Source: an uncultured Methanosarcinales archaeon (GTDB lineage: Archaea; Nanobdellota; Nanobdellia; Woesearchaeales; CAIVOO01). Taken from it: a DNA stretch of 64,000 nt. Both the position numbers and the translations under genes were made by a program. The stretch spans positions 62,001-126,000 of the forward strand of contig CAZAIK010000001.1 in NCBI GenBank assembly GCA_964485195.1. The letters are read 5' to 3'. Each line of letters begins with the position of its first letter. The stretch's first letter is position 1. This document shows, piece by piece, positions 1 through 64,000 of this stretch. Below the pieces are notes generated by a model, which saw only the letters and a list, made by a program, of their open reading frames with translations, made no database searches and was not told the origin of the DNA.

Positions 1-26
1 AAAACGGTTTACCGTTTATCATTAAA

Positions 27-173
27 TTAAACAAATGGATTATTGTTTTGGGAATACTCTTTAAGCATAGCAAGTAGTTTCTTTGCTCTATTGTCTTGTG
101 GCTCAAAGAGTTTTTCAGACTCTATACTTGCACAGTATACTAATCCAAATCCGTAAGTTATGGCTTTGTTCAT
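27..173 (-). CDS. small hypothetical protein (48 aa, MNKAITYGFG...NNNPFV), divergent from Lrp regulator
   Basis: Read manually: ATG at 173 preceded by AAGGT, TAA at 27-29; another ATG follows at 22 running off the window. Confidence 0.35.
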   Translation of the reverse strand: MNKAITYGFGLVYCASIESEKLFEPQDNRAKKLLAMLKEYSQNNNPFV

Positions 174-267
174 ATTACCTTTTTAGCCATTAGATTATTT
201 AAAATTTATTATCAATATTTTTACAAAAGGGCAAAATTTATATACTATTTATGACATATTGTATAAT

Positions 268-1233
268 ATGGTTAAAATAGATAAATTGGACAGAAAAATC
301 ATGGCTGAACTTGATATGAATGCAAGAATTCCAATTACTCAATTAGCCAAAGCTGTAAGATCATCAAGAGAAGTTGTAAACTATAGAATAAAAACACTAA
401 TAAAAAGAGGAATAATATCTGGAACTCAAACTTTTTTTAATCCAGCTAAAGTTGGATACAGTATTTATCGAGTTTTAGTAAGATTAGATTCATTAGACGA
501 AGGAATTATTAATAGGTTTCAAAATTTTTTTATTAAGCACGATTCTGTGATGTGGTTTGCAAAGCTTGGAGGGAAATGGGATTATGTAATTGAATTTTTT
601 GCAAAAAGTGGTGATGAATTTAATACCCTTTTGAAGAATTCATTTGAACAATTTGGAAGTTTGATTAAATTATATGAGATTATGACTATCCTAGAAATCT
701 ATTCACACAATAGAAAATACATTTATGATAATAAAAAACATAAAATTTTTAAAATTGGTGGAAGAATTGAAAATATCAAATTAGACGAAGTTGATAAAAA
801 TATAATCAAACAATTGAAAGATAATGCTCGTTTAACAAATCTAGAAATTGGCGAAAAACTAAAATTAGCAAGAAATACAATTAAATACCATATTAAAAAA
901 TTAGAAGAGAATAGAGTAATTCAAGGATACAAGTTATTCTATCACCCTCAAAGAATAGGTTATCAATCATATAAATTATTAATTTCTATGGATAATCTGA
1001 ATCAAATAATGGAGAAAAAATTTTTTATATTTGCTCAACAAAACAAAAATATTATTTTTGCACATAAAAACTTGGGAAAATGGAATTATGAATTTGAAAT
1101 TGAAATCGAAGACATGATAAAATTACAAGAGATTATTATAGAACTTAGAGTGATATTTAAAGAAAATGTAATTGATTATGAATTATTCCCAATTTTACAT
1201 GATTATAGAATTAATTTATTCCCCTACCTTTGA
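268..1233 (+). CDS. Lrp/AsnC-family transcriptional regulator, tandem-duplicated
   Basis: Two Lrp HTH units (KIDKLDRKIMAELDMNARIPITQLAK; KLDEVDKNIIKQLKDNARLTNLEIGEKL), each with RAM-type GKWD/NY motif; very AT-rich. Confidence 0.85.
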   Translation: MVKIDKLDRKIMAELDMNARIPITQLAKAVRSSREVVNYRIKTLIKRGIISGTQTFFNPAKVGYSIYRVLVRLDSLDEGIINRFQNFFIKHDSVMWFAKLGGKWDYVIEFFAKSGDEFNTLLKNSFEQFGSLIKLYEIMTILEIYSHNRKYIYDNKKHKIFKIGGRIENIKLDEVDKNIIKQLKDNARLTNLEIGEKLKLARNTIKYHIKKLEENRVIQGYKLFYHPQRIGYQSYKLLISMDNLNQIMEKKFFIFAQQNKNIIFAHKNLGKWNYEFEIEIEDMIKLQEIIIELRVIFKENVIDYELFPILHDYRINLFPYL

Positions 1234-1343
1234 ATTTCTATGGATTTTCTTTACCACTCTATTTTGAGAAGAAACTAGCACCCGCTAAAGTAACAATGAA
1301 GCAGATACATAACTTTTATAAAGGCAAATCCTGGATAGATGAT

Positions 1344-1973
1344 ATGGTATTTAACAGTCCACAATGGTTCAATATAGTTTCAACATTTTATCATCTTATT
1401 TCTTTCCTGGTTGCTGGTGCAATAACCTTGCTTGGCTATAAAGCTTATAAACTGATGAAGTCAAAGAAATACCTTAATTTCGCGCTGGCCTTCTTTTTCA
1501 TCACTCTCTCATTCATAGTGCTTGCAATTACAAACATTCTTGTTTACTTCAACCTGGGAACCGAAATCTTCAGGATTTTTTCCATAATCAATATTGGGTT
1601 CATAATATACGCGCTGCTGACAATAGCAGGTTTTTTCCTGCTTGTGATGCTGACATTTAAGGTAAAGGATGTGAAGATAATAGCAATACTGGCTGTTGGA
1701 ATGATCGCTGCGCTGGCTTTACTCCCATTCATAAAGACATTTCATACAATCCTGCTAGCGCTGACTTTGCTGCTTTCATACTGCTTTTACGAAAACTGCA
1801 AAAGAAAAAAAACTGTGAACTCAAAACTTGTGTTTTCTGCGTTTATCCTGATGATGACATCTCACATTTTCAGCCTGGCAAGCGGAGCTAATGAGCTGAT
1901 ATTTATCATAGGGAACACTGTTCTTGTTATAGGCTACACCTTGCTGTTAATAACTATCCTGAGGTTTAAATGA
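1344..1973 (+). CDS. multi-pass membrane protein
   Basis: About 7 hydrophobic segments; ATG at 1344 preferred over TTG 1230; overlaps next gene. Confidence 0.65.
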   Translation: MVFNSPQWFNIVSTFYHLISFLVAGAITLLGYKAYKLMKSKKYLNFALAFFFITLSFIVLAITNILVYFNLGTEIFRIFSIINIGFIIYALLTIAGFFLLVMLTFKVKDVKIIAILAVGMIAALALLPFIKTFHTILLALTLLLSYCFYENCKRKKTVNSKLVFSAFILMMTSHIFSLASGANELIFIIGNTVLVIGYTLLLITILRFK

Positions 1974-2242
1974 GTGAAAGGAGGAGCAAGCTTGAGATTG
2001 TCAGCGACATCCTTAAATCAGTACAGGAGAAAGGGGGCATCATAAGGCCAACCCATCTTTTGTACAAGTCAAACCTTTCCCACGACAGGATGAAGCTCTA
2101 CACAGAAGAGCTGAAATCAAAGGGGCTGATTGAAGAGTATGAAGTTAAGAAGAAAAAAGTTTTCAAAATAACTGATAAGGGTTTTGACTTTCTTGCCAGC
2201 TACAGAAAAGTAAAGGAGCTGGAAGATGCTTTCGGAATCTAG
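1970..2242 (+). CDS. winged-helix transcription regulator (HTH_45/ArnR1-like)
   Basis: RRSKLEIVSDIL...PTHLLYKSNLS...ITDKG signature. Confidence 0.8.
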   Translation: MSERRSKLEIVSDILKSVQEKGGIIRPTHLLYKSNLSHDRMKLYTEELKSKGLIEEYEVKKKKVFKITDKGFDFLASYRKVKELEDAFGI

Positions 2243-2556
2243 AAGTATTTCGGTTTTTTTCTCAGGGATTTCGCATAATCAGCCACATCCTGCATACTTC
2301 CCCCCGAACCAATTACAATTGCCTTTTGGATCTCTTTCAGTGAAGGGTTGTAAGAGCCGTTGACTTTTGCATACAAAGTATTAAGCCCCAGGATAGCGCC
2401 TTCCTGATTCCGCTGTTTATTTATTTCATCTATCACAAAATCAGGCATCATGCTTATTAAAGCTCCCAGATTCTCGTCAAGCTTTGCATTGTTGAGGGCA
2501 AGCACCCTTATTACTACCGGCTTAAGGTCCTTTTTTGTCAATCCTGACTCGTCCAT
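2239..2556 (-). CDS. hypothetical protein
   Basis: ORF; GGAGGT Shine-Dalgarno before ATG 2556. Confidence 0.6.
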   Translation of the reverse strand: MDESGLTKKDLKPVVIRVLALNNAKLDENLGALISMMPDFVIDEINKQRNQEGAILGLNTLYAKVNGSYNPSLKEIQKAIVIGSGGSMQDVADYAKSLRKKPKYF

Positions 2557-2767
2557 TTTTACCTCCCGGATCCGCCAAAGCCAGAGAATTATCAAGAAAA
2601 AGTATGGAGCCTTAACCTGATAATCCCCGGGTAAGGCTGATTACCAAAAAAAGTAGCAGAATCCGGATTTATAACTGGCAAAAACTTTCATGTCTGATAA
2701 TGTTTCTGCCTGCATATTATTATAATGTTTTCAGGATTTATAAATTTTTCCTGATGTCAGAAAAAAA

Positions 2768-4201
2768 TTAGCCCTTCATAACAGCGATTGGTATGAATTT
2801 TGCAACAATATTGCCTATCCCCAGCTTGTCAGAAACCTTCACAACCTCATCAATGTCCTTGTAAACGTCAGGGGCCTCTTCTGCAACCCCTTTCCAGGAT
2901 GAGGACTTCACAATTATGTTCTTTGCCTCCATCATGCTCTTGACCTGTTCTCCCCTGTGCTTTTTCAGGGCAGCGTGCCTTGACATAACCCTCCCTGCGC
3001 CGTGGGCTGTGGAGCCCCAGCTGACCTTCTCTGCCTCCTTGGTTCCCACAAGAAGATAAGATGCCGTGCCCATTGAGCCGGGTATGAGGACGGGCTGGCC
3101 CACATCCCTGTAAATTTCAGGGATTTCCTCCCTTCCAGGGCCGAATGACCTTGTTGCGCCCTTTCTGTGAATGCATATCTTCCTGTTCTCTCCATCCACT
3201 TCGTGGTTTTCAAACTTGGCTATGTTATGGCATACATCATAGACTAAATCCATCCCTTCTGAAGTACCCATGACCTTCTTAAACGCGTCTCTTGTCCAGT
3301 GCATTATCATCTGCCGATTGGCGAATGCATAATTGACAGCGCAGCACATTGCGGAATAATACTGCTGCCCTAATTCTGATTTTATAGGGGCGTTGACCAG
3401 CTCCCTGTCCGGGAGATGTGAATAGCCATACTTGTTTTCCATTGATTTAATGTAGTCAGTGGCTATCTGGTGCCCCAAACCCCGTGAACCGCAGTGTATC
3501 ATTACAGTTACCTGGCCTTCCTTTTCTATCCCGAATTTTTTTGCAATCTCAGTATTGAAGATTTTCTCGACTTTCTGTATTTCCAGGAAATGGTTGCCCG
3601 CGCCAAGGGTTCCCAGCTGGGGCTTTCCCCGCTCCAGGGCTTTTGAGGACACGTTTCGCGGATCTGAATCCTTCATCCTGCCGTATTCCTCTATCCTCTG
3701 CAGGTCATCCTTGGCGCCGTAGCCGTTCTCAACAGCCCATTCTGCGCCTTTCTTGAGGACATTCATCAGCTCTTCCTGGGATAATTTGGTTATGCCTCCT
3801 TTGCCGACTCCTGCAGGCACCTCCTTGAAAAGTGTATCCAAAAGCTCTTTTCTCTTGTTTTCCACGTCCTCTGCTTCCCAGTTTGTCCTTAACAAGCGCA
3901 CTCCGCAGTTAATGTCATAACCTATCCCTCCAGGGGAGATGACCCCTTCGTTTATGTCAAACGCAGCCACACCCCCTATGGGAAATCCATACCCTTCGTG
4001 GGCATCAGGCATCACCAGGGCGTGCTTTATTATGCCTTTCATGCAGGCCACGTTCCTTAACTGCTTCAGGGTGCTGTCCTGCTTTATCTTTTCCATCAGG
4101 GCTTCAGAAGCGTAAATGAAGGCAGGGACTTTCATAGGGCCTGTTTTGGGTATTTCATAAATATACTCAGATTTTTTTGTGGGCTCTATTTTTTCTTCCA
4201 T
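2768..4201 (-). CDS. rtcB: tRNA-splicing ligase RtcB
   Basis: MPDAHEGYGFPIGG, GYDINCGVRL, GTLGAGNHFLE, HRKGATR, STAHGAGR, AEEAPDVYK motifs. Confidence 0.97.
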   Translation of the reverse strand: MEEKIEPTKKSEYIYEIPKTGPMKVPAFIYASEALMEKIKQDSTLKQLRNVACMKGIIKHALVMPDAHEGYGFPIGGVAAFDINEGVISPGGIGYDINCGVRLLRTNWEAEDVENKRKELLDTLFKEVPAGVGKGGITKLSQEELMNVLKKGAEWAVENGYGAKDDLQRIEEYGRMKDSDPRNVSSKALERGKPQLGTLGAGNHFLEIQKVEKIFNTEIAKKFGIEKEGQVTVMIHCGSRGLGHQIATDYIKSMENKYGYSHLPDRELVNAPIKSELGQQYYSAMCCAVNYAFANRQMIMHWTRDAFKKVMGTSEGMDLVYDVCHNIAKFENHEVDGENRKICIHRKGATRSFGPGREEIPEIYRDVGQPVLIPGSMGTASYLLVGTKEAEKVSWGSTAHGAGRVMSRHAALKKHRGEQVKSMMEAKNIIVKSSSWKGVAEEAPDVYKDIDEVVKVSDKLGIGNIVAKFIPIAVMKG

Positions 4202-4253
4202 AAGTCATCTGTCTACAGGCAGGTTTATATATATTTCTGAAAACCAGGGCTGG

Positions 4254-4484
4254 GTGGAGAGAAAAAACTTTTCAGAAAAGAAAAAGAAGAAAGAGGAGCC
4301 AAGGTTTGATATTGCCGAAGAGAAGAACACTATGGCTGTCCACGACCACGTGTGCGAGAAATGCGGGTACAATAAAGCCCAGCTGATTGAGTGCGGAATT
4401 GAGATTGCTGACGAGGACTGCAGGATAAAATACAAATGCGGCAGGTGCGGCCACGTGGAGGACGTGAGCGAGAAGCCAAGATAA
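4254..4484 (+). CDS. TFS/RpoM-like C-terminal zinc-ribbon protein
   Basis: CEKCG...ADE...YKCGRCG resembles TFS C-ribbon; GTG start at 4254 inferred, downstream of TTTATATA. Confidence 0.6.
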   Translation: MERKNFSEKKKKKEEPRFDIAEEKNTMAVHDHVCEKCGYNKAQLIECGIEIADEDCRIKYKCGRCGHVEDVSEKPR

Positions 4485-4488
4485 AAAA

Positions 4489-5136
4489 TCAGGGTCCTAT
4501 GATTTTATTTATATAGGACGCGACATCCGCGATGCTCCTGGTTCCTACCGTTTTTACATCTGGGTATTCTGCTTTTACCTTGTTGATTACCATAATTTCC
4601 GCCGAGATTATATGTGTATTCCCCCTTGCATTTTCATCAGGCCCGGTCAGGATTATTCCGGGATTGTGCTCCAGACTGCGGGAAAGTTCAATAAGTTCGG
4701 GCATTTTTGAATAAACAGAGTTCTTGTTGATATCTGAATAAACATTTGTAAGGGAAGATCCGTTATTTGAATGGTAATTTCCGAACAATAGCTTGTAAAA
4801 AACAATTACTCTGGGATTTAAGGGAACTGCCAATTCAAAAATGTCATCAATGCTGTTAAGGAATGTTTTTGTTGTTTTAATCCTCTGGAAGTCTGTGTAG
4901 TCCCGCTTGAACTGCATTTTTTCCCTTTCCCCCTTCAGATGGCTTTCCAAAAGCTGGAAAAGGTCATTAACAGATTTGTGGGGATATGACAGGAATGGGT
5001 CATACCACCTGTTCATAAGTAATACAACGTCGGAAGGGAACTGGCAAGAAGGCAAGGGCAGTCCGTCTTTTTCAGGGATCCTTAGGCTGCCCATTCTTCC
5101 AAGGTCCATTTTTCTTTTAGGCTTGATCTCCCCCAT
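4489..5136 (-). CDS. hypothetical protein
   Basis: 215-aa ORF directly downstream of archease. Confidence 0.6.
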   Translation of the reverse strand: MGEIKPKRKMDLGRMGSLRIPEKDGLPLPSCQFPSDVVLLMNRWYDPFLSYPHKSVNDLFQLLESHLKGEREKMQFKRDYTDFQRIKTTKTFLNSIDDIFELAVPLNPRVIVFYKLLFGNYHSNNGSSLTNVYSDINKNSVYSKMPELIELSRSLEHNPGIILTGPDENARGNTHIISAEIMVINKVKAEYPDVKTVGTRSIADVASYINKIIGP

Positions 5137-5139
5137 AGT

Positions 5140-5550
5140 CTATATATCAACAACAACCTGAACGTGATTTTCCTTGACTTCCATGTCCATATAAGTAACT
5201 GCTTTTATCCCTGTCTCTATCTCGTACTTGTCCTCAACTGAATCCCCGGACAATGTTGCTGTCAAAAAATATCCCTTTCCCTTGGGATTGATTTTGATGT
5301 CTGTCACCTTGTGCAGTATGAAGTTACGGGTGTCCAACAAGAAAAGCAGTTCATCGAGAAAAGAGGCCAGCAGCTGCTTCAGGTCATTGCCGGAAACCTG
5401 CACTGACTTGGTAATGTTCGCCTTGACTTTTTCAGGGTCTGTCATTATTTTTGTCATTGCCTCTGCTGCATTGGCAAAACACTCTTCAAAAGAGCTTCCG
5501 TAAGCCCTGAACTTTACGTCAGATGTGTGCTCCAGGAATTCATATTTCAT
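5140..5550 (-). CDS. archease (RtcB cofactor)
   Basis: YEFLEHTSDV...IKAVTY...VVVDI. Confidence 0.95.
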   Translation of the reverse strand: MKYEFLEHTSDVKFRAYGSSFEECFANAAEAMTKIMTDPEKVKANITKSVQVSGNDLKQLLASFLDELLFLLDTRNFILHKVTDIKINPKGKGYFLTATLSGDSVEDKYEIETGIKAVTYMDMEVKENHVQVVVDI

Positions 5551-5617
5551 GAAAACAGAATAAGTTCCTTATTTATAATGTTTTGTAAGATAGTTATGCT
5601 TTAGAAAAAAACTGCAA

Positions 5618-5863
5618 TCAATAGTCATAAATCTCTATCTTTTCTTCAGAGTCCTCCTTTTTCTCCTCTGGCTGGTTTTCAGGAGAAGGGTTGTCAAAAA
5701 GTCCGAAAATCCCTCCCTGGGATTCAGAGCCTGAGCTGTCAGCCGCAGGGAACATGGGATTGAAATCTGCCTGTTCAGGATGCTCCACCAGCCTTGTGAG
5801 CATATTTATGGCCTTTTTAATCTCCTCCTTGCTGTCCTCCTTTGTGTTGATTGTTATTATCAT
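5618..5863 (-). CDS. small acidic hypothetical protein
   Basis: ORF translationally coupled to upstream gene. Confidence 0.6.
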   Translation of the reverse strand: MIITINTKEDSKEEIKKAINMLTRLVEHPEQADFNPMFPAADSSGSESQGGIFGLFDNPSPENQPEEKKEDSEEKIEIYDY

Positions 5864-6234
5864 TCTATGCGCCAGTAATATAATTTTATTATTTTGGGAT
5901 TATATAAAGCTATTGTCCCTGCTACATAAACAGATTCTGAAAAAGCCTCCTTGTCGGGCAGGTTGGCGTGCACCTGTTCTGGGTTTTCAGTAACGTCATA
6001 GGCAAAGTCGTAATTGGCGGGGAGGTATTCCTCAAAAAAGGTTTCCATACAGGTATGATTCAGGGAAACCACGCACTTCCTGAAAGCAGGATTTTGTTCA
6101 AGCACTGGCAGTATGCCCAGATTTTCAGTTTCCTGGGGGGTTGAGGAACCGGGAAAGATGAGATAGGCGATAAGGAAAGTTCCGATTATCGCAAGAGCAA
6201 CTTCCACTGTCCTTAAAAATGCTTTTTTGTTCAT
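5860..6234 (-). CDS. pilin-like protein (class III signal peptide)
   Basis: MNKKA/FLRTVE plus hydrophobic helix. Confidence 0.6.
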   Translation of the reverse strand: MNKKAFLRTVEVALAIIGTFLIAYLIFPGSSTPQETENLGILPVLEQNPAFRKCVVSLNHTCMETFFEEYLPANYDFAYDVTENPEQVHANLPDKEAFSESVYVAGTIALYNPKIIKLYYWRIE

Positions 6235-7463
6235 GTCCAGCTTTGCACATTAACTATTATGTCTGTCAAACTGCCGTATTTGTCCAGTATGAAATCCCTT
6301 GTTTTTTGGGCATAGACTGTTGCCTTGTCATATGCGTTTCCTCCGAAAGACACAACCTGTTCCTCATTTGTTGCATTAAATATCACTACCCTGAAATCCC
6401 CAAGCATCCACCTGCTCTTAAGCCTGCTGTACCCTGTAACATTCAGCCGCTGGAGTTCTGTCATTGAAAATGCTGTTGTTTCTTCAGGCAGGCCCAAAGC
6501 CACTGAATAAGGCTCTGTATACCTTGGAAAATTTGTGTGGGAGCCTTCATAGAAAATTATCTTCTGCATCACCCCGCCGGCAGTTTCAAAATCTATGTTG
6601 AGGGTGATTAAGGTGTTGTGGCTGCAAAAGGATATGTTCGCTTCTTTGTCCAGCCATATCAGCAGGACTGAGCTATTGGCATAAAATTGAATCATCTGGG
6701 ACTCATCCTCGTAACAGTTGCCCGGGTAATGGACGTCCCCGTCGAACTCGCTGCTAAAGTAATAACTTTCATAATTGTCAAGCTCAAATGTCTGCGAAAC
6801 CGAAGAATCCCCCTGGAAGAGCATGTAAATCCCGGAGTTGTACGCAAAGATTATTGTGGATATATTAAGATTTTGCTCGCTTATAGGATAAACACCTGCT
6901 ATATGCTCATTGGAAAAGTTTGTTGTTGACGGCTCCACTTTGGAATTGCCAGAGTATAGGGAATAATCAAATATCTTAATGCCCCCGAAATCAACATCCT
7001 CTATAAGGTTGTTCTCAAGGTTCACAGCAAATCCCTCTGTGGTTGCCGAGGAAGAGCCCACGGCCAGGTCTGTAACCTGGCTGTATTCCTCATAAGTTTC
7101 CCCGGAATTGATAAGTTCAAATATGGATTTATCAAACGAGGTAAGATTTCCCAGGAAAAACAGCTTGTTATTGTGAAGGAAAAACGAACGGTTGACCATA
7201 AAAAGATTTGAATGGTTTTCAAAATCCACATTGATTATCACAGGTGCATATGTTAAGGAATACTCTGAATCTACCATCACAGGATACCTGAAAACAGACC
7301 AGTAAGCCTCTTCCTGCAGTTTTTCCCTGACATCATCAACCAGCTCAGGCATTCCCCCCTGCACTGCCAAAGGCCTTATGAAAATAAAAAACCAGGCAAT
7401 GTATAACAGGAAGATACCCAGGCTGATTACCCAGTCAATCTGCGAAAAGCCTCTTTTTTTCAT
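6231..7463 (-). CDS. large pilin-like/adhesin protein (class III signal peptide)
   Basis: MKKRG/FSQIDWVISLGIFLLY N-terminus followed by a polar, aromatic-rich extracellular-type domain. Confidence 0.6.
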   Translation of the reverse strand: MKKRGFSQIDWVISLGIFLLYIAWFFIFIRPLAVQGGMPELVDDVREKLQEEAYWSVFRYPVMVDSEYSLTYAPVIINVDFENHSNLFMVNRSFFLHNNKLFFLGNLTSFDKSIFELINSGETYEEYSQVTDLAVGSSSATTEGFAVNLENNLIEDVDFGGIKIFDYSLYSGNSKVEPSTTNFSNEHIAGVYPISEQNLNISTIIFAYNSGIYMLFQGDSSVSQTFELDNYESYYFSSEFDGDVHYPGNCYEDESQMIQFYANSSVLLIWLDKEANISFCSHNTLITLNIDFETAGGVMQKIIFYEGSHTNFPRYTEPYSVALGLPEETTAFSMTELQRLNVTGYSRLKSRWMLGDFRVVIFNATNEEQVVSFGGNAYDKATVYAQKTRDFILDKYGSLTDIIVNVQSWT

Positions 7464-7505
7464 TTAATTGATTTATTGTTGATGTTTTATAAATGTTTTC
7501 AGGGA

Positions 7506-7577
7506 TGGTCCCGGTGGGAGTCGAACCCACTATCCCCGCCATGTGAGGGCGATGTCATGCCATTAGACCACGGGACC
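7506..7577 (-). tRNA. tRNA-Val(CAC), intronless
   Basis: GGTCCCG acceptor stem, anticodon loop CTCACAT, GGTTCGACTCC T arm. Confidence 0.95.
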
Positions 7578-8641
7578 TAAATGTAGTTTATTTCCACAGG
7601 GAACTGATCCCAGGTTGGGTATTCTATAACAGTTGCAGGTTTAAAACCTTTCTCTTTTAATTCTTCCCCAAGGTTTTCTGCAACTGCTGTTGTTGTCAAC
7701 AGCCTTTTCCCTGCCTTGTCAACCTCCAGCAGCTCTTTTGGAATCTTGTATTTCCTGTTCAGGGAATTTTTTAATTTTTCCAGCTTTTCAGCATCTCCGT
7801 AAATCACTCCCCTTACCAGCATTCCTTCTTTTGTAACATAATCATAAGGCTTTTTAACGTTCCTTGCCCGCCTTTTTATCCTGTTTCCCATCTGAACCCT
7901 TTCCTTTAATGTTGTAGTGCAGTAATGGATGCGCTTTATCCTGTTTTCATAGGCCTTCAAAAGTTTCTTTGCCACCTCCTCCGAGCCCTTAATGCCATAA
8001 GAAATCCTGTCTTTTGGGACAAAAGTGCCGAGCATTTTCTGGGCTTTATTGTCAGCCATTTCCAGCTCGTTAAGATTGAGGAAATTTATCCTGTTGCTGA
8101 AATAATCAATTAATTTCCTGGTTTGCTTTTCTGCACCTGGAATCACGGGAATTTCAATGCCAAGGTCCCATTCGTAGTTTGCAAGAATCTCCGCTTTATG
8201 CCACAGCTTGTCAGAATAAATGTCTGGGTGCACCCTTATCTCGTCAAGCCCTGCGTTATATAATTTTTTTGCCTTGCTCTTGTCAACAAGCTCAAGCGAG
8301 GTGTAGAGATGGATGTGAAAGCCCCCTCCAAAACGTTTTTTAAGCAGTTTGATGTATTTAATTGTCCTGTCCATCTGGGTTAGAGGGTCCCCTCCAGTAA
8401 TGCCTGCCCCTTTTGCGCTGATGAGCTCTGCCTCTTTCAACACCTCTTTTTCATTCCTTACAGGCCATTCGTCAGCATAAACCACATCTTTCTGGTGTTT
8501 CTTCTCGGAAATGGGGCAGTAGAAGCAGCTGCGAGGGCACAATCCTGTTATGAAAAGCACCAGCTTCTGCCCCTTGACGCACAACTGGCACCCCTTGGGC
8601 AGGCTTCCTGATTTCCAAGAATAATGTTGAGTTCTTTTCAT
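7577..8641 (-). CDS. uncharacterised archaeal radical SAM protein (COG2108-like)
   Basis: LPKGCQLC...CPRSCFYC, GITGGDP; start at 8641 avoids overlap with divergent gene. Confidence 0.88.
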   Translation of the reverse strand: MKRTQHYSWKSGSLPKGCQLCVKGQKLVLFITGLCPRSCFYCPISEKKHQKDVVYADEWPVRNEKEVLKEAELISAKGAGITGGDPLTQMDRTIKYIKLLKKRFGGGFHIHLYTSLELVDKSKAKKLYNAGLDEIRVHPDIYSDKLWHKAEILANYEWDLGIEIPVIPGAEKQTRKLIDYFSNRINFLNLNELEMADNKAQKMLGTFVPKDRISYGIKGSEEVAKKLLKAYENRIKRIHYCTTTLKERVQMGNRIKRRARNVKKPYDYVTKEGMLVRGVIYGDAEKLEKLKNSLNRKYKIPKELLEVDKAGKRLLTTTAVAENLGEELKEKGFKPATVIEYPTWDQFPVEINYI

Positions 8642-8693
8642 TATCCAGGAAATTTTCAACAAATATTTTAAATGTTGCCGTTTTGAAAAGAAT

Positions 8694-9809
8694 ATGATAA
8701 AGCCCACCCATTTAAGGCAGGCATTCAGGATTTTCAGGACTTCTGTCAGGAGGAAACTCAAAGGAACAACCAGATACAAGGGGAGTGCTGAGGAAATCTG
8801 CCGGCATATTGTGAACAAGTGCTGGAATGAAAACAAGGAATATTTCCAGACAAGCGCCGGCCATTTCTGCGAGTTCTATTCAAGGGATTTCGGCTGGTGC
8901 TGCAAGTCCTTGATAGAACTGGGATATTCAGATGAATGTGAAAATACCCTTGACTATGCAATGGATATTTTTTCAAGAAAAGGGGGGATAAAAACAACCA
9001 TAACCCCTTATGACAAGCCCGTGGACATATACCATTACGCTCCGGACTCCCTGGGATTTATTTTGCGCTCAATAAGCCTGCTCAAGAGCAAAAGGCTGGA
9101 GAAAAAATACAAGGACTTCCTGAACAGCGAAATTCATAAGTTTCACAACACAGTCGTTGAGAAGGAAACAGGCCTGGTGAGGAAGGACAGGCAGTTTTCC
9201 TCAATGAAGGATTATTCCAAGAGAAAAAGCTCCTGCTATGACAATGTGATGGTCTGGACAGTGAAAAATGCCATAGAGAAAATAAGGATGCTTGACAACC
9301 CTTTTGAAGGGTACAGCCTGAAAAGTACAGTGAAGGATGAGTTATGGAATGGCAGTTATTTCTATGATGACCTCAAAAAACAGGGATACGTTGCCGGGGA
9401 CGCAAACGTGTTCCCTTTCTGGACAGGAATGTTCACAAGCAGGGAAATGGCAAAAAGGGCTGTTGCCTCAATACAAAAGGAGGAACTGGATTACCCAATG
9501 CCCCTGAGCTATACCAGCCCGAAAGTGAAGACAAAAATGATTCTGCACGAATTTGTGGTTTCTGGATATGAGCAGAGCACCATCTGGGCCCATATGGGTC
9601 CTTTGTTCATAGAGGTGGTCTCAAGGATAAGCAAGGAAAAGGCGAGAGACTATTTATTGCAGTACAAAAAGGTGATTGAAAGGTACGGCAACTACCTGGA
9701 AATATTTGACAGGAATCTGAAGCCCTATCAGACACCCTTCTACTATTCGGACGAGTCAATGCTCTGGGCCTCTAATTACCTAGCCCTGAGCAAAAAATTA
9801 TTTAAGTGA
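8694..9809 (+). CDS. six-hairpin glycosidase-like protein
   Basis: FYSRDFGW, LWNGSYFYD, IWAHMG, YLEIFD motifs typical of (alpha/alpha)6 glycoside hydrolases. Confidence 0.6.
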   Translation: MIKPTHLRQAFRIFRTSVRRKLKGTTRYKGSAEEICRHIVNKCWNENKEYFQTSAGHFCEFYSRDFGWCCKSLIELGYSDECENTLDYAMDIFSRKGGIKTTITPYDKPVDIYHYAPDSLGFILRSISLLKSKRLEKKYKDFLNSEIHKFHNTVVEKETGLVRKDRQFSSMKDYSKRKSSCYDNVMVWTVKNAIEKIRMLDNPFEGYSLKSTVKDELWNGSYFYDDLKKQGYVAGDANVFPFWTGMFTSREMAKRAVASIQKEELDYPMPLSYTSPKVKTKMILHEFVVSGYEQSTIWAHMGPLFIEVVSRISKEKARDYLLQYKKVIERYGNYLEIFDRNLKPYQTPFYYSDESMLWASNYLALSKKLFK

Positions 9810-10561
9810 CTAAAGAACATTTTATGATATGGAACGGCCTTTTCGGAAAATATCTTGGCTTATACGAGAGGATATATTATCACAACAAACAAGAATACAG
9901 AAAAGACGTGGATAAAGTAATAAAATTTCTTCCCAGTCTGAAAAACGCAAGAATTCTTGATGTCGGGTGCGGAACAGGAAAGCACGCCCTGGAACTAATG
10001 AGGAGAGGTTTCAGGGTGGAATGCATAGACATTTCCAAGGAAGCTGTGGAAGCAACCAAAAAGAGCCTTAAAGGATACAAAACCAAGATTTTGAAAGCGG
10101 ACATAGCAGGATTTAACCAAAAAGAAAGTTATTCAGCCATGATCGCCCTGTTTATAGTGCTGAGCTATTTGCAGACCAAAAACCAGTTTAAAAAAGCAAT
10201 CAAAAATGCATTTTACTATCTCGAGAAGGGAGAGGTGTTATTTTTTGATGTGGTTAACGGAGTCCAGCTGGAGAAAAATTTTGAAAAATCTTTCAAGTTT
10301 AAAAGCGGGGAGTATGAAACCGAATGGGTGAGGAAAAAAATAAAAAAATCCCAAAAAATCTTCTGTTATGCGGGAATCAGGAAGAAAGGCAAAACAATTT
10401 TGAAGGAAAAACAGGTCTGCCGGTATTATTTCCCCAAGGAGATAAAGGAGGTTTTAAGCGGGGCTGGTTTTAAAAAAATAAAATTCTTCTCGGACCTTGG
10501 CAAAAACAAAGACTTGAGAAAGCCCAGGACCAGGCTTTTTGTTTCCTGCATTAAACCATAA
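9806..10561 (+). CDS. class I SAM-dependent methyltransferase
   Basis: ILDVGCGTGKH motif I. Confidence 0.9.
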   Translation: MTKEHFMIWNGLFGKYLGLYERIYYHNKQEYRKDVDKVIKFLPSLKNARILDVGCGTGKHALELMRRGFRVECIDISKEAVEATKKSLKGYKTKILKADIAGFNQKESYSAMIALFIVLSYLQTKNQFKKAIKNAFYYLEKGEVLFFDVVNGVQLEKNFEKSFKFKSGEYETEWVRKKIKKSQKIFCYAGIRKKGKTILKEKQVCRYYFPKEIKEVLSGAGFKKIKFFSDLGKNKDLRKPRTRLFVSCIKP

Positions 10562-10591
10562 TTTTTTAAGTTATAAAAGCTTACATTAAAT

Positions 10592-10876
10592 ATGCAAACC
10601 GACACCAAGACAATCATTGACAAGGTTCTTTCAGGCAATGCAAAGGATGTTGAAGACGAGCTTACGATGGAAAATATAGATTATATAATGAAATGGGAGA
10701 TAGATCCAGAAAAAGGGATGTGTTTTCTTAAAGGGCTACCTCTGAAAATAAAGTCAGAATATAGAAAGTATATAGTTAAAACTGCGACTGAAGCTATCGG
10801 AAAGATGGAAAGAGAGCATTTCAAAAGAACAGGAAGAACATTATATGAGGAACTTGACATAGAACATCCTGCTTGA
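10592..10876 (+). CDS. hypothetical protein
   Basis: 94-aa ORF after TATA-like TTATAAAA. Confidence 0.55.
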   Translation: MQTDTKTIIDKVLSGNAKDVEDELTMENIDYIMKWEIDPEKGMCFLKGLPLKIKSEYRKYIVKTATEAIGKMEREHFKRTGRTLYEELDIEHPA

Positions 10877-10920
10877 AAACAGAAAGCTTTAAAATGTAAT
10901 TCTTTTGAAAACTGCCTTAT

Positions 10921-11054
10921 GGGCCCATAGCGCAGTCTGGTCTGTCGTGTTCCTTGATTGCAAGGATGCTCGCAGGGGCAATAGCGCACCTGGCTCTTAT
11001 TGCCTGACGGCAAAAGAAACCAGTAGGTCGGGGGTTCGAATCCCTCTGGGCCCA
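10921..11054 (+). tRNA. tRNA-Lys(CTT) with two introns (D-loop ~10942-10982; canonical 11000-11018)
   Basis: GGGCCCA/TGGGCCC acceptor, GCGC D stem, CT-CTT-A loop, GGTTCGAATCC. Confidence 0.88.
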
Positions 11055-11489
11055 TTATAATATCCTATACCTGGGCGGGAAGAAAGAATAATCAAATTCT
11101 ATCCCTGCAGAGCTAATTGCATTTTTTAATAAAAAATTACCAAAGCATCCCAGCCTGCAATATCCTAAGTGTTCCCAAAAGGAATCATTCCTGTTATAAT
11201 TTATTACTATTGCAGAAATTTCCAACTTTCTGCACATAAATTCTTGAGCATCAACCAGAAGCCTTCCGTAACCTTGCCCTCTCCTGGAATTTTTAATTCT
11301 TAAGGAACCATCAAAACAAATTTTGCTATTTAGATCTAATGAAAATGCCTGCCTTCCAAGCTTATGAGAGCTAAAATTTACTTCCCACTTGTCTCCGAGT
11401 TTATCACAGTCTAAAGAATGCTTAAAACGCAATACGTCAAAGAATGCTTCTCTTGCTAACCCCTCCAGAATCCTTCCTTGTTTAAACAT
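11055..11489 (-). CDS. GNAT-like acetyltransferase
   Basis: RRGQGYGRLLV acetyl-CoA motif and FWEHLGY; start uncertain. Confidence 0.6.
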   Translation of the reverse strand: MFKQGRILEGLAREAFFDVLRFKHSLDCDKLGDKWEVNFSSHKLGRQAFSLDLNSKICFDGSLRIKNSRRGQGYGRLLVDAQEFMCRKLEISAIVINYNRNDSFWEHLGYCRLGCFGNFLLKNAISSAGIEFDYSFFPPRYRIL

Positions 11490-11544
11490 CAGAATCTGAT
11501 AAAACACAAACTTTAAAAACATATTTTTTCGCCATACTAACACT

Positions 11545-11670
11545 GCCCCGGTGGTGTAGTCCGGCCAATCATATCGCCCTCTCGATTAAGATGAGGAGAA
11601 AGGCGATGACTCGGGTTCAAATTAAGCCAAAGGCACATTGCCTTTGGCAATGAAAATCCCGGCCGGGGCA
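11545..11670 (+). tRNA. tRNA-Glu(CTC) with two introns (canonical 11585-11600; T-loop ~11622-11656)
   Basis: GCCCCGG/CCGGGGC acceptor, TCGCC/GGCGA anticodon stem. Confidence 0.9.
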
Positions 11671-11689
11671 TTCATTAACTTGGTGAAGT

Positions 11690-11854
11690 TTGGTGCGCTC
11701 CAAAGAGCTCAAGAAAAACAAAAAACTGACAGATTTTGAATGCCTTAAAGAATTCATCGTCGCTAATTCTCTCAAAAAGATGAAGGTCCTCAGAAGATTT
11801 TCCTCACCAGGCGAAAACAGGCTGCTCCAGGAATTTGACAGATTACAAAAATAG
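11690..11854 (+). CDS. small hypothetical protein (54 aa), not in ORF track
   Basis: GGTGA SD then TTG/GTG start, open frame to TAG 11852. Confidence 0.45.
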   Translation: MVRSKELKKNKKLTDFECLKEFIVANSLKKMKVLRRFSSPGENRLLQEFDRLQK

Positions 11855-11979
11855 AAAAGTTTAAAAACTCAAAAAGCTGTGTAATCATACGACGAACTTA
11901 TTCTCAAATTGTTCAGAAGCAGAGGCCTCTATATATTAGGGAAGGGAAGCATAAGTTTCTCTGCCCTGGAGATGAAGAA

Positions 11980-12039
11980 ATGGCAAAAAAGAAAGCAAAG
12001 AAAGAAGCTCCAAAGAAAAAGGGTAAGAAGAGGAAATAA
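11980..12039 (+). CDS. 19-aa poly-basic micropeptide MAKKKAKKEAPKKKGKKRK
   Basis: GGAGATGA SD-like sequence, ATG 11980, TAA 12037. Confidence 0.6.
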   Translation: MAKKKAKKEAPKKKGKKRK

Positions 12040-12051
12040 GGAGGTCCCAGA

Positions 12052-12147
12052 ATGGACGAAGATTTTGACTCGGAATTTGATGAAGACACCGGCAGCGAAG
12101 AGCCTGATGAAGAAACCGAAGAAGACACAGACGGCTTTGGAGAATAG
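12052..12147 (+). CDS. 31-aa poly-acidic micropeptide MDEDFDSEFDEDTGSEEPDEETEEDTDGFGE
   Basis: AAGGAGGT SD overlapping the upstream stop, ATG 12052, TAG 12145. Confidence 0.65.
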   Translation: MDEDFDSEFDEDTGSEEPDEETEEDTDGFGE

Positions 12148-12179
12148 AAGAGCAATAGTTGTTGATTATGATTATTATT

Positions 12180-12437
12180 TTATTTTTTCTTTTTTTGTTT
12201 TAACCGTCTCATAATGAGTTCCGCTTCTGACTCTGTCTTGAGGAAAACAAAGATAACAACGACGACAAGGACTGTGGCAAGTATCGCTGCAATCAGCTTA
12301 AAGAACAATTCTTCCCTTGGAGGAACAAGCAGCTCTATGAATTCCACGATGACATCCTTCCATATTAATGCTGCTGCAAAAGTAAATGCAGAAATTATGG
12401 CTGTCTGGATTACGCTTTTTGATGTGACCCTCGGCAT
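12180..12437 (-). CDS. small two-helix membrane protein (DUF5654-like)
   Basis: SAFTFAAALIWKDVI motif and two hydrophobic helices. Confidence 0.7.
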   Translation of the reverse strand: MPRVTSKSVIQTAIISAFTFAAALIWKDVIVEFIELLVPPREELFFKLIAAILATVLVVVVIFVFLKTESEAELIMRRLKQKKKK

Positions 12438-12493
12438 TTTTACCCCTTGATTACGGTAATATTTAAAACTAACCTTTTATTAGCTGAATTTAT

Positions 12494-12694
12494 GCCGGCG
12501 TCGCATAATCTGGTACATTGCCTTCGGCAATGTGGGCCTCCCTACTGCCGCAACTAAAGTACTGGGAGTCCCACCCCGAACGAGGCAGTGCAGGAAATTG
12601 CGGCGGTCTCGAAAACCGCTTCCGAAAGGAACTCCCGGTTCAAACGCTTTGCATTCCCCCCAAGGGATGCTCGCTGAAAGTCCGGGCGCCGGCG
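12494..12694 (+). tRNA. tRNA-Ser(CGA) with two introns (D-loop ~12515-12596; T-loop ~12645-12680)
   Basis: GCCGGCG/CGCCGGC acceptor, GCGGT-CTCGAAA-ACCGC, variable arm TTCC-GAAA-GGAA. Confidence 0.88.
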
Positions 12695-13441
12695 CTATTT
12701 TATTATGCTTTTAGAATTCGCAAGAATGGCTCTCTCAGCATCTTCCAGCTTCATATGCTTCAGCTCAGCTATCTTCCTGACAGCTTCCTCAACAAACGCA
12801 GGCTCGTTACGCTTTCCCGGAAAGGGCGACAAGAAAGGGGAGTCTGTCTCAGTAACCAGGCTGTTAATATCAACCTGTTTTGCAATTTCCTGATTTCCTG
12901 TATCCCTCACAACATTGGTTGTTATGGAGACAAAATGCCCTGCTTCAGCAATCTTCTTTGCCAAGCTTAACCTCCCGGAGAAGCAGTGAAAAACAGCATT
13001 TTTCGCATTTGAACTCTGCACCATTTCAAATGCCTGCTGCTCCATCATGCGCGAGTGGATTATAAGCGGCAGTTTTGCCTTTTCGCTTAATTCTATCATC
13101 CTCTGGAAAACTTCTTTTTGTCTCTTAACATTTGGACTGGGATATTTTCCTTCAAGGCCGACTTCTCCTATACCTGCAATCTTGTCCTTGTTTTTCTCAA
13201 TAAGGGAGATTGTTTCATCTATTCTTTCATCTCTCAGCTTTTCCGCCTCAATAGGATCCAGCCCCAGAGTTGCCTTGACAATATCATATTTTTCCGCAAT
13301 TTCCAAAGTCTGAACGTTTTCCCTGGCAATTCCATTGGAAACAATAAATGCGACGCCTGCTTTTTTTGCCCGTTCAATTAATTCATCCAAGTCCTTTTCA
13401 AATTCCTTCGCAGCCAGGTGCGCGTGTATGTCAACAAGCAT
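12695..13441 (-). CDS. tatD: TatD-family nuclease
   Basis: VDIHAH, IGEVGL, IIHSR, FHCFSG, ETDSPFL. Confidence 0.93.
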   Translation of the reverse strand: MLVDIHAHLAAKEFEKDLDELIERAKKAGVAFIVSNGIARENVQTLEIAEKYDIVKATLGLDPIEAEKLRDERIDETISLIEKNKDKIAGIGEVGLEGKYPSPNVKRQKEVFQRMIELSEKAKLPLIIHSRMMEQQAFEMVQSSNAKNAVFHCFSGRLSLAKKIAEAGHFVSITTNVVRDTGNQEIAKQVDINSLVTETDSPFLSPFPGKRNEPAFVEEAVRKIAELKHMKLEDAERAILANSKSIIK

Positions 13442-13526
13442 TTTGGGCCCTTGAATCATTAAATCCAATGCTTTTATAAATTTTATACCAAAAGTTATAT
13501 AAAGAAGATATTTGTTGTGAAGAGTT

Positions 13527-13961
13527 ATGCTGGGAATAATAGGTTTTAACCTTTCAAAAGTTGAAGCAGAAAGATCGCCCTCTGTAAAGGGCAAAATAAG
13601 CATTAAGAATAACATCCAGATAAAGGAAGTTGAAAAATCCGATCTTTTCCTGGGAAAGAACAAGCAGGAAGGCATAAGGTTCAGGTTTGAATACACCTCA
13701 AATTACGAGCCCAAGGCAGGAAAAATCCTGCTCGCAGGTGACCTGGTGGCTGTGGAAGAATCTGACAAGGTCAAAAAGATAGTGGATGAATGGAAAAAGA
13801 ACAAGAAGGTGGAAGCAGACGTGATGACACAGGTTATCAACAGCGTTCTGAACAAGTGCAGTGTTCAGGCAATCATACTCAGCAAGGAATTGGGCCTGCC
13901 TTCGCCAGTTCAGCTGCCCAAAGTGCAGGTAAAGAACCCTTCCGCCAAGAAAAGCAAGTAA
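13527..13961 (+). CDS. conserved archaeal hypothetical protein upstream of cdc48
   Basis: IIGFNLSK...ELGLPSPVQLPKV; host-like codon usage. Confidence 0.7.
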   Translation: MLGIIGFNLSKVEAERSPSVKGKISIKNNIQIKEVEKSDLFLGKNKQEGIRFRFEYTSNYEPKAGKILLAGDLVAVEESDKVKKIVDEWKKNKKVEADVMTQVINSVLNKCSVQAIILSKELGLPSPVQLPKVQVKNPSAKKSK

Positions 13962-14047
13962 TTTTCTTTTTAATTTGCAGTCAAGGAATAAATAAAAACA
14001 TTTATAAATATACTCGCTTGTGATATTATAGGGGTAAAAAGTTCAAA

Positions 14048-16321
14048 ATGGCAGATTTAAAAGTAAAGGTAGCTGAAGCCTTTCAGGACGACGTAAACAA
14101 AGGTGTTGTTAGGGTGGACTCCAGGCTCCTGAAACAGGCAGGGATCAAGCCCGGCGACGTTGTTGAAATTCAGGGTGAGAAGAAAACAGTGGCCATAGTG
14201 GACAGGTCCTACCCAGGTGACATAGGGCTGGACATAATACGAATGGACGGGATAATAAGGAGAAATGCAAAGACAGGGCTTGGCGAAGTTGTTGTCCTGA
14301 AAAAGGCCGATGTGAAAGAAGCAAAGAAGGTAATAATAGCGCCAGCCAGGAAGGGCATAATGATTAAGGCTCCCCCTGAGCTTTTTATCAGGGGACTGCT
14401 GGGAAGGGCTGTGATGAAAGGCGATGTTATTTCTCTTGGAGGAGCCAAGAGAAGAAGAAATGTAATGACTGACAGCCCCTTTTTCAGTGATGTTTTCAAC
14501 ATGCTGGACGAGGGAATGGTCGGTTTTGGATTCTCAGACATCAAGTTCATAGTAGTTGACACAAACCCCAAGCAGGCTGTTATGATAACAGAGGAAACAG
14601 AGATAGTTCTTAATCCCGAGGCTGTTGAGCTGAAGGAAGAGACATTCCCTGAAGTGACTTACGAAGACATAGGAGGATTGGACGAGGAAATCAAGAAAAT
14701 AAGGGAGATGGTTGAACTGCCCCTGAAGCATCCCGAAATTTTTGAAAGGCTGGGAGTAGAACCTCCAAAAGGGGTTTTGCTTCACGGGCCTCCGGGAACA
14801 GGAAAAACCCTGCTGGCAAAAGCAGTTGCCAATGAGACAAACTCCAATTTCATATTCATAAACGGACCTGAAATCATGAGCAAGTACTACGGCCAGAGCG
14901 AAGAGAACTTAAGGAAAAAGTTTGAAGAGGCGGAAAAAAACGCGCCCTCCATAATTTTTATTGACGAGATTGATGCCATTGCTTCCAAGCGTGAGGAAAC
15001 CCACGGGGAGGTTGAGAAAAGGGTTGTTGCCCAGCTGCTTGCCATAATGGACGGGCTTCAGGCAAGAGGGAAAGTTGTTGTTATCGCGGCTTCAAACATC
15101 CCCCACGCTTTGGACCCTGCGCTCAGAAGGCCGGGAAGGTTTGACAGGGAGATTGAGATTGAAGTGCCCAGAAAAAAGGGCAGGCTTAACATTCTTAAGA
15201 TTCACACAAGGAACATGCCTCTTGAAAAGTCAGTTAACCTTAAGGAAATAGCAGATGTAACCTATGGGTTTGTAGGTGCAGACCTGGCTGCTTTGGCAAA
15301 AGAAGCTGCAATGATTGTTTTGAGAAAGGTTTTGCCTGAACTTACGCTAAAGGAGGAAGAGCCAATACCAAAAGGAGTCCTGGAAAAGCTAATCATAAAA
15401 CAGCAGGACTTGAAAGATGCGCTTAAGGTTGTAAGGCCAAGCGCCTTAAGAGAAGTTCTCATAGAGATTCCCAACACAACCTGGGACCAAATAGGAGGGC
15501 TTGAAAATGTCAAGCAGGAACTCAAGGAGGCTGTGGAGTGGCCCTTGAAAAGCCCCAAATCATTTTCAAGGCTTGGTGTTAAGCCTCCCAAAGGCATACT
15601 TCTTTACGGGCCTCCGGGAACAGGAAAAACCCTGCTGGCAAAAGCAGTTGCCACGGAGTCGCAGGCTAACTTCATATCTGTGAACGGGCCTGAGCTTCTA
15701 AGCAAGTGGGTTGGGGAGAGTGAAAAGGCAGTAAGGCAGATTTTCAGGAAGGCAAGGCAAACATCACCTTCAGTGGTCTTTTTTGACGAGCTTGATTCAA
15801 TTGCGCCCCGCAGGGGAGCATCCTCAGATTCAGGGGTTACAGAAAGGGTGGTAAACCAGATATTAACAGAAATGGACGGCCTGAAAAGCATGGAGGATGT
15901 TGCAGTTATAGCTGCCACAAACAGGCCTGATATGCTTGATACAGCTCTTCTCAGGCCGGGAAGGTTTGACAGGATAATACTTGTCAAGTCTCCTGAGGAA
16001 AAAGCCAGGAAAGATACTTTCAAGGTTCACACCAAGGAAATGCCACTGGCAAAGGACGTGAAAATTGATGAACTGGCCAGGAAGACAGAGGGTTATGTGG
16101 GGTCTGACATAGAATCTGTATGCAGGGAAGCAGCAATATTCGCCTTGAGAAAGGACAAAAAGGCAAAGGAAGTAAGCAAAAAAGACTTTGAAGAAGCACT
16201 TCAGAAGGTTCCGCCTTCAATAACCAATGAGATAGAGAAGGCTTACGAAGGGCTGCAGGAACACTTCAAGGCTGCGAGGGCAAAAGAGATGGAAAAGGAA
16301 AAGCCCGGCTATTTCGCCTGA
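14048..16321 (+). CDS. cdc48: CDC48/VCP AAA+ ATPase
   Basis: N domain and two [11 protein letters not shown] modules with ALxRPGRFDR. Confidence 0.97.
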
Positions 16322-16363
16322 TCAATAAGCTTTATTAAATTAATCTTTTTTCTTCCTCCTAAA

Positions 16364-17380
16364 ATGTGGATATATGATAAAAGGGAGAAGATTCCTAAAA
16401 CTTACATGGACATAGAATCCCTTCCCAAAATAGAGGGGTATGATTTCAACAAGCCCTTCGATTTTCGGGAATTTTCCAAGAAATATTTGAATATGGGTTT
16501 CCAGGGCTCCAATATGGGGAAGGCCATAATGATCCTTTCTCAAATTTTGAAAGAAAGGGAGCAGGGACTGAACCTTTTTATTTCCTTCACAGGCAATATG
16601 ATAAGCTCTGGCAACAGGGAAATAATAAATTACCTGGTCAGGAACAAGATAGTGCACGCTATCACTACCACAGCCGCTGCTTTGGAAGAGGACATCATTA
16701 AATGCATCAAAAGTTTTCATCTGGGGAGCTTCGACGTGCAGGGAAAATTCCTGATGGATGAATGCGTGGGCAGGATAGGGAATATTTTCGTGCCTTACGA
16801 CCGCTACCTGTATCTTGAAAGGTTCCTGAATAATTTTTTCTCAAGAATAAAGGAGAAACAGGAAAGTATGGGCGTGCTGTCCTCGCACGAAGTGGCTGGG
16901 GAGATGGGAATTTATATCGGGGAGAATGAGCTTACAAAGCCAAACTGCGAAGATTCTTTCCTCTACCAGGCCGCCAGGAATGGCATTAAAGTTTTCTGTC
17001 CGGGCATCGTTGACGGGGCGATAGGGGACATTTCTGTTTTTTTCAAGAGAAAAAATCCTGAGTTTGCAATTGATTCCATTAAGGACAGCAAGGTTCTTGT
17101 GGACGAGCTTTCCACCAGCAAGAAAACCGCAAGCCTGGTTTTGGGAGGAGGAATTGCAAAGCACTTCCTCCTTAACAGCGCGATTTTTATTGACGGTTTT
17201 GACTATAGTGTTTATCTTACCACTGCAAGCGAGCACGACGGTTCTGATTCAGGCGGCAATCAGGAAGAAGCCATTACCTGGGCAAAGATAAAGCCAAATG
17301 CCCAAAGAGTGAAAGTTAATGTTGATGCAACAATAGGTTTTCCATTGCTGATGGCGTCTGCATTGAATAACAAGGATTAA
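16364..17380 (+). CDS. dys: deoxyhypusine synthase
   Basis: FTGNMISSG, LGGGIAKH, DGSDSGG..EAITWAK. Confidence 0.9.
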   Translation: MWIYDKREKIPKTYMDIESLPKIEGYDFNKPFDFREFSKKYLNMGFQGSNMGKAIMILSQILKEREQGLNLFISFTGNMISSGNREIINYLVRNKIVHAITTTAAALEEDIIKCIKSFHLGSFDVQGKFLMDECVGRIGNIFVPYDRYLYLERFLNNFFSRIKEKQESMGVLSSHEVAGEMGIYIGENELTKPNCEDSFLYQAARNGIKVFCPGIVDGAIGDISVFFKRKNPEFAIDSIKDSKVLVDELSTSKKTASLVLGGGIAKHFLLNSAIFIDGFDYSVYLTTASEHDGSDSGGNQEEAITWAKIKPNAQRVKVNVDATIGFPLLMASALNNKD

Positions 17381-17877
17381 AAGCAAAAAACTGCCAGGGA
17401 AACAACTGTTGTCCAATCACCCTCCTTTCCCACGACAGCTGACTGGGCGATGTTGTCTGTTTTCATATCTTTTTTCCCAATGTGTTTTTCCCCCAGGGTT
17501 GTGGAAAGCATTTTGGAAGCCAGCTCTTCCGCATACTCCCCTGCTTTCTCTTCAGATTCCCCGAATGCTGTATGTTCGCTGATGTAACCGTGGATATCTT
17601 TGCTGGAAGGAAAGGCATAGCCAATAGACGCTGTTATTAATCTGCTTGGCTCGTTTGAGGCATTTCTTGCTATCACGCAAAATGTTATCTGACCCGGCTT
17701 TATTGATTTCAGGCCTTCTGACTTGGGGATAATCCTGCAATCCGGCGGGATAATGGAGGAGACTGTCACAAGGTTGCATTTTTCAATCCCGGCATTCCTT
17801 AACGCGCTTTCAAATGACCTGAGGTGCTCTTTGTGCACACCCATCCCTCTTGTGAAGAAAACCTTTTTGGGCACCAT
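17377..17877 (-). CDS. pdaD: pyruvoyl-dependent arginine decarboxylase
   Basis: SFESALRNAGIEKCNLVTVSSIIP (Ser-Ser cleavage site), GYISEH. Confidence 0.92.
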   Translation of the reverse strand: MVPKKVFFTRGMGVHKEHLRSFESALRNAGIEKCNLVTVSSIIPPDCRIIPKSEGLKSIKPGQITFCVIARNASNEPSRLITASIGYAFPSSKDIHGYISEHTAFGESEEKAGEYAEELASKMLSTTLGEKHIGKKDMKTDNIAQSAVVGKEGDWTTVVSLAVFCF

Positions 17878-17965
17878 TTTTTGTTTAAAAACTTTAAAAA
17901 TGTCTTTATAAAATTTTGCTTTTTTTCACGATAAATTTAAATAAATCAACCTAAAAACAATTCCA

Positions 17966-19264
17966 ATGCCGGCAGAAGTGGGGGACAGGGTCAAGGTTCT
18001 GTGCAAGGATGAAGTAATAGAAGGGGCTCTAATAGAAAGGCCTGAAATCCTGCCTCAGAACGTTGTGGTGGTAAAGCTTGACAGCGGATACAACATAGGC
18101 ATTGAAAAGAAAAAAATCAAGAGAATAGAAGTCCTGAAAAAATACAGGCCCACCAAGAAAAAGAAAAAAAAGACAGTTCCTGTCAACAAAAAACTGCCCA
18201 CTGTGACTGTGCTTAGCACAGGAGGCACCATCTCAAGCAAGATAGACTACAAAACAGGGGCAGTTTCTGCAGAATTCAGCGCGGCAGAACTCGTTAATAT
18301 GGTGCCTGAACTCAAAAAGGTTGCCAACGTCAAGGCAAAGAAAATCATGAATAAGATGAGTGAAGATTTCACCCCCTCTGACTGGGTTTTCATTGCCCAG
18401 GAGGTTGTTAAGGCGTTAAAGACAGCCGACGGGGTGGTGGTTACGCAGGGAACTGACACTTTTCATTACACAACTTCTGCCCTCTCCTTTCTGATAAAAG
18501 GATTGAACAAGCCTGTGGTTTTCACGGCAGCCCAGCGCTCCATTGACAGGGGAAGCTCCGATGCTTTTATGAACCTTTTATGCGCAGTAACAGCCGCTGC
18601 AAATTTCAATTGTGCAGAGGTGCTGAGCTGTATGCACGGCACCACCAACGATGATTACTGTCTTCTGATAAGAGGGACCAAGGTGAGGAAGATGCATTCC
18701 TCAAGGAGAGATGCTTTCAGGCCCATCAACGAGAAGTCCATAGCAAGGGTTTTCCCCGACGGAAATATTGAGGAAATAAATCCAGACTACAAAAGGAAAG
18801 ATGAAGATAAAAATGCCAAGCCCGGTGTGGAAGATAAACTGCAGGAAAAGGTTGCCATAATCTATGTTTACCCCAATATGGACCCCGGGGTTATAGACTA
18901 CTATCTTAACAAGAACTACAAAGGAATTGTCCTAGCTGCCACTGCCCTTGGCCACGTACCCACCCAGAGCAAGAAGTCAGTACTGCCTGCCCTGGAAAGA
19001 GCCACAAAAAAAGGCATTCCTATAGTGATAGCTTCACAGACAATTTATGGCCACGTGCACCCTTATGTTTACACAAGTTTAAGAAAGCTTTCCATAGAGC
19101 TTAAAGCTGTATTCGTGGAGGATATGCTGCCTGAAACAGCTTATATCAAGTTAATGTACGTTCTCGGCAAGACCAAAAAGCCGGATGAAATCAAGGAACT
19201 GATGCTAAAGGACATTGCAGGGGAAATCACAGACAGGGAACCCCTGGATGTCTTTCTTCGATGA
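17966..19264 (+). CDS. gatD: Glu-tRNA(Gln) amidotransferase subunit D
   Basis: KLDSGYNIG, STGGTISS, QGTDT, QRSIDRGSSD, RKMHSSRRDAF. Confidence 0.96.
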   Translation: MPAEVGDRVKVLCKDEVIEGALIERPEILPQNVVVVKLDSGYNIGIEKKKIKRIEVLKKYRPTKKKKKKTVPVNKKLPTVTVLSTGGTISSKIDYKTGAVSAEFSAAELVNMVPELKKVANVKAKKIMNKMSEDFTPSDWVFIAQEVVKALKTADGVVVTQGTDTFHYTTSALSFLIKGLNKPVVFTAAQRSIDRGSSDAFMNLLCAVTAAANFNCAEVLSCMHGTTNDDYCLLIRGTKVRKMHSSRRDAFRPINEKSIARVFPDGNIEEINPDYKRKDEDKNAKPGVEDKLQEKVAIIYVYPNMDPGVIDYYLNKNYKGIVLAATALGHVPTQSKKSVLPALERATKKGIPIVIASQTIYGHVHPYVYTSLRKLSIELKAVFVEDMLPETAYIKLMYVLGKTKKPDEIKELMLKDIAGEITDREPLDVFLR

Positions 19265-19515
19265 GAGCGATAGATATTCTCAACAAAATAAAATGGGACA
19301 AGTCAGAAGAGCCTGAAAAGACATTTGTTTTCTATTATGACAGGATTCTTGACAAATTTGTCAGGGTGCCATTTACCAGCATAAAGGATATTGGAAAAAA
19401 TTTTATTACAATAGAAAAGGAAGGTGAAGAAGCAGAAATTCCTGTCCACAGAATCCGGGAGGTCAGGAGGAATGGTAATTTGATTTGGAAGAGGGGGAAG
19501 GATCAGGGCTTCTAG
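19261..19515 (+). CDS. DUF504/MJ1316 RNA-repair-associated domain protein
   Basis: ILNKIKWD...YYDR...IPVHRI...WKR. Confidence 0.85.
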   Translation: MRAIDILNKIKWDKSEEPEKTFVFYYDRILDKFVRVPFTSIKDIGKNFITIEKEGEEAEIPVHRIREVRRNGNLIWKRGKDQGF

Positions 19516-19873
19516 AAATTACGTAATGCTCATTCTCCCCTAGCCTCCGCATTTTTTGGGGATCCTGAAACTGTTCAAAATAAGGAGGGGTTAAGGACAA
19601 TATTCCCAGCTCATAGTAAGCGTCTTTGTCAAGCTTTCCCTCCTCAATCATATCCTCAATTATTGACTGGACTTCTGAAACATTGAACATCAGCTCTCTC
19701 AAATCTTCCTGTTTCATTAAGTGAGTTAAAAGCTTTCTTGTTTCCATGCAGAAGCTGTCTGCATTTACCAATGCCTGCTCTATGCCAACAACGACCCTTA
19801 CTCGGTCCTGCAGGACAAATTTCTTCTCCTCTTTTTTCCCATAACTTTTTCCTTTCCACGCGTTTTTAGCCAT
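19463..19873 (-). CDS. hypothetical protein (paralogue of adjacent gene)
   Basis: ATG 19873 coupled to upstream stop. Confidence 0.55.
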   Translation of the reverse strand: MAKNAWKGKSYGKKEEKKFVLQDRVRVVVGIEQALVNADSFCMETRKLLTHLMKQEDLRELMFNVSEVQSIIEDMIEEGKLDKDAYYELGILSLTPPYFEQFQDPQKMRRLGENEHYVISRSPDPSPSSKSNYHSS

Positions 19874-20246
19874 AATTACCTGTTGCTGTTTGTGTTGTTT
19901 TTGCTGGGATATAAGGTTTTCCAAAATCTTGCTGCGGCCTCATTACCATTCCATTGCCATAAGCGCTTTTGTCAAGTATTCCCCTGTCTTTCATATCCCC
20001 TAATATCTGAAGGAATTCTTCGTCATCCTCTAAAGTCTCATTGAACTGGGGGTATTGGCTCATTAAAGAAGCACTTACTGCTTTTATGGGAAGAAAATTA
20101 TCGCCAATTACTGCTAAAATCGCATCCTCTATATTGCCTGGTACAGGTTGCTTTGTTGGGGTCCTGATTTTGGTAAACCAGGCGTTTTCGCTGCTCATCC
20201 AAACTCCATTAGTGGTTACGAAGTTGCCACTTCTAAGTATATCCAA
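19866..20246 (-). CDS. hypothetical protein
   Basis: ORF downstream of BRE/TATA AAAAGCTTTATATA; start uncertain. Confidence 0.55.
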   Translation of the reverse strand: MDILRSGNFVTTNGVWMSSENAWFTKIRTPTKQPVPGNIEDAILAVIGDNFLPIKAVSASLMSQYPQFNETLEDDEEFLQILGDMKDRGILDKSAYGNGMVMRPQQDFGKPYIPAKTTQTATGNYG

Positions 20247-20324
20247 GTATATACCATATATAAAGCTTTTGTTTTTGAAATTGAATAAATTTTTATATTT
20301 CCTTTAAAAAACTATTTTTAAACC

Positions 20325-22160
20325 ATGGAAATAGATTACGCAAAATTCGGCCTCAAATGCGGAATTGAGATACATCAGCAGCTGAAAACAAAGAAATTGT
20401 TCTGCAACTGCCCTTCCACTCTAAGGGATGACGAGCCTCATTTTAAAGTAAACAGAAAGTTGAGAGCTGTTACAGGTGAAACAGGCGAGGTTGACATAGC
20501 TGCAGAATATGAAACCCAAAAGAAGAGAGAATTCGTCTATGAAGGCTTTTCTGATACCACCTGCCTAATAGAATTTGACGAGGCCCCTCCAAGGCCACTT
20601 GATACTGATGCCCTAACAGCAGCGCTGCAGCTTACTCTAATCCTACACTCAAAACCAATAGATGAGATTCAGGTTATGAGAAAAACAGTGGTTGACGGTT
20701 CTAACACCACTGGATTTCAAAGAACAGCCCTGGTTTCAAAAGACGGCTATATTGATACAAGCGAGGGGAAAGTTAGCATAGAAACAATATGCATTGAAGA
20801 AGAAGCAGCGAGGGTTATGAAAAAAGAAGGCAGCGTAGTCACATACAGGCTGGACAGGCTTGGCATACCCCTCATAGAGATAGCCACAGGCCCTGACATA
20901 AGAACACCCGAGCAGTGCAAAGAGGTCGCTGAGAAAATAGGCATGTGCCTTAGAAGCACCGGCAAGGTCAAAAGAGGTGTGGGAACAATAAGGCAGGACA
21001 TAAACGTATCCATCAGGGGAGGCAACAGGGTTGAGATTAAAGGTGTTCAGGAGCTGAAACTACTCCCGCAGATAGTTGAATTGGAAATCATAAGGCAGCT
21101 GAATTTGATTGAAATAAAAAACCTGCTTGAGGAAAGGAACGCTGTCAAGACAGATATGAAAATAAAGGATGTTTCAGGAATTTTCAAAAAAACTGAATGC
21201 GGGATTCTGAAAAAAGCCTTGGAAAAGGAAGACGGCATAGTGCTGGTAATGCCCGCCCTTTTTTTCAGAGGGCTGCTGAAAAAGGAGATACAAAAAGGCA
21301 AAAGACTGGGCGCGGAATTAGCAGACCACGCCAAACAATTCGGAGTTGGAGGGTTGTTTCATTCTGATGAAAATCTCTTTTCATATGGAATCACAAAAGA
21401 GGAGGTTATAGAGGTTGCCAAGAAGTTGGGGGTGGGCAAGGGAGACGCTTTCATACTAATCGCGGATGAGGAAGAAAAAGCAAGGAGCGCAATTGAAGCT
21501 GTGAGAAAAAGGACGCTGGCGTTCTTTGAAGGGGTGCCCAACGAAGTGAGAAATGTTATGCCCGACGGCACCACCGCTTACCTAAGGCCCATGCCGGGCT
21601 CTGCAAGGATGTACCCTGAAACAGATGTGGTTCCTGTAAAACCGGGCATGGACAACATAAGCCTCCCTGAGCTGATAAAGGAGAAAGCCAAAAGGTTTGA
21701 GAAGGAATATTCGCTGGGCTTGGACCTGGCAGAGCTGACAGCCTATTCGGAAAAAGCAGAGAAATTCGAGGAGTTCGTCAAAAAATTTGAAAACCTCAAG
21801 CCTTCTTTCATCGCAGAAACGTTTCTTACAGCTGAGAGAGCCTTAAGCAGAAAGCACGAGAAGAAAATTGAAATTCCTGATGAGGTTTTTGAAAAAATCT
21901 TTGAGGCGGTGGAAAAGGGAGAAATACTGAAAGAGGTCATACCGCAAATATTGCTTGAATATTCAGAAACAAAAAAACTGGACCTTGAAAAGCACAAAAT
22001 TTTAAGCGACAAGGAGCTGGAAGAGGAGATTAAGAGCATTGCAAAAGAATTCAAGGGATTAGAATTCAACCGGCTGAAAAGAGAAGTGATGTCAAGGCTG
22101 AAAGGCAAGGCAGACGCCAGGAAGATAATTGAGCTCCTCAACAGGTTCCAGAAAGTATAA
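20325..22160 (+). CDS. gatE: Glu-tRNA(Gln) amidotransferase subunit E
   Basis: GIEIHQQL, MRKTVVDGSNTTGFQRT, RPMPGSARMYPETD. Confidence 0.97.
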   Translation: MEIDYAKFGLKCGIEIHQQLKTKKLFCNCPSTLRDDEPHFKVNRKLRAVTGETGEVDIAAEYETQKKREFVYEGFSDTTCLIEFDEAPPRPLDTDALTAALQLTLILHSKPIDEIQVMRKTVVDGSNTTGFQRTALVSKDGYIDTSEGKVSIETICIEEEAARVMKKEGSVVTYRLDRLGIPLIEIATGPDIRTPEQCKEVAEKIGMCLRSTGKVKRGVGTIRQDINVSIRGGNRVEIKGVQELKLLPQIVELEIIRQLNLIEIKNLLEERNAVKTDMKIKDVSGIFKKTECGILKKALEKEDGIVLVMPALFFRGLLKKEIQKGKRLGAELADHAKQFGVGGLFHSDENLFSYGITKEEVIEVAKKLGVGKGDAFILIADEEEKARSAIEAVRKRTLAFFEGVPNEVRNVMPDGTTAYLRPMPGSARMYPETDVVPVKPGMDNISLPELIKEKAKRFEKEYSLGLDLAELTAYSEKAEKFEEFVKKFENLKPSFIAETFLTAERALSRKHEKKIEIPDEVFEKIFEAVEKGEILKEVIPQILLEYSETKKLDLEKHKILSDKELEEEIKSIAKEFKGLEFNRLKREVMSRLKGKADARKIIELLNRFQKV

Positions 22161-22161
22161 G

Positions 22162-22318
22162 CGGGCCCGGGGGGATTTTCTTTTCTTTGCATATTAGCAA
22201 ATGACATTCGAACCCCCGACCTACAGCTCTCTTCGCGTATTGCGTAGGAGGCTGCCGCCCTATTTGCACGAGCGCAGCGAGTGCTTTGCTGCTGCCCACC
22301 AGACTAGGCTACGGGCCC
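22162..22318 (-). tRNA. tRNA-Arg(CCT) with three introns (D-loop ~22262-22297; canonical 22229-22244; T-loop ~22176-22206)
   Basis: GGGCCCG/CGGGCCC acceptor, GCAGC-CT-CCT-A..A-GCTGT, GGGGGTTCGAA..TCCCCC. Confidence 0.88.
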
Positions 22319-22408
22319 GTATTCTAGAAATTAAAATGAAATGTTTTTAAGGGTTTCGCTATGATTTAAGGTTAAGATATAAATAAAAGAAAATAAAGAA
22401 AAAGAGAA

Positions 22409-22768
22409 TTATCTTCTCCTTTTCTTGGAAGTTTTTTTCTTTGATTTCTTTTTTGATTTTTTCTTTGCAGACTTCTTCTTGGTCTTCTTCTTGGAGGTCT
22501 TTTTCTTGGCGGTCTTCTTTTTCTTTGACTTGCCCTTTTTCTTCTTGCCTCCTCTTACCATCTTTGCTGCAGAAATGTCACCCTGCTTGTCAACAAAATA
22601 GAGGTATCCTGGTTCCTTTTTAACGCCCACCTTTGCAACCTTCTTGACCTTGCCGCCTTTCTTTCCGGCCCTGGCCATCTTTGCTGCAGAAATGTCACCT
22701 TTCTTGTCGACGAAGTAAAGCCATCCGTCCTCTTTTTCAACTCCTACTTTTGCTACTTTTTTTGCCAT
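22409..22768 (-). CDS. Cc1-like tandem-repeat chromatin protein with Lys-rich tail
   Basis: Duplicated KKVAKVGVxKExG(W/Y)LYFVDKxGDISAAKM unit plus ~45-aa K/S tail; AGGAGGT SD; family assignment from recall. Confidence 0.65.
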   Translation of the reverse strand: MAKKVAKVGVEKEDGWLYFVDKKGDISAAKMARAGKKGGKVKKVAKVGVKKEPGYLYFVDKQGDISAAKMVRGGKKKKGKSKKKKTAKKKTSKKKTKKKSAKKKSKKKSKKKTSKKRRR

Positions 22769-22959
22769 GTTTGACAACCTCCTTTTTTGAAAACTTTATG
22801 TCAGAAAATAAAAAACTCATTTATATACTTTTTTATTTTTCCGCCTGTTTTCTCTCGGAGAAGCGCACTAAAAATGGGGTTATTGCCCCGCCAGATGTGT
22901 TCACCACTTTATAAATATGAAACAAAAGGTTTAAATAGAAGCAAGGCGGATTTTCCTTC

Positions 22960-23592
22960 ATGATTAAGTTTATCTCGTCTGTAATATCCAAGGTTATGAA
23001 CGCCCTGTTCAAGGGCAGGAAGAAGATAAAGCTGGGACTTTACGGCCCGCCCAACGGAGGCAAGACTACCCTTGCGAACAGGATAGCCAAGGACTGGCTG
23101 GGGGAGGAGGTAGGAAATGTTTCTGCTGTCCCCCACGAGACCAGGGAAATAAAAATAAAGGAGCAGATAACTGTAAAATCCGGCAAAAAGGAACTTAATT
23201 TCAATCTTGTGGACACGCCGGGCATAGCCACCAAGATAGATTATGAAGATTTTCTGAAGCACGGGATGAAGGAAAAGGCAGCCAAAAAAAGGGCCAAAGA
23301 GGCAACCAGAGGAGTTATAGAGGCAATAAAATGGCTGGACAATGTTGACGCTGTAATAGTTGTTCTTGACTCTACCAAAGACCCCTTCTCGCAGGTGAAC
23401 CTTACAATAATAGGAAACCTTGCTGCAAGAGACATTCCCGTGATGATAGTTGGAAACAAAGTTGACCTGAAAAGGGCAAAGATTAAAAAGGTGGAAAACG
23501 CATTCCCTCAATATCCTGTGGTGGGAGTGTCTGCAAAGTATGGGACAAAAATGGATAAATTTTATGAAGGTTTATTTGCTGTGTTTAAATAG
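22960..23592 (+). CDS. Era-like GTPase (OapA-like)
   Basis: GPPNGGKTTLANRI, PHETR, DTPG, NKVD. Confidence 0.88.
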   Translation: MIKFISSVISKVMNALFKGRKKIKLGLYGPPNGGKTTLANRIAKDWLGEEVGNVSAVPHETREIKIKEQITVKSGKKELNFNLVDTPGIATKIDYEDFLKHGMKEKAAKKRAKEATRGVIEAIKWLDNVDAVIVVLDSTKDPFSQVNLTIIGNLAARDIPVMIVGNKVDLKRAKIKKVENAFPQYPVVGVSAKYGTKMDKFYEGLFAVFK

Positions 23593-23603
23593 AGGTTTAA
23601 AAA

Positions 23604-24008
23604 ATGCTAACACTTGAATTCGTGCCTTACTACGAAATTGCAGGAATGAGTTCGCTTGGCAGGATCAAGAAGCTTTTGAAGATAGCAAAGGAAAACAAGA
23701 TTGTGCTTCTGGAAGGCCGGCTCAAGAAGGAAGAGGAAACAGAACTTATAAAGACGACTATGGAGGAGATTAATGATGAATTCAAGGGGATAGAGCTTGC
23801 AATCATTTATCCTGCCAAAGGAGAAAGCAACTTAGTTTCCAAATTAAGGAATAATCTCGTTGACGTTCTGGCAGGCAACAGGCTGGGACTCACAATAATA
23901 GGTCCTGCTTCCATTGTCAAAGCAATAAAGAAAGATCCCACTAAAATCCAGCTGATTACCCAGGAACTGAAAAAGAAGAAATCGAAGAAGAAATCGAAGA
24001 AGAAGTAA
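23604..24008 (+). CDS. DUF2073 protein (OapB-like)
   Basis: IVLLEGRL..EEETELI, FKGIE, GLTIIGPA. Confidence 0.85.
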   Translation: MLTLEFVPYYEIAGMSSLGRIKKLLKIAKENKIVLLEGRLKKEEETELIKTTMEEINDEFKGIELAIIYPAKGESNLVSKLRNNLVDVLAGNRLGLTIIGPASIVKAIKKDPTKIQLITQELKKKKSKKKSKKK

Positions 24009-24011
24009 AAA

Positions 24012-24398
24012 ATGCCCCATAGATGCGTCAGATGCGGAACCCTGTATGATGACGGTTCCCAGGAAATTCTGAAGGGATGCTCGTGCGGAGCCCGCCTTTT
24101 CTTTTATGTTAAGCAGGATGCTTTGAAAAAATCAGAAGAGGTCACAAGAGAGTTAAGCAAATCAGAGAAAAAACAGCTTGAGAGGGACGTCCTGGACATA
24201 GCAGGGGAAGAGAGGATAAAGGAGGAACAGCCGATAATACTTGATTTTGAGTCCATAAAAGCGATAGAGCCGGGCAAGTTCGAGCTTGACCTTGTTCACC
24301 TGTTCAAGAAGGACCCCTTAATTTACAAAGTGGGAGATGGAAAGTACATAATTGACCTTCCCTCGGCATTCGGGGAGGAATCTGAGGAAGAGGATTAA
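24012..24398 (+). CDS. DUF2072 Zn-ribbon protein (OapC-like)
   Basis: MPHRCVRCG...ILKGCSCG...ESIKAIEPGKFELDL. Confidence 0.88.
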   Translation: MPHRCVRCGTLYDDGSQEILKGCSCGARLFFYVKQDALKKSEEVTRELSKSEKKQLERDVLDIAGEERIKEEQPIILDFESIKAIEPGKFELDLVHLFKKDPLIYKVGDGKYIIDLPSAFGEESEEED

Positions 24399-24530
24399 GG
24401 AAAAATGGATTTTCATATTTCTGTGTCCTCATTTATAGTAAAAAACAATTCTTTTGCTGATTATCAGACGTTATCCTGGTAATCTGGCTGGTGATTTTTG
24501 GTAAGCTGAAATTAAAAAAAAGTATTTTGA

Positions 24531-25724
24531 CTATTTACTGGTCATTATTTCTATAACATCCCCTCTCTTTAGAACGTGCTCCTTGCCTATTGTCCTTTTT
24601 GCCCTGACATCAATTGCCCTGATGAAGTTATTTCCCAGATCCGTGTGTATTTTATAAGCAAAGTCAAGGGCTGTGGAGCCTTCAGGCAGGAGGAAACAGT
24701 CCGGCAAGGTCCTCCCTTCAGAATCCTTCAGGTTATTAACACCGCCGGGAAATACATAAAGGTACTTTAACAGGTCAAACACTGCAGAGTTCATTATCTG
24801 CTGAACCCCTGTGGTTGCCCAAACATCCAGCACCTGCTTCCTGATAAAATCAAGAGCTTCCTTTTGCTTCTCTGTCATCTCCCCTATTACTTCAAAATCA
24901 GAATCTCCGGGAACATATTTTATAATTCCCTGCTTTGCCGCCTCTTTGAGCGCAAGCTCTGACTCTGCAGAGCAGCCTATTATCATATGATTCGGGAATT
25001 GCTGCTTTAATTTTTCAAGATTTTCCTTTGACACTGAAACATCTATCTTGTTGGCGGCTATTAACATCTTTTTCGTTTCCTTCCTGAATTCTGATGCAAG
25101 CTTTTTCAATTCATCCTCTGTCCATTCAGTGGGCTTGTCCTTGTTCAGTCCCATTTTTTTTATTATCCCTTCAACAAGGGACTCAGTGACGTTGAAAGCG
25201 GACAGCTGCACTGCAAGAGCTTTTTTTATCTCTTTGTTCTCCTGCTGGACCTGCCTGGCAAACTTCTCCCATCCCTTTTTCAGGATTTGAAAATACCACA
25301 TATCCAGCTCAAACTCCAGGAATTTTATGTCCTCCCCGGGGTCGTAACTTCCTGCAGGCACGGGCTCCCCCCTTTCGTTCGTGGAACCTGAACAGTCAAC
25401 CACGTGTATCAACACATCTGCCTGCCTCAAGTCATCAAGAAACTGGTTTCCCATCCCTTTCCCCCCATAAGCCCCAGGCACAATGCCTGCAACGTCCACA
25501 ACTTCAATAGGGACAAATCTTTTATGATTTAAGCAGAAACCGAATCTTGGCGTGCACTGCACATCAAAGAACTTGTCTGCACATTCCACCTTTACATGAC
25601 CAAAGCCCTTGTTGGGAGCGATGGTTGCGAAAGGATAGTTAGCTATAACAACCTCTGCCAAGGTCAATGCCTTGAAAAAAGTGGACTTTCCGCAGTTGGG
25701 CTTCCCCACGATTCCTATTTGCAT
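24531..25724 (-). CDS. ychF: YchF/Obg-family GTPase with TGS domain
   Basis: GKPNCGKSTFF, NYPFATI, DVAG, GMGNQFLDDL, IHTDL. Confidence 0.92.
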   Translation of the reverse strand: MQIGIVGKPNCGKSTFFKALTLAEVVIANYPFATIAPNKGFGHVKVECADKFFDVQCTPRFGFCLNHKRFVPIEVVDVAGIVPGAYGGKGMGNQFLDDLRQADVLIHVVDCSGSTNERGEPVPAGSYDPGEDIKFLEFELDMWYFQILKKGWEKFARQVQQENKEIKKALAVQLSAFNVTESLVEGIIKKMGLNKDKPTEWTEDELKKLASEFRKETKKMLIAANKIDVSVSKENLEKLKQQFPNHMIIGCSAESELALKEAAKQGIIKYVPGDSDFEVIGEMTEKQKEALDFIRKQVLDVWATTGVQQIMNSAVFDLLKYLYVFPGGVNNLKDSEGRTLPDCFLLPEGSTALDFAYKIHTDLGNNFIRAIDVRAKRTIGKEHVLKRGDVIEIMTSK

Positions 25725-25775
25725 GCTTGCACTAGTAACCTCAACATTTATAAAACTTCTTCAATAGCCTAATCC

Positions 25776-26453
25776 ATGCTAAAAGCAGATCTGCACCTGC
25801 ACACTGCCGAGGACCCGGAAGACAGAATCAGTTATACTGCCAAACAACTTATAGATCGCGCTTCCGTGCTGGGATTTGAGGTCATTTCAATTACAAACCA
25901 CAACCAGGTTTTACACAACAAGGAACTGGAGAATTACGCAAAGAAAAAGAACATGCTCCTCATCCCCGGGGCAGAAATTAATGTTGAGGGCGCGGATGTC
26001 CTGGTTTACAACATAACACATAGTGATGCTGCAAAGATTAAGAGGATTTCCGACCTGAGGAAGGTAAAAAAGAAAAAGAACACCTTAATAATTGCACCCC
26101 ATCCTTATTACGTGTACAAGAGTCTCGGGAAAAAACTGGAGAACAACATTAAACTATTCGATGCAGTGGAATACTGCCATTTTTACACGAAAATAACAAA
26201 CAGTTTCAATAACAAAGCAGCTAATATCGCTGCTGAAAACAACAAGCCCTTAATCGGGACTTCAGATGCCCACGAATTGTGGAAGCTAAACAGCACCTAC
26301 ACATTGATAGATTCCAAAAAAGATCCCAATTCTGTTATCAGGGCAATAAAGCAAAACAAGATTAAAGTTATAACCAGCCCCCTGGGAATCGCAGATTATA
26401 TAAAGGCTCTTGCTAAAAGCATATTTAAAGGGCTGCTAAAACAAAAAAAATAA
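25776..26453 (+). CDS. PHP-domain phosphoesterase
   Basis: DLHLHT, ITNHN, APHP, TSDAH. Confidence 0.9.
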   Translation: MLKADLHLHTAEDPEDRISYTAKQLIDRASVLGFEVISITNHNQVLHNKELENYAKKKNMLLIPGAEINVEGADVLVYNITHSDAAKIKRISDLRKVKKKKNTLIIAPHPYYVYKSLGKKLENNIKLFDAVEYCHFYTKITNSFNNKAANIAAENNKPLIGTSDAHELWKLNSTYTLIDSKKDPNSVIRAIKQNKIKVITSPLGIADYIKALAKSIFKGLLKQKK

Positions 26454-26478
26454 AAAAAGCAGGCTAAAAGAGGCATTT

Positions 26479-27075
26479 ATGGGAGAGAAAATAGGCATAA
26501 GCGGGCCAGACCCCTATTCTACATTAGGGATAAAATATGAGGATGTTTTTGATTTGAAGGAATTATACAAGGCCATAAGGGACTGGCTTATCTCAAATGA
26601 ATATGAAACTGTTAAATCATCTGAAAATATGGAGAAGTTCTATCTGGAAAAATTAAACCCCAACGGCGCAAAAGAGATGTGGGTTTGGTGGCGAAGCAGC
26701 AGGAAACCGCACAACAGCAAGTTTTTCAAGTACCATATGAATGTTGACTTTCACGTGCTGGGGCTGAAGGATGTGGAGATAATGCACCAGGGCCAGAAGA
26801 TAAAGGCCAACAAGGGGGAAGTTGAAGTCATAATTAACTGCGTGCTTGAGACAGAGGCAGAATTTGAAATAAAGAAAACCATCTTCGCCCCGATTGCGAA
26901 TCTTTTCAAGAAGAGGATTTACAAGAAGGAGATAGATGCGCACAAGGTAGACTTAAAGGGAGACTTAGTGAAACTTCAGGGCTTCGTAAAGGAATTCCTG
27001 GAGCTTAAGAGCTTTCTTCCAAAATCCGAGATGTTTTATCCTTCCAGGGGGATGGGCAGTAAAACAAGCGGATAG
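26479..27075 (+). CDS. hypothetical protein
   Basis: 198-aa ORF, host-like codon usage. Confidence 0.7.
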   Translation: MGEKIGISGPDPYSTLGIKYEDVFDLKELYKAIRDWLISNEYETVKSSENMEKFYLEKLNPNGAKEMWVWWRSSRKPHNSKFFKYHMNVDFHVLGLKDVEIMHQGQKIKANKGEVEVIINCVLETEAEFEIKKTIFAPIANLFKKRIYKKEIDAHKVDLKGDLVKLQGFVKEFLELKSFLPKSEMFYPSRGMGSKTSG

Positions 27076-27106
27076 GCAGAGAACCTGCTCCAGTTTTTGC
27101 AGGTAT

Positions 27107-27255
27107 GTAATGTCAAGTTAATTGTGGTGAATGCTGGCACTGCCTGGCGCAGTTGTCAATTAAAACTCCAGATTTTGAATAAATCGGGTTCAGAAGCGGT
27201 AAATTGGGCAGACGGAGCGCAGTGCCAGCGTAAAACACATAGCACTTGATATTGC
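27107..27255 (+). repeat. palindromic structured repeat, copy E1
   Basis: Nested inverted repeats 27107-27118/27244-27255 and 27131-27143/27219-27231; homologous to 42326-42418 and 46874-47078. Confidence 0.8.
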
Positions 27256-27302
27256 CAGGTATGGATAAGTTTTATAAACACTCTGCTTTTATTTTTGTTC
27301 AC

Positions 27303-27386
27303 GCCCCCGTGGCTTAGTAGTTATAGCGGCTGACTTGTACAGGTTAAGAAATCAGCAGGTCGTGGGTGCAACTCCCACCGGGGGCT
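27303..27386 (+). tRNA. tRNA-Thr(TGT) with 11-nt canonical intron (27340-27350)
   Basis: GCCCCCG/CGGGGGC acceptor, GCTGA/TCAGC anticodon stem; variant D/T loops. Confidence 0.88.
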
Positions 27387-27409
27387 TTTGAACTAAGTAA
27401 TTAAGCAGA

Positions 27410-28048
27410 ATGAAAATGATTTTGGTGTTTTTGGGCAAGCCCGGAAGCGGAAAGGGAACGCAGGCAAAATTTGTTTCTGAAAAACTGAAAATACCTGTGA
27501 TAACTATGGGGCAGATTCTGAGGAACATTGAAAAAGAAAACACTCCCCTTGCTCAGGAAGTAAAGGAAAGGATAGACCGGGGGGAGCTTGTTCCTGACAA
27601 GCTTGTTTTGGGGATCCTTAAGGAAAGACTACAAAAGGAGGACTGCAGAGATGGTTACATTCTTGACGGGTTTCCCAGAAACCTGAACCAGGCCAAGACA
27701 TTTGAAGCGAGAATAGAAATGGTTTTCTACATAAAAGTCTCTGATGAAGCTATAATCAGGAGATTGTCAAGCAGGAGGGAATGCCCTCAATGCGGCAGGG
27801 TTTACAACCTTATTACCAATCCGCCAGAAAAGGATGAGATTTGCGATTTCTGCGAAGTGGATCTGATAATCAGAGAGGACGACAAGCTTGAAACCATAAA
27901 GAAAAGGCTGGAGGTTTACAGGAAAGAAACTGAGGAGCTGATAGATTATTACAAACAAAAAGGATTGTTGGTTGATATAGACGGGGAAAAGCCCATAAAC
28001 CAGGTTTTTGAGGAAATTATGGGCTTGCTGAAAAAAGCTGCTTTATGA
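27410..28048 (+). CDS. adk: adenylate kinase (long type, Zn lid)
   Basis: GKPGSGKGTQA, ILDGFPRN, CPQC...CDFC lid. Confidence 0.95.
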   Translation: MKMILVFLGKPGSGKGTQAKFVSEKLKIPVITMGQILRNIEKENTPLAQEVKERIDRGELVPDKLVLGILKERLQKEDCRDGYILDGFPRNLNQAKTFEARIEMVFYIKVSDEAIIRRLSSRRECPQCGRVYNLITNPPEKDEICDFCEVDLIIREDDKLETIKKRLEVYRKETEELIDYYKQKGLLVDIDGEKPINQVFEEIMGLLKKAAL

Positions 28049-29009
28049 ACATTGTTGCATAACTTCCTTTGGGAAGCTCAAAACTGAAAATGACCTTTTT
28101 CTTTCCCTTGTTAAGCTCATCATTTTCAGGCTTTCCTGCCTTAAAACCCGAAGCTTCAGTTATAACTTCCCTTTCAGCTCCTTCGCTGGAGATTCCGGGA
28201 ATTTCCTTTACTATGAAATCCCTGGGTTTCACCCCCTCCTCTCCCATAATTCCTGTGCTTTCAGAAGAAAAGCCCGGCAATTCAACTTTTGAGAAAGGCG
28301 GTTTGTTGAGAGGAATGTTCAGTCTGCCAAAACTATAAGATACCTGTGTTTTTTCCTCATTTTCAAACAGGCGTGAAACGGTTACATTCCACAAATATGC
28401 CTGATAAGCGTGGATGTAAAGCATTAAAATCTTCTTGTCTATGGTCCGTAGCGCACCCACAAAATCCTTTTGTTGTTTTTCCAGGAAGTCTGCTAATTTG
28501 TTTTCATAGCCTTTTTGCTTGTTCTCAAGGATTAATTCAACAGCCTTTTCAAAATCCTTTTTTATAATCGCTTTTCCCACTTCAGCATTGTTGCTGGAAA
28601 ATCTCTGGTCATCAAAATAATTCACAAGCCATTCTCTTGTTTCAGGCAGCTTTTGAATATTCCTGACCGTGATCTCAAAATAATTCGCCTTGTTGCTGCC
28701 AAGGTTTATCCTCTCTTTTCCTCTCCCCAGAAATTTAAGTGTGATGCTGCCAAAATCAAAATCTTTTTCAGGTCCGCCTTTTACAGATATTGCTTGCTCT
28801 GTTACTGCTCTTTTATCCTTGGTGCCTGCAAAGTTTATATGTTTTCTTGGGATTTTCAGTTTTTTGGAAATCGCGTTAATTGCTTCCAGCGTAGAAAAAT
28901 CTTTCTTTTTGAGGGAATAATAAGAAAAACTGCCCTTTTCCGAAAATTCAAGGCCTATTATTTCCCTGACAAAAAAATCTTCAGGGATTGTCTTTACAGC
29001 ATAAACCAT
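28017..29009 (-). CDS. truD: tRNA pseudouridine-13 synthase
   Basis: PEDFFVRE, AGTKDKRAVTEQ, NYFDDQRF, LPKGSYAT. Confidence 0.95.
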   Translation of the reverse strand: MVYAVKTIPEDFFVREIIGLEFSEKGSFSYYSLKKKDFSTLEAINAISKKLKIPRKHINFAGTKDKRAVTEQAISVKGGPEKDFDFGSITLKFLGRGKERINLGSNKANYFEITVRNIQKLPETREWLVNYFDDQRFSSNNAEVGKAIIKKDFEKAVELILENKQKGYENKLADFLEKQQKDFVGALRTIDKKILMLYIHAYQAYLWNVTVSRLFENEEKTQVSYSFGRLNIPLNKPPFSKVELPGFSSESTGIMGEEGVKPRDFIVKEIPGISSEGAEREVITEASGFKAGKPENDELNKGKKKVIFSFELPKGSYATMFIKQLFSASP

Positions 29010-29062
29010 ATGGCCAGATGTATTTAGAAATGTTTATAAATATTCTCTGAAAGACTCAGAGT

Positions 29063-30583
29063 ATGGTCAAAGGCCAGATTTTGGGAGGATGCTTTGGGGA
29101 ACTGTTGATAAGGCAGAAAAGCGGGGAGCATATTGAAATAGGCGAACTGCTGGTTTCTGAGTCAGCAAGCTCAAGGACAATACTGCAGGTCTATGACCTA
29201 ATTTACGGAAGCCAGATTTCCCAGCAAAACCTTGAGCTTATCTCGGGAATGGCCCTGGAAGAAAACACAGATATGGAATTTATGAATCCAAAGGTCAGGA
29301 ACTATCTTCTGGTGAAGGCCAAAAACCTGATTAACATAAGGAACAATGAAGTTTTTGTGGCAAAGAAAATGCCGGATTTCCTTTCCAATGTGAGAGAGGT
29401 TGTCAAAAATGATGTTTCCTTTTTTTCTAACGTAGAAAAGCCCTTGCTCTTGGGAAAACTGAGGAGCGGCTCTCAGGTGGTGGATGTTCCCATAGAGGTC
29501 AGCGGGGAGAAAACCTTCCAGCACCATATACTCATTTCAGCAACCACGGGAAGGGGAAAGAGCAATCTTGTCAAGAATATATTGTGGGACCTGATGGACA
29601 AGGACTATGCAGGCATTTTGGTCCTGGACCCGCACGATGAGTATTACGGTAGGAACGACAAAGGGCTGAAAGACCACGGGAACAGGGAGAAGCTTGTTTA
29701 CTACTCCAGAAACGCCGTGCCTGGCTCAAGGACCCTGAAGATAAACATTAGGTCCATCAAGCCCATTCATTTTAAGGGCGTCCTGAACCTCACAGATGCA
29801 CAGCAGGAGGCAATGTATGCATTTTACAAGAAATACAGGGAGAGATGGATAGAGTCCGTAATCTCTGACGAGCTTGTTGAAAATTTCCAAGAAGGCACGA
29901 TTAATGTTTTGAAAAGGAAAATCCAAAGCATTCTGGGGATAAGAAAGACTGATTCAGGAATTAAAGGTTCGGGAGTTTTTGATGCCGGAGCAGGGGAGAC
30001 AACCATAAGGGACATCGTAAATGAGTTGGAAAAAACAAGAATAGTTGTTATAGACACTTCCAACATCCCGGGCAATTCAGAGCTTTTAATAGGCTCGCTT
30101 GTATCCCACGAGGTTCTGGCAAGGTACAGGCATCACAAGCTTACGGGGAGGCTTGAGCAAATGCCTGTCATTTCCGTAGTGCTGGAGGAAGCTCCCAGAG
30201 TGCTGGGGAGAAGTGTGCTGGAAAAGGGCTCCAATGTTTTTGAGACAATTGCAAGGGAAGGAAGAAAATTCAGGGTTGGCTTGACTGCCATAACCCAGCT
30301 TCCTTCATTAATCCCCAGGGAGATTCTCGCAAATATGAACACCAAAATCATTTTGGGGCTTGAGATGGCTCCTGAAAGGCAGGCAATAATTGAAAGCGCT
30401 TCGCAGGACTTGAGCAAAGATGACAGGGCAATTGCCTCATTGGACAGGGGGGAAGCCATAATTTCAAGCAATTTCCTGAAGTTTGCTGTGCCTGTGAAGA
30501 TTCCCTTGTTCAGCCCTTTACCATCTGCTTCCAAGCCTGTGAATTCTTATCAAAAAGAGTATTTGGGTATTGAATTAGTGTAA
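29063..30583 (+). CDS. herA: HerA-family ATPase/helicase
   Basis: [38 protein letters not shown]. Confidence 0.9.
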
Positions 30584-30615
30584 AATTTATAAAGTTAGAA
30601 AGGTTTTTGGAGTAA

Positions 30616-31494
30616 ATGATTGATGAAGAGGTAAAAGCTAATTATAATACAGCTGTGAATTCCTTTGAGGAGCTAAAAGATGCTATTGTTGAGATAAGCA
30701 ATGCTGTAAAGCAATACAAGCAATCCAAGGGGGTTTCAGGGAAATTAAGGGCAAAGCAAAAGCTTGATGATTTAAATCCTCAGATTAGGGAGGCATCAAA
30801 TCTCGCAAGGTTTTTGAGAACAGAGGTAATTCCTAAACTGGACAGCGCAATCAAAAAAGCAGGAAAGGAGGAAGGCAAAGAGGATTTGGAAGCCTTGAAC
30901 ATACAAAAGGACAGGGTTAAAAGAATGGCTGCGTCTCTTCTCAGTGCTTTTGAGGTTAAAAAGCTTCAGGATGTCAACAAGAAAGCATTTGATTACGTGG
31001 GGGTGGATTTGGACAGGCTGCTAAGAGGCAGGACACTCCCTGAAGAGCTTCAGGGCCTTCTTGATAATGTGAAGGTCAGGGCGGAAAAGCTCTTGCAGAG
31101 CATTGCTTCCAAGGCCATAAGAGAGGAGAGGTTTGCTCCCAGGGTATTTGAGATTAAGAATTCTCTGGATGAATTGTCTTCCAGAAAACTGAGAAGGCTC
31201 AGCCCTCAAAATGCTGCAACCATTCTTAATTATGCAAGAAGCGAGATAAACACCCTGTCACAGAGTACTATGGGATATGTAAAAAACACTTCCAGGGACG
31301 AGTTAACTGAGGCAGGGGCAAGCCCTGAAGAAATAATCAAGCAAAGAAACTCCCTCGTGCTCTCCTGGAACAATTTTGTGGAAGCCATAAAAAATTATTA
31401 TCAGAATGCCATTCAGTATGAACTCACAGGCAAATGGAGAAAACAATTCTTGATTTACAGCAAGGAATTTGACAAGCTCCCTATTCACTCATAA
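30616..31494 (+). CDS. hypothetical helical/coiled-coil protein
   Basis: 292-aa ORF. Confidence 0.65.
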   Translation: MIDEEVKANYNTAVNSFEELKDAIVEISNAVKQYKQSKGVSGKLRAKQKLDDLNPQIREASNLARFLRTEVIPKLDSAIKKAGKEEGKEDLEALNIQKDRVKRMAASLLSAFEVKKLQDVNKKAFDYVGVDLDRLLRGRTLPEELQGLLDNVKVRAEKLLQSIASKAIREERFAPRVFEIKNSLDELSSRKLRRLSPQNAATILNYARSEINTLSQSTMGYVKNTSRDELTEAGASPEEIIKQRNSLVLSWNNFVEAIKNYYQNAIQYELTGKWRKQFLIYSKEFDKLPIHS

Positions 31495-32003
31495 TTGTGT
31501 ATCTTTAAACCCTCAAAATGACTTTCTATCTCCCCGTCTGGAAAATTCAGGAATTCTGAGATTATGCCTCCAAAAAAAGAGGGGTATGCTTCCATTAAAT
31601 ATGACGGGTCGGAATGCCTCTTGCTTACGTGTTCCCTTAGGTGGGGGTGCACACACAAATAATTCCTGATGGAATTCTGCCCTAATGCTATTGCGTGGCA
31701 AACCATATAATCAACCACTTCAGACATATCAATCATTTTTTTTGAGATCCTTGCTATGGGGGCTGTAATTAATTCTCCTCCAACAGGTTGCAAAAGAAAA
31801 TGCAGGTTAATGTTCAGTTCATCCACAGCCTCTGCGATATCTGTTTTAATGACTTTTTCTCTGAAATTCTCATAATCCTTCGGCCTGAGTTTTTTTGACG
31901 CTTCAGGCATTGGAAGAAATGGATGGGTTCTGTATGGGCGAGGCTCGCAAAGTTCTGTGTTGAATTGTTTAAGGTAGTCCGCGAGTGCCTCTACTGGTAC
32001 CAT
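31485..32003 (-). CDS. hypothetical protein
   Basis: 172-aa ORF. Confidence 0.55.
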   Translation of the reverse strand: MVPVEALADYLKQFNTELCEPRPYRTHPFLPMPEASKKLRPKDYENFREKVIKTDIAEAVDELNINLHFLLQPVGGELITAPIARISKKMIDMSEVVDYMVCHAIALGQNSIRNYLCVHPHLREHVSKRHSDPSYLMEAYPSFFGGIISEFLNFPDGEIESHFEGLKIHNYE

Positions 32004-32102
32004 TTTTGGGAGTAGTATTCTGTTATTTAAAAATTTTACTATTTTTACTACCTGTAAATGATTAAAGAAACCATTTTATAGTTTTATTATTCATTTAATA
32101 CA

Positions 32103-33311
32103 ATGAGATTTGCGCATATTGCAGACTGCCATATTGGCGGATGGAGAGAACCTGTCTTAAGAGAAGCTGGGACAAGGGCCTTTTCAACCGCTATGGACAT
32201 CTGCCTTGACAGGAATGTGGACTTTATATTGATATCAGGGGACTTGTTCAACACTTCCCTCCCTGCGATAGACAAGCTGAAGGAAGTCACAGCTGTTCTG
32301 AAAAAGCTAAGGGACAGCGGGGTTCCTGTGTATGTTATCGCAGGCAGCCACGACTTCTCGCCTTCAGGCAAGACAATGATAGATGTGCTTGAAAAGGCAG
32401 GGCTTGTTATAAATGTGGTTAAAGGAAGCGTTGGTGAAAATAATACACTGCACTTAAAGTTCACTGTGGATGAAAAAACAGGCGTCAAAATAACGGGAAT
32501 GCTCGGCAAGAAGGGTATGCTTGAAAGGAAATTTTATGAGCATCTTGAAAGGGAAGAGTTGGAGAAGGCGGATGGCTACAAGATTTTCATGTTCCACACA
32601 GCGCTTTCGGAATTCAAGCCGGAAAACCTTGAAAAAATGGATTCCTCTCCGATGTCAATACTTCCAAAGAAATTTGATTATTATGCAGGAGGCCATATTC
32701 ATTTCGTGTTCAAGGGGAAAGAGGAGGGGTATGGGAACATTGTTTTTCCGGGAGCATTGTTTCCAAATAATTTTCAAGAGCTTGAAAAATTCGGCTTCGG
32801 GGGATTTTTTATTGTGGACAAAGAGGGTATAGAAAGGGTTCCTGTAAAAATCCACGACGTCCACAGGATAAACATAGACTGCAAGGATATGACTCCTGAA
32901 CAAGTAAACAGCGAGTTAAGAAAGGAAGCGGAGGCCAAGGAAAGTTTTTCCAATACAATCATCACAATAAGATTGCGGGGAAGGCTGCTGCAGGGAAGGC
33001 CTTCTGATATTGATTTCAAAAGCGCGGTTTCAAAACTGTTTGGAAAGGGCGCTGCCGCTGTGATAAAGAACATCAGCAAACTGACTTCACAGCAGTTTGA
33101 AGCAATAAAAGTTTCAGGCTCAGCAGAGGGGGTTGAGGAGAGACTGCTGGAAGAGCACGCTTCACAGCTTGACACGGGGAAAGATGACTTGAAGGCAATT
33201 ATGCAGTCCCTTTTCTTGGAAAAAAACGACGGAGAGAAAACAGCGGATTTTGAGGAAAGGGTATTTGAGAATGTTTCTGACCTGCTACTCTCCAATAAGA
33301 AAAGCTTATAA
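32103..33311 (+). CDS. mre11: Mre11/SbcD-family nuclease
   Basis: ADCHIG, SGDLF, GSHD, MFHT, GGHIH. Confidence 0.92.
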   Translation: MRFAHIADCHIGGWREPVLREAGTRAFSTAMDICLDRNVDFILISGDLFNTSLPAIDKLKEVTAVLKKLRDSGVPVYVIAGSHDFSPSGKTMIDVLEKAGLVINVVKGSVGENNTLHLKFTVDEKTGVKITGMLGKKGMLERKFYEHLEREELEKADGYKIFMFHTALSEFKPENLEKMDSSPMSILPKKFDYYAGGHIHFVFKGKEEGYGNIVFPGALFPNNFQELEKFGFGGFFIVDKEGIERVPVKIHDVHRINIDCKDMTPEQVNSELRKEAEAKESFSNTIITIRLRGRLLQGRPSDIDFKSAVSKLFGKGAAAVIKNISKLTSQQFEAIKVSGSAEGVEERLLEEHASQLDTGKDDLKAIMQSLFLEKNDGEKTADFEERVFENVSDLLLSNKKSL

Positions 33312-33344
33312 ATTTTTGCAGACTAAATAAAAACAAGGTGGCAA

Positions 33345-34253
33345 ATGGTAGAATTAAAGTTTAATGTCAAAAAGCAGAATATCCAGGCATTTCAGGACCA
33401 CTACTCCCAGCTGGAATGCGAAGGGCTTGCCATAGGCAAAAAAGGCAAGATAATTGGAGGTATGTTCTCAGGAATAAAAAAACTGGTTTCCTCAAAGGAC
33501 AGCATAAAAATGACTAACTTCGAGAAGAGGTATGAGCCCTTTTGGCATATTAAGGGGAATGCGGAGCTTGAGTATAAAAGGAAAACAGAATATGGGTTTG
33601 AGGTCAAGCCTGAAGTAAAAAAAGTAAAGATTCACAGTGTTGTGCACGAGGTGAAGGAAGGCACCAACTGGTGCTCGCTTGAAGGGGAAGATTACTGCGC
33701 CGAAAGGCACGAGAAAGAGATAATGGTGGATGCCAGCACAGGGGAGAGTGTTGATTATCATAAATACCTGGAATACAAGACAAGACCTCTCAAGGAAACA
33801 GAAGAATTGATGAAAGGCAAGAATGTAGTTATTCCTGCAAAAGTGAAGGCATCTTATCTTGCAAGGCAGCTCATTAAGGAATTGATAAAACCCGTTGCAG
33901 CTGACAAAATACTGCAGGAGAGGGTAACCCTTACCAAAATGGCTCTTTTTTTCAGGCCTGTTTACGCCTTTGAATTCATAGACCAGAAATCAGGCAAAAG
34001 AGCAGTGCTTGATGTGGACGCCCTGACAGGGGAGGTCAAAAAGGGCTCAATAGTAGGCAAGGGCATTGCTGAGATATTCTCAGAGGGCGACTTGTTTGAA
34101 ATAGGCACAGAGCTTGTCACAGACTTCCTGCCGGGCACAAAAGCCTCTGTAATGCTTTACAAGAAGGTAAGGGACGTAAGGAGGAAGAAAAAGGCTGAGA
34201 GGGAAGCCAACAAGCGCAAGGCTTCTGGCAAGGGCAAGAGCAAAAATAAATAA
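33345..34253 (+). CDS. hypothetical protein
   Basis: YEPFW and VDALTGE motifs; basic C-tail; AGGTG SD. Confidence 0.7.
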   Translation: MVELKFNVKKQNIQAFQDHYSQLECEGLAIGKKGKIIGGMFSGIKKLVSSKDSIKMTNFEKRYEPFWHIKGNAELEYKRKTEYGFEVKPEVKKVKIHSVVHEVKEGTNWCSLEGEDYCAERHEKEIMVDASTGESVDYHKYLEYKTRPLKETEELMKGKNVVIPAKVKASYLARQLIKELIKPVAADKILQERVTLTKMALFFRPVYAFEFIDQKSGKRAVLDVDALTGEVKKGSIVGKGIAEIFSEGDLFEIGTELVTDFLPGTKASVMLYKKVRDVRRKKKAEREANKRKASGKGKSKNK

Positions 34254-34343
34254 TTATTTCTATATGGTAAATAACTTATGTTGTCACTAATAAGTGAATA
34301 AAAATAGAAAGATTTATATAGTAGTTTTATTCTAAAAAAGCAC

Positions 34344-36266
34344 ATGGAAAATGACAAAATAAAGGGAAATGGAATAGATTACGGCTTTAATGACGATAAG
34401 TCAAAATATACAGTAGGAGGTGGTGTTTTCCCTGTTTCAAAGGAGAGCGGCTCAGAAAAGAGATACATCCCAGTTGAGGCCCTGGAAAAAACACTTGAAT
34501 TTCTCGCGCCTGAAATTGACTTTTCCAAACTGACAGACCAGGACACGATAGGTATCTATGGCCAGGAGTTTAACACAGTCACAGACCCGGAAACCGGAGA
34601 GGTCTATGTGCCCCTCGATGCATTGGGAACTGTTCAGGACGAGCTGACCAAGCTCCAGAGTTCCAGGATGGTAAGAGGATGCGATGAGGGGGATTTGGTT
34701 TATGTTAACACAGGCTCGGAGTTTGTCCTGGGAAAAGTAAAGGAAAACCTCCCCAAAAGCGTGACCCTTGACGGCGCATTGATAGTTAATCATATGGATT
34801 ACCAAAGGTCAAAGGAAGATTTTGAGAAGGAATGGTTCCCTTCTGTTAAGAAGAATCTGGAAGAGGAAGTTGAAGGCACAAATAGCGACAAGGAGGAGTA
34901 CAAGCAGAAAGTTAGGCCCCCTACAACTCCTGTATCCTTGCTATTATTCCGTTACCTGACAGACCAGGACATTACCCGTTCTGCAGAAGTTGACGCTGTA
35001 AGGGGAGCTACTAAAAGATTCTTTTCAAACTTGTATCCTGAGGAGGATGATTACAAAAAGGCTATCAATACCTTTCACAAAGAGGTCACTAAAGCAGTAG
35101 CTGCAAGGGATATTTTAGATGGATACCAAATCCACAATGTTGAGAGTGTTGTAAACCTTTCAAATCCTCCCAAAATTGAGGAAGGGGAAATTTATCAGAC
35201 CATAGAATCATTATGGTATTTGTGGAACCGCAACCAGAATAAGAGAGACATAGAAATACAGACTGAAAGATATAATGAAACTAGTTTGGATTCCATCGCT
35301 GACAACGGAACTAACGGACATTCAGACATTGCCCGTGACTTGTCCACTGTTGATGTTGAACCAGATGAGGAATTTAAGCAGGCGATAACCCAAAAACCCC
35401 TTAATGAGGAAGAGGGAGAAGGGGAGTCAGAGATACTTGAAGAATTAGAAGAATTAGAACCTATAATGACCTTCAAAGGTTGGGAGCCAAACTCCTGGAT
35501 GAGCAAGGATGAAAACTACAGGCACATACACGAAAGGGTAACAAAGCTTCTTAAGGAAGAAGTGAGTGGACTTCCAAAGTTCAGCGTGCTTTACAGGCCC
35601 AAGGAAGGAGTTACCAGTGAAACTGCAAGAAAAGACAAGGATTCCGCATTCTCCCTTGCTAAATTGCTGTATGCACTTGTGCAGCAGGGGGATGAGGGAA
35701 TGAACACATTCAGATATGTCTCTGCTTCAGGAAAAAAGGAGTTCATCCCCACAGACAACCTTGCAGACGCAATGGCGATAATGGGAGCTTACCTTAGGCT
35801 GCCCAAGTATTCAACCCAGCACGCTCCACAGGATCCTGTGAGTGACAAGATATATGGTGATGATTCGTCCACCCTGTCCACCTTATTTGCTGACCATTTG
35901 AACAATAAGGGAGACAAGATAAAAGTGAACTGGAGCCATTCCAAAGACGGGTTTGAGTCCTTAAAAGAAGGCAGCAAATTCACTGACACAGGAGAGGCAA
36001 TGTTCAGGCTGGCAAAGATGTTTGACACTGAAAGAGAGTCCCATCAGGAAGTGGGAGAGCAGGGAGAGGTAGCATTCCTGTATGATTCAAGAGTGAGAGA
36101 GAGCCAGGACCCGGAGAAAGAATTGCTGAAGATGGCTGAAGAGTCAAGAGGCAATGTTAAAACCCTGATAAGAATTGACAGGATAGCAAGACTAGTGCTT
36201 GAGAATCCAGAGGGCTTCCGTAAAAAACTGGAAGAAAAAAAGCTGATTAAGAGAAAACAGGATTAA
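34344..36266 (+). CDS. large acidic hypothetical protein
   Basis: 640-aa ORF. Confidence 0.7.
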   Translation: MENDKIKGNGIDYGFNDDKSKYTVGGGVFPVSKESGSEKRYIPVEALEKTLEFLAPEIDFSKLTDQDTIGIYGQEFNTVTDPETGEVYVPLDALGTVQDELTKLQSSRMVRGCDEGDLVYVNTGSEFVLGKVKENLPKSVTLDGALIVNHMDYQRSKEDFEKEWFPSVKKNLEEEVEGTNSDKEEYKQKVRPPTTPVSLLLFRYLTDQDITRSAEVDAVRGATKRFFSNLYPEEDDYKKAINTFHKEVTKAVAARDILDGYQIHNVESVVNLSNPPKIEEGEIYQTIESLWYLWNRNQNKRDIEIQTERYNETSLDSIADNGTNGHSDIARDLSTVDVEPDEEFKQAITQKPLNEEEGEGESEILEELEELEPIMTFKGWEPNSWMSKDENYRHIHERVTKLLKEEVSGLPKFSVLYRPKEGVTSETARKDKDSAFSLAKLLYALVQQGDEGMNTFRYVSASGKKEFIPTDNLADAMAIMGAYLRLPKYSTQHAPQDPVSDKIYGDDSSTLSTLFADHLNNKGDKIKVNWSHSKDGFESLKEGSKFTDTGEAMFRLAKMFDTERESHQEVGEQGEVAFLYDSRVRESQDPEKELLKMAEESRGNVKTLIRIDRIARLVLENPEGFRKKLEEKKLIKRKQD

Positions 36267-37678
36267 ACAAGTTCCTTTATCATCTTTTTGACTTCATCAG
36301 GGCTTGCTTTTCCTTTTGATTTTTTCATAACCTGCCCCACTAAGAAGTTAAGCGCCTTTTCCTCGCCTTTCCTGAAATCCTCAACTGCCTTTTGGTTTTC
36401 CTTTATTGTCGCTTCGCAGAATTTTTTTATTTCCTTGGAATCAGAAACCGCTGCAAGGCCTTCCTTTTCCACCTGTTTTCTTGGAGAAGATTTCAGCCTG
36501 CCATCTGCCAGCTGGTTCAACAAGTCCCTTGCAACCTGGGAGGTTATTTTTTTTGTCCCCAACAGTTCAAGCATCTCAACAAAGTAGTTCTCAAAATTCT
36601 TTTCTAAAAGCAAGTCCTCAACTTCCTTCCTGTTATAGTTTGCAACTCTTGGAAGCTCTCTCCTTATCCAGTCTGCTGTCAGGCAAGGGTTTATTTTTTC
36701 CTTTACCAGCCTGTCAAACATCTCTGACAAAGCAAAATCAGAAGAGAGTACCTTTGCATCTGTCTTGTTTATCCTTAATTTTTGGACATATCTTTTCAGC
36801 TTCTGGTTCGGAAGTTCCGGCATTTCTTCTTTTGCCTGGCTTGTCATCTCCTCTGTTATGTCAACCCTTACCAGGTCAGGGTCAAAAATGTAGCCGTAAT
36901 CCTCCTCTGTTTCCTTTGCCCTCAAAGTCTTGGTTATTCCAAGATGAGCGTCCCACCCTCTTGTTTCTTGGACAAGTTTATTGCCTTCAAGAACTTCATT
37001 TTTCTGCCTTTCAATCTCGTGAAGAAGGGCTCTTTCCATCTCCTTAAAACCTGTTATGTTCTTGATTTCTGTCCTGACATATCCTGACTCCTTTATGGAA
37101 ACATTAGCGTCTGCCTTTATAATCCTGGTTTTTATGTTGAAAATCCTGAGAGACTGCAGAATTGTAATCAGCTGCTTCATAAAATCCCTTGCCTCTTCTG
37201 CACTGAAAAGCTCGGGTTTTGTTACAATCTCGCACAGGGGCCTGCCTGAACGATTGTAATCAACCAGCACAAAAGAAGAATTTTCCTGATAAGTTAATGA
37301 AGCCGGGTCCTCTTCCATATGAACGCGGGTTATCCCCACCTTGTTTCCGTCGGCAAGCTCTATGAAGCCTTCCGAGCCGATGGGAATTTCGTATTGTGTA
37401 ATCTGATAATTCTTTGACATGTCAGGGTAAAAGTAGGTTTTTCTTGAGAAAACAAGCTCAGGCGCTATCTTGCAGTTCAAAGCCAGGGCCAGCTTCAGGG
37501 CGTATTGTATTGCCTTTTCGTTAACAACAGGCTTGGAGCCCGGCATTCCCAGGCAAACATCGCAGGTGGCGGTGTTGGGCTTTTCCGCCTTTGTGGGGCA
37601 TCCGCAGAACAGTTTCGAGTCTGTATCCAGCTCCACGTGAATTTCCAGCCCTATTATAACGTCCTTGCTGAATTTCAT
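36263..37678 (-). CDS. gatB: Asp/Glu-tRNA amidotransferase subunit B
   Basis: IGLEIHVEL, RKTYFYPDMSKNYQITQ, VDYNRSG. Confidence 0.97.
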   Translation of the reverse strand: MKFSKDVIIGLEIHVELDTDSKLFCGCPTKAEKPNTATCDVCLGMPGSKPVVNEKAIQYALKLALALNCKIAPELVFSRKTYFYPDMSKNYQITQYEIPIGSEGFIELADGNKVGITRVHMEEDPASLTYQENSSFVLVDYNRSGRPLCEIVTKPELFSAEEARDFMKQLITILQSLRIFNIKTRIIKADANVSIKESGYVRTEIKNITGFKEMERALLHEIERQKNEVLEGNKLVQETRGWDAHLGITKTLRAKETEEDYGYIFDPDLVRVDITEEMTSQAKEEMPELPNQKLKRYVQKLRINKTDAKVLSSDFALSEMFDRLVKEKINPCLTADWIRRELPRVANYNRKEVEDLLLEKNFENYFVEMLELLGTKKITSQVARDLLNQLADGRLKSSPRKQVEKEGLAAVSDSKEIKKFCEATIKENQKAVEDFRKGEEKALNFLVGQVMKKSKGKASPDEVKKMIKELV

Positions 37679-38172
37679 AAGCTCCTCTCAAAAGCGACCA
37701 TGTCCAGTATGTCCCTTGCCAGGCTTTTGTCCTGGTATTCTTCCTTGAGCTGCAACGCAGTCTGATACGCCCTATAATAATCCCCGAACTCGCTTGCGTA
37801 AACTTCTGCCACCAGGCTCAATATATCCTCAGTCGGGTATATTTTTACTGCCTTGTCAAGAAGACATTCAAGCCTTTCAAATGGAACTATGCCACTAAGC
37901 GATAAACGATTGCCTACCAATATTGCAACTTCTGTAACTGCCTCATCCTTCAATGGATCCCTGACTTTTTTCAAGAAATGGTTGCATCTATCATAATTAT
38001 CAGCAAACATAAATGCGCTCACAAGATTGTATACAGTATTATCCGGATTCATAAAACCAAGGCATCTTAAATCTTCATCCTCAGGCCCCACCCAGACATC
38101 AAGGAATTTTTCGGTTACCCTGTTCTCAAAGTATTCCTCGTTTCTCCATAAAAGCGAAAAGTCAATACCCAT
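37675..38172 (-). CDS. hypothetical protein
   Basis: ORF coupled to gatB. Confidence 0.55.
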   Translation of the reverse strand: MGIDFSLLWRNEEYFENRVTEKFLDVWVGPEDEDLRCLGFMNPDNTVYNLVSAFMFADNYDRCNHFLKKVRDPLKDEAVTEVAILVGNRLSLSGIVPFERLECLLDKAVKIYPTEDILSLVAEVYASEFGDYYRAYQTALQLKEEYQDKSLARDILDMVAFERSL

Positions 38173-38174
38173 TC

Positions 38175-38945
38175 TCAGCCACCAGCAAACCCCAGCTCTT
38201 TTATTTTCTTGGCAATATCCTTTGCCCGCATCAGCACCGTCCCTACCAGTACAGCATTAACCTTCCCTGCTAATGATTGTATGTCCTTTCTTGATTTTAT
38301 TCCGCTTTCACTTACAACAAACTTTCCTTTCGGAATTTCCTTTACCAAATCAAAAGTTATTTTTGCGTCAACGTTCAGGCTTTTTAAATCCCGGTTATTT
38401 ATTCCTATAATCTTTGCTCCGGCATCAACTGCCTTTTTAAGCTCAGTTTTTGTATGCACCTCAACCAAGCAATCCATGCTATATTTTTCTGCAATTTTAA
38501 TAAATTTCTTAAGCTTATTTTTTGTTAAAATTGAAGCAATCAGGAGTATCGCGTCTGCCCCGTAATATCTTGACTCATATATTTGGTAATCGTCCATCAC
38601 AAAATCCTTTCGTAATACGGGTTTTAAAGTTATGCTCCTTACTAAAGGGAGGTCTTTAATGTTTCCCTTAAAATACTTTTTTTCGGTAAGAACAGATATT
38701 GCTGCAACCTTATTTTTCTCGTATATTCTTGCGATTTTCTCAACATCAAAGTCTTTTCTTATCACCCCTTCTGAAGGAGATGCCTTTTTTATCTCTGCAA
38801 TCAGGCCAACTCTATTTTTTGTAATTGCCTTTTTAAAATCCCTGTCGCTTTTTTTGAGCTTGTCCTTAAATAGCCTTAATGGGAGTTTTCTTTTCCTTTT
38901 TCTTATTTCTTCCTTTTTATGTTTTATTATCTCCTCGATTATCAT
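38175..38945 (-). CDS. trpC: indole-3-glycerol-phosphate synthase
   Basis: IAEIKKASPS, SVLTE, LRKDF, GINNRDL, SESGI. Confidence 0.95.
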   Translation of the reverse strand: MIIEEIIKHKKEEIRKRKRKLPLRLFKDKLKKSDRDFKKAITKNRVGLIAEIKKASPSEGVIRKDFDVEKIARIYEKNKVAAISVLTEKKYFKGNIKDLPLVRSITLKPVLRKDFVMDDYQIYESRYYGADAILLIASILTKNKLKKFIKIAEKYSMDCLVEVHTKTELKKAVDAGAKIIGINNRDLKSLNVDAKITFDLVKEIPKGKFVVSESGIKSRKDIQSLAGKVNAVLVGTVLMRAKDIAKKIKELGFAGG

Positions 38946-39250
38946 TAGCTCTCCAGAGTCAGAACCCCAACTGCTTTTTGGGAATGCAATGGTATAAAAT
39001 CTTTAGGATAGCCAGCCACTATCCTATAACCGTGCTTTTTAAGGAACATTTCTATCTTTTTGCTTTTGCCACTCTTGATTTCCTCATCAAATTCCTTTTT
39101 TTCAAAGCCAGCCAAGCCTCTAATCCCCTGCTTCAGGTATATTTCCTTAGCCTCTTTTGGAGTTAAATTTTCATAGATAATAGCGACATACTCCGGATTC
39201 AAACCTTGCTTTACCATATTCTCATTTATTCGCTTAAAGTCAACTTTCAT
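38945..39250 (-). CDS. hypothetical protein
   Basis: ORF coupled to gatA and trpC. Confidence 0.55.
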   Translation of the reverse strand: MKVDFKRINENMVKQGLNPEYVAIIYENLTPKEAKEIYLKQGIRGLAGFEKKEFDEEIKSGKSKKIEMFLKKHGYRIVAGYPKDFIPLHSQKAVGVLTLES

Positions 39251-40662
39251 TTCTCAAACTCCTTTGCCAGCTGTATCAGTTTCCCTTCCTGGAGATGGTC
39301 TGAAACCATCAGCATTCCCACAGGAAGGCCTTTTTCATAGCAGATTGTTGTGGACATATGGGGAAGCCCAGCAAGATTCGGGCCCACTGTCATTATGTCC
39401 ATCATGTAATTCTGCAATGGCGTTAATCTCTTAATCTCATCAAAAGTGGGAGGCAGTATGGGCATTGTGGGGCTTATCAAAATGTCATATTTTTTGAACA
39501 CTTTTTTGTATTCCTCAATCAGCTTGCTTCTCGCTTTTGCCGCCTTGAGGTAATAAGCATCCCTGAACCCCGACATCCTTGCGAATGTCCCCAGAATAAT
39601 CCTTCTCTTTGCTTCTGTGCCAAAATTGAAGGAGCGGACTTTTGAGAAATATTCATTGAAATCCCCCTCCAGCTTTTCAGAAGCTCCATATCTCATACCG
39701 CAGTATTTTGCCAAATTAGTAGATGCCTCTGTTGTTGAAAGAAGATAATAAGCCGCGACTGCATATTTGTGGTTCAGGGGAAGTTCAACCTCATCATAAG
39801 GAATATTGAAATTCAGCAGCGTATTTTTAATCTTGTCAGAGATTATTTTTTGTGTTCCTTTCCCAAAAGCCTCCTTGACTATTCCCACCTTAAGTTTCTT
39901 GACGTCTTCCTTCAAGTAGGAAGTGTAATCCTCTTTCTTTGCTTTCAATGATGTTGAATCCTTCTTGTCCCTCCCTGCAATGACGTTAAGCATTAATGCG
40001 CATTCCTCAGCAGTTTTCCCTATAGGGCCTATCTTGTCCAGGGAATTTGCATAATCCATAAGCCCGTATCTTGACACCAGACCGTAAGTAGGGCACAGCC
40101 CGTCAACTCCACAGAAGGATGCCGGAGCAACTATTGAGCCTCCTGTTGATTCAGCAAACGCAATGTGATTGAATTTTGTTTTTTGAGTATAACCTGCTGC
40201 GCCTCCTGAAGAGCCCCCGCAGGCCCTTTCTTTGTCAAAAGGGTTTTTGGGAATCTTGAAGCCAACACCCACATTTGCAGAAAAGGTTCCAAAGCCGAAT
40301 TCATCCTGCGCGGTTTTTCCGATTATTACCGCGCCTTCATCTATGCACCTTTGAACGCAGGTTGCGTTAAAAACCGGAAGGTACCCTTTTAAAATTTTTG
40401 AGCCTGCTGTTGACTCCACCCCCTTGACAACAATACAGTCCTTTACAGTTACAGGCAGTCCCAGCAAGGAGCCTTTTGCCTTTCCTGCCTTTATTTTTTT
40501 GTCCAAACCCCTTGCCTGCTGAAGTGCCAGTTCTTTGGAGATTTTGTTAAAGTAGTTGTATTCCTTGTTTATCTTTTCAGCTTCTTCAAGAATCTTGTGT
40601 GTGTTTTCCTCTGCAGAAATGTTTCCTTTTCTTACTTCCTTTATGAAATCTGCAGTTTTCAT
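39247..40662 (-). CDS. gatA: Asp/Glu-tRNA amidotransferase subunit A
   Basis: VKD, GGSSGG, TGGSI amidase signature, EAKRRIILGT. Confidence 0.95.
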   Translation of the reverse strand: MKTADFIKEVRKGNISAEENTHKILEEAEKINKEYNYFNKISKELALQQARGLDKKIKAGKAKGSLLGLPVTVKDCIVVKGVESTAGSKILKGYLPVFNATCVQRCIDEGAVIIGKTAQDEFGFGTFSANVGVGFKIPKNPFDKERACGGSSGGAAGYTQKTKFNHIAFAESTGGSIVAPASFCGVDGLCPTYGLVSRYGLMDYANSLDKIGPIGKTAEECALMLNVIAGRDKKDSTSLKAKKEDYTSYLKEDVKKLKVGIVKEAFGKGTQKIISDKIKNTLLNFNIPYDEVELPLNHKYAVAAYYLLSTTEASTNLAKYCGMRYGASEKLEGDFNEYFSKVRSFNFGTEAKRRIILGTFARMSGFRDAYYLKAAKARSKLIEEYKKVFKKYDILISPTMPILPPTFDEIKRLTPLQNYMMDIMTVGPNLAGLPHMSTTICYEKGLPVGMLMVSDHLQEGKLIQLAKEFEK

Positions 40663-40943
40663 ATTACCCTGGGGCCCTTGAAGTAGCCGTCTTTTTTATG
40701 AGACGAGTTATTTAGGGCTTCCTCCTGCGAGAGGCATCCTTGCACTTTGTCCTCCCTGGTGTTGTTTTTTATTTCCACAGGCTGGAAGCTTGGCTTTACA
40801 TTTTCAGTATCAATCTCGTCAAGTTTTGAGAAATTATCAAGGACCTCTTTCAGCTGGGGTATGAACTCATCAATTTCCTGCTTGGAAAGCCTTAAACGGG
40901 CGTTTTCAGCCACTTTTTGTATCAGCTCCCTGTCTATTTTCAT
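40659..40943 (-). CDS. gatC: amidotransferase subunit C
   Basis: KVAENARL...REDKV...DGYFKGPRV; start 40943. Confidence 0.92.
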   Translation of the reverse strand: MKIDRELIQKVAENARLRLSKQEIDEFIPQLKEVLDNFSKLDEIDTENVKPSFQPVEIKNNTREDKVQGCLSQEEALNNSSHKKDGYFKGPRVI

Positions 40944-40974
40944 AGCACGAAAAAGAGGAGGATTATTTAAATAG

Positions 40975-41715
40975 TTAACTGTTAAGCCTTGTATTCTTGT
41001 CCTGTAAATGCCCGCAGGCAACTCCGGTGTCGGCGAATATTTCAAATCCGTTTCTTATGGCATCCTGGCAGAAGAACATGTCATCATATGCCCTTTTTCC
41101 CTTGCCCGACTTGAAAGCAATTTTTTTAAGCGCGTCCTTGTGAATGAGGACTGCGCCAAGTCCGCAGGCAGCGATTTTAATCAATTTGTTTTTTGGCAAC
41201 TCCCCAAGATTGTATCTTTTGCACAACAATCCTTTCTCTCTTATCTCATCAATTTTTGGCTTAATCCCTGGATTTTTATCAGCAAATTCTTCAGCTTCTT
41301 CTTTGTCAATGAATCGCCAGAGCAAAGGCCAGTTTTTTCCGTCATCCATCCTCATGTTGTAAACAGCTGAAACTATTTTCTTCTTGTGTTTCAGCAATCC
41401 CTTAAGAATACCTTTCGGAGGGATTACATCCTGCTCAAGGCTGAGAAGATAATCATAATTCTCAAGCGTCATCTTACGCAGGAGGTTCCGGCATACAGCA
41501 ATTCTTTCCCTGGCAGCAAGTTCTTTTGGCTCAAGATGCCACGCTTTAAGGCCTTTTTCCCTTATCTCCTTAAAGTAAGAGTCCCCTTCAGAGTTATCCA
41601 CGAGAATAACATCATAATTGTCATAGTCAAGGGCCTTAACAGTTTCAGCGTACTCCTTCAAACAATAGCCTTTCCCCACATAAGTAGGGCATCCCACGAG
41701 TATTTTCGGATTCAT
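40975..41715 (-). CDS. GT-A (family 2-like) glycosyltransferase
   Basis: ILVGCPT, LVDNS, LEQD, CGLGAVLI, DDMFFC. Confidence 0.82.
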   Translation of the reverse strand: MNPKILVGCPTYVGKGYCLKEYAETVKALDYDNYDVILVDNSEGDSYFKEIREKGLKAWHLEPKELAARERIAVCRNLLRKMTLENYDYLLSLEQDVIPPKGILKGLLKHKKKIVSAVYNMRMDDGKNWPLLWRFIDKEEAEEFADKNPGIKPKIDEIREKGLLCKRYNLGELPKNKLIKIAACGLGAVLIHKDALKKIAFKSGKGKRAYDDMFFCQDAIRNGFEIFADTGVACGHLQDKNTRLNS

Positions 41716-41723
41716 TATTAAAT

Positions 41724-42154
41724 TTTCAGATTCCGCATACATTTTATTGTAAGTGCGGGGAGCAGGATTTCCGAGAGAGCAGTTCTGGTAAACTGCTACA
41801 GCGTTCGAACCTGCGTAGGCACNNNNNNNNNNNNNNNNNNNNNNNNNNNNNNNNNNNNNNNNNNNNNNNNNNNNNNNNNNNNNNNNNNNNNNNNNNNNNN
41901 NNNNNNNNNNNNNNNNNNNNNNTTTCCGAGAGAGCAGTTCTGGTAAACTGCTACAGCGTTCGAACCTGCGTAGGCACCGCGCATAAGGGTTTCACCCTTA
42001 TCAACCTGAAAGTATGCATAAAGCATTCTGGCTGAAACTGGCTGTTATTTGAAGGTTTCAGATTCCGCATACATTTTATTGTAAGTGCGGGGAGCAGGAT
42101 TTCCGAGAGAGCAGTTCTGGTAAACTGCTACAGCGTTCGAACCTGCGTAGGCAC
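41724..42154 (-). repeat. 99-bp direct repeat of tRNA-Leu 3' part plus trailer (41724-41822, 42056-42154) enclosing a 78-bp unique segment; includes N gap
   Basis: Exact identity read directly; the 55 nt after the gap (41923-41977) duplicate the 55 nt before it. Confidence 0.85.
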
Positions 42155-42259
42155 TAAGCCAACAGATGGCTCACGTGTCACTTCATTGTCTCCAATACTG
42201 GAACCTCAGCACTCAACTCGTCTTGAGTCTGCCCCGTTTGGCCACTCCGGCATCCCCGC
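42086..42259 (-). tRNA. tRNA-Leu(CAA) with two introns (canonical 42168-42221; T-loop ~42100-42135)
   Basis: GCGGGGA/TCCCCGC acceptor, GCAGA-CT-CAA-G..A-TCTGT, long variable arm. Confidence 0.9.
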
Positions 42260-42325
42260 AATATAGATAGAGTAAAATAGCAATTTTTAAAGCTTGCCCT
42301 ACCATTACCAAAATAAGTTTGTGAC

Positions 42326-42418
42326 TGGTACTGCGCTACGTCCGCTTCCAAAACCGCTTCTGAACCCGAATTAGTCATAATCGCAATGATAATTGGATGA
42401 CTCCACCAGGCAGTACCA
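42326..42418 (-). repeat. palindromic structured repeat, copy E3
   Basis: TGGTACTGC/GCAGTACCA stem; 17-mer TCGGGTTCAGAAGCGGT identical to E1. Confidence 0.75.
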
Positions 42419-42476
42419 AAGGCAGTGCAACAAATTGCTAATTGCTTTTTATTAAAAAGATTTATAAAATAGAAAA

Positions 42477-43241
42477 CTAAAGCTGGCTTGTTAGCTCTTC
42501 AGCAGCTTTTTTGATATCGTCTGCTTTTGTGATTCCTCTTCCAACAATTGCATGGAATCTTTTACCTGCAACTTTTGCGCCTTCGCTGACCTTTCCTCCC
42601 TGCGCAACAAGGCCTGGAGACCATATCACTGGTTCTTCAACACTGCAGAGTTCTACAAGCTCTTTGTAATGCCTTATCCTGTCCGGCTTGTTTCCTGGCA
42701 TAACAAAATCAGTCACTCCCATTCTTGCTGCCAGATCATAGATATCATCGGGAGCGTTTTTTCTGATATAACCGCTTAGCTGCCGCTTAAGTCCAATTTC
42801 TCTAAAAACTTTATCATAATCCTTATTTTTCCCTGAAACAATATCTCCTTGCGAATACCTTGGATGGGTCATTTCCCCGCCTACGATTACACCAAGATTT
42901 CTTTTTTGTGCTGCCAGCGTCCATTCGTATTGAGTTATAGGTCCTGATAATGGAAAGAGTATTACTGCGTCCACTCCTGCCCTAACCATTGCATCCATGA
43001 AGTGGCCTGCAGTATCAGGAATGTCTGTTCCGGCTTTTTGATGGTCATAAATGAGAGGCTTGTCTGTCTGCTCTTTCACAGTTTCAACAGCAGCTTTTAA
43101 TGCATCTAAAAAAGCCACTCCCAGTTTATACCCTCCAATCTTCTCAATACCTGCTGTTTCTCTTACAATATCTTTTAATTTTCCAAAATCAACATCGCAT
43201 GCAGGAATCACACTTCTATCCGCCTGGATTATTCTGGTCAT
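42477..43241 (-). CDS. pyrF: orotidine-5'-phosphate decarboxylase
   Basis: IPACD, GYKLG, DHQKAGTDIPDT, SPG, IVGRGI. Confidence 0.9.
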   Translation of the reverse strand: MTRIIQADRSVIPACDVDFGKLKDIVRETAGIEKIGGYKLGVAFLDALKAAVETVKEQTDKPLIYDHQKAGTDIPDTAGHFMDAMVRAGVDAVILFPLSGPITQYEWTLAAQKRNLGVIVGGEMTHPRYSQGDIVSGKNKDYDKVFREIGLKRQLSGYIRKNAPDDIYDLAARMGVTDFVMPGNKPDRIRHYKELVELCSVEEPVIWSPGLVAQGGKVSEGAKVAGKRFHAIVGRGITKADDIKKAAEELTSQL

Positions 43242-43936
43242 TTTCCAATAGCCCTTCTTGCCTCTTCTGTGCCAAATTCCAGTAAATACTGCTCCATCGC
43301 ACCCAGATATTTTTCAGGCACTCTGCCTGATTTGATTATGTCGGTTGCTGTCAGTGCTGCCCTAACAGGAATTCCTGTTTTTTCCTGAAACTCTTCAACA
43401 GCACTTTTTGCTATTTCAACCCCTCTTTCCTGCCTGTCCAAAGAAATGACCAGTCCTTTAAACTTAAGATCATCTGCGCATTTTGTTAAAAGATCCAATG
43501 TGTCATATTTTGTGCCGCCTGTTGTTATCACATCATCTACAAGAATAATCCTATCACCATTTTTAATTCTCCCAATAATCCAGTTCTTTTGCATTTCTTC
43601 TTTAGTACCTTCTCCATGTTTTTTAGGCTCTTTTCTGTCATAAGCGAATCTTACATCTAAACCTCCGTGATATTGCCATAACGCAATTGCAGCAGCTTCA
43701 GAAAGGGATATCCCTTTGTATGCTGGACCAAAAATAAGGTCTAAATTTGTTCCGAAGTTTTTAATAATAGTATCAGCATAGAAGTTGCCAAGATTGATAA
43801 TAGTACTTCCTGTATCAAAGCCGGCAGTGTTCACAAAATAAGGTGATTTTCTGCCGCTCTTGAGGGTAAAATCTCCAAGATGCAAAGCTCCTGTTTCCAA
43901 AAGAAAGTTGATAAATTTTATCTTTGTAGTGTTCAA
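43238..43936 (-). CDS. pyrE: orotate phosphoribosyltransferase
   Basis: FTLKSGRKSPYF, FGPAYKGI, RKEPKKHGEG, LVDDVITTGGT. Confidence 0.95.
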   Translation of the reverse strand: MNTTKIKFINFLLETGALHLGDFTLKSGRKSPYFVNTAGFDTGSTIINLGNFYADTIIKNFGTNLDLIFGPAYKGISLSEAAAIALWQYHGGLDVRFAYDRKEPKKHGEGTKEEMQKNWIIGRIKNGDRIILVDDVITTGGTKYDTLDLLTKCADDLKFKGLVISLDRQERGVEIAKSAVEEFQEKTGIPVRAALTATDIIKSGRVPEKYLGAMEQYLLEFGTEEARRAIGK

Positions 43937-44056
43937 TGACTGCCACCTCTGCCTATGAATTAACTGCTTATGAATTAAAATACAAAAATATAAAAATCTT
44001 ACTATTGTATAAAAAAGGTGATAACATTTATAAAGAAAAATAAAACCATAACTAAA

Positions 44057-45391
44057 ATGCTTGAGATTTGCACAGTAGGAGGGTATAACGAAGTCGGCGG
44101 CAATATGACCGCTGTGAAGATTGATGATGAAGTCATAATTCTTGATATGGGTCTTTTCCTGGACAAATACATTCCTTTTAATGCACAGGTAGAGGAAGGC
44201 ATTCCTCTCAACCCTGAAGAGCTGATGTCAGAGGGCGCCATTCCTAATATCAATTATATCGCTGACTGGAAAAACAAGGTCAAGGCAATAATACCAAGCC
44301 ACGCCCACCTTGACCATATAGGTGCAATCCCCTACATAGCTGACAGGTTCAAATCATCTATCATATGCACAAGCTACACCGCAGAAGTCATAAAAGCAAT
44401 TGCCAGGGACCAGAAAGTCAGGATTGGCAACAGGATTAAAACCTTAAGCGCCAACTCAAAGATAAAGTTAAGCAACAATATCACTGTGGAATTCATACAG
44501 TCAACCCATTCAATCCCGCAGACTGTAATGATCGCCCTGCACACAAAATACGGAATTATTATGTATACCAATGACTTTAAATTTGACAACACACCTGTTA
44601 TGGGAAAAAAGCCGAATTACGAAAGGCTGAGAGAGCTGGGGAAAAAAGGGGTTCTTGCTGTCTTTATGGACTCGCTGTATTCTTACGATTTCAAGAAAAC
44701 CCCTTCAGAGGCAGTTGCAAGGGAAATGCTTAAGGAGGTTTTGCTGGGCACGGAAACAAAAGGGAAGCTTGTCATTGTAACAACTTTCGCCTCCCATATG
44801 GCGAGGATAAAATCAATCCTGGAGTTTGCAAAAAGGATGAAAAGAAAAGTAGTTTTTTTAGGACGCTCACTTTCAAAATACATCTCTGCAGCAGAAAACA
44901 TCAAGCTGGTTGAATTCTCCAAAAAAGGGGAGTTGGTGAAGTTTAGCAGCAAAGTCAGGGCCAAATTAAAACAAATAAGCTCAAAAGGCAGGCATAAGTA
45001 TCTGCTGGTGGTCACAGGCCATCAGGGAGAGCCGGGAAGTATTTTGCAAAGAATTGCTTCAGGAAAACTGGGGTTCAGGCTGGACTATGAGGACTTGGTG
45101 ATTTTTTCCTCCCCTGTAATCCCTACAGAGGCTAACAAGAAAAACAGGGAAGATGTGGAGAAGGCTTTGCGGTCAAAGGGAGTGAGGGTTTTCCGCGACA
45201 TTCACGTTTCAGGGCACGGAGCCAGGGAGGATGAGAGGGACCTTTTAAAAATGCTCAAGCCAAAATACATTATACCAAGCCACGGCCCTGAATCTTTCGT
45301 GAAGGGGGCCCAGGAACTGGCCCTTCAGATGGGCTTTAAAAAGAGCCAGGTAAAGCTGTGCACTAATGGAAAGCGGTTTAAGCTGGCCTAG
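44057..45391 (+). CDS. rnj: ribonuclease J-type beta-CASP nuclease
   Basis: GGYNEVGGNMT, SHAHLDHIG, TGHQGEP, HVSGH. Confidence 0.93.
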   Translation: MLEICTVGGYNEVGGNMTAVKIDDEVIILDMGLFLDKYIPFNAQVEEGIPLNPEELMSEGAIPNINYIADWKNKVKAIIPSHAHLDHIGAIPYIADRFKSSIICTSYTAEVIKAIARDQKVRIGNRIKTLSANSKIKLSNNITVEFIQSTHSIPQTVMIALHTKYGIIMYTNDFKFDNTPVMGKKPNYERLRELGKKGVLAVFMDSLYSYDFKKTPSEAVAREMLKEVLLGTETKGKLVIVTTFASHMARIKSILEFAKRMKRKVVFLGRSLSKYISAAENIKLVEFSKKGELVKFSSKVRAKLKQISSKGRHKYLLVVTGHQGEPGSILQRIASGKLGFRLDYEDLVIFSSPVIPTEANKKNREDVEKALRSKGVRVFRDIHVSGHGAREDERDLLKMLKPKYIIPSHGPESFVKGAQELALQMGFKKSQVKLCTNGKRFKLA

Positions 45392-45450
45392 CTTAATCGC
45401 AAGCTTTTTATACTCGTGGCTTATTTATTCCTCCAAGGGGGTTGTAAACG

Positions 45451-46194
45451 ATGAAATTAACACTTACAGAGCCTAAGTACTTCAAGGACAGTGTGTCAAT
45501 CATTTCTGAGCTGGTAAATGAGGCCAAATTCAAGATTACGCCCAATGGTGTTGAATTGATAGCCATGGACCCTGCAAACGTGGCAATGGTCATTTTCAAG
45601 CTTCTTTCAAGCGCATTTGCTGAATATGAATTGAAAGAAGATGTCAGCTTGGGGATAAACCTCATAAATCTCAAGCAAATCCTCAGGAGGGCCAAGCCAA
45701 CAGATGTTATGACCCTGGAACTGGAGAAGGACAAGCTGAAGATACAGTTCAAGGGAAATTCCACAAGGAATTTCTCACTGCCCATCCTTGAAAGCGAGGA
45801 GAAGGAGCAGAAAGTTCCTGAGCTGGTGTTTCCTGTGAAAGTGAAGACAACTTCCACTGTTCTGAATGAAGCAGTGGAGGACGTGGATGTGGTTGCAGAT
45901 TCCGTTGCTTTTGTGGCAGAGCCTGGCATATTCATAATAAAAGCTGAAGGTGACTTGAGTAAGGCAAAAATTGAGATAAAAGGCAACGAGGAAACAAAGC
46001 TTGAGTTTGACACAGACGAGACGCTAACTGCAAAATACTCTGTTGAATACCTGAAAAAAATGATTAACGGAAGCAAGCTGTCAGAAAATGTGACTATCGC
46101 TTTTAACAAGGACTATCCTTTAAAGCTTGACTATAAAGTAATTGATAAGCTGAGTTTGTCATTCATCCTTGCTCCAAGGGTTGAGGAAGACTAA
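45451..46194 (+). CDS. pcn: PCNA sliding clamp
   Basis: AMDPANVAMV, YSVEYL, DYPLKL, FILAPRVEE. Confidence 0.97.
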   Translation: MKLTLTEPKYFKDSVSIISELVNEAKFKITPNGVELIAMDPANVAMVIFKLLSSAFAEYELKEDVSLGINLINLKQILRRAKPTDVMTLELEKDKLKIQFKGNSTRNFSLPILESEEKEQKVPELVFPVKVKTTSTVLNEAVEDVDVVADSVAFVAEPGIFIIKAEGDLSKAKIEIKGNEETKLEFDTDETLTAKYSVEYLKKMINGSKLSENVTIAFNKDYPLKLDYKVIDKLSLSFILAPRVEED

Positions 46195-46196
46195 TT

Positions 46197-46823
46197 TTAT
46201 TTCCCTCTTCTTGCTAACGAGACCATAATCTGCAATATCCTTAAAACAAGTTCAACAATAATCACAAACATCAGATAATAAAGCATTTCTTTCCACAGGG
46301 AGAGTATCTGACTTGCAGTTTCAATGGATGTTTGCACAGAGAAAACAGAGGTGTAGTCAATCAGGAAGACTCCCAAAAGGGTGAAAGGAACTATCTTTGC
46401 CAGGTCCCTGCTTAAATCTTCACTGTAATATGCCGTTATCCTCACAGCAGCTACCAAGGCTATTGAGGTTATGAGAACTGTCTCAGGAGTGTGGGCTTTT
46501 GAGAGGAACAGCAATAAAGCTGCCAAGACCGCAAACCAGATGAAGATGGCAATCGGAATCAGGAAGATGTTCTCTATTATGTACAGTATCACCTGGAGAA
46601 AATTGCTGAAAATTCCGCTGAATTTTTTTGAATGCTTGTGAAGCTCCAGTTTCAGCAAATCCCTCCTAGCCAGGAACCTGTAAAACTTGAAAATAAAAAA
46701 GGCATATATGACTATGCCTATGACCAAAACCACCAATGGCTTTATTGCCGAGAAATAATTCAGAAAGGAAAAGTCTGCAAAAACCTCAGAAGCAGAAATG
46801 TTGGTCAGATTATGAATCGCCAT
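46197..46823 (-). CDS. hypothetical membrane protein
   Basis: About 5 hydrophobic segments. Confidence 0.7.
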   Translation of the reverse strand: MAIHNLTNISASEVFADFSFLNYFSAIKPLVVLVIGIVIYAFFIFKFYRFLARRDLLKLELHKHSKKFSGIFSNFLQVILYIIENIFLIPIAIFIWFAVLAALLLFLSKAHTPETVLITSIALVAAVRITAYYSEDLSRDLAKIVPFTLLGVFLIDYTSVFSVQTSIETASQILSLWKEMLYYLMFVIIVELVLRILQIMVSLARRGK

Positions 46824-46873
46824 CTTTTATTCAGAAAATGGCCGTGTTTTTTAAAAACCTTTCTGAAAAGAGG

Positions 46874-47078
46874 TTAAGTCAACTGTTATGTGTTCTGTGC
46901 TGGCACAAGAAAATGCCAACTAGCATTTTCTGTGCAGAAAATCCTAAAAAGGATTTTCTTGCACTGCCCAGCGCAGTCCTCAGATTTGCTGTCAGATGCC
47001 AAATAAACCGGACTAAACTCCTAATTCGCATCGGCACGGAGCGCGGTGCCAGCATTCACCACCCTTAACTTGACTTAA
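46874..47078. repeat. palindromic structured repeat, copy E2, with nested 54-bp insert
   Basis: TTAAGTCAA/TTGACTTAA and TGCTGGCAC/GTGCCAGCA inverted repeats; arms 27/29 and 23/29 identical to E1 arms. Confidence 0.8.
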
Positions 47079-47124
47079 GCCTGAAAAGGCAAGATTTTTA
47101 ATAATCAGGAACGCTGTGCAATAA

Positions 47125-47805
47125 ATGATTCCACATATCACCGCGGAACAGGCTTCCAAGCTTGACGAGCTGATGGTTTCTCACTTTAAGGTTCCTGTTG
47201 TTATGATGATGGAGCAGGCCGGCTACCGCCTTGCAGAATTTGCAAGGCTGAAATTTTCCAAAAAGAAGAACATATTGGTTTGTGCAGGGAAGGGGAATAA
47301 TGGAGGGGACGGCCTGGCTGCCGCAAGGCACCTGAAAAATTTCGGCTATTCCCCCAGGATTTTTTTGGTAACAAGGAAGCTTAAAAATGAGCCAAAAATG
47401 CATTATGAAATTGCAAGGAAGCTTAAAATTCCTGTGTTCTCCTCCCTTGAAAAATTAAAAGAGAGCCTCAATAATATTGATGCAGTGTACGACTGCCTGA
47501 TAGGGTATAACTTAAGGGGTGCCCCAAGGGGCAAGTTTGACAAGGCAATATGGATAATAAACAATTCAAAAAAGCCCGTTATAGCCTGCGACATTCCTTC
47601 AGGTGTTGATGCAGACAAAGGAGCAATTTATGAGAATCATATTAAGCCAGCGTATATTTTGTCACTTTCCCTGCCCAAAAAAGGATGCAAAGGATTCCTA
47701 GCGAAGAATTATGTTGCTGACATCGGGGTTCCAAAAGGGTTATACCCAAAAATAGGGATTAAAGCGAGGAATTATTTTGAGAGCAAGGCAATTATCAAAA
47801 TTTGA
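47125..47805 (+). CDS. nnrE: NAD(P)H-hydrate epimerase (YjeF-N)
   Basis: MMEQAG, GKGNNGGDGLAAARHL, DIPSG. Confidence 0.93.
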   Translation: MIPHITAEQASKLDELMVSHFKVPVVMMMEQAGYRLAEFARLKFSKKKNILVCAGKGNNGGDGLAAARHLKNFGYSPRIFLVTRKLKNEPKMHYEIARKLKIPVFSSLEKLKESLNNIDAVYDCLIGYNLRGAPRGKFDKAIWIINNSKKPVIACDIPSGVDADKGAIYENHIKPAYILSLSLPKKGCKGFLAKNYVADIGVPKGLYPKIGIKARNYFESKAIIKI

Positions 47806-47833
47806 AATTCAAGTTAAAAGAAGATAAAAAGAG

Positions 47834-48043
47834 TTATCTCCTTTTCTTTTTTTTGCTGGACTTTCTTTTGGCGGACTTTTTCTTCTTGGTAGTTTTTCTC
47901 TTTGTCGTCTTTTTCTTGGCGGACTTTTTCTTCTTTGGTTTCTTCTTCAGCATCTCTTTCCTTTTCTCAAGGCCCTTTATCTTTTTCATGAGCCTTTTTA
48001 TTTCCGTGTTTGCTGCTTTAACGCTTTTAGGTAGTTTTGCCAT
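47834..48043 (-). CDS. small Lys-rich (H1-like) basic protein
   Basis: GAGGTGA SD; KKKKSAKKK repeats. Confidence 0.7.
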   Translation of the reverse strand: MAKLPKSVKAANTEIKRLMKKIKGLEKRKEMLKKKPKKKKSAKKKTTKRKTTKKKKSAKRKSSKKKKRR

Positions 48044-48111
48044 TGAATCACCTCATTTTTTGTTTAATAAGCACTGATTATTTATAAATATTTTTCAAAT
48101 TTAAGTTAAAA

Positions 48112-48699
48112 TCAGATAATCCCAGTTAAAATTAAGATTCCCAAAACAATCAAACCTGCTGTCGCAATTTTAGATTTGTAAGGTAATTTTGCGATTTTTC
48201 CGGAGAAATAAATAACCACTATTATTTCGAATAGTGTTGCAGCGAGTATTCCCATAATTGCGTATGCTGTGGCGCTAAAAGAGCTGATGAACAAGGGCAG
48301 GTAAGCTATGATGTCATCAATAACGCTTGCAAAGGATGCCAAAAATCCTATGGAAACCAGCCTTGTGAATTTTTCAGCAGATATTTTCAGTTTCTTCACT
48401 CTTAATGCTGTCCTTGTTTTCCTGCGCGGAGTCAGGATATCAAAAAAAACAAGAATTGCCAGCAAAAAAAGAAGCCCTGCTGATACATATCTGTAATAAG
48501 GAAAACCGCTGAGTATTTCAGCAAAGAATATTGAAATGGCTATTGCCAGCCCTATCGCTATCAACGTTCCCAGTGAAAAGGCTATTTTTCCCGTTCGCGT
48601 CCTGGTAACAGCTGAGAGAACAGGCACATTTGTCAAAGTATCATCCAGCCCCGTAATCAGCTTCACGAATATTCCCAAAAACAGGTATTCCAGCGCCAT
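48112..48699 (-). CDS. CadD/LysE-superfamily-like membrane transporter
   Basis: Internal repeat GLDD/VIDD..YLPLF; about 6 hydrophobic segments. Confidence 0.6.
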   Translation of the reverse strand: MALEYLFLGIFVKLITGLDDTLTNVPVLSAVTRTRTGKIAFSLGTLIAIGLAIAISIFFAEILSGFPYYRYVSAGLLFLLAILVFFDILTPRRKTRTALRVKKLKISAEKFTRLVSIGFLASFASVIDDIIAYLPLFISSFSATAYAIMGILAATLFEIIVVIYFSGKIAKLPYKSKIATAGLIVLGILILTGII

Positions 48700-48804
48700 T
48701 CCTTGCTGTATTATCTGGATTTTGGTTTAAAATGGTTTCTAATGCGAAAAGTTTATATATTAGTTATGAATCTATATTCATTATAACCATTGGAGGTGGT
48801 AAAA

Positions 48805-49089
48805 ATGCCAGGAAGAGACAGGACAGGACCCTTAGGAGAGGGGCCTATGACAGGAGGAGGGCTCGGCTTTTGCGGAAGGGGCCTTGCTTTAAGAAAAGGC
48901 TTCGGAAGAAGGCTGGGCAGATTCGGAAGAGGCTACGGCAGAGGATTCGGCCGGGTATATGAATATCCGGAAGGTTCTGCAGCCCTTACCAAGGAAGAGG
49001 AAAAGAAGATTTTAAAAGAGGAAAAAGCAGAGATAGAGCAGGAACTCAAGAGAATTAATGAAAGGCTAAATGAAACAGATGAGCAGTGA
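48805..49089 (+). CDS. DUF5320-family protein
   Basis: MPGRDRTGPLGEGPMTGGGLGFC, Gly/Arg region, coiled coil. Confidence 0.88.
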   Translation: MPGRDRTGPLGEGPMTGGGLGFCGRGLALRKGFGRRLGRFGRGYGRGFGRVYEYPEGSAALTKEEEKKILKEEKAEIEQELKRINERLNETDEQ

Positions 49090-49513
49090 AAACAAAAAAA
49101 GGCTGAAAGAAGCTATTGCTAAGACAGCCAGATCTCTCTATTTCAGCCTGCCAATATTAGTGGGAGTAATCCTGCTGGTTGGCCTGGCAAACACGTTCAT
49201 TCCGAAAACAGCATACTCTGCCTTATTCAGTAAAATTGCTTTTTTGGACGCTTTCATCGGGGCTGTTGTAGGAAGCGTGCTTGCCGGCAATCCTGTAACC
49301 AGTTATGTTGTAGGAGGTGAACTGCTGAATCAGGGAATTGGCCTTGTCGCCGTCACTGCCTTTATCGTTGCCTGGGTTACAGTGGGAGTCGTGCAGTTTC
49401 CTGCTGAATCAATACTTTTGGGGAAAAAATTCGCCATTGCAAGAAATGCTGCAAGTTTTGGCCTGGCAATAGTAGTTGCCATAATAACAGTTGCAATAAT
49501 GGGGTTAATATGA
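49070..49513 (+). CDS. permease half (DUF318/ArsP-like)
   Basis: Hydrophobic; GSVLAGNPVTSY, LGKKFAIARN. Confidence 0.75.
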   Translation: MKQMSSENKKRLKEAIAKTARSLYFSLPILVGVILLVGLANTFIPKTAYSALFSKIAFLDAFIGAVVGSVLAGNPVTSYVVGGELLNQGIGLVAVTAFIVAWVTVGVVQFPAESILLGKKFAIARNAASFGLAIVVAIITVAIMGLI

Positions 49514-49848
49514 GGATACTTATGCCTGTTTTGGAAAACAAGGGAAAAGCTTCGGCTATTTCAGAGCATTTCGGACACGCCCCGCTTTTCGCTGTTTATG
49601 ACACAGAAAAGAAAAAACTGGAAATAATGGAGAGTAAGCTAAGCCACGCCAATCAAGAACGAACGCCCGTGGACCAGCTGATGGCTTATAATCCAGGCAT
49701 TGTTTATGTCATTGAAATCGGGCAGAGAGCCATTAACCTGTTCAGGGAAAAAGATGTTGAAGTAAAAACAGGAAAGTTCAGGACAGTAAAGGAAGTAATA
49801 GAAAACGCAGGCGCGCTTCAGGACGTTGAGGAGGGATGCAGGCACTAA
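49510..49848 (+). CDS. NifB/NifX-family cofactor-binding protein
   Basis: ISEHFGHAPLF, IGQRA. Confidence 0.88.
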   Translation: MRILMPVLENKGKASAISEHFGHAPLFAVYDTEKKKLEIMESKLSHANQERTPVDQLMAYNPGIVYVIEIGQRAINLFREKDVEVKTGKFRTVKEVIENAGALQDVEEGCRH

Positions 49849-49849
49849 G

Positions 49850-50356
49850 ATGAAAAAAACAGAAAAAAGCCATGCAGGATGGTGGTTTTTGGTAATCGTG
49901 GGAATCATCTACATTGCCATTGCCTTTATAGACTGGAGCGGTGTTGTCGCAAGCCTCAGTTTTTTCATTAAGATAACAGTAAAACTCGTTCCCCTTTTTA
50001 TATCCATTTTTGTGCTGATGAGCATAATAAATTGTTTCATAAGCAACAAGTTTTTGCTCAAGTGGCTCGGAAGCGAGGCAGGAATTAAAGGATGGCTTGT
50101 CTCAATTATTGGGGGAATAATATCCATAGGCCCAATTTACATGTGGTATCCATTACTAAGCGACTTGCAAGAAAAAAAGGCAAAGGAAGGTTTCATAGCA
50201 ACCTTTCTTTACAACAGGGCTGTTAAGCCGGCATTATTGCCATTGCTGATTTATTATTTCGGCTGGATTTACACTCTTGTGCTGACAGTCATAATGATTT
50301 TCGCTTCAATAGCCCAAGGAGTGATTGTTGAAAAAATAATGGAGGTAAGGAAATGA
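49850..50356 (+). CDS. permease half (DUF318/ArsP-like)
   Basis: WLGSEAGIKG, GPIYMWYPLL. Confidence 0.75.
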   Translation: MKKTEKSHAGWWFLVIVGIIYIAIAFIDWSGVVASLSFFIKITVKLVPLFISIFVLMSIINCFISNKFLLKWLGSEAGIKGWLVSIIGGIISIGPIYMWYPLLSDLQEKKAKEGFIATFLYNRAVKPALLPLLIYYFGWIYTLVLTVIMIFASIAQGVIVEKIMEVRK

Positions 50357-50655
50357 AAATGGCAGTTGCTTCAACAGGAAAGGCAGAAGCTTCAGAAGTG
50401 AGCCCTGTAAGCGGAAGAGCCCCTTATTACCTTATTTTTGAGGACAAGAAACTTGTTAAGGTAATTCCAAATCCTTTCAAAGTGGGAGGTGGAGGCGCCG
50501 GCTTCGGAGTTGCAAAAATGCTCAAGGGTGAGGGAATATCACTTGTCATAGCAGGCAACTTCGGTGAAAAAATGATGGACTATCTTAAGGAGAAAGGGAT
50601 AGACTATAAGGTAGCTGAAAACAAGAAAGTAAGCGAGGTTGTAAACGAATCTTAA
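50353..50655 (+). CDS. NifB/NifX-family protein
   Basis: GRAPYYLI, NPF..GGGAG, VIAGNFG. Confidence 0.88.
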   Translation: MKMAVASTGKAEASEVSPVSGRAPYYLIFEDKKLVKVIPNPFKVGGGGAGFGVAKMLKGEGISLVIAGNFGEKMMDYLKEKGIDYKVAENKKVSEVVNES

Positions 50656-50656
50656 A

Positions 50657-51133
50657 ATGCCAAGGCCACGAATGCGGAGAAGGATTGGTTTTGAACCAAG
50701 CATAGTGTACTTCAAGCCGGCAGGAGTCCCCATAGCCCGATTGAAGGAGGTAGTTCTCGCCTTTGAGGAGCTTGAGGCAGTTAGACTGAAAGATCTGCTG
50801 CAGATGGAGCAGCGAGAAGCAGCTGAAAGGATGAATATCTCACAGCCCACCTTTCACCGCCTGCTATTAGAGGCGAGAAAGAAAGTGGCTGACGCTATTG
50901 TGAATGGAAAAGCAATAAGAATAGAGGGAGGTATCTACAAAATGGTGCAGCCAACCAGAAGAGGGATGGCCCGCGGAAGAGGCGGAGCAGGAGGAAAGGG
51001 GATGGGCTTCGGAGGCCCCCCACTGGAATGTGTATGCCCCAAGTGCGGAACCCAGTCTCCAAAAGCGAGAGGAAGGCCTTGCATACAGCAGAAATGCCCC
51101 AAGTGCGGAACCCCTATGACCAGAAGCCAGTGA
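50657..51133 (+). CDS. DUF134 DNA-binding protein with C-terminal double Zn ribbon
   Basis: MPRPR..FKPAG, ELEAVRLKD, ISQPTF; two CPKCG. Confidence 0.9.
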   Translation: MPRPRMRRRIGFEPSIVYFKPAGVPIARLKEVVLAFEELEAVRLKDLLQMEQREAAERMNISQPTFHRLLLEARKKVADAIVNGKAIRIEGGIYKMVQPTRRGMARGRGGAGGKGMGFGGPPLECVCPKCGTQSPKARGRPCIQQKCPKCGTPMTRSQ

Positions 51134-51140
51134 ATTCAAG

Positions 51141-51530
51141 ATGAAAGGAACATACTGCCTGTTAATCAGCGTAGCAGAAGGTATTAGTCCGAAAGTGGGT
51201 GCACTGGGCAGGATAAGTTTCAAAAAAGGGAATTATGTTTATGTGGGAAGCGCCCAGAACAGCATTGAAAGCCGTGTTGCCAGGCATTTAAGCTATAAAA
51301 AGAGAATAAGGTGGCATATTGATTACCTGCTGAAAAACAAAAATGTGAGAATAAATAAAATTTTGTATAAAGGAACGAACAAGAAGGAAGAGGAGTGCAG
51401 GACAGCAAAGGAATTGATGAAAAATTCAGAAGCGATTGATAGGTTTGGGTGCTCTGACTGCAATTGCAAGTCACACTTGTTCAGGTTCACAAAATTTAAA
51501 AAAATAAGAGGGTTTAAAGAATTAAGATGA
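51141..51530 (+). CDS. GIY-YIG nuclease (DUF123)
   Basis: GTYCL, YVYVGSA, RWHIDYLL, FGCSDCNCKSHL. Confidence 0.9.
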   Translation: MKGTYCLLISVAEGISPKVGALGRISFKKGNYVYVGSAQNSIESRVARHLSYKKRIRWHIDYLLKNKNVRINKILYKGTNKKEEECRTAKELMKNSEAIDRFGCSDCNCKSHLFRFTKFKKIRGFKELR

Positions 51531-52638
51531 GACTGCTCAAGGTTTCGTTGATTGCAGCAATCATTGTATCTCTTGCCAGCTTCGCCTATGCTCAGGAGAA
51601 TGAAAGCTGCATTTACTTCTTTTACGGCAAAGGATGCTCCCATTGCGCAAAAGTAATGCCCGTGCTTGAAGAGATAGAGGAGCGTAATGGTAATATAGAA
51701 ATGCACACATTTGAGGTCTACCAGAACAGGTCAAACCTTGTCCTGATACAGGATTATTTTGAAAAGTATGACATTGACCCAAGATACAGGGGAGTGCCTG
51801 CGGTGTTCATAGGAGACGCTTACCTTATAGGGGACACTCCCATAATAAACAACATTGACCGGTTGATAAGGGAAAATCAAGGGAAAGGATGCCCCACGCT
51901 TGAGGAGAAGGAAGCAACAGGAGAGGTGGGAGCAAAGTCACCAACCAGGCAGCTGAAAGAGCTGCCAATCTTGACTGTGATAGGTGCAGCATTTGTTGAT
52001 TCAATCAACCCCCTGCGCCATTGCTGTCCTGCTCATACTTCTGGGAGCTTTGATAGCTGCCGGCAGCAAGAAAAAAGCGATTAAGGTGGGGCTCGCATTC
52101 ACTGCCTCAATTTACATTGTTTACTTCCTTTTCGGGCTGGGGTTGTTCAGCGCCCTGCAGATAACAGGGTTAAGTTTATGGTTCTACAAGATAATAGGAA
52201 TCCTTGCAATTGCCATTGGATTGTTCAATATCAAGGATTTCTTCTGGTATGGGGGCGGAGGTTTTGTTATGGAAATACCCCAGGAGCTGGCGGCCCACAC
52301 TGAAAAAGCTTTTGGGAAACGTTACAACACCTTTGGGCGCATTCATTATTGAATTTGCAGTATGCCTCTTTGAGCTGCCCTGCACAGGAGGCCCTTACCT
52401 TGTGATACTCGGGCTGTTGGCAGGGAAAACAACACAAATCCAGGCAATACCAATCTTGTTATTGTACACTCTTGTCTTCGTAATCCCACTGATTGTGATT
52501 ACAATGGCAATCTACTTCGGCTTCAGCACAGTGCAGAAGGCAGGGGAGTGGAAGGAAAGGAATGTCAGGATTTTGCACTTAATCGCGGGGATAATAATGC
52601 TGGTGCTGGGAATCCTTGTTGTGCTGGGACTGGTTTAA
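51527..52638 (+). pseudogene. thioredoxin-CcdA/DsbD-type fusion interrupted by two +1 frameshifts
   Basis: CSHC domain, DSINP|CAI, MEIP|RSWRP, ELPCTGGPY spread over three frames. Confidence 0.8.
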
Positions 52639-54137
52639 AGAACAACCAACAGCAACCCGACAATTCCTGCAATTGCCAGGTAAATGAGGGCAGGTATTAT
52701 GTTTATTCTTAGTATCGTGCTTTCCTTTCCCTGCAGCTTTACTGTTGCCTGGGCTGCCACAATGTTGTTCATTGCTATCATATTTCCTGCGCTGGCTCCC
52801 GTTACCTGCAGTGCAAGTATCTTATTGGCAGGGATTCCTAGAAGAGTTGCTGTCTGCGCCTGCACCTTGCCAAACAAAAGATTGGAAACTGTTGCGGAGC
52901 CTGCTATAAACGCTCCCAACGCCCCTATGAAAGGCGCGATAAAAGGCAATGCCGATGTCTGTGCAAACTGGGACATTATCCCAATCATGCTCCTTATATG
53001 GGAAGCGTTAAAATTTGTGTTTGCCATAAGTTGCACAAAGGCTGCGATAAAGAATAATGTCAGAAAGGCTTTCTCCAGCTTGAAAAGTGATTCTTTGAAA
53101 GAGTGTTTCATCCTTCTTGAATGATACAGGGAGAATGCAATCGCGACTGCAATGAATATAATGCCCGGGTTGAATATGTTGAAATTATGGGAGATCCCTC
53201 TTATTACCTCATAGCTAAATGTTTTCATCACAGGGAGGAATTTGACAATGACGAGGACCAAAACAACAGTTATGTAAGGAAGAAATGCCTGGGAAAAGCT
53301 GTGTTTTGCCTTTAGTTTTGCCTTTCTTTTTGTTTCATATTTCCATTCGTGCTTCGGCAACAGGAATTTTCTCCTTATCAGAAAAATCAGCAGCCCGAGC
53401 CCTATCAACGCTCCCAGCAGGGAGGGAAAAGCGTAGTCAAACATTGACAATACAAAATAGGGCACGGTAAAGCAGAGCCCTGCAGCCAATGAGAAAGGAA
53501 TCATTTCCTTGATATACTGCCATTTCCTGTTTTTTGACAACAATACAAGGACAGCAACCATCATTAAAGGAACGAAAGTTCCTGCTATCATATTGATCAG
53601 TCCTGTGAAGAAAGAAACTCCTGCTGTGTCAAGCCCTGAAAATCCGAGAAAGATGGGAGTCCCCACAGCCCCGAATGCCACAGCGGTGGAGTCTGCTATC
53701 AATGCGACAGCAACAGCTGAAACTGCCGGGAATCCTATTCCCACAAGAAGGGGAGCGACTATCGCTGCCGGGGTCCCGAAACCTGCTGCCCCCTCAAGAA
53801 AAGAGCCGAACATCCAGGCAATAAGAATCATCTGAACCCTCCTGTCAGCGCTTGCCCTGCTGAGATGGTGTTCTATTGACTCAATAATGCCTTTTCTTCT
53901 CATAATTTCCAAAAAGAATATTGCCCCGAAAACTATGAGAGTTATTTCAACAGCTATGAAAAGCCCTTTCAGGGATGCTGACAAGGCATACGCCAGCCTC
54001 ATCTGCCATATGGCCAGGGCCAGGAAAAGTGTTAAGATGAAAGTGAGAGGTGCTGAGAAAAAGAGAGTTCTCCTGAAGGCAATGACCAGTATTAAAATGA
54101 ACAGGATGGGAAGCAATGATAAGATAAGCAGGTTCAT
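52635..54137 (-). CDS. lctP: L-lactate permease
   Basis: FLEGAAGFGTPAA, FGAVGTP, GSATVSNLLF. Confidence 0.92.
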   Translation of the reverse strand: MNLLILSLLPILFILILVIAFRRTLFFSAPLTFILTLFLALAIWQMRLAYALSASLKGLFIAVEITLIVFGAIFFLEIMRRKGIIESIEHHLSRASADRRVQMILIAWMFGSFLEGAAGFGTPAAIVAPLLVGIGFPAVSAVAVALIADSTAVAFGAVGTPIFLGFSGLDTAGVSFFTGLINMIAGTFVPLMMVAVLVLLSKNRKWQYIKEMIPFSLAAGLCFTVPYFVLSMFDYAFPSLLGALIGLGLLIFLIRRKFLLPKHEWKYETKRKAKLKAKHSFSQAFLPYITVVLVLVIVKFLPVMKTFSYEVIRGISHNFNIFNPGIIFIAVAIAFSLYHSRRMKHSFKESLFKLEKAFLTLFFIAAFVQLMANTNFNASHIRSMIGIMSQFAQTSALPFIAPFIGALGAFIAGSATVSNLLFGKVQAQTATLLGIPANKILALQVTGASAGNMIAMNNIVAAQATVKLQGKESTILRINIIPALIYLAIAGIVGLLLVVL

Positions 54138-56230
54138 TTCAGCACCACCCTTGCGCTCGTGCCCTCTTTAAGTATTTCATAATCATTGATTATTATTCTT
54201 TTGCGGAACATCGGGCCGTCCAAGACAAGGGTTTCAAATTCCCCTCCTTCGCCCGCAATGTTTATTTTGTATTTTTTGTTTAATTCCACCAGCTCGTCCA
54301 CGTCCTCCTTTGTCAGGGACCTCATCAGCCATTTCTTGTCCAGGCCTTCTGCAGCCACTGCTGTCATCACAATTTCAAAGCCTGAGTTGATAATCTCGCG
54401 CATCTCATCTTCCTGGTTAATGTGCCACAAGGGTGAGAAAATCTTCAGCCCGAGCTTCTCGCATATTCTTTCAATCCTGCTTCTCTGATAGTCTGAAAAA
54501 ATAGCTCCAGTGACTACACCTTGGATTTTGTGCTTTTCTTTTGCTTTCCTCATCAATTCCTCTAAATCCTTCAGTTCCTCCTCTTTTTCCCCTTCGGTGC
54601 AGCCAATAATTATGGGGATGTTCATGGCTTCGGCCTGTTTCTCGGCAATGTCAACAGTTGGTGTGTGGAACATGTAAGAATCTGGATTCTCGCTTTTCAT
54701 TGTTATAAGGCAGCCAATCTCGTAATTCTGCTTTTTCATAACATAGGTGGCATATGTTGAGTCCTTGCCTGAGCTGAAAAGAACGCCCAACCTGAGATTT
54801 GGTATATTGTAAAAGCTTTCAAGATACTCTGACTTTTTCCTGTAACCTTTCTTTTTTGCAAGCTTGCCTATTGCACTGTCAAACCTGCTTCCGTACTGGG
54901 CAGCCCTTTTCTTTCTTTCAGCAAATTCTTTGGCTAATCCCAAGTCCTTTGCAACATCCCTGAGGATTATCTTGTTCTGCTTTTCATCCAGCTTGTATTT
55001 TGAAGGTATTTTCAGCGCGTAATCAACCAGTTTTTTGTCAAGAAATGGCACTCTCAGTTCAATGGAATTTACCATAGTCACCACGTCATCCCTGTACAAG
55101 TCGCGTTCATACATTTTCAGCAATCCTGAATAGCATTCCTTGTTGACATTTTCAGAGTGCTTGTGCCTTTCATAGCCTGCAAAGATTTCCTCGCTTCCCA
55201 GGCCTGACATTATCACCTTGATTCCGTCCCTCAAGGCCTCCTCGCAGCAAAGGTAAAATGGGATTGCAACCCCAACCTTGACAACATTTGAATCCTCAAT
55301 GAGAGGCACTATTTTTCTCAGATACCCTTCCAGCTCGTCGATGGTTATTGTCAGTATTTTCAGCTTCAGCCCCAGGGAATTCGCCGCCTTCACCGCATAA
55401 ACAACATCCTCTGCCTCAACTTCTGATTCAAGGGCAGCCACGTAGCAGGTGAAGTCAGCCCCAAAGCGCTTCAGCATTATTGCCAGCACAGAGGAATCAA
55501 CACCGCCTGAAAACAACAATCCGAGTTTTTTGTCAGGAATTCTTTTTTCCACTGCCTCGAACAAAAGGTTAGAGACTGTTTCCCTCTGGATATTGTAGTC
55601 CTCCCTGTTCTCAGGAGTTATTGAAAAGAAATTTCTTTCCTCCACAAAAAGCTCTTTCCCCTTAACCCTGTAAAAAAGCATCTTTCTGGGGTTTAATTCC
55701 TCCACCTCCTGAAAGCCAAGCTTTTCCAGCGCCTTTTTTTCAGAGGCAAAGGCAAAGCACAGCTGATTGTTCCTTTTTTTTGAATACCACAAAGGCTTTA
55801 CCCCTATTATATCCCTGGCTATCAAAACTTCATCATTTTTCCAGTAAGCAAATGCGTAATCCCCATCTAACTCGTCTATTTTGTCGGGAAGCAGGCTTTT
55901 CTCAAGCATCCAGAACAACAGGTCAGAGTCGTTTTTTGCAATGATGCTGTGCTTTTTCCTCAAATCCTTCCAGTTGTAAATCTCGCAGTTGGAAACAAAG
56001 CTTCCCTTCCCTGCCAGGGGCTGCCTGACAGACTCTATGACTGAATGAAGGTTATGGCCTATTGCATTGACAGAAGTTCTCAAGGTCAAGTCAAAATCCC
56101 TGGAATGTCTTGTCTCTGAATCCGTGGCTATTCCTATTCCATCCCTGCCCCTGCTTTCCATGGTTTTCAGGCCTTCCAGAACAAGAGCTTCCGCCCCTTC
56201 AATATTGAATATGCCAATAATACCGCACAT
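54134..56230 (-). CDS. asparagine-synthase-like / diphthine-ammonia ligase (Dph6) fusion
   Basis: MCGIIG, RDIIGVKPL, FSGGVDS, LRVPFLD, then FSSGKDS, SYMFHT, GEGGEFET. Confidence 0.88.
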   Translation of the reverse strand: MCGIIGIFNIEGAEALVLEGLKTMESRGRDGIGIATDSETRHSRDFDLTLRTSVNAIGHNLHSVIESVRQPLAGKGSFVSNCEIYNWKDLRKKHSIIAKNDSDLLFWMLEKSLLPDKIDELDGDYAFAYWKNDEVLIARDIIGVKPLWYSKKRNNQLCFAFASEKKALEKLGFQEVEELNPRKMLFYRVKGKELFVEERNFFSITPENREDYNIQRETVSNLLFEAVEKRIPDKKLGLLFSGGVDSSVLAIMLKRFGADFTCYVAALESEVEAEDVVYAVKAANSLGLKLKILTITIDELEGYLRKIVPLIEDSNVVKVGVAIPFYLCCEEALRDGIKVIMSGLGSEEIFAGYERHKHSENVNKECYSGLLKMYERDLYRDDVVTMVNSIELRVPFLDKKLVDYALKIPSKYKLDEKQNKIILRDVAKDLGLAKEFAERKKRAAQYGSRFDSAIGKLAKKKGYRKKSEYLESFYNIPNLRLGVLFSSGKDSTYATYVMKKQNYEIGCLITMKSENPDSYMFHTPTVDIAEKQAEAMNIPIIIGCTEGEKEEELKDLEELMRKAKEKHKIQGVVTGAIFSDYQRSRIERICEKLGLKIFSPLWHINQEDEMREIINSGFEIVMTAVAAEGLDKKWLMRSLTKEDVDELVELNKKYKINIAGEGGEFETLVLDGPMFRKRIIINDYEILKEGTSARVVLK

Positions 56231-56262
56231 ATTAATGATTTGGAAAGCTGTATTTTTAAAAT

Positions 56263-57030
56263 CTATTGTTTTGAATTAACGAATAACTTTTCGGCATATT
56301 CTATGAAATCGGTTAATTTGTTCTTTATCTCCTCATCAGTAGGTTTTTCCCAATTATCAATGCCTTTCAAAGCAGTTTTGATTATCGACTTAAATTTATC
56401 AGGCACATTTTCTGAACACCATTTTGCAGCTTTTTTCTTAGAGACAACTTTATCCTTGTTTTTAACAGAATAAATAATCCTGCATAATTGAATTATTATA
56501 AACATCTCGTTCCAAAAATCTATGGCTGACCATTTAGGCGCGTTTCCCTTCAAATGATTAAACTTGTCCAATAATGCCTCTTCAATTAGTTTTTCTTCAA
56601 TTTCGGGTATAAAAGTTGAAGGTGTAGGTCCGTACAGGACAATCCCGCAATCCAGGATATTTGATAAATCCATACTAAACCCTTCAATTTTGGAATTTAT
56701 TAATTTATCATTTCTAAAACAAACAGTATTGACAATATTTTTCACTGGCTTTATATCCCCAATAAATACATAGTCCATTTCAAGTTTTTTTATCCATCTG
56801 CTGTTTCTTAGCTGTGGCACTTCATAAATTTTTTTCAAATCTTCAAAGTCTTTATCAAGTAGTCTAGTATTAAGGAATACCATTACATCGACATCGCTTC
56901 TAAACTTTTCAAATTCCCCATAAGATATGGACCCGTAAATATAGATACCTATAATGTAATCTTTGAATTTCATGAGTAACTGATTTCTTATTGCTAATAA
57001 AAACGCGTTTAAATCGTTAGGCAAGTCCAT
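56263..57030 (-). CDS. aminoglycoside nucleotidyltransferase-like protein (DUF4111)
   Basis: YIYGS...SDVDV; LCRIIY...VSKKKAAKW; AT-rich. Confidence 0.75.
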   Translation of the reverse strand: MDLPNDLNAFLLAIRNQLLMKFKDYIIGIYIYGSISYGEFEKFRSDVDVMVFLNTRLLDKDFEDLKKIYEVPQLRNSRWIKKLEMDYVFIGDIKPVKNIVNTVCFRNDKLINSKIEGFSMDLSNILDCGIVLYGPTPSTFIPEIEEKLIEEALLDKFNHLKGNAPKWSAIDFWNEMFIIIQLCRIIYSVKNKDKVVSKKKAAKWCSENVPDKFKSIIKTALKGIDNWEKPTDEEIKNKLTDFIEYAEKLFVNSKQ

Positions 57031-57155
57031 AATGTTTATTTATTTAAAAGGCTTTAAAATACTTTCTGGTCATTTTTTTAGTAAAAAGGCAAAAGACGAG
57101 ACATATTTTTAAACTCTTTAGAAACTTTTTTAATTGAAAAACATAATTATCATCT

Positions 57156-58169
57156 ATGAAGGAGGCCATTCTTTGGAAATCCCTGGACAAGCAGGATGTG
57201 GAATGCCAGGCCTGCAATTTCAGGTGCAAAATCAGCCCTGGCAATCTTGGATTGTGCAGGGTAAGGAAGAATGTTGAAGGCAAGCTTTTCTCCCTTGTTT
57301 ACGGGGAAATTTCCTCTGTCAATGTTGACCCCATTGAAAAAAAGCCCTTGTTCCATTTTCATCCGGGAATGCTCACTTACTCAATAGGGACCATGGGGTG
57401 CAATTTCAAATGCCTCTTCTGCCAGAACTATGACATTTCAACAGCAGAGCCCGACGACATCAACTTTTTCGGCAAGGGGGTAACACCAGAAGAAATAATA
57501 AAGAACGCCAGAAAATATGACTGCAAAGCAATTGCATACACTTACAATCAGCCTTCTGTCTTCATAGAGTTTGTGATTGACACTGCCAGATTGGCAAAAA
57601 AGGAGGGGCTCAAGAATGTTTATGTCACTAACGGCTATGAAACAAAGGAAGCGCTGGAAAAATTAAAGGGGCTCGTGGATGCGATGAACATCGACCTTAA
57701 ATCAATGAACAGCGAGTTTTACCTCAAGAAATGCGGGGCGGTGAAGGTGGACAAGGTATTGGAGACTATTGCCCTGGCCCATAAAATCGGATTCTGGATT
57801 GAAATCACCACCCTGATAATTCCAGGGCACAATGATTCAGAAGAGGAATTAAAGCAGATTGCCAAGTTCATAGCTGATTTGGACAAGGACATTCCCTGGC
57901 ACATTTCCAGGTTTTTCCCCATGCACAGGATGGAGAATGTTCCTCCCACTCCCATGGCCAAGCTGGCTGAAGCCCACAAGATCGGGCTGGAAGCTGGCCT
58001 GAAATATGTTTACATAGGCAACATACCTGATGAGGAGCACGAAAACACCTTATGCCCAAAATGCGGCGAAACAGTTGTGCAAAGGATTTGGAGAGAGAAC
58101 AGATTAAACAACAGGATAGAAAAGGGCAAATGCCCAAAATGCGGTGAGAAAATTGCAGGAGTTTACTGA
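57156..58169 (+). CDS. amrS: AmmeMemoRadiSam radical SAM enzyme
   Basis: DPIEKKPLFHF, GCNFKCLFCQN, WHISRFFP. Confidence 0.93.
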   Translation: MKEAILWKSLDKQDVECQACNFRCKISPGNLGLCRVRKNVEGKLFSLVYGEISSVNVDPIEKKPLFHFHPGMLTYSIGTMGCNFKCLFCQNYDISTAEPDDINFFGKGVTPEEIIKNARKYDCKAIAYTYNQPSVFIEFVIDTARLAKKEGLKNVYVTNGYETKEALEKLKGLVDAMNIDLKSMNSEFYLKKCGAVKVDKVLETIALAHKIGFWIEITTLIIPGHNDSEEELKQIAKFIADLDKDIPWHISRFFPMHRMENVPPTPMAKLAEAHKIGLEAGLKYVYIGNIPDEEHENTLCPKCGETVVQRIWRENRLNNRIEKGKCPKCGEKIAGVY

Positions 58170-58734
58170 GGAGGAGAAGGAATTCTTGCTGAAGACAGCA
58201 AGGCAGGTCATAGAGAACGGAGCGATGCAAGAAGAAAAAGGCGTTCCGTCAAGATGTCCTGAAAGGCTAAGGGAAAAAGGGGCCTGCTTTGTGACATTGG
58301 AGCATCAGGGGCATTTGAGAGGGTGCATAGGCAGCCTTGAAGCGCGCGAGCCCTTAATACAAAACGTGATTAAGAATGCTTATAATTCTGCATTTAAGGA
58401 CCCGAGATTCATGCCTGTCCGGCAGAGCGAGGTTGAAGACATTGATATAGAAATCTCGGTGTTGACAGAGCCAGAGGAATTGGAATATTCAGATGATAAT
58501 GACTTGTTAAGCAAGTTAAACCCTCCCAAGGATGGGGTGGTTTTAAGCAAGGCAGGAAAAAGCGCCACCTTCCTGCCCCTTGTCTGGGGGCATTTCAAAA
58601 AAGACGGGGATTATGACAAAATAGGATTTTTAACAGAGCTGTGCCTCAAGGCAGGACTGGAAGCTGATGACTGGAAAAGGGACTGCACCATAAAGATTTA
58701 TCACACAATCTTAATGAAGGAAAAAGAAAGGTAA
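58144..58734 (+). CDS. amrA: AMMECR1-domain protein
   Basis: CFVTL, LRGCIG, DPRF, ATFLP. Confidence 0.93.
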   Translation: MRKLQEFTEEEKEFLLKTARQVIENGAMQEEKGVPSRCPERLREKGACFVTLEHQGHLRGCIGSLEAREPLIQNVIKNAYNSAFKDPRFMPVRQSEVEDIDIEISVLTEPEELEYSDDNDLLSKLNPPKDGVVLSKAGKSATFLPLVWGHFKKDGDYDKIGFLTELCLKAGLEADDWKRDCTIKIYHTILMKEKER

Positions 58735-58764
58735 GGATGGAAGGCATTCCAAAAACAGGCTAAA

Positions 58765-59526
58765 ATGATAAGGGAAGCGGCAGTTGCGGACGCGTTTTAT
58801 CCCGGAACAAGGGAGGAACTGCATTCCTTGCTGGATGACTTGTTCGCCTCTGCAAAAAAAGGGAAAGTGAAGAATGGCATGGTAGTGCCCCACGCCGGCT
58901 ATGTCTATTCAGGCAAGACCGCCGCTGTAGGCTACAAGGCGATGCTGGAACTGCTTAAGGAAAAGCCGGAAATCAGCAATGTGATAATCCTGGGGCCTTC
59001 CCACCAGGTTTATTTTGAGGGATTATTGATTGATGCCAATGAAGAGTGGGAAACCCCCCTGGGCAGGGTAAAGCTGAGAAAGATTCCTGAAATAAAGGAG
59101 GACTCCCAGGCGCACGCGCGCGAACATTCACTTGAAGTGCAAGTTCCCTTCATTCAGGTGGTTTCTGAAAAGCTGGGCAGGGAATTGACCATAACCCCAA
59201 TAGCTGTGGGGGACATCAATGATATGGAGGCAAAAAATTACGCTGAGGTGCTTTTGAAGCAGCAAAACTGCTTTTTCATCATAAGTTCTGACCTGAGCCA
59301 TTTTCTAAGTTTGGATTATGCTGAAAAAACCGATAAGGAAACAATAAGCAACATCCTGGATTTCAAAACCCAGAACCTTGAGGCCTGCGGGAAGATGCCC
59401 CTGATGATTGCGATAGAGATGGCCAAGATAAAAAAGTGGAAATTCAGGCTGCTTGATTACTCCACGAGCGCAGACGCCACAGGAGATGAGAGCGCGGTTG
59501 TTGGGTATGCTTGTATAGGCTTCTAG
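58765..59526 (+). CDS. amrB: MEMO1-family protein
   Basis: PHAGYVYSG, GPSH, EHSLEVQVPF, SSDLSH. Confidence 0.93.
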   Translation: MIREAAVADAFYPGTREELHSLLDDLFASAKKGKVKNGMVVPHAGYVYSGKTAAVGYKAMLELLKEKPEISNVIILGPSHQVYFEGLLIDANEEWETPLGRVKLRKIPEIKEDSQAHAREHSLEVQVPFIQVVSEKLGRELTITPIAVGDINDMEAKNYAEVLLKQQNCFFIISSDLSHFLSLDYAEKTDKETISNILDFKTQNLEACGKMPLMIAIEMAKIKKWKFRLLDYSTSADATGDESAVVGYACIGF

Positions 59527-59711
59527 TGTCATAAAAAATAAAATAATTTATGGCAAGCCTTAAATTGTTTTTTTGCTTTTTATTCTGTGCTTTTTTGCCA
59601 GGCTTGCATTAAACTGCTTTCAGCAGTTAATATTTTTTCTTGCACGGCACTAAAGTAGAAGAAGCAGGGAAAAATCAAGTTAATGCAAGAACATAAAAAT
59701 GACTTTTTAAT

Positions 59712-60416
59712 TTAAAAAATAAGCTTTTTTAACTCCTCGGTCTGCTCAATAGTGTAATCTGCTAATTCCTCTTCCCCGCCTTCGGGATGCACGTGCCCCC
59801 ACTTCACAAACACCAGTTTTGTGCCTTCTGCTTTCGTCCTCTCCAGGTCTGAGTACTTGTCTGCGATTGACCATTCAACATTGCCCTTTTGCCTCAATTC
59901 CTTTATGTCCTGCTCCTGGTTTTCCATTCCCAGGATTGGAGGCTGGCCGTAAAGGTAGTCAAAAAGTTCAGGATTCAGGCCGGCAATCTGGAGCATCCCT
60001 GAAATAATGTCTGTCCTAACACCAGAAACAGTTGCCAACTTATAGCCTGATTTTTTAATTCTCTGAAGCTGCTCAACAAATCCTTTTGGAAAGATATCCT
60101 TTCCATATTTTTTTGCAGTCATATACATCCCTATCTGAAACAAATTGGTTGATATCTGGTTTTGGAACTGTTCCCCTGTCAGCTCAATAAAGTCAAGGTC
60201 ATTTTCCCTGTATCTCAGCTTGAAGTCTGCTTTTAACCCAGTCAGTTTCTCAACAAATGCCCTGTTAACCTTGTACAGTTTTTCAGGATCGCCGTGCTCC
60301 TCCCTTGAGGGCAGAGCCTTTTCCAGAATATCCGACCTTAGCTTATTAGCCTCTTCAATGATTTCCGCCTTCACTAGCGTTCCTGCAAAGTCCACAAGAA
60401 CAATTTTGTCTGCCAT
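59712..60416 (-). CDS. HAD-superfamily hydrolase (degenerate motif I)
   Basis: LVDFAGTL, ATVSG, IADKYSD. Confidence 0.7.
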   Translation of the reverse strand: MADKIVLVDFAGTLVKAEIIEEANKLRSDILEKALPSREEHGDPEKLYKVNRAFVEKLTGLKADFKLRYRENDLDFIELTGEQFQNQISTNLFQIGMYMTAKKYGKDIFPKGFVEQLQRIKKSGYKLATVSGVRTDIISGMLQIAGLNPELFDYLYGQPPILGMENQEQDIKELRQKGNVEWSIADKYSDLERTKAEGTKLVFVKWGHVHPEGGEEELADYTIEQTEELKKLIF

Positions 60417-60465
60417 ATTAATAGTAATAATAGAAGATTTTTTAAGCTTTTTGTCCTATTATTAG

Positions 60466-60777
60466 ATGAAGATGAGCAAAATAGACTTTTTGGCATTGTT
60501 TCATCATATCCATCATGATGAGGATGGCCATGAGGTTCATCATTGCGGTAAGGCTCATAGTAAAACAAACCAAAAATTAGATTATGAAATAAAACATTGC
60601 TGTTGTGGCAAGCACTGCATAGACAAAAAAGAGGCGATGGGTCACGACCTCGAATTCAAAGATGTCCTGGTTGAATTTGCTGAAGAATGCCTAGAAGGTG
60701 GATGGCATATTGAAAGCGGAGAAATAAAAAATGATTCATCGCAGAGAAGATTTATTTCAGAGAATAAGAGACCATAA
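60466..60777 (+). CDS. His/Cys-rich small protein
   Basis: HHIHHDEDGHEVHHCG, HCCCGKHC. Confidence 0.55.
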   Translation: MKMSKIDFLALFHHIHHDEDGHEVHHCGKAHSKTNQKLDYEIKHCCCGKHCIDKKEAMGHDLEFKDVLVEFAEECLEGGWHIESGEIKNDSSQRRFISENKRP

Positions 60778-61573
60778 ATTTGGTGTTGAATGCGGTCTTG
60801 ATTATAAATTAAAAGTTAATTTGCTAGAAAATGCGGTAGACACTTCTATAAAAACAATTTGTGAAGCTATTGGAGCTAATCAAGAAGTACATTTAGGATA
60901 TTCTGGGGGTGTTGACTCCTCTTTGGTGCTTGTTAAATTACTCCATCATTTAGGAAGAGAAGTTCCCCTAGTTGCTCACACAATTGGCTCAAGAGACGAT
61001 CTTCCGGATATTGTTCATGCCCGAAGATTTATAGAAGCTCTAAAAAATGAACATTCAAATCTAAGTCATATGGTTAAGATAATGCAGCCTTCTGAACACG
61101 ACATCGAGAAATCAAATGAAATTTTAGGAGTTAAGAAAAACAGGCCTGATACTTATTTTATGCTAATGAAAGCAGTAATGCCACATACGAGAAAACTAGT
61201 TTGCTGTGATTGTATTGACGAATTAGCAGGAGGTTATTATGCACACAGAGATCCGCAGAAATTGCCGGTTTATGATTCTGAAGAAAGTGTGGATGAGAAC
61301 AGAGCGGGAGCATTGAGATTCTTCATATCTAAATTAGTAGAAAACCATCTTAGACCATTAGATGCTTTTAGTTCTGCTTTTGGTGTTGAAATATTCCTGC
61401 CTTATGGCACCAAGGGAGTTATGGATTGTGCTACTATATTTACAGTTGGTGAACTTGTTGATGATAATGAAAGAAAAAAGCCCATTTATGTGCTTGCAAA
61501 GAAAAATGGTGTTAGCAAGGAAATTCTGGAAAGACGAAAATACGGGTTGGTTAATGCATTTGAACAACCATAA
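60731..61573 (+). CDS. asparagine-synthase C-terminal-like ATP pyrophosphatase
   Basis: GYSGGVDSS PP-loop, DELAGGY, ILERRKYG; no glutaminase domain. Confidence 0.75.
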   Translation: MIHRREDLFQRIRDHKFGVECGLDYKLKVNLLENAVDTSIKTICEAIGANQEVHLGYSGGVDSSLVLVKLLHHLGREVPLVAHTIGSRDDLPDIVHARRFIEALKNEHSNLSHMVKIMQPSEHDIEKSNEILGVKKNRPDTYFMLMKAVMPHTRKLVCCDCIDELAGGYYAHRDPQKLPVYDSEESVDENRAGALRFFISKLVENHLRPLDAFSSAFGVEIFLPYGTKGVMDCATIFTVGELVDDNERKKPIYVLAKKNGVSKEILERRKYGLVNAFEQP

Positions 61574-61610
61574 AACCAAAACATTTAAAAATAAACCATA
61601 GTTAATTTTT

Positions 61611-61982
61611 TTGAAAATGCAGGAAATACTGTTTCACCAGGAAGTTGAAGTCTGGTATCTTTTGCCCGCCATAAGGCGCGAGATAGCCAATTTCATGAAG
61701 AAGAATGGATTAAAGCAGAAGGAAATCGCCAGGAAGCTGCACATGACAGAGGCGGCTGTTTCAAATTATATGAAGCACAAGAGAGCCTCTGAAGTGAAGT
61801 TTGACCCGGATTTCAGGAAAGATATAGAAAAGGCAGCTGAAAACATCAGCAAGAACAAGGACTTTGTAAATGAGATAGAGGTTTTGTGCAGGACTTTCAG
61901 GTCACAAAAAAAATTGTGCAAACTGCACAGGAAGTTTTCAAAAATACCTTTGAGGTGCTCAGCATGCGGACAGTTTATCTAG
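61611..61982 (+). CDS. HTH regulator with Cys-rich C-terminus (COG2522-like)
   Basis: LPAIRREIA, QKEIARKL..TEAAVSNY..KR, C..H..CSAC. Confidence 0.8.
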   Translation: MKMQEILFHQEVEVWYLLPAIRREIANFMKKNGLKQKEIARKLHMTEAAVSNYMKHKRASEVKFDPDFRKDIEKAAENISKNKDFVNEIEVLCRTFRSQKKLCKLHRKFSKIPLRCSACGQFI

Positions 61983-63124
61983 ACAATGCGGCAACAACAC
62001 CTGTTGACAGGAAAGTGCTAGACGCTATGCTTCCTTATTTCTCTGAAAAATACGGCAATCCAAACAGCATGCACCAGAAAGGCCTGGAAGCAAGGGAAGC
62101 TGTAGACAATGCAAGGCAAAAGGTTGCCGAACTTTTGGGAGCTGACGAGAAGGAAATCTTTTTCACGAGCGGAGGCACAGAGTCTGACAACCTTGCATTG
62201 ATGGGTGTTGCGAAGGCATACAAGGAGAAGGGAAATCACATAATCACGACAAACACGGAGCACCACGCTGTTCTTGATACCTGCAAATACCTGGAAGATG
62301 CGGAGGGATTCAAGGTCACATACGTTGAAGTGCAGGAAAACGGGATAGTGAATCCTGAGGATATTGAAAAAGCAGTCACCAAAGATACCATATTAATCTC
62401 TGTTATGTACGCCAACAATGAGATAGGGACCATCCAGCCTATAAAGGAAATTGCAGAAATAGCCGAAAAGCACAATGTATTGTTCCATACCGATGCCTGC
62501 CAGGCAGCGGGCTATCTCAACGTCAATGTTGAGGATTTAGGGATTGACTTGATGACATTGAACGGAAGCAAGATTTACGGCCCGAAGGGAATAGGAATGC
62601 TCTATGCCAAAAAAGGAGTGATAGTAAAGCCCCTAATCCACGGGGGAGGGCAGGAGAGAGGCGTAAGGAGCGGGACAGAGAACGTGCCCGGAATTGTGGG
62701 GTTTGCAAAGGCGCTGGAAATTGCGCAAAAGGAAAGAGAAAGAGAATCAAAAAAAGTGGCAAAGCTAAGGGACAAGCTGCTTGAAGGAATTAAAAAAAAG
62801 ATTCCCCACATCAGCATAAACGGGGACATGGAAAAGAAGCTTCCCAACAACCTCAACGTGTCATTTTTGGGAGTTGAAGGGGAAGCAATGCTTTTGCACC
62901 TTGACAAGGAAGGGATCTGCGCCTCAACAGGAAGCGCCTGCTCTTCCCATTCATTGGAGCCTTCCCACGTTATAAAAGCTTTGGGATTGAGTGATGAGGC
63001 TTCTCACGGTTCATTAAGATTTTCACTGGGGAAGCACACAACAGAGGAAGACATTGAAAAGGTTTTGAAGGAACTGCCAAAGATTGTTGAAAGCCTGAGA
63101 AAAATATCGCCCATAGCACCATGA
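61964..63124 (+). CDS. iscS: cysteine desulfurase
   Basis: YLDNAATT, HTDACQA, KIYGPKG, STGSACSS; GAGGTG SD before ATG 61964. Confidence 0.96.
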   Translation: MRTVYLDNAATTPVDRKVLDAMLPYFSEKYGNPNSMHQKGLEAREAVDNARQKVAELLGADEKEIFFTSGGTESDNLALMGVAKAYKEKGNHIITTNTEHHAVLDTCKYLEDAEGFKVTYVEVQENGIVNPEDIEKAVTKDTILISVMYANNEIGTIQPIKEIAEIAEKHNVLFHTDACQAAGYLNVNVEDLGIDLMTLNGSKIYGPKGIGMLYAKKGVIVKPLIHGGGQERGVRSGTENVPGIVGFAKALEIAQKERERESKKVAKLRDKLLEGIKKKIPHISINGDMEKKLPNNLNVSFLGVEGEAMLLHLDKEGICASTGSACSSHSLEPSHVIKALGLSDEASHGSLRFSLGKHTTEEDIEKVLKELPKIVESLRKISPIAP

Positions 63125-64000
63125 GCAACAAATGGTTTTATTCGGAAGAGGTAAAGGAGCATTTCTTTAATCCCAAGAACATTATCAAGTCCAAGGAAGA
63201 GGCTGAAAAATTCAATGCAGACGGCGTCGGAATAGTTGGAAATCCTAAATGTCTATTGCCCTATGAAAGAATACACACAGATGAGAGAATTATTGAAATA
63301 TCAAAATTGAAAAAAAGGCAAAAAGTACTTACTCATACAGGAGAGTACAGTAAAATATCAAAAATACTGGAAAGAGATTATAAGGGCAAGGCAATAAAAT
63401 TCAAAAATAAACTTGGAAATTTAACACTAACCCCAGATCATCTAGTGTATGGAATTAGTGTTCCAAAAGGAAACAAATCCTACAGGAATAAGCACAAAAA
63501 AACACTGATTCCTTCATGGTACCATGCAGAACACTTAAAAAAGAATGATCTGCTTCTTTACCCAATATACAAAACAAAAAAAGATAAAAAATTTATCAAA
63601 ATAGAAATACTAAAATCAAAGTGGGATTTCAAAAGCAAAGAAGTTCCCAATAAAATTCCAGTTAATTCAAAATTTCTGAGATTGCTAGGTTATTTTTTAT
63701 CAGAAGGCAATGTTCAAGATAAGCCATCAAAAGCATATATCTCCTTCTCATTGAACATAAATGAAAAAGAGATTGTGGAAGACATAAAAAAGATATCCGA
63801 AAGTCTTTTTAATCTTGAAATAAAAATTACAGAATACCCTAAAAATAACTGTTCGGTGGTGCACATATACAATGCAAAACTTGCGAGGTTCTTTTTGGAG
63901 TTATGTGGGAACGGAGCGGCAAATAAAAAAATTCCTTCTTTTGTGATGGATCTTCCAATCAAAAAACAGGAAGCCTTGTTATTTGGACTTTGGAAAGGCC
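63121..64000 (+). CDS. iscU: Fe-S scaffold IscU/NifU, intein-containing, truncated by window end
   Basis: YSEEVKEHFFNPKN...DGVGIVGNPK|C; frame open to window end. Confidence 0.9.
   Translation, partial: MSNKWFYSEEVKEHFFNPKNIIKSKEEAEKFNADGVGIVGNPKCLLPYERIHTDERIIEISKLKKRQKVLTHTGEYSKISKILERDYKGKAIKFKNKLGNLTLTPDHLVYGISVPKGNKSYRNKHKKTLIPSWYHAEHLKKNDLLLYPIYKTKKDKKFIKIEILKSKWDFKSKEVPNKIPVNSKFLRLLGYFLSEGNVQDKPSKAYISFSLNINEKEIVEDIKKISESLFNLEIKITEYPKNNCSVVHIYNAKLARFFLELCGNGAANKKIPSFVMDLPIKKQEALLFGLWKG
63250..64000 (+). mobile_element. intein with LAGLIDADG homing endonuclease (partial)
   Basis: Block A CLLPYERI, block B LTLTPDHLVY, LLGYFLSEG and LLFGLWKG endonuclease motifs; abrupt AT shift. Confidence 0.9.

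Follow-up and report, generated by a model that had tools for sequence, protein, structure and literature searches.

In eukaryotes, prothymosin-alpha (about 110 residues) and linker histone H1.0 (about 190) are encoded apart. They carry opposite, extreme net charges, and both are described as disordered (PMC7661507). The locus considered here, in a 64,000-nucleotide stretch of archaeal DNA (the window), recalls that pair: two neighboring ORFs would encode peptides with net charges of +11 and -18, the model of the acidic one appears unstructured, and the idea of a polyanion escorting a polycation is the same. Extreme opposite charge is a property of both ORF1 and ORF2, and disorder is indicated for ORF2 only, by a single-sequence AlphaFold2 model (mean pLDDT 63.8, pTM 0.12, secondary structure absent). 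However, the window peptides are 5–6 times shorter than the eukaryotic proteins, their affinity may be far lower, and they have no Pfam match.

Other small charged proteins offer partial likenesses. The ribosomal proteins eL41, bL37, bS22 and Thx are tiny, basic and missed by annotation, and, like ORF1, they combine a length of 19–35 residues and a very basic composition with an SD-led stand-alone gene. ORF1, on the other hand, is nearly pure Lys and lacks an Arg/Trp pattern, the product of reading through its stop has no profile match, and these proteins are not known to have an acidic partner. (The genome has what we take to be an eL41-like ORF elsewhere, at C2:1161-1265.) The histone-H1-like nucleoid proteins Hc1 and Hc2 of Chlamydia and AlgP of Pseudomonas, which are thought to bind nucleic acid, consist of Lys/Ala repeats, and poly-Lys ORFs of 40, 48 and 76 aa found in this work resemble these low-complexity repeats. 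These proteins are much longer, however, as well as bacterial, and are not known to have an acidic co-cistron, while the poly-Lys ORFs tested had no Pfam or NCBIfam match. Type II toxin–antitoxin systems share with the window pair two small, co-oriented, apparently translationally coupled genes, a patchy distribution and one stronger SD, but the window pair would encode disordered low-complexity peptides without a DNA-binding antitoxin fold, and neither Pfam nor NCBIfam recognized a toxin or antitoxin domain. DSS1/Sem1 proteins are small, acidic, disordered cofactors that bind folded partners. ORF2 is likewise short and acidic, and the aromatic residues scattered through it (DFD, EFD, GFG) might serve as anchors to basic surfaces, but there is no sequence match.

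ORF1 (11980..12039, plus strand) encodes a 19-aa oligolysine peptide, MAKKKAKKEAPKKKGKKRK, the translation of which has 11 K, one R and one E (12 K/R in 19 residues; net +11), and ends at a TAA. ORF2 (12052..12147, plus strand) starts 12 nt past the ORF1 stop codon, encodes the 31-aa polyacidic peptide MDEDFDSEFDEDTGSEEPDEETEEDTDGFGE and ends at a TAG; it has 8 D and 10 E (18 D/E in 31 residues; net -18), no K or R, and four Phe. Upstream of ORF1 is a weak SD core, GGAG (11968..11971, plus strand), with an 8-nt spacer to the start, weaker than the SD of most archaeal members of the oligolysine class discussed below. ORF2 has a strong SD, AAGGAGGT (12038..12045, plus strand), which overlaps the ORF1 TAA and has a 6-nt spacer to the ORF2 ATG. 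The sequence-only reading, which had described two oppositely charged micropeptide ORFs, each with its own SD, and the second SD covering part of the first stop, was correct on all these points. In addition, three runs of one study, all of them DNA contigs, were compared. In run X2, from a second sample, one contig spans 11540..12207 and differs at a single position, 11707, so that a further assembly contains the same stop and the same two frames. The presence of the charged pair as described is confirmed.

ORF1 and ORF2 are in the same reading frame (12052 - 11980 = 72), an observation that was absent from the earlier account. Between them lie the TAA and four codons, GGA GGT CCC AGA (GGPR). 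The common frame opens the reading that they constitute one 55-codon gene with a basic N-terminal and an acidic C-terminal half, either interrupted by a nonsense mutation or continuing by read-through at the TAA, which is one base change from a Lys, Glu or Gln codon. We consider this highly improbable. A shared frame is expected by chance in one pair of three, TAA is the commonest stop of long ORFs in the genome (535/1171), the stop is also present in the X2 sample, and a perfect SD with a correctly spaced ATG falls exactly in the gap. In the one analogous pair that was found, in genome G022 (see below), the Lys-rich and acidic ORFs are in different frames. Furthermore, no intact relative was found, whether of 30–97 aa or of any other length. 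Sequence searches used the ORF1–ORF2 read-through product with an X at the stop, and neither this product nor either peptide had a homologue in 5.8 billion clusters (30–97 aa) or a credible relative in 1.84 billion representatives, where the sole match, a 3195-aa repeat protein, was judged spurious. Homologues of the peptides were likewise not found in 300 other genomes of the order (0/300), in viral, genome and metagenome contigs, or in the ESM Atlas. NCBIfam gave no match, and the only Pfam match, to PBP1_TM and below the cut-off, was that of the read-through product (P0001). Among the matches from the 5.8-billion-cluster collection there was no entry from the window itself for ORF1, ORF2 or an overlapping 80-aa frame.

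Are the two ORFs expressed together? A promoter-like box, GTTTAAAAAC (11859..11868, plus strand), a candidate TATA box, is found 121 nt upstream of ORF1, with a predicted transcription start near 11892. The reference for this assignment was the upstream regions of the genome's own tRNA genes, which have RCTTTAWAAAY about 25–35 nt upstream and whose promoters the box resembles. On the plus strand of 11400-12800, the motif [ACG]TTTA[AT]AAA[CA] occurs twice, before a tRNA-Glu-like gene (11511) and at 11859..11868; genome-wide, 159 of its 236 copies are positioned 15–200 nt before an ATG-initiated ORF of at least 60 aa, whereas the reversed motif has 176 copies, of which 80 are so placed. Alternatively, the promoter could be a second TATA-like run, TATATATTA (11930-11938), 42 nt upstream of the ORF1 ATG. 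This run lies inside a possible leader hairpin (11925..11984, plus strand), which also contains the ORF1 GGAG and ATG and in which the weak ORF1 SD may be buried. The predicted fold of 11890-11990 (-25.8 kcal/mol, z = -1.74) is a weak signal, with 10 of 200 shuffles equally stable.

Downstream, the T-rich tract TTATTTTATTTTTTCTTTTTTTGTTTT (12176..12203, plus strand) is a likely oligo-T terminator that would also serve the convergent DUF5654 gene, whose KQKKKK tail is encoded on the opposite strand of the tract. No T5 run occurs within 45 nt past the ORF1 stop, and the first is 35 nt past that of ORF2. With a box upstream and the first oligo-T run after ORF2, the pair looks like one small bicistronic transcript. 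Folding the unit in full gives an RNA no more stable than its shuffled versions (z -0.27), as expected for an mRNA and not for a structured RNA. A scan for sigma-70 promoters and bacterial terminators gave nothing above shuffles; those models are inapplicable to an archaeon. The earlier proposal of separately initiated peptides in one operon is supported by the sequence signals (the box, the two SDs, a terminator after ORF2 only, the codon phase, and the strong SDs of acidic small ORFs in general), from which we infer transcription. The condenser-and-chaperone or toxin-and-antidote activity that it attached to the pair is conjectural.

In a codon-phase model, ORF1 scores +0.34 bit/codon against background, its frame beating the five others, and ORF2 scores +0.62 bit/codon, also the top of six frames. 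The internal 14-nt repeats of ORF2 have spacings of 27 and 12 nt, both multiples of 3. Genome-wide there are 83 copies of AAGGAGGT, 15 of them with an ATG 4–10 nt downstream; 13 of these open ORFs of at least 50 aa, one is ORF2, and one opens an ORF of fewer than 20 aa. Two other frames across the locus are also open, and one of them might be the real gene instead: an 80-aa basic ORF at 11972..12214 on the plus strand or an 80-aa ORF at 11913..12155 on the minus strand. Their codon phase is only 0.03 and -0.27 bit/codon, respectively, however, there is no Pfam match, and no homologue of the plus-strand frame was found. The ATG at 11972 directly abuts the GGAG, with zero spacer, and the plus-strand ORF extends 35 nt into the convergent DUF5654 gene. 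It is thus extremely improbable that either of these frames is the gene. A -1 frameshift at the A AAA AAG heptamer in ORF1 codons 2–4, a dnaX-type slippery site, was also considered and rejected, since by eye the -1 frame stops after about 14 codons.

How unusual is such a pair? When acidic small ORFs are defined as those of 15–150 aa with at least 40% D+E and at most 10% K+R, the genome has 5 acidic and 67 basic small ORFs, and exactly one adjacency, that of ORF1 and ORF2. When the 5 acidic ORFs were placed at random 200,000 times, the probability of at least one falling -15 to +150 nt behind a basic ORF was p = 0.024, although the purine-rich composition of both ORFs could favor the two at once. 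GGAGGT precedes three of the five acidic small ORFs, compared to 56 of the 18,347 ORFs of 15–150 aa (Fisher p 2.7e-7), and a fourth has GGAGGT before its second ATG. This excess of strong SDs is counted as evidence that acidic small ORFs are, as judged by their start signals, a real gene class in this genome. Two further well-formed poly-Lys genes are found in the same genome. Relatives of the acidic ORF on C4 and the poly-Lys ORF on C5 were undetected in 60 genomes.

A DNA search of 40 relatives with 11900-12200 gave low-complexity A-rich or T-rich matches only, but pointed to a locus in G022, which belongs to another family of the order. Here, a 76-aa poly-Lys ORF is followed, after a 26-nt spacer, by a 33-aa ORF with 58% D/E; the respective SDs are AAGGAGGTG and GGTGAGGGGTG. 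The two loci have the same layout, with an acidic ORF of 30–50 aa starting no more than about 30 nt past a Lys-rich ORF on the same strand, and with both ORFs SD-led (the gap is 12 nt in the window and 26 nt in G022). BLASTP of ORF2 against the G022 acidic peptide produced no alignment at E <= 100, a search for the latter in 400 other genomes of the order gave no relative at E < 0.1, and three acidic peptides that were compared have no alignable sequence in common. The likeness between the window and G022, as far as these comparisons go, is one of composition and layout only. One analogous pair thus exists, in G022; about 80 other Lys-rich small ORFs that were examined are unpartnered.

In the same-genus genome G001, tRNA-Glu, tRNA-Pro and tRNA-Ser are found between the same flanking genes, and the whole 11673-12491 segment (820 bp) is missing, with tRNA-Pro in its place. 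At this syntenic locus, the conservation of frames and SDs in relatives, by which the earlier reading proposed to be judged, is absent. TatD relatives in metagenome contigs had a best identity of 50%, and none had the charged pair. Nor were charged micro-ORFs found at 29 DUF5654 loci of the order (one unpublished locus was dropped); the adjoining DUF5654 gene is itself a second, divergent copy for which the family has no orthologue. The metagenome collection contains no relative closer than G001. Insertion of a mobile element between two tRNA genes was considered and rejected, as there are no flanking direct repeats, only a shared 21-nt intron-like hairpin.

It could be argued that neither ORF is functional, both having arisen by chance in the purine-rich spacer of a recently rearranged tRNA cluster. 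The absence of the 820-bp segment from G001 and the lack of homologues in any collection searched would fit such an origin, as would the short internal repeats of ORF2, which are typical of slippage-born low-complexity DNA. However, chance would have to bring together an SD that is perfect over 8 nt and spaced by 6 nt, a promoter box matching the consensus, a terminator after ORF2, codon phases that rank first for both ORFs, and the adjacency (p = 0.024); the layout also recurs in G022. Chance ORFs are thus a distinctly unlikely explanation.

By its sequence, ORF1 is a member of a widespread, unannotated class of "MAKKKAKK..." oligolysine micro-ORFs, seen in MAGs of Nanoarchaeota/Woesearchaeota and in many bacteria. 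It has the MAKKKAKK start and at least 50% Lys (11/19), its first eight residues being common to the class, and an SD core within about 16 nt upstream (the GGAG, at an 8-nt spacer). In a scan of GTDB species genome contigs, an SD core was present, among the matches listed, in 21 of 33 tiny MAKKKAKK ORFs and in 24 of 35 longer proteins with the same start, which we take to include uS11 and uL1. One 12-aa copy, between GlyRS and S17e, is kept in two diverged MAGs, and G001 carries 10-aa MAKKKKAKKK ORFs elsewhere in its genome. ORF1 differs from the class in that its place is not kept in relatives (the G001 locus holds tRNA-Pro) and in that no terminator directly follows its own stop, where ORF2 intervenes. 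Of the 18 archaeal members among the matches listed, 13 show a T5 run no more than 45 nt past the stop; the remaining five are followed by T-runs further on, by hairpins or by another SD-led ORF. No literature on MAKKKAKK oligolysine micro-genes was found, including by full-text search for three such peptide strings.

The stand-alone nature of such units bears on the possibility that the acidic peptide is the sole product, and that ORF1 is an A-rich upstream ORF or leader that, by being translated or through its 11 Lys codons, would load ribosomes at the ORF2 start or gate their access to it, by coupling or pause occlusion. Such an arrangement would account for a strong SD on ORF2 but GGAG only on ORF1, and for the overlap between the ORF2 SD and the ORF1 stop. 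Moreover, a purine run poor in T has no closed frame, so that the openness of ORF1 comes cheaply; the overlapping 80-aa frame is likewise open. On the other hand, tiny oligolysine ORFs elsewhere have their own terminators (the 13 of 18 archaeal members among the matches listed). Nor does ORF1 resemble a leader-peptide attenuator beyond its 11 Lys codons: no alternative hairpins are apparent (fold z -0.27), and there is no lysine-related pathway gene downstream, only the 31-aa acidic ORF and then the terminator. A leader role is unlikely on this evidence, but carries appreciable weight.

Conversely, ORF1 might be a genuine oligolysine micro-gene, and ORF2 a recent or chance arrival in the 3' region of that gene, with no link to it in function. 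Oligolysine ORFs are common and normally unpartnered: an acidic partner was found for none of the 33 tiny MAKKKAKK ORFs among the matches listed, none of 23 KKKAKKK-bearing ORFs in 30 loci of the order, none of 14 in a further set of lysine-rich small ORFs, and one of 38 distinct lysine-rich ORF places, plus one borderline case (L148). ORF2, for its part, is an orphan with internal repeats. The translation signals are better for ORF2 than for ORF1, however; both known pairs, that of the window and that of G022, have no oligo-T run until past the acidic ORF; and acidic small ORFs equipped with strong SDs form a class that is both rare and non-random. That ORF2 is incidental to ORF1 is therefore improbable.

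The explanation that we prefer is that ORF1 and ORF2 are probably a real, young, lineage-specific micro-operon, as suggested by their start signals, flanking signals and codon phase. Translation of ORF2 is likely, and that of ORF1 slightly favored; that both are translated and work as a charge pair is a more tentative proposition, to which we give less than even weight. A "polycation plus neutralizing polyanion" function is a plausible candidate. According to this model, the DPANN-type archaeon would have an independently promoted bicistronic unit at about 11.89–12.20 kb, from which both peptides would be made off one mRNA, with the acidic peptide presumably in excess due to its much stronger SD. 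The ORF2 product, a lineage-specific, seemingly disordered, Phe-studded polyacidic peptide, would bind the polycation electrostatically, and perhaps other Lys-rich proteins as well. Buffered or escorted in this way, the polycation would not stick indiscriminately to RNA and DNA.

A bolder and rather doubtful extension is that minimal-genome archaea have, in polycation/polyanion pairs of micro-genes, a small-scale version of H1 and prothymosin: the oligolysine peptide would coat RNA, DNA or ribosomes, and the Phe-anchored polyacidic one, made from the same transcript, would be its dedicated disordered escort or off-switch, the window and G022 pairs being either independent inventions or very diverged members. 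With both genes under about 35 codons, such pairs would be invisible to annotation.

What would such a pair mean? Genes under about 30 codons are missed by standard pipelines, and the better-supported by-product of this analysis is that oligolysine micro-genes are widespread in DPANN archaea and in many bacteria. If the pair is noise, it still helps to calibrate the trust that can be placed in promoter, SD and terminator signals by themselves when micro-ORFs are orphans. If it is real, two peptides that are almost nothing but opposite charge cost an ultra-small archaeon a promoter, a terminator and two ribosome-binding sites. As a natural and very small system, the pair would then serve to model disordered polyelectrolyte binding, and it might suggest how cells with many Lys-rich proteins prevent polycations from sticking to the wrong nucleic acids.

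The basic ORF of the pair, ORF1 (11980..12039, + strand), encodes the 19-aa MAKKKAKKEAPKKKGKKRK, with 11 Lys, 1 Arg and 1 Glu. Directly 3' of it, ORF2 (12052..12147, + strand) encodes the 31-aa MDEDFDSEFDEDTGSEEPDEETEEDTDGFGE, with 8 Asp, 10 Glu and no Lys or Arg. A strong SD, AAGGAGGT (12038-12045, + strand), shares bases with the ORF1 stop codon, TAA, and leaves a 6-nt spacer to the ORF2 ATG; the SD of ORF1 is a GGAG core only, 8 nt upstream. Reading and translation bear out these elements of the sequence-only reading (two ORFs, their charges, an SD over the first stop), which had overlooked that both ORFs share one frame, a single translation giving ...KKRK*GGPRMDEDF... The ORF1 stop codon is reproducible, since a contig from X2, one of two DNA runs with contigs matching this locus, covers 11540..12207 with its sole difference at 11707. 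(X2 and a second matching run, X1, come from one study, and X1 is possibly the source of the assembly.) That the pair is one gene, interrupted by the TAA or translated across it, is a very unlikely reading, and the read-through product has no relative in 5.8 billion clusters (30-97 aa), in 300 other genomes of the order, in viral, genome and metagenome contigs, or in the ESM Atlas. HMMER against 1.84 billion representatives gave a single match, in seven stretches of a 3195-aa repeat protein, which was judged compositional and rejected as a homologue.

Is another frame the real gene? A codon-phase model trained on 559 long ORFs, scoring over background, gave +0.34 bit/codon for ORF1 and +0.62 bit/codon for ORF2, and the frame of the sequence-only reading was the best of six for both. 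An overlapping 80-aa ORF on the + strand scored 0.03 bit/codon and an 80-aa ORF on the - strand -0.27 bit/codon; the 80-aa frame has no Pfam match and no homologue. Composition accounts for part of this preference, Lys, Glu and Asp being abundant in the proteome. We consider it highly improbable that another frame is used.

The expression signals of the unit exceed chance expectation. A box, RCTTTAWAAAY, lies ~25-35 nt upstream of tRNA genes in this genome (27 ARAGORN tRNAs), and genome-wide 159 of 236 copies of a motif derived from it stand within 200 nt ahead of an ATG-ORF of at least 60 aa, against 80/176 for the reversed motif. On the + strand between 11400 and 12800 the derived motif has two copies only, one before a tRNA-Glu-like gene and the other, a promoter-like box, at 11859-11868, 121 nt before ORF1. 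A second TATA-like run (11930-11938) is a candidate alternative promoter, or part of a leader hairpin over the ORF1 start that is itself weak (z -1.74). There is no T5 run after ORF1, the first one lying 35 nt past ORF2, and shuffled sequences fold as well as the whole unit does (z -0.27). In the main rival to a functional charge pair, a rather unlikely possibility in our view, ORF1 acts as a translated leader that couples or gates ribosome entry to ORF2. An attenuator has a similar Lys codon run and layout, and no other feature of the pair fits one.

ORF2 itself is probably translated. Strong SDs are uncommon in this genome: of 1158 first ATGs of long ORFs, 99 follow an SD-like word. The sequence AAGGAGGT with an ATG 4-10 nt downstream occurs 15 times; 13 of the 15 open ORFs of at least 50 aa, and one is ORF2. 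Strongly acidic small ORFs (D+E at least 40%, K+R at most 10%) number five, and GGAGGT stands before three of them, whereas among 18,347 ORFs of 15-150 aa it does so for 56 (Fisher p 2.7e-7); a fourth has GGAGGT ahead of its second ATG. Strong SDs mark acidic ORFs of 45 aa (C4:4608-4745), 54 aa (C5:15436-15600, - strand) and 82 aa (C8:14756-15004) on other contigs of the genome. None of these three is preceded by a lysine-rich micro-ORF, and 60 genomes yielded no relative for the C4 peptide. Small acidic ORFs are scarce elsewhere too: 486 kb of other loci contained three that are distinct.

The genome (1.13 Mb, 43% G+C, 32 contigs; window at C1:62001-126000) bears archaeal marks: insertion-bearing tRNA genes, an S17e gene, a Cdc48-like ATPase and an eL41-like ORF. 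Near the S17e gene, a 34-aa ORF (C2:1161-1265, - strand) encodes MKRSSRRWKKKGQMRWKWQRKKMKKEKRRRRAQA, which resembles ribosomal protein eL41. The pair is flanked on both sides by tRNA-like genes on the + strand, tRNA-Glu(CTC)-like (11545-11672) and tRNA-Ser-like (12492-12695), neither of which ARAGORN or Rfam detected. Compared with its counterpart in the same-genus relative G001, the first carries 16 nt inserted behind its anticodon region and ~33 nt in its T-loop; the second has large insertions. Because a near-identical hairpin, GGYACATTGCCTTYGGCAATG, is present in both, the sequences suggest related or mobile introns. Convergent with ORF2, and abutting it, is an 85-aa DUF5654 gene (12180..12437; Pfam E 4.2e-11), a divergent second copy, the better one being at C5:56160-56357. 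Farther on, between TatD and the Cdc48-like gene, a 144-aa ORF (13527-13961, + strand) matches no Pfam family above cut-off.

The sequence-only reading had looked to conservation in relatives, and at the syntenic position in G001, whose TatD is 59% identical, the segment with both ORFs is absent. Between the same flanking genes (GNAT-like and TatD) G001, the nearest genome available, has only tRNA-Glu, tRNA-Pro and tRNA-Ser, and therefore lacks segment 11673-12491. In place of these 820 bp, which hold a doubtful 54-aa ORF, ORF1, ORF2 and the DUF5654 copy, stands a tRNA-Pro(CGG) gene alone. That both ORFs are open by chance alone, in a purine-rich spacer of recent origin, is unlikely in our estimate.

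Apart from this pair, no acidic ORF in the genome starts -15 to +150 nt behind a basic one, and random placement yields at least one such adjacency with p = 0.024. The proposed search of relatives for adjacent pairs turned up one look-alike, in G022, a complete genome from another family of the order; the other Lys-rich small ORFs examined had no acidic partner. In G022, 26 nt and a change of frame separate a 76-aa poly-Lys ORF with the SD AAGGAGGTG from a downstream 33-aa ORF (58% D/E, no K/R), and a T-run lies only behind the acidic ORF. The acidic peptides of the window, G022 and contig C4 have no alignable sequence in common, and a search of 400 other genomes of the order gave no relative of the G022 peptide at E < 0.1. 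An acidic partner is exceptional for an oligolysine micro-ORF: 0/33 small MAKKKAKK ORFs among the matches listed GTDB-wide, 0/23 KKKAKKK-bearing ORFs at 30 loci of the order, 0/20 further loci, 0/14 ORFs of up to 100 aa at 27 published phylum loci (three unpublished dropped), and 1/38 distinct places (40 rows), the one being G022. Locus L148 is borderline, with a 33-aa ORF of 30% D/E between tandem oligolysine ORFs of 26 and 18 aa. It is doubtful that ORF1 alone is real and ORF2 accidental.

The observation of ORF1 and ORF2 is real and explained by no known family; the unit is an orphan, missing in the nearest relative, with one structural twin elsewhere in the order. Tentatively, we favor a bicistronic micro-operon, and from the observed sequence features we infer transcription, translation and binding. 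One transcript, starting near 11892 or 11960, would give weak initiation at ORF1, yielding a +11 oligolysine peptide of a stand-alone class, and strong initiation at ORF2, yielding in excess a -18, Phe-studded peptide that is modelled without structure. The polyanion would then neutralise or escort the polycation. By function, the closest picture may be H1.0 and prothymosin-alpha, which form a disordered complex (PMC7661507); the window peptides are far shorter, without homology to these, and their binding is putative. Tiny basic ribosomal proteins and bacterial H1-like Lys/Ala proteins resemble ORF1 in size or composition, and ORF1, scanned within the read-through product, has no profile match. 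Toxin-antitoxin systems are alike in gene layout, and no other feature of the pair fits them.

Oligolysine micro-ORFs are widespread. A back-translated MAKKKAKK scan of GTDB species genomes found at least 119 stretches; 80 loci had full flanks, and 68 of these a complete ORF and sufficient upstream sequence. Among the matches listed, 33 of the 68 are small (at most 100 aa, K+R at least 50%), from Planctomycetota, Saccharibacteria, Paceibacterota, Bdellovibrionota, Nanoarchaeota/Woesearchaeota and others, going by record titles. An SD core precedes 21 of these 33, versus 24 of 35 longer proteins with the same start, which include what we take to be uS11 and uL1. Six of the small ORFs listed are archaeal and 12-17 aa long, and they show promoter-like AT-rich sequence together with an SD and a T-run. 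Two of these six, in Nanoarchaeota/Woesearchaeota MAGs (L069 and L107, both 701-739), are 12-aa MAKKKAKKKK[KR]R ORFs, with SD and T-run, placed between the gene for GlyRS and that for S17e, which is convergent; the GlyRS fragments are only about half identical, by eye. This case is sequence evidence that oligolysine micro-ORFs are conserved genes.

Of 401 genomes of the order (nine unpublished included), 121 contain DNA coding for KKKAKKK, the reversed control pattern being rare. The window's own genome has poly-Lys genes of 40 aa (C5:31482-31604; product ending AICTYC) and 48 aa (C7:28745-28891; hairpin and T-run terminator), both behind an SD and a promoter-like AT-rich box, and G001 has 10-aa MAKKKKAKKK ORFs, one of them followed by MMAKKKSKKSAKKCSCC behind its own SD and then a T-run. 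No poly-Lys ORF tested matches Pfam or NCBIfam. Cys clusters (CSCC, CTYC, CCCC, RCGC, PCCCS, KKKC) lie in or at the end of Lys-rich micro-ORFs at L176 (G001), on C5, and at L126, L103, L195 and L261. A Cys beside a polybasic stretch recalls lipid-anchor signals, by analogy. Literature titles held nothing relevant on lysine-rich small proteins of archaea or DPANN, polylysine small ORFs or oppositely charged small-protein operons, and no paper turned up for three peptide strings of the class; passages in PMC9297842 deal with Lys-rich tails of uS19, not micro-ORFs. The breadth of this oligolysine micro-gene class is a by-product of the analysis, and a better-supported one than the charge pair.

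Follow-up and report, generated by a model that had tools for sequence, protein, structure and literature searches.

A non-autonomous DNA transposon family, probably aimed at gene promoters, in a Woesearchaeota-type archaeal genome

The Sulfolobus SM/SMN elements are an example of prokaryotic MITEs. Terminal inverted repeats (TIRs) combined with 8-9-bp target-site duplications (TSDs) are the signature of a DDE transposase; HUH-mobilised elements have neither target-site duplications nor terminal inverted repeats. Insertion sequences of the IS1 family make a 9-bp duplication and carry the InsA zinc ribbon. Among the retrotransposons of compact eukaryotic genomes, the yeast Ty3 and Ty1 and the Dictyostelium TRE elements direct their insertion to polymerase III promoters. 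In its available text, a 2024 census of archaeal MITEs counts a Woesearchaea genome, with 105 MITEs per Mb, among those richest in such elements (PMC11602168). The available parts of two accounts of the IS6/IS26 family list two MITEs, MITEBth2 and MITEHarch3, of 227 and 336 bp (PMC7986276, PMC6807381), and the target duplication given there for IS6 is 8 bp (PMC7986276).

The window is the whole 64,000-nucleotide stretch of DNA analysed here. Three elements, E1, E2 and E3, were located at the positions given by an earlier sequence-only reading, and the extents of E2 and E3 were then adjusted (Table 1). The common core described in that reading is present in all three as GGCACTGCCTGGCGCAGT...ACGGAGCGCAGTGCCA in E1, GGTACTGCCTGGTGGAGT...ACGTAGCGCAGTACCA in E3 and TGCACTGCCCAGCGCAGT...ACGGAGCGCGGTGCCA in E2, and the 17-mer TCGGGTTCAGAAGCGGT is identical in E1 at 27184-27200 (+) and in E3 at 42353-42369 (-). 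As described, E1 has a stop codon on its upstream side (27075) and a tRNA gene of the same orientation on its downstream side, and a co-oriented tRNA-Leu(CAA) gene lies downstream of E3. ARAGORN, with or without its intron option, and Rfam both missed the latter gene. The E1 termini GTAATGTCAAGT.../...ACTTGATATTGC are diverged forms of the family ends. E3 retains an intact core with decayed terminal repeats and has no recognisable target duplication. E2 carries two additional hairpins in its left arm that recur on contigs C16 and C4, where the copies are partial, and this recurrence led to rejection of the extra ~65 bp as a nested foreign insertion. E2 lies between two gene starts: the ATG of a 226-aa ORF follows the start of the right-hand box by 30 nt, and the ATG of a divergent gene follows the start of the left-hand box by 34 nt.

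Table 1. Elements E1, E3 and E2 in the window, with their target-site duplications and neighbouring features
Feature	Position	Strand	Basis or remark
E1, MITE copy, 149 bp	27107..27255	+	nhmmer E 3.6e-29; family alignment; rod-like fold
E1 left TSD copy, 7-bp direct repeat CAGGTAT	27100..27106	.	read from sequence
E1 right TSD copy, CAGGTAT	27256..27262	.	read from sequence
TATA-like box TTTTATAAAC, tRNA gene promoter	27270..27279	+	starts 14-15 nt past E1 right end
Intron-containing tRNA gene downstream of E1	27303..27386	+	ARAGORN; Rfam tRNA model 56.3 bits
E3, older MITE copy	42306..42446 (approx.)	-	nhmmer E 9.9e-23; alignment
TATA-like box TTTAAAAA, tRNA-Leu promoter	42284..42291	-	14 nt past E3 right end
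tRNA-Leu(CAA), two introns (anticodon loop and T-loop)	42086..42259	-	read by eye
E2, long-variant MITE copy, 209 bp	46872..47080	+	nhmmer; alignment
E2 left TSD CTGAAAAGA	46863..46871	.	8/9 bases identical to right copy, with true left end
E2 right TSD CTGAAAAGG	47081..47089	.	read from sequence
TATA-like box TTTTTAAT	47095..47102	+	14 nt past E2 right end
TATA-like box of divergent gene	46850..46857	-	14 nt past E2 left end

The family had been thought to consist of three copies. The source habitat of the DNA is a microbial mat. A search of the window's 1.126-Mb Woesearchaeota-type genome with nhmmer identified 24 copies across 11 contigs at E<1e-5, plus a few extra fragments. Copies are ~149 bp long (133-155 bp; 209 bp for E2), and their alignment defines the terminal inverted repeats GGTTAAGTCAAGT (left) and ACTTGACTTAACC (right), which form a terminal helix that is 82.7% paired in 21 aligned copies. 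Exact 8-9-bp direct repeats surround 10 of the 24 copies, and shorter 5-6-bp repeats surround 3 more. Only chance ORFs of 41-50 aa overlap E1, and the family is short and non-coding. BLAST analysis of the full-length element across 60 relatives returned matches in its own genome and a terminal-repeat match in one other genome (G008), which is assigned to a related MITE. The E1 locus is free of the element in the same-genus genome G001 and the same-family genome G005, where the stop codon of the upstream gene directly precedes the orthologous TATA box and tRNA; no family copy was found in the same-genus genome. TIRs, a TSD of constant length, dispersed copies, ends in common with a transposase-encoding element and an empty site in a relative are the properties of a prokaryotic MITE. 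E1, E2 and E3 are read as copies of a non-autonomous DNA transposon of ~149 bp that derives from a clade of ~0.9-kb insertion sequences and is aimed at promoters, and the probability of this reading is put at roughly 0.78. That the family is a MITE is ordinary in itself; the unusual point is its landing site just upstream of gene promoters.

The TIRs and the 8-9-bp TSDs identify the family as a MITE rather than an RNA gene or a REP/PATE element. The sequence-only reading had raised the second of these possibilities, in which an HUH/Y1 transposase mobilises a REP/BIME-like or IS200/IS605-derived (PATE-like) element in single-stranded form. Its suggestion of mobility holds, and the single-stranded route does not. 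The elements are palindromic hairpins, intergenic and multicopy, which is the likeness to REP/BIME sequences with their RAYT transposases and to PATEs. Those depend on HUH enzymes and lack inverted termini and target duplications, whereas the copies here have both, and their ends match those of an IS6-type DDE element. The Y1_Tnp model (PF01797) had 0 matches in the genome and does match in control genomes. Mobilisation by an HUH enzyme thus has almost no probability.

The same ends bound insertion sequences of 889-941 bp in related genomes that encode a zinc-ribbon DDE transposase. This length range was measured on the six copies for which a single locus (L080, L082, L109, L110, L112 and L117) covers the two ends together with an exact 9-bp duplication, and exact 9-bp duplications occur at seven full-length insertion sequences. 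Woesearchaeota genomes in which the end motif occurs include G237, G310, G105, G136 and G026. The element at G083:C49:1-914 has the ends GGTTAAGTCAAC.../...GTTGACTTAACC and one ORF. The protein scores 62.1 bits against Pfam DDE_Tnp_IS240 (PF13610; cut-off 27), 29.1 bits against Zn_ribbon_InsA (PF03811) and 126.7 bits against NCBIfam transpos_IS6 (NF033587), barely above the cut-off of 125; its score of 61.3 bits against the IS1 model is below that model's cut-off of 100. Across 10 aligned relatives there is no variation at the DDE residues D127, D187 and E224 or at four cysteines. The 266-aa transposase combines a four-cysteine zinc ribbon at its N-terminus with a helix-turn-helix and a catalytic DDE domain, and it falls in the IS6 family. 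The parent passes the curated IS6/IS26 models and has the length (~700-900 bp), the single ORF and the short inverted repeats of that family (here ~13-14 bp, starting GG). Its assignment to IS6 is borderline, both by score (126.7 versus 125) and by a duplication of 9 bp rather than 8 bp. These data suggest that the MITE originated from a ~0.9-kb insertion-sequence clade of Woesearchaeota-type DPANN archaea. The transposase presumably binds the common ends GG(T/C)(T/A)AAGTCAA(G/C)T, followed a few bases on by GTGTTG, and a staggered 9-bp cut of the target would then yield the 8-9-bp duplications. No relative of the transposase was detected in viral contigs. One viral-contig match to the end pattern lies inside an apparent coding sequence and has no partner end, and it was taken as chance.

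No transposase was detected in the 99.5%-complete assembly that holds the window with PF13610, PF01609, PF12762, PF01797, PF00665 or NF033587. Two methods of searching this genome with the G083 transposase protein also returned none, the best tblastn match having E 0.38. Repeats are often lost from metagenome assemblies. The lack of a matching transposase in the assembly counts against demonstrated mobility of the copies in this genome; they are orphans, which either moved in the past or are mobilised by an enzyme that comes from outside the genome. The region is represented in two DNA runs of a single study; their contigs, which hide rare variants, have E2 and E3 in the arrangement of the window and include no empty-site allele. 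The joints reported for these runs are other family copies that cross-map. A look-up of sequencing runs for this organism listed none of RNA.

The distance from element ends to promoter boxes was measured with a TATA-like box defined by the simple regular expression TTT[AT][AT]A. A box starts 13-16 nt, and nearly always 14 nt, past an end in 18 of 24 copies, compared to 5.5% expected at crude intergenic positions (binomial P = 2e-18, approximate because gene calling for the null was crude). Boxes are faced by 12 right and 10 left ends, and by both ends in 4 copies. A long ORF starts 28-38 nt after the box in 14 of 21 cases, and in another two the box belongs to the tRNA genes next to E1 and E3. 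The logo of the target reads as 9 uninformative bases, then nAAnn, then TTTATAAA. The 6 copies that have no box at 13-16 nt are mostly decayed with uncertain ends. The same offset appears in a second genome, G358, which has 35 exact matches to the terminal repeat and a different MITE family of ~140 bp with the same left end: a box lies at 13-16 nt in 22 of 30 copies, and 27 of the 30 have a duplication, 11 of them exact. The full-length insertion sequences have a box at this distance in 9 of 17 cases; the other 8 lack one by the strict pattern, and some of these had poorly defined ends. A 19-bp spacing of divergent promoters was tried as a common architecture and rejected, since uninterrupted divergent box pairs peak at 8-9 bp rather than 19.

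These distances are consistent with insertion that is aimed at archaeal promoters, in which 5 bp would separate the duplicated 9 bp from the TATA box downstream, and the duplication would stop at the BRE's upstream edge. A duplication that ends 5 bp before the TATA box places the element end 14 bp from the box and leaves the promoter on the faced side intact. Insertion at promoter edges puts copies beside tRNA genes, at protein-gene starts and between divergent promoters. The adjacency to tRNA genes follows from insertion beside promoters and implies no link to tRNA biology. Active targeting, as opposed to survival of particular insertions, is what we infer from the offset, and the manner of recognition is inferred likewise. 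It is possible, and put forward tentatively, that a DPANN-specific IS6-type clade and its MITEs recognise the assembled promoter, either as the TBP/TFB-bound BRE-TATA or through the DNA shape imposed on it, and that the enzyme integrates precisely at the upstream border of the promoter, with a 9-bp stagger that ends 5 bp before the TATA box. A predicted complex of the transposase with TFB and TBP (genome G083), run without controls, gave scores of 0.00 and 0.00, with no verdict either way.

Survival could also produce a preferred distance. Random insertion of the same MITE, followed by persistence of only those copies that spare genes and promoters in a ~86-90% coding genome, would draw on the compactness of this genome (crude coding fraction 0.86) and on a stop-to-TATA gap at the E1 site of just 7-14 nt in relatives, which leaves few tolerated positions. 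The sharpness of the offset argues against it. Only 12% of non-coding positions 9-60 nt from a box fall at 13-16 nt, whereas 19 copies have a box at some distance between 9 and 40 nt, and in 18 of them it lies in that interval (P = 6e-16). At E1, ~24 more non-coding bases upstream of the duplicated site were left unused. A box at 14 nt on both sides occurs in 4 of 24 copies compared to 0.1% expected, and the 14-nt offset is repeated in the second genome with its different MITE family and at the full-length elements. Survival of random insertions is therefore an unlikely source of the spacing. It is very unlikely that the host has co-opted the copies as modules upstream of its promoters (insulators or sites for regulator binding, for instance) and retains them on that account. 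The fixed position relative to promoters and the conserved central segment would fit such a role, but the promoter is faced by either end, copies such as E3 and the partial ones decay, the family is missing from the same genus, and orthologous promoters in relatives work without the element. Targeted insertion of a MITE is the preferred reading of the spacing.

The inner part of the element forms a second stem. A paired change reported earlier, TGGCACTGC/GCAGTGCCA in E1 versus TGGTACTGC/GCAGTACCA in E3, is real and forms part of a family-wide covariation. Alignment of 21 copies bore this out: the inner stem is 94.5% paired with two-sided changes in 6 of 10 pairs, and its covariation score was reached by 0 of 500 shuffles. 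The palindromic, intergenic and multicopy nature of the element was confirmed as well. Covariation of the same pattern is expected from a DNA palindrome that is kept symmetric for transposition. The E1 fold has a predicted energy of -56.9 kcal/mol on the + strand (z -5.6) and -42.8 on the - strand, so the strand asymmetry noted for E1 is correct; it does not extend to the family, where the two strands differ by -0.4 kcal/mol on average and the + strand is the favoured one in 11 of 24 copies. As anticipated, no Rfam family matches the element at gathering score over the whole window or at E up to 10 around E1 and E3, where the search returned solely the tRNA and chance-level matches.

The sequence-only reading had offered a multicopy non-coding RNA as one explanation. 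Genes for small structured RNAs, or an RNA element active on co-transcription, would account for the strong E1 fold, the covarying inner stem and the conserved central non-palindromic segment (e.g. AAATAA, TCGGGTTCAGAAGCG and ACGGAGCGCAG). Of the properties of structured RNAs, the family shows covariation; it matches no curated model, including any in Rfam, and its structure is not confined to one strand, given the lack of strand preference among the 24 copies. Either end of a copy faces the neighbouring promoter (12 right, 10 left), and several copies sit between divergent promoters, beyond any expected transcript. The TSDs and the inverted ends common to a transposase-bearing element show how the copies arose, and absence from a same-genus genome is unlike a housekeeping RNA. 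An RNA family is accordingly highly improbable, and the inner stem of the MITE is probably not an RNA. The long covarying stem is specific to the MITE; the parent element lacks it. The most likely reason for its retention is that a fold-back or cruciform would join both ends for the transposase, or that repair homogenises the arms. This role would fit the covariation, which is also the product expected of selection on a single-stranded fold.

In two genomes, for two MITE families and for autonomous elements, the position of insertion with respect to the TATA box is fixed to one or two bases. Literature searches turned up no account of an archaeal transposon that directs its insertion to promoters. 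If the aim is active, the family would be an uncomplicated natural model in which to ask how DDE transposases read promoter complexes. In that case it would also account for the survival of mobile DNA in genomes of extreme compactness, and its copies would mark, at no cost, the active promoters of uncultivated archaea. If promoters are recognised as proposed, a transposon could multiply in a nearly all-coding genome with genes and promoters unbroken, which would be the equivalent in prokaryotes of the 'safe haven' strategy of Ty3/TFIIIB.

The family resembles prokaryotic MITEs in being short, non-coding and multicopy, with TIRs, TSDs and a transposase acting in trans. The available text of the archaeal census does not describe families, and in that text 'TATA' is absent and 'promoter' occurs twice; here the parent is identified and a 14-bp TATA offset is found (PMC11602168). 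Elements of IS1 share with the parent the N-terminal InsA-type zinc ribbon and 9-bp duplications. They differ in that the parent scores 61.3 bits against a cut-off of 100, ranks below the IS6 model and has a single ORF with no frameshift. The likeness to IS6/IS26 lies in a DDE transposase that passes the models, short IRs starting GG, a single ORF in ~0.9 kb and non-autonomous derivatives. The differences, as far as the available parts of the IS6/IS26 accounts extend, are several. The parent duplicates 9 bp and not 8 bp (PMC7986276), and its zinc ribbon is on a short 266-aa protein, whereas IS6 zinc fingers are reported only in long clostridial clades (PMC7986276, PMC6807381). The host is a DPANN archaeon, and the archaeal IS6 hosts listed are Halobacteria, Thermococcales, Methanococcales and Sulfolobales (PMC7986276, PMC6807381). 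MITEs are abundant here (24 copies, and 35 terminal-repeat matches in G358) compared to the two listed for IS6, and they are promoter-proximal, whereas IS6 targeting is described only beside another IS26 copy, along with hybrid promoters in bacteria (PMC7986276, PMC6807381). A DPANN clade with a short zinc-ribbon transposase and a 9-bp duplication is thus outside the archaeal IS6 clades listed in the available text of these sources (PMC7986276, PMC6807381). The comparison with Ty3, Ty1 and TRE is one of analogy. The enzymes are unrelated and the element class is different, so the resemblance would be in strategy only; the outcome appears alike, in that insertion keeps a constant, short spacing to a promoter that TBP and a TFIIB-family factor occupy, sparing the genes of a dense genome.

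The sequence-only reading described E1, E2 and E3, three palindromic intergenic elements, as an undescribed three-copy family representing either a new multicopy ncRNA or a REP/PATE-like element mobilized as single-stranded DNA. Re-reading of the sequence confirmed their positions, their shared core and the 17-mer TCGGGTTCAGAAGCGGT common to E1 and E3. BLAST followed by iterated nhmmer seeded with E1 showed that the three are members of a larger family of 24 copies at E < 1e-5, plus weaker fragments, on 11 contigs of the host assembly (1,126,147 bases, 32 contigs, scored 99.5% complete). Alignment of the copies with their flanks gave a typical length of 149 bp for most of them, a left end of GGTTAAGTCAA(G/C)T and a right end of A(C/G)TTGACTTAACC. 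Exact 8- or 9-bp direct repeats surround 10 of the 24 copies (for example, AGCAATAG, GTTTAACAC, TAATCAAGG and GGGTTTGGC) and 5-6-bp repeats surround three more; the other 11 have no detectable flanking repeat, and most of these are decayed or mis-trimmed. At the boundaries first drawn for it, E1 has CAGGTAT at either side, the true left end of E2 at 46872 reveals the flanking repeats CTGAAAAGA and CTGAAAAGG, and the ends of E3 are decayed. The MITE of a DDE transposase is by definition a small non-autonomous transposon that lacks coding capacity, has inverted termini and constant-length target-site duplications, and is dispersed in many copies. The window elements are a MITE family of this type because they have each of these properties. 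No match to the IS6 DDE domain, DDE_Tnp_1, the IS1595 DDE domain, rve, Y1_Tnp or the NCBIfam IS6 model was found in the window's genome. Mobilization by an HUH enzyme is rejected, since inverted termini and constant-length duplications are the signature of a DDE transposase and the genome has no Y1_Tnp match.

The long E2-type left arm, with its two extra small hairpins, recurs in partial copies at C16:3040-3150 and C4:14640-14720 of the window's genome, and a TATA-like box lies ~14-15 nt outside the left end of each. At C8:31600-31850, a strong family match adjoins a weak one of opposite orientation, perhaps as a head-to-head pair, perhaps as a copy that has been rearranged. E1 and E3 lie beside co-oriented tRNA genes, as the sequence-only reading had noted. 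Two introns, of ~55 and ~34 nt, interrupt the anticodon loop and the T-loop, respectively, of the tRNA-Leu(CAA) gene, which was undetected by ARAGORN, even with its intron option, and by the Rfam tRNA model. A near-exact second copy of its 3' part (variable arm, T-arm and T-loop intron) lies ~100 nt downstream and abuts a run of N; it could be a repeat from an integrated element or an assembly effect. Elsewhere in the window, a tRNA match barely clears the gathering score of 29 at 29.3 bits; its anticodon loop holds a 21-nt insertion, and the alignment contains no D-arm residues.

Positions of the palindromic elements and neighboring features in the window
Feature	Position	Strand	Remark
E1	27107-27255	+	between a stop codon (ORF ends 27075) and the intron-containing tRNA
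17-mer in E1	27184-27200	+	
Intron-containing tRNA	27303-27386	+	co-oriented with E1
E2	46872-47080	+	
E3	~42306-42446	-	upstream of tRNA-Leu(CAA)
17-mer in E3	42353-42369	-	
tRNA-Leu(CAA)	42086-42259	-	read by eye; downstream of E3
Second copy of tRNA-Leu 3' part	41922-41985	-	
Borderline tRNA match	10975-11054	+	

BLAST did not find the whole element in 60 relatives, among them the one further species of the genus; their single match was a 24-base end in G008, which belongs to a related 160-bp MITE with the 9-bp duplication AATTATACA. Searched with up to one mismatch, the 13-base end motif far exceeds a reversed-pattern control in genomes scattered through the order. Counts on the two strands versus the control were 35+37 versus 1 in G358, 9+6 versus 0 in G237, 5+7 versus 1 in G105, 6+5 versus 0 in G310, 6+4 versus 1 in G136 and 11+13 versus 1 in the window's genome.

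The motif lies at contig ends in another relative, G083, where contig C49 starts with it. C49:1-914 holds an entire insertion sequence, bounded by GGTTAAGTCAACTT... and ...GTGTTGACTTAACC, whose single ORF encodes 266 aa. The protein scores above the cut-offs of Pfam DDE_Tnp_IS240 (62.1 bits, cut-off 27), Pfam Zn_ribbon_InsA (29.1 bits, cut-off 26.1) and NCBIfam transpos_IS6 (126.7 bits, cut-off 125), and below that of NCBIfam IS1 (61.3 bits, cut-off 100). The insertion sequence occupies several G083 contig ends (C15, C23, C41, C49 and C62), so it is multicopy there and breaks that assembly; the end of C41 and the start of C49 join across one copy via a shared 9-bp duplication. A few genomes of the order encode relatives of the transposase with 49-68% identity. 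So do 12 public MAG contigs, five of them titled 'uncultured Methanosarcinales archaeon' and the others Woesearchaeota or Nanoarchaeota. The tally of relatives in the order, like the end-motif counts, includes genomes marked unpublished, on which no claim depends. The next closest proteins (26-32% identity), mostly from Rhizobiales and other Alphaproteobacteria, are taken to be bacterial IS6 elements. D127, D187, E224 and four cysteines are invariant among ten aligned transposases. Exact 9-bp duplications flank seven full-length copies (GCTAGTAAC, CTTTTTCAG, CATTATTAG, CTGACTAAA, CTCTTTACC, CCCTGAGCC and CTATTCTTT), and the MITE and full-length ends share the terminal 13 bases plus a GTGTTG motif a few bases inward. 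A G083-type transposase was not found in the window's genome (best tblastn E = 0.38).

The covarying stem proposed from three copies was borne out in 21. Their terminal helix is 82.7% paired and their inner helix 94.5% paired, with changes on both sides in 6 of the 10 inner pairs. Inner-stem variants include GGTGCTGC/GCAGCACC, GGCACTGC/GCAGTGCC and GGTACTGC/GCAGTACC, and one copy has a CCAG/CTGG swap. The observed covariation was reached by 0 of 500 shuffles, and pairing was lost when the partners were slid. E1 folds into a long rod at -56.9 kcal/mol (z -5.6) on the plus strand versus -42.8 kcal/mol on the minus strand; the strand-specific fold described earlier for E1 does not extend to the family, which has no strand preference. 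The full-length elements have no such inner stem, and their inverted repeats reach just ~13-14 bp. Together with the lack of strand preference, this suggests a role for the stem at the DNA rather than the RNA level, where fold-back may join the two ends or repair may homogenize both arms. A new RNA family is rejected on the MITE hallmarks and the absence of strand preference. No Rfam model matched the elements, whether the full window was scanned at the gathering score or the surroundings of E1 and E3 at E up to 10.

In 18 of the 24 copies, the distance from an element end to the start of a TATA-like box (TTT[AT][AT]A) outside it is 13-16 nt, and almost always 14. Right ends face a box 12 times and left ends 10 times, with four copies two-sided; the true left end of E2 adds a fifth. 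Chance at crude intergenic positions is 5.5% for either side and 0.1% for both, which gives a binomial P of ~2e-18 for a simple box pattern and crude gene calls. Of 21 boxes, 14 are followed by a long ORF that begins 28-38 nt later, two belong to the tRNA genes beside E1 and E3, and one more has no ORF. An ORF at this distance fits archaeal genes whose leaders are short or absent. Judged from these ORFs and tRNA genes, the boxes are real promoters. Read from the element end, the site profile has 9 near-uninformative bases, nAAnn and then TTTATAAA; the 9 bases are the duplicated target and nAAnn is the BRE. Uninterrupted divergent box pairs in the window's genome peak at 8-9 bp and not at the implied 19 bp, and two-sided sites as a common local architecture were rejected on this basis. 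The 8-9-bp peak suggests that this genome favors promoters arranged back to back.

The offset recurs outside the window's genome. The G008 copy and two ends in G238 have it. Among 17 distinct full-length elements, the strict pattern places a box at this offset in 9; some more TATA-like variants were recognized by eye, and some of the ends are not well defined. G358 carries a different ~140-bp MITE family (loci L048-L077) that has only the left end and the inner GGTGCTGG/CCAGCACC stem in common with the window's family. Duplications flank 27 of its 30 fetched copies, 11 of them exact 9-mers, and a box lies at 13-16 nt in 22 of 30, or 24 by a looser pattern. This 0.9-Mb genome holds at least 35 exact end matches and no transposase relative at E <= 1e-10; one copy is inserted directly beside another at L052/L053 (C2:7821 and 7974).

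The offset might instead mark the survivors of random insertion into a compact genome. This explanation is improbable, weakened by three observations. Among non-coding positions 9-60 nt from a box, 12% lie at 13-16 nt, versus 18 of the 19 copies having any box 9-40 nt away (P ~6e-16). Non-coding bases beside E1 were left unused, and the identical offset is found in independent genomes and families. The upstream gene and downstream tRNA of E1 are both present in G001 (same genus) and G005 (same family), where the orthologous site lacks the element and the stop codon lies 14 and 7 bases, respectively, from the TATA box. These empty sites are evidence that E1 arrived by insertion. Contigs of two DNA runs showed no empty-site allele, and the copies in the window's genome would have moved either in the past or with an enzyme from another source. 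Promoter-directed insertion is the most likely mechanism; in it, the transposase would bind both ends and cut with a 9-bp stagger whose promoter-side edge lies 5 bp upstream of the TATA box. The duplicated 9 bp would end before the BRE and TATA, so the promoter would stay intact on either side, and a two-fold symmetric transposition complex would allow either end to face it. Recognition could occur by direct reading of BRE/TATA, through the bend made by TBP/TFB or by tethering to TBP/TFB.

Full-text literature searches, which did not cover ISfinder, returned nothing relevant on promoter- or TATA-directed insertion in archaea, and the words 'promoter' and 'target' are absent from the text of a 2026 survey of archaeal insertion sequences by term search. 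The portion considered of a 2024 MITE census (PMC11602168) counts a Woesearchaea genome as one of the most MITE-dense in archaea. The passages considered of two IS6 reviews (PMC7986276 and PMC6807381) describe 700-890-bp elements with only two MITEs, zinc fingers only in long clostridial transposases, archaeal members in Halobacteria, Thermococcales, Methanococcales and Sulfolobales, targeting only beside another IS26 copy, and hybrid promoters in bacteria. They give 8-bp duplications for the IS6 family, whereas the full-length elements here (889-941 bp) have 9 bp. The three elements are thus neither a new RNA nor HUH-mobilized; they belong to a new MITE family within a DPANN-specific clade of IS6-type transposons. 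Its marks are a 9-bp duplication and a striking fixed-distance association with promoters.

Follow-up and report, generated by a model that had tools for sequence, protein, structure and literature searches.

The DNA analyzed here is a 64-kb stretch (the window) whose genes, as identified with Pfam, include those for PCNA, RtcB, archease, GatDE, GatCAB, Cdc48, HerA, and Mre11-type proteins, along with further archaeal housekeeping functions. Named relatives of the RNase J encoded in the window come from MAGs of Candidatus Woesearchaeota and Nanoarchaeota; the best non-self match overall is 88% identical. Together, the RNase J relatives and the archaeal housekeeping genes place the window in the chromosome of a Woesearchaeota-like DPANN archaeon. 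The comparison set consisted of 80 loci that are neighborhoods of RNase J homologues; in the closest of these, L001, the RNase J is 73% identical to that of the window. Nearly all of the 80 loci are labeled Woesearchaeota, Nanoarchaeota, or Nanoarchaeia, and some carry automatic "Methanosarcinales" labels.

Three copies of a short element, E1, E2, and E3, lie in the window. By our reading of the sequence, two divergent genes have their promoter-like A/T boxes on either side of E2, which leaves both uninterrupted. The limits that we set for E2 agree to within 3 bases with the interval 46874–47078 given in a preliminary description of this DNA. The sole ORF across E2 (46736–47068, 110 aa) overlaps the arms and is outside the 77 ORFs that were scanned. 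The parts of the three copies are given below, with A and B denoting the two types of arm.

46863–46870, unstranded: left target-site duplication of E2, CTGAAAAG, found by script and in the sequence.
46871–47080, plus strand: E2, a complete MITE-like element of 210 bp, with inverted ends abutted by an exact 8-bp direct repeat and a strong fold.
46871–46906, plus strand: left arm of E2, ending in GCTGGCAC; its middle is of B type, as in the right arm of E1 (23/29 against the reverse complement of the E1 right arm, 20/29 against the E1 left arm).
46907–46960, plus strand: nested 54-bp insert in E2 with two hairpins, missing from E1 and E3 in the alignments.
46965–47045, plus strand: unique core of E2, from TGCCCAGCGCAGT to ACGGAGCGCG, oriented as the E1 core according to the alignments (covariance-model match, 76.1 bits).
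47046–47080, plus strand: right arm of E2, the reverse complement of the A type found as the left arm of E1 (2 mismatches in 29; inverted repeat I3, 32 nt at 91%).
47081–47088, unstranded: right target-site duplication of E2, CTGAAAAG, found by script and in the sequence.
27108–27255, plus strand: E1, a complete element of 148 bp with arms at 27108–27143 and 27219–27255 and its core at 27144–27218, defined by inverted repeat I9, the direct repeat, the fold, and the covariance model.
27100–27107 and 27256–27263: 8-bp target duplication of E1, CAGGTATG, a direct repeat found by script.
42293–42431, minus strand, outer limits approximate: E3, a third and more degenerate copy, with core and inner stem at 42325–42419 (covariance-model match, 87.5 bits).

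E1 and E2 are each bounded by imperfect inverted repeats of about 36 bp. The arms of E1 form inverted repeat I9 (35 nt at 74%), those of E2 pair over about 36 nt, and inverted repeat I3 joins E1 with E2 (32 nt at 91%). Between the arms of an E1/E2-type element lies a unique core of 75–80 nt that extends from TGCC..GCGCAGT to ACGGAGCGC. Both elements fold far better than shuffled sequences, with −83.4 kcal/mol for E2 (z −6.63) and −57.7 kcal/mol for E1 (z −4.38); in each case, 0 of 200 shuffles was as good. The fold of E3 is not better than shuffles (z −1.14). E3 had been described as the core with unrelated flanks, which is only partly right. Its outer arms do differ. The inner stem of E3 is related to that of the other copies, with GGTACTGC/GCAGTACC covarying with GGCACTGC/GCAGTGCC. 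At the 5′ junction of E3, a 12-nt tandem duplication occupies 42407–42431 on the minus strand.

The insert nested in E2 (46907–46960) has features of its own. It ends in a perfect 8-bp inverted repeat, AAGAAAAT/ATTTTCTT, and is flanked by a direct repeat of GCAC at 46903–46906 and 46961–46964, while its two hairpins are made of four AGAAAAT/ATTTTCT units. A second copy was found neither in the window nor in the 80 loci. It may represent either a local duplication of a hairpin or a second mobile element of very small size.

We then placed the three copies in a wider family. A profile of the window copies retrieved weak relatives in L038 (E 0.02) and L036 (E 0.41), and a second profile round added L040 (E 1e-4) as well as a 5′ fragment in L036. 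Six copies went into covariance model R1, which was searched against 1.24 Mb, comprising the window and the 80 loci. It recovered its six copies, with E1 scoring 91.4 bits, plus one in L060 (26.8 bits, E 0.0016); with filters off, it returned three copies in the window and no more. The relatives thus contribute four further full copies in 3 of the 80 loci, namely L036, L038, L040 (orthologous to L038), and L060, for a family total of seven. The count of three refers to the 64 kb of the window. Partial 5′ copies were also seen, one being an isolated fragment at 8037–8089 of L036 and the other a short duplicate of the 5′ core motif at about 9610–9630 of L060, upstream of the full copy. When all seven copies and the E2 insert were compared with the 80 loci by blastn-short, only chance 14–16-mers were returned, apart from the L038/L040 orthology. 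An Rfam search of the loci of 10 relatives found one tRNA and nothing else. A DNA-pattern scan for the core motifs gave 0 matches in 185,579 species genomes, a collection outside which the window genome or the loci fall, and the wider census is therefore thin.

Several properties of these copies are those of a miniature inverted-repeat transposon. The copies are 105–210 bp long and have no coding capacity of their own, and target duplications abut the inverted ends in three of the six copies examined (exact 8-bp repeats at E1 and E2 and a 7-bp repeat, GTAATTC, at L036, whose ends pair at 14 of 15 positions by hand count). A MITE-like element is defined by this combination of target duplication and inverted ends with small size and no coding capacity, and exact 8-bp direct repeats abutting the inverted ends of independent copies indicate transposition with staggered target cuts. 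The script found no exact duplication at L038, L040, or E3; L040 has a weak 6-bp repeat only, and E3 (42293–42431) has no clear target duplication. Pfam searches of 77 ORFs, supplemented by NCBIfam for the 29 of these that were unnamed, detected no transposase, invertase, integrase, or recombinase in the 64-kb window. Likewise, the window contains no autonomous partner with the same ends, and arm-like sequence is absent from the 80 loci. With no transposase or autonomous element of matching ends detected, mobilization is something that we infer: a transposase encoded elsewhere would recognize the ends of the element, and its staggered-cut insertion would leave the 8-bp target duplication.

Another property of the family argues against the MITE reading. 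The ends vary between genomes, with E1 and E2 starting around AATGTCAAG and TTAAGTCAA and L036 starting with GTATGTGCA, and the core motifs are conserved. This is unusual, being the opposite of the conserved ends and free interior that are typical of MITEs.

The genomic setting of the copies was also surveyed. At all five independent insertion sites considered (E1, E2, E3, L036, and L038), a TATA-box-like A/T motif is no more than about 15 nt away, and tRNA genes adjoin three copies (E1, E3, and L060). These neighbors could reflect a target preference for promoter regions or the plain A/T-rich composition of intergenic DNA. In L001, where the gatA-gatC-glycosyltransferase block is syntenic, no E3-like element lies upstream of the orthologous multi-intron tRNA, and the promoter directly adjoins that gene. 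The upstream gene in L001 also differs, and about 35 nt of tRNA promoter align, so this locus is at most a partial empty site for E3.

The tRNA genes of the window have peculiarities of their own. The tRNA at 27303–27386 contains a short intron. At 42086–42259 on the minus strand, directly downstream of E3, is a tRNA, apparently Leu(CAA), with several introns, one of them in the T-loop. ARAGORN does not call it, nor does Rfam at gathering score, and its L001 orthologue has two introns, none in the T-loop. A further multi-intron tRNA-like gene at 22166–22319 (minus strand) has acceptor arms GGGCCCG/CGGGCCC and a T-loop split by about 29 nt. It is missed by tRNA finders, and its T-arm forms inverted repeat I10, paired with the weak tRNA at 10975–11054. 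The RtcB RNA ligase and archease genes are close together within 2771–5550, a proximity that fits the many intron-bearing tRNAs in the window. Elsewhere, repeats of CTTCTT/TTTTTC with a 12–15-nt period occupy 22406–22777 (repeat family D1) and 47834–47952 (D4); read on the minus strand, both code for protein segments of low complexity that are rich in lysine and have no Pfam match.

The relationship between E1 and E2 centers on their arms. Because the two arms of an element are not identical, the element has a left and a right, and the core has a polarity of its own. At up to 3 mismatches, the left arm of E1 (27112–27140) matches one other place in the window, the minus strand of 47046–47074 (2 mismatches); the expectation from 100 shuffles is 0 matches. 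This is the 27/29 agreement with the reverse complement of the right end of E2 that the preliminary description had reported, and our arm comparison bears it out. The right arm of E1 has no second match in the window at up to 3 mismatches; against the reverse complement of the left end of E2 (46878–46906), the script reproduces the reported 23/29. The cross identities between E1 and E2 are thus 27/29 and 23/29, compared with 20/29 and 19/29 for arms on the same side. When only the middle 15 columns of the alignment of the four arms are counted, the cross comparisons give 13/15 and 11/15, whereas both the same-side and the within-element comparisons give 7/15 and 6/15. By hand count, each of the B-type arms differs from the A type at nine positions, of which seven coincide and five carry the same base; the swap therefore reflects shared ancestry rather than independent decay.

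Two further parts of the earlier account hold as well. The cores of E1 and E2 are collinear on the plus strand by alignment, and the changeover falls within the inner inverted repeat, where all four arms have GCTGGCAC as their inner 8 bases; within each element, the identical stretch is 8–11 bp long. In terms of arm types, E1 is A-core-B′ and E2 is B-core-A′. The arm swap is real and well above chance, and the data support E1 and E2 as true isomers in which the unique core has opposite orientations relative to an asymmetric pair of arms.

The simplest route between the isomers would be a turn of the core between the arms, which interconverts A-core-B′ and B-core-A′ and changes nothing else. 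The core may have inverted between the element's own arms, with the crossover within the inner 8 bp that are identical in the four arms, by homologous recombination or by a replication template switch in the hairpin. Such an inversion could have taken place at the E2 locus or in a source copy before transposition, and as both isomers keep intact ends, either could transpose. The cores of E1 and E2 are identical at 47 of 80 positions (59%), which marks them as old, separate insertions and fixed isomers, not two states of one locus. The outcome would accordingly be a fixed evolutionary isomer, with the mechanism and timing of the inversion deduced from the products. Overall, we consider it probable that E2 is a MITE/foldback copy in a Woesearchaeota-like DPANN archaeon and that its polarity most likely arose from core inversion between its own arms.

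Our results also raise the question of whether arms and core were instead exchanged between copies. Through recombination or gene conversion at the junctions ACTGCC and AGCGCAGTGCC, family members could have been assembled as chimeras, the A/B and B/A arrangements being two of the possible assortments. The arms and the core do have different histories, which makes this a serious rival. The E1 core is closest to that of E3 (58/78) and the E1 arms are closest to those of E2; likewise, the A arms of E1 and E2 agree at 27/29 positions, although their cores agree at only 47/80. The left arm of E2 is itself a mosaic, its outer 12 bases resembling its own right arm (9/12) and its middle the right arm of E1 (11/15). 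A 30-nt block (27171–27200 in E1 and 42353–42382 in E3) is 90% identical between these two cores and includes an identical 17-mer, and the rest of the cores and the arms are far more different; this pattern suggests patchy gene conversion between copies. A precedent exists in the Correia elements of Neisseria, whose end variants are reported to occur in all combinations in the accessible part of one study (PMC2649163). Against such an exchange, the parents with two A arms or two B arms are not seen in the window, only two copies there have these arms, and the homology at the junctions is short (about 8–15 bp). With just two A/B-armed copies, a single inversion and a chimera between copies are inseparable, and we regard the chimeric origin as rather unlikely.

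A more active role had been proposed for E2, namely that the core is an invertible or independently mobile module and that E2, lying between divergent genes, could act as a switch. Our comparison retains the isomers and the separability of core and arms, and nothing in it supports a working switch. In such a system, a site-specific recombinase would flip the core between the arms and thereby alter the neighbors of E2; a segment of about 140 bp with inverted repeats on both sides does lie between two divergent genes, and both core orientations exist in the family. We nevertheless give this very little credence. No invertase, integrase, transposase, or other recombinase was found in the 64 kb, the two orientations occur at different loci with cores only 59% identical, the target duplications point to transposition, the core has no demonstrated promoter, and neither neighbor is interrupted. 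In switches of the fimS and hin type, flipping takes place at a single locus, with a dedicated recombinase close by. E1 and E2 share with them a short segment between inverted repeats, present in both orientations and beside genes, but here the orientations belong to different old insertions and the 64-kb window yielded no recombinase.

Hairpin-transfer replication, also invoked to explain the isomers, does not suit E1 and E2, which have target-site duplications on both sides and are embedded among the housekeeping genes of a chromosome. The flip/flop hairpins of parvoviruses are the ends of a linear single-stranded genome and are produced by hairpin transfer with a Rep nickase. The likeness is that two isomers differ by the inverted unpaired center of an imperfect palindrome; unlike the viral hairpins, E1 and E2 are internal to a cellular chromosome and have target duplications, and no Rep was found. 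Nor do we find it credible that the swapped arms are a product of local misassembly or of a template switch during assembly. The window's only N gap has duplicated flanks (41724–42154) and lies 170 bp from E3. There, a run of 100 N (41823–41922) is flanked by exact repeats of 55–99 bp, which are copies of the 3′ part of the tRNA at 42086–42259, and the arrangement looks like an artifact of scaffolding or assembly at a repeat rather than biology. The sequence at E1 and E2 is clean, this gap being about 14.6 kb away from E1 and 4.7 kb from E2; each element has its own intact target duplication, and the two differ at so many arm and core positions that neither is a copy-paste of the other.

As a further alternative to a plain transposon, we considered whether the element is primarily a structured noncoding RNA gene, in which a long stem closes the structure, the junction is asymmetric and conserved, the second helix is short, and the top varies. 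In that case, RNA function would drive its spread and retention, and a swap of the stem strands would be tolerated because pairing alone would matter. In the six-copy alignment, the closing stem and second helix are 91% paired and 9 of the 17 pairs change on both sides; for the closing stem across lineages, the figures are 96% of cells paired and 6 of 10 pairs changing on both sides. The covariation score was reached by 0 of 500 shuffles, and partners slid by 1–3 columns pair at only 19–49%. The junction motifs are kept between genomes whose RNase J is about 50–57% identical to that of the window, and the outer ends differ. Across the copies, the ten pairs of the inner stem include five G-U wobbles and no A-C mismatch, and in the orthologous L038 and L040 copies, two A-to-G changes produce G-U pairs that preserve the stem. 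By our reading, A/T-rich TATA-like boxes are present 13–16 nt upstream of several copies, in the sense direction.

These observations have limits as support for an RNA gene. The inverted ends of a transposon covary by construction, so that covariation has no discriminating power for RNA, and the target duplications show that the copies inserted as DNA units. Counted by hand across whole arms, the wobble bias is weak (about 9 versus 3). Between L038 and L040, the interior evolves faster than its surroundings, with 69/95 positions identical in the element, 107/120 in the left flank, and 385/444 amino acids in RNase J. No Rfam family match was obtained for E1, E2, E3, or L036 even at E up to 10, and the fold of E3, as noted above, does not surpass that of shuffled sequences. 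A consensus structure for the interior is unstable whether derived from three or six copies, and the support is limited to the closing stem and short second helix. The covariation of the closing stem, together with the wobbles, hints at selection on a sense-strand RNA or a single-strand fold, and not on DNA ends alone. We judge an RNA gene as the primary identity to be distinctly unlikely. It is equally doubtful, in our estimation, that the core and covarying stem constitute a functional RNA module carried in a foldback transposon of Woesearchaeales, with a stem tolerant of strand swaps, a protein-binding junction motif, and a position near promoters and tRNA genes. An RNA or single-strand role for the element is a minority reading that we leave open.

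Several known RNA structures were compared with the element and dropped. By eye, the core resembles 5S rRNA, with an apparent closing helix in E1 and L036, but RF00001 gave no match at E up to 10 in E1, E2, E3, or L036, and the downstream strand of the supposed helix I consists of target duplication and flank bases. In the accessible text of a 2026 preprint, the Rfam 5S model is stated to detect 5S rRNA in almost every one of 208 complete genomes of Nanobdellota (123 belong to Woesearchaeales); the same text gives 203 genomes with 5S and three named exceptions. A bulge-helix-bulge processing stem was set aside by hand, since the internal loops of the arms are symmetric and not staggered bulges of 3 nt, and a K-turn was set aside because it does not match the junction. 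A Y-RNA-like stem and a tRNA-like fold were likewise checked by hand and dropped. None of these candidates had an Rfam match.

The closest analogue of the element is Neisseria's Correia repeat-enclosed element (CREE, nemis), which the accessible literature describes as the first bacterial MITE. The part of one study available to us attributes to Correia elements an inverted repeat with a directional conserved core, a target duplication, and end variants at either end (PMC2649163). A review, as far as its accessible text goes, states that Correia inversion has been reported and that effects on neighboring genes have been proposed (PMC10969869). Correia elements and the E1/E2 family share a length of about 100–200 bp, terminal inverted repeats, a directional core, and target duplication, and Correia transcripts fold into long hairpins, a further likeness to this family. 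The Correia elements occur in bacteria, have repeats of 26 bp, and target TA or CA, whereas the present family belongs to an archaeon and has imperfect arms of about 36 bp and an 8-bp target. Promoter, IHF, and RNase III effects have been demonstrated for Correia elements, while the E1/E2 family is known here from sequence alone.

Archaeal MITEs offer a second comparison. The accessible part of a MITE census lists a Woesearchaea genome among the highest archaeal densities, at 105 per Mb (PMC11602168), and the review cited above names archaeal MITE hosts (PMC10969869). Like E1 and E2, the MITEs of Sulfolobus, Halobacterium, Haloquadratum, and others are noncoding and intergenic, with inverted ends and target duplication. 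Unlike a usual MITE, the E1/E2 family has a core conserved across distantly related genomes and variable ends. The open-access text that we searched yielded no account of an archaeal MITE with an inverted core.

Together, these findings at face value document a MITE family for DPANN archaea, in which mobile elements have barely been described, and an archaeal case of the within-MITE core inversion previously reported for the Correia elements of Neisseria. As core flips are already known from similar bacterial elements, E2 is in this respect fairly ordinary. The family also carries a warning for annotation, in that such elements, with their strong fold and covarying stem, mimic structured RNA genes beside tRNA genes and promoters. 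The single feature that could raise its significance is the core, conserved and covarying across deep lineages. A working RNA core, if true, would represent a new kind of mobile RNA gene.
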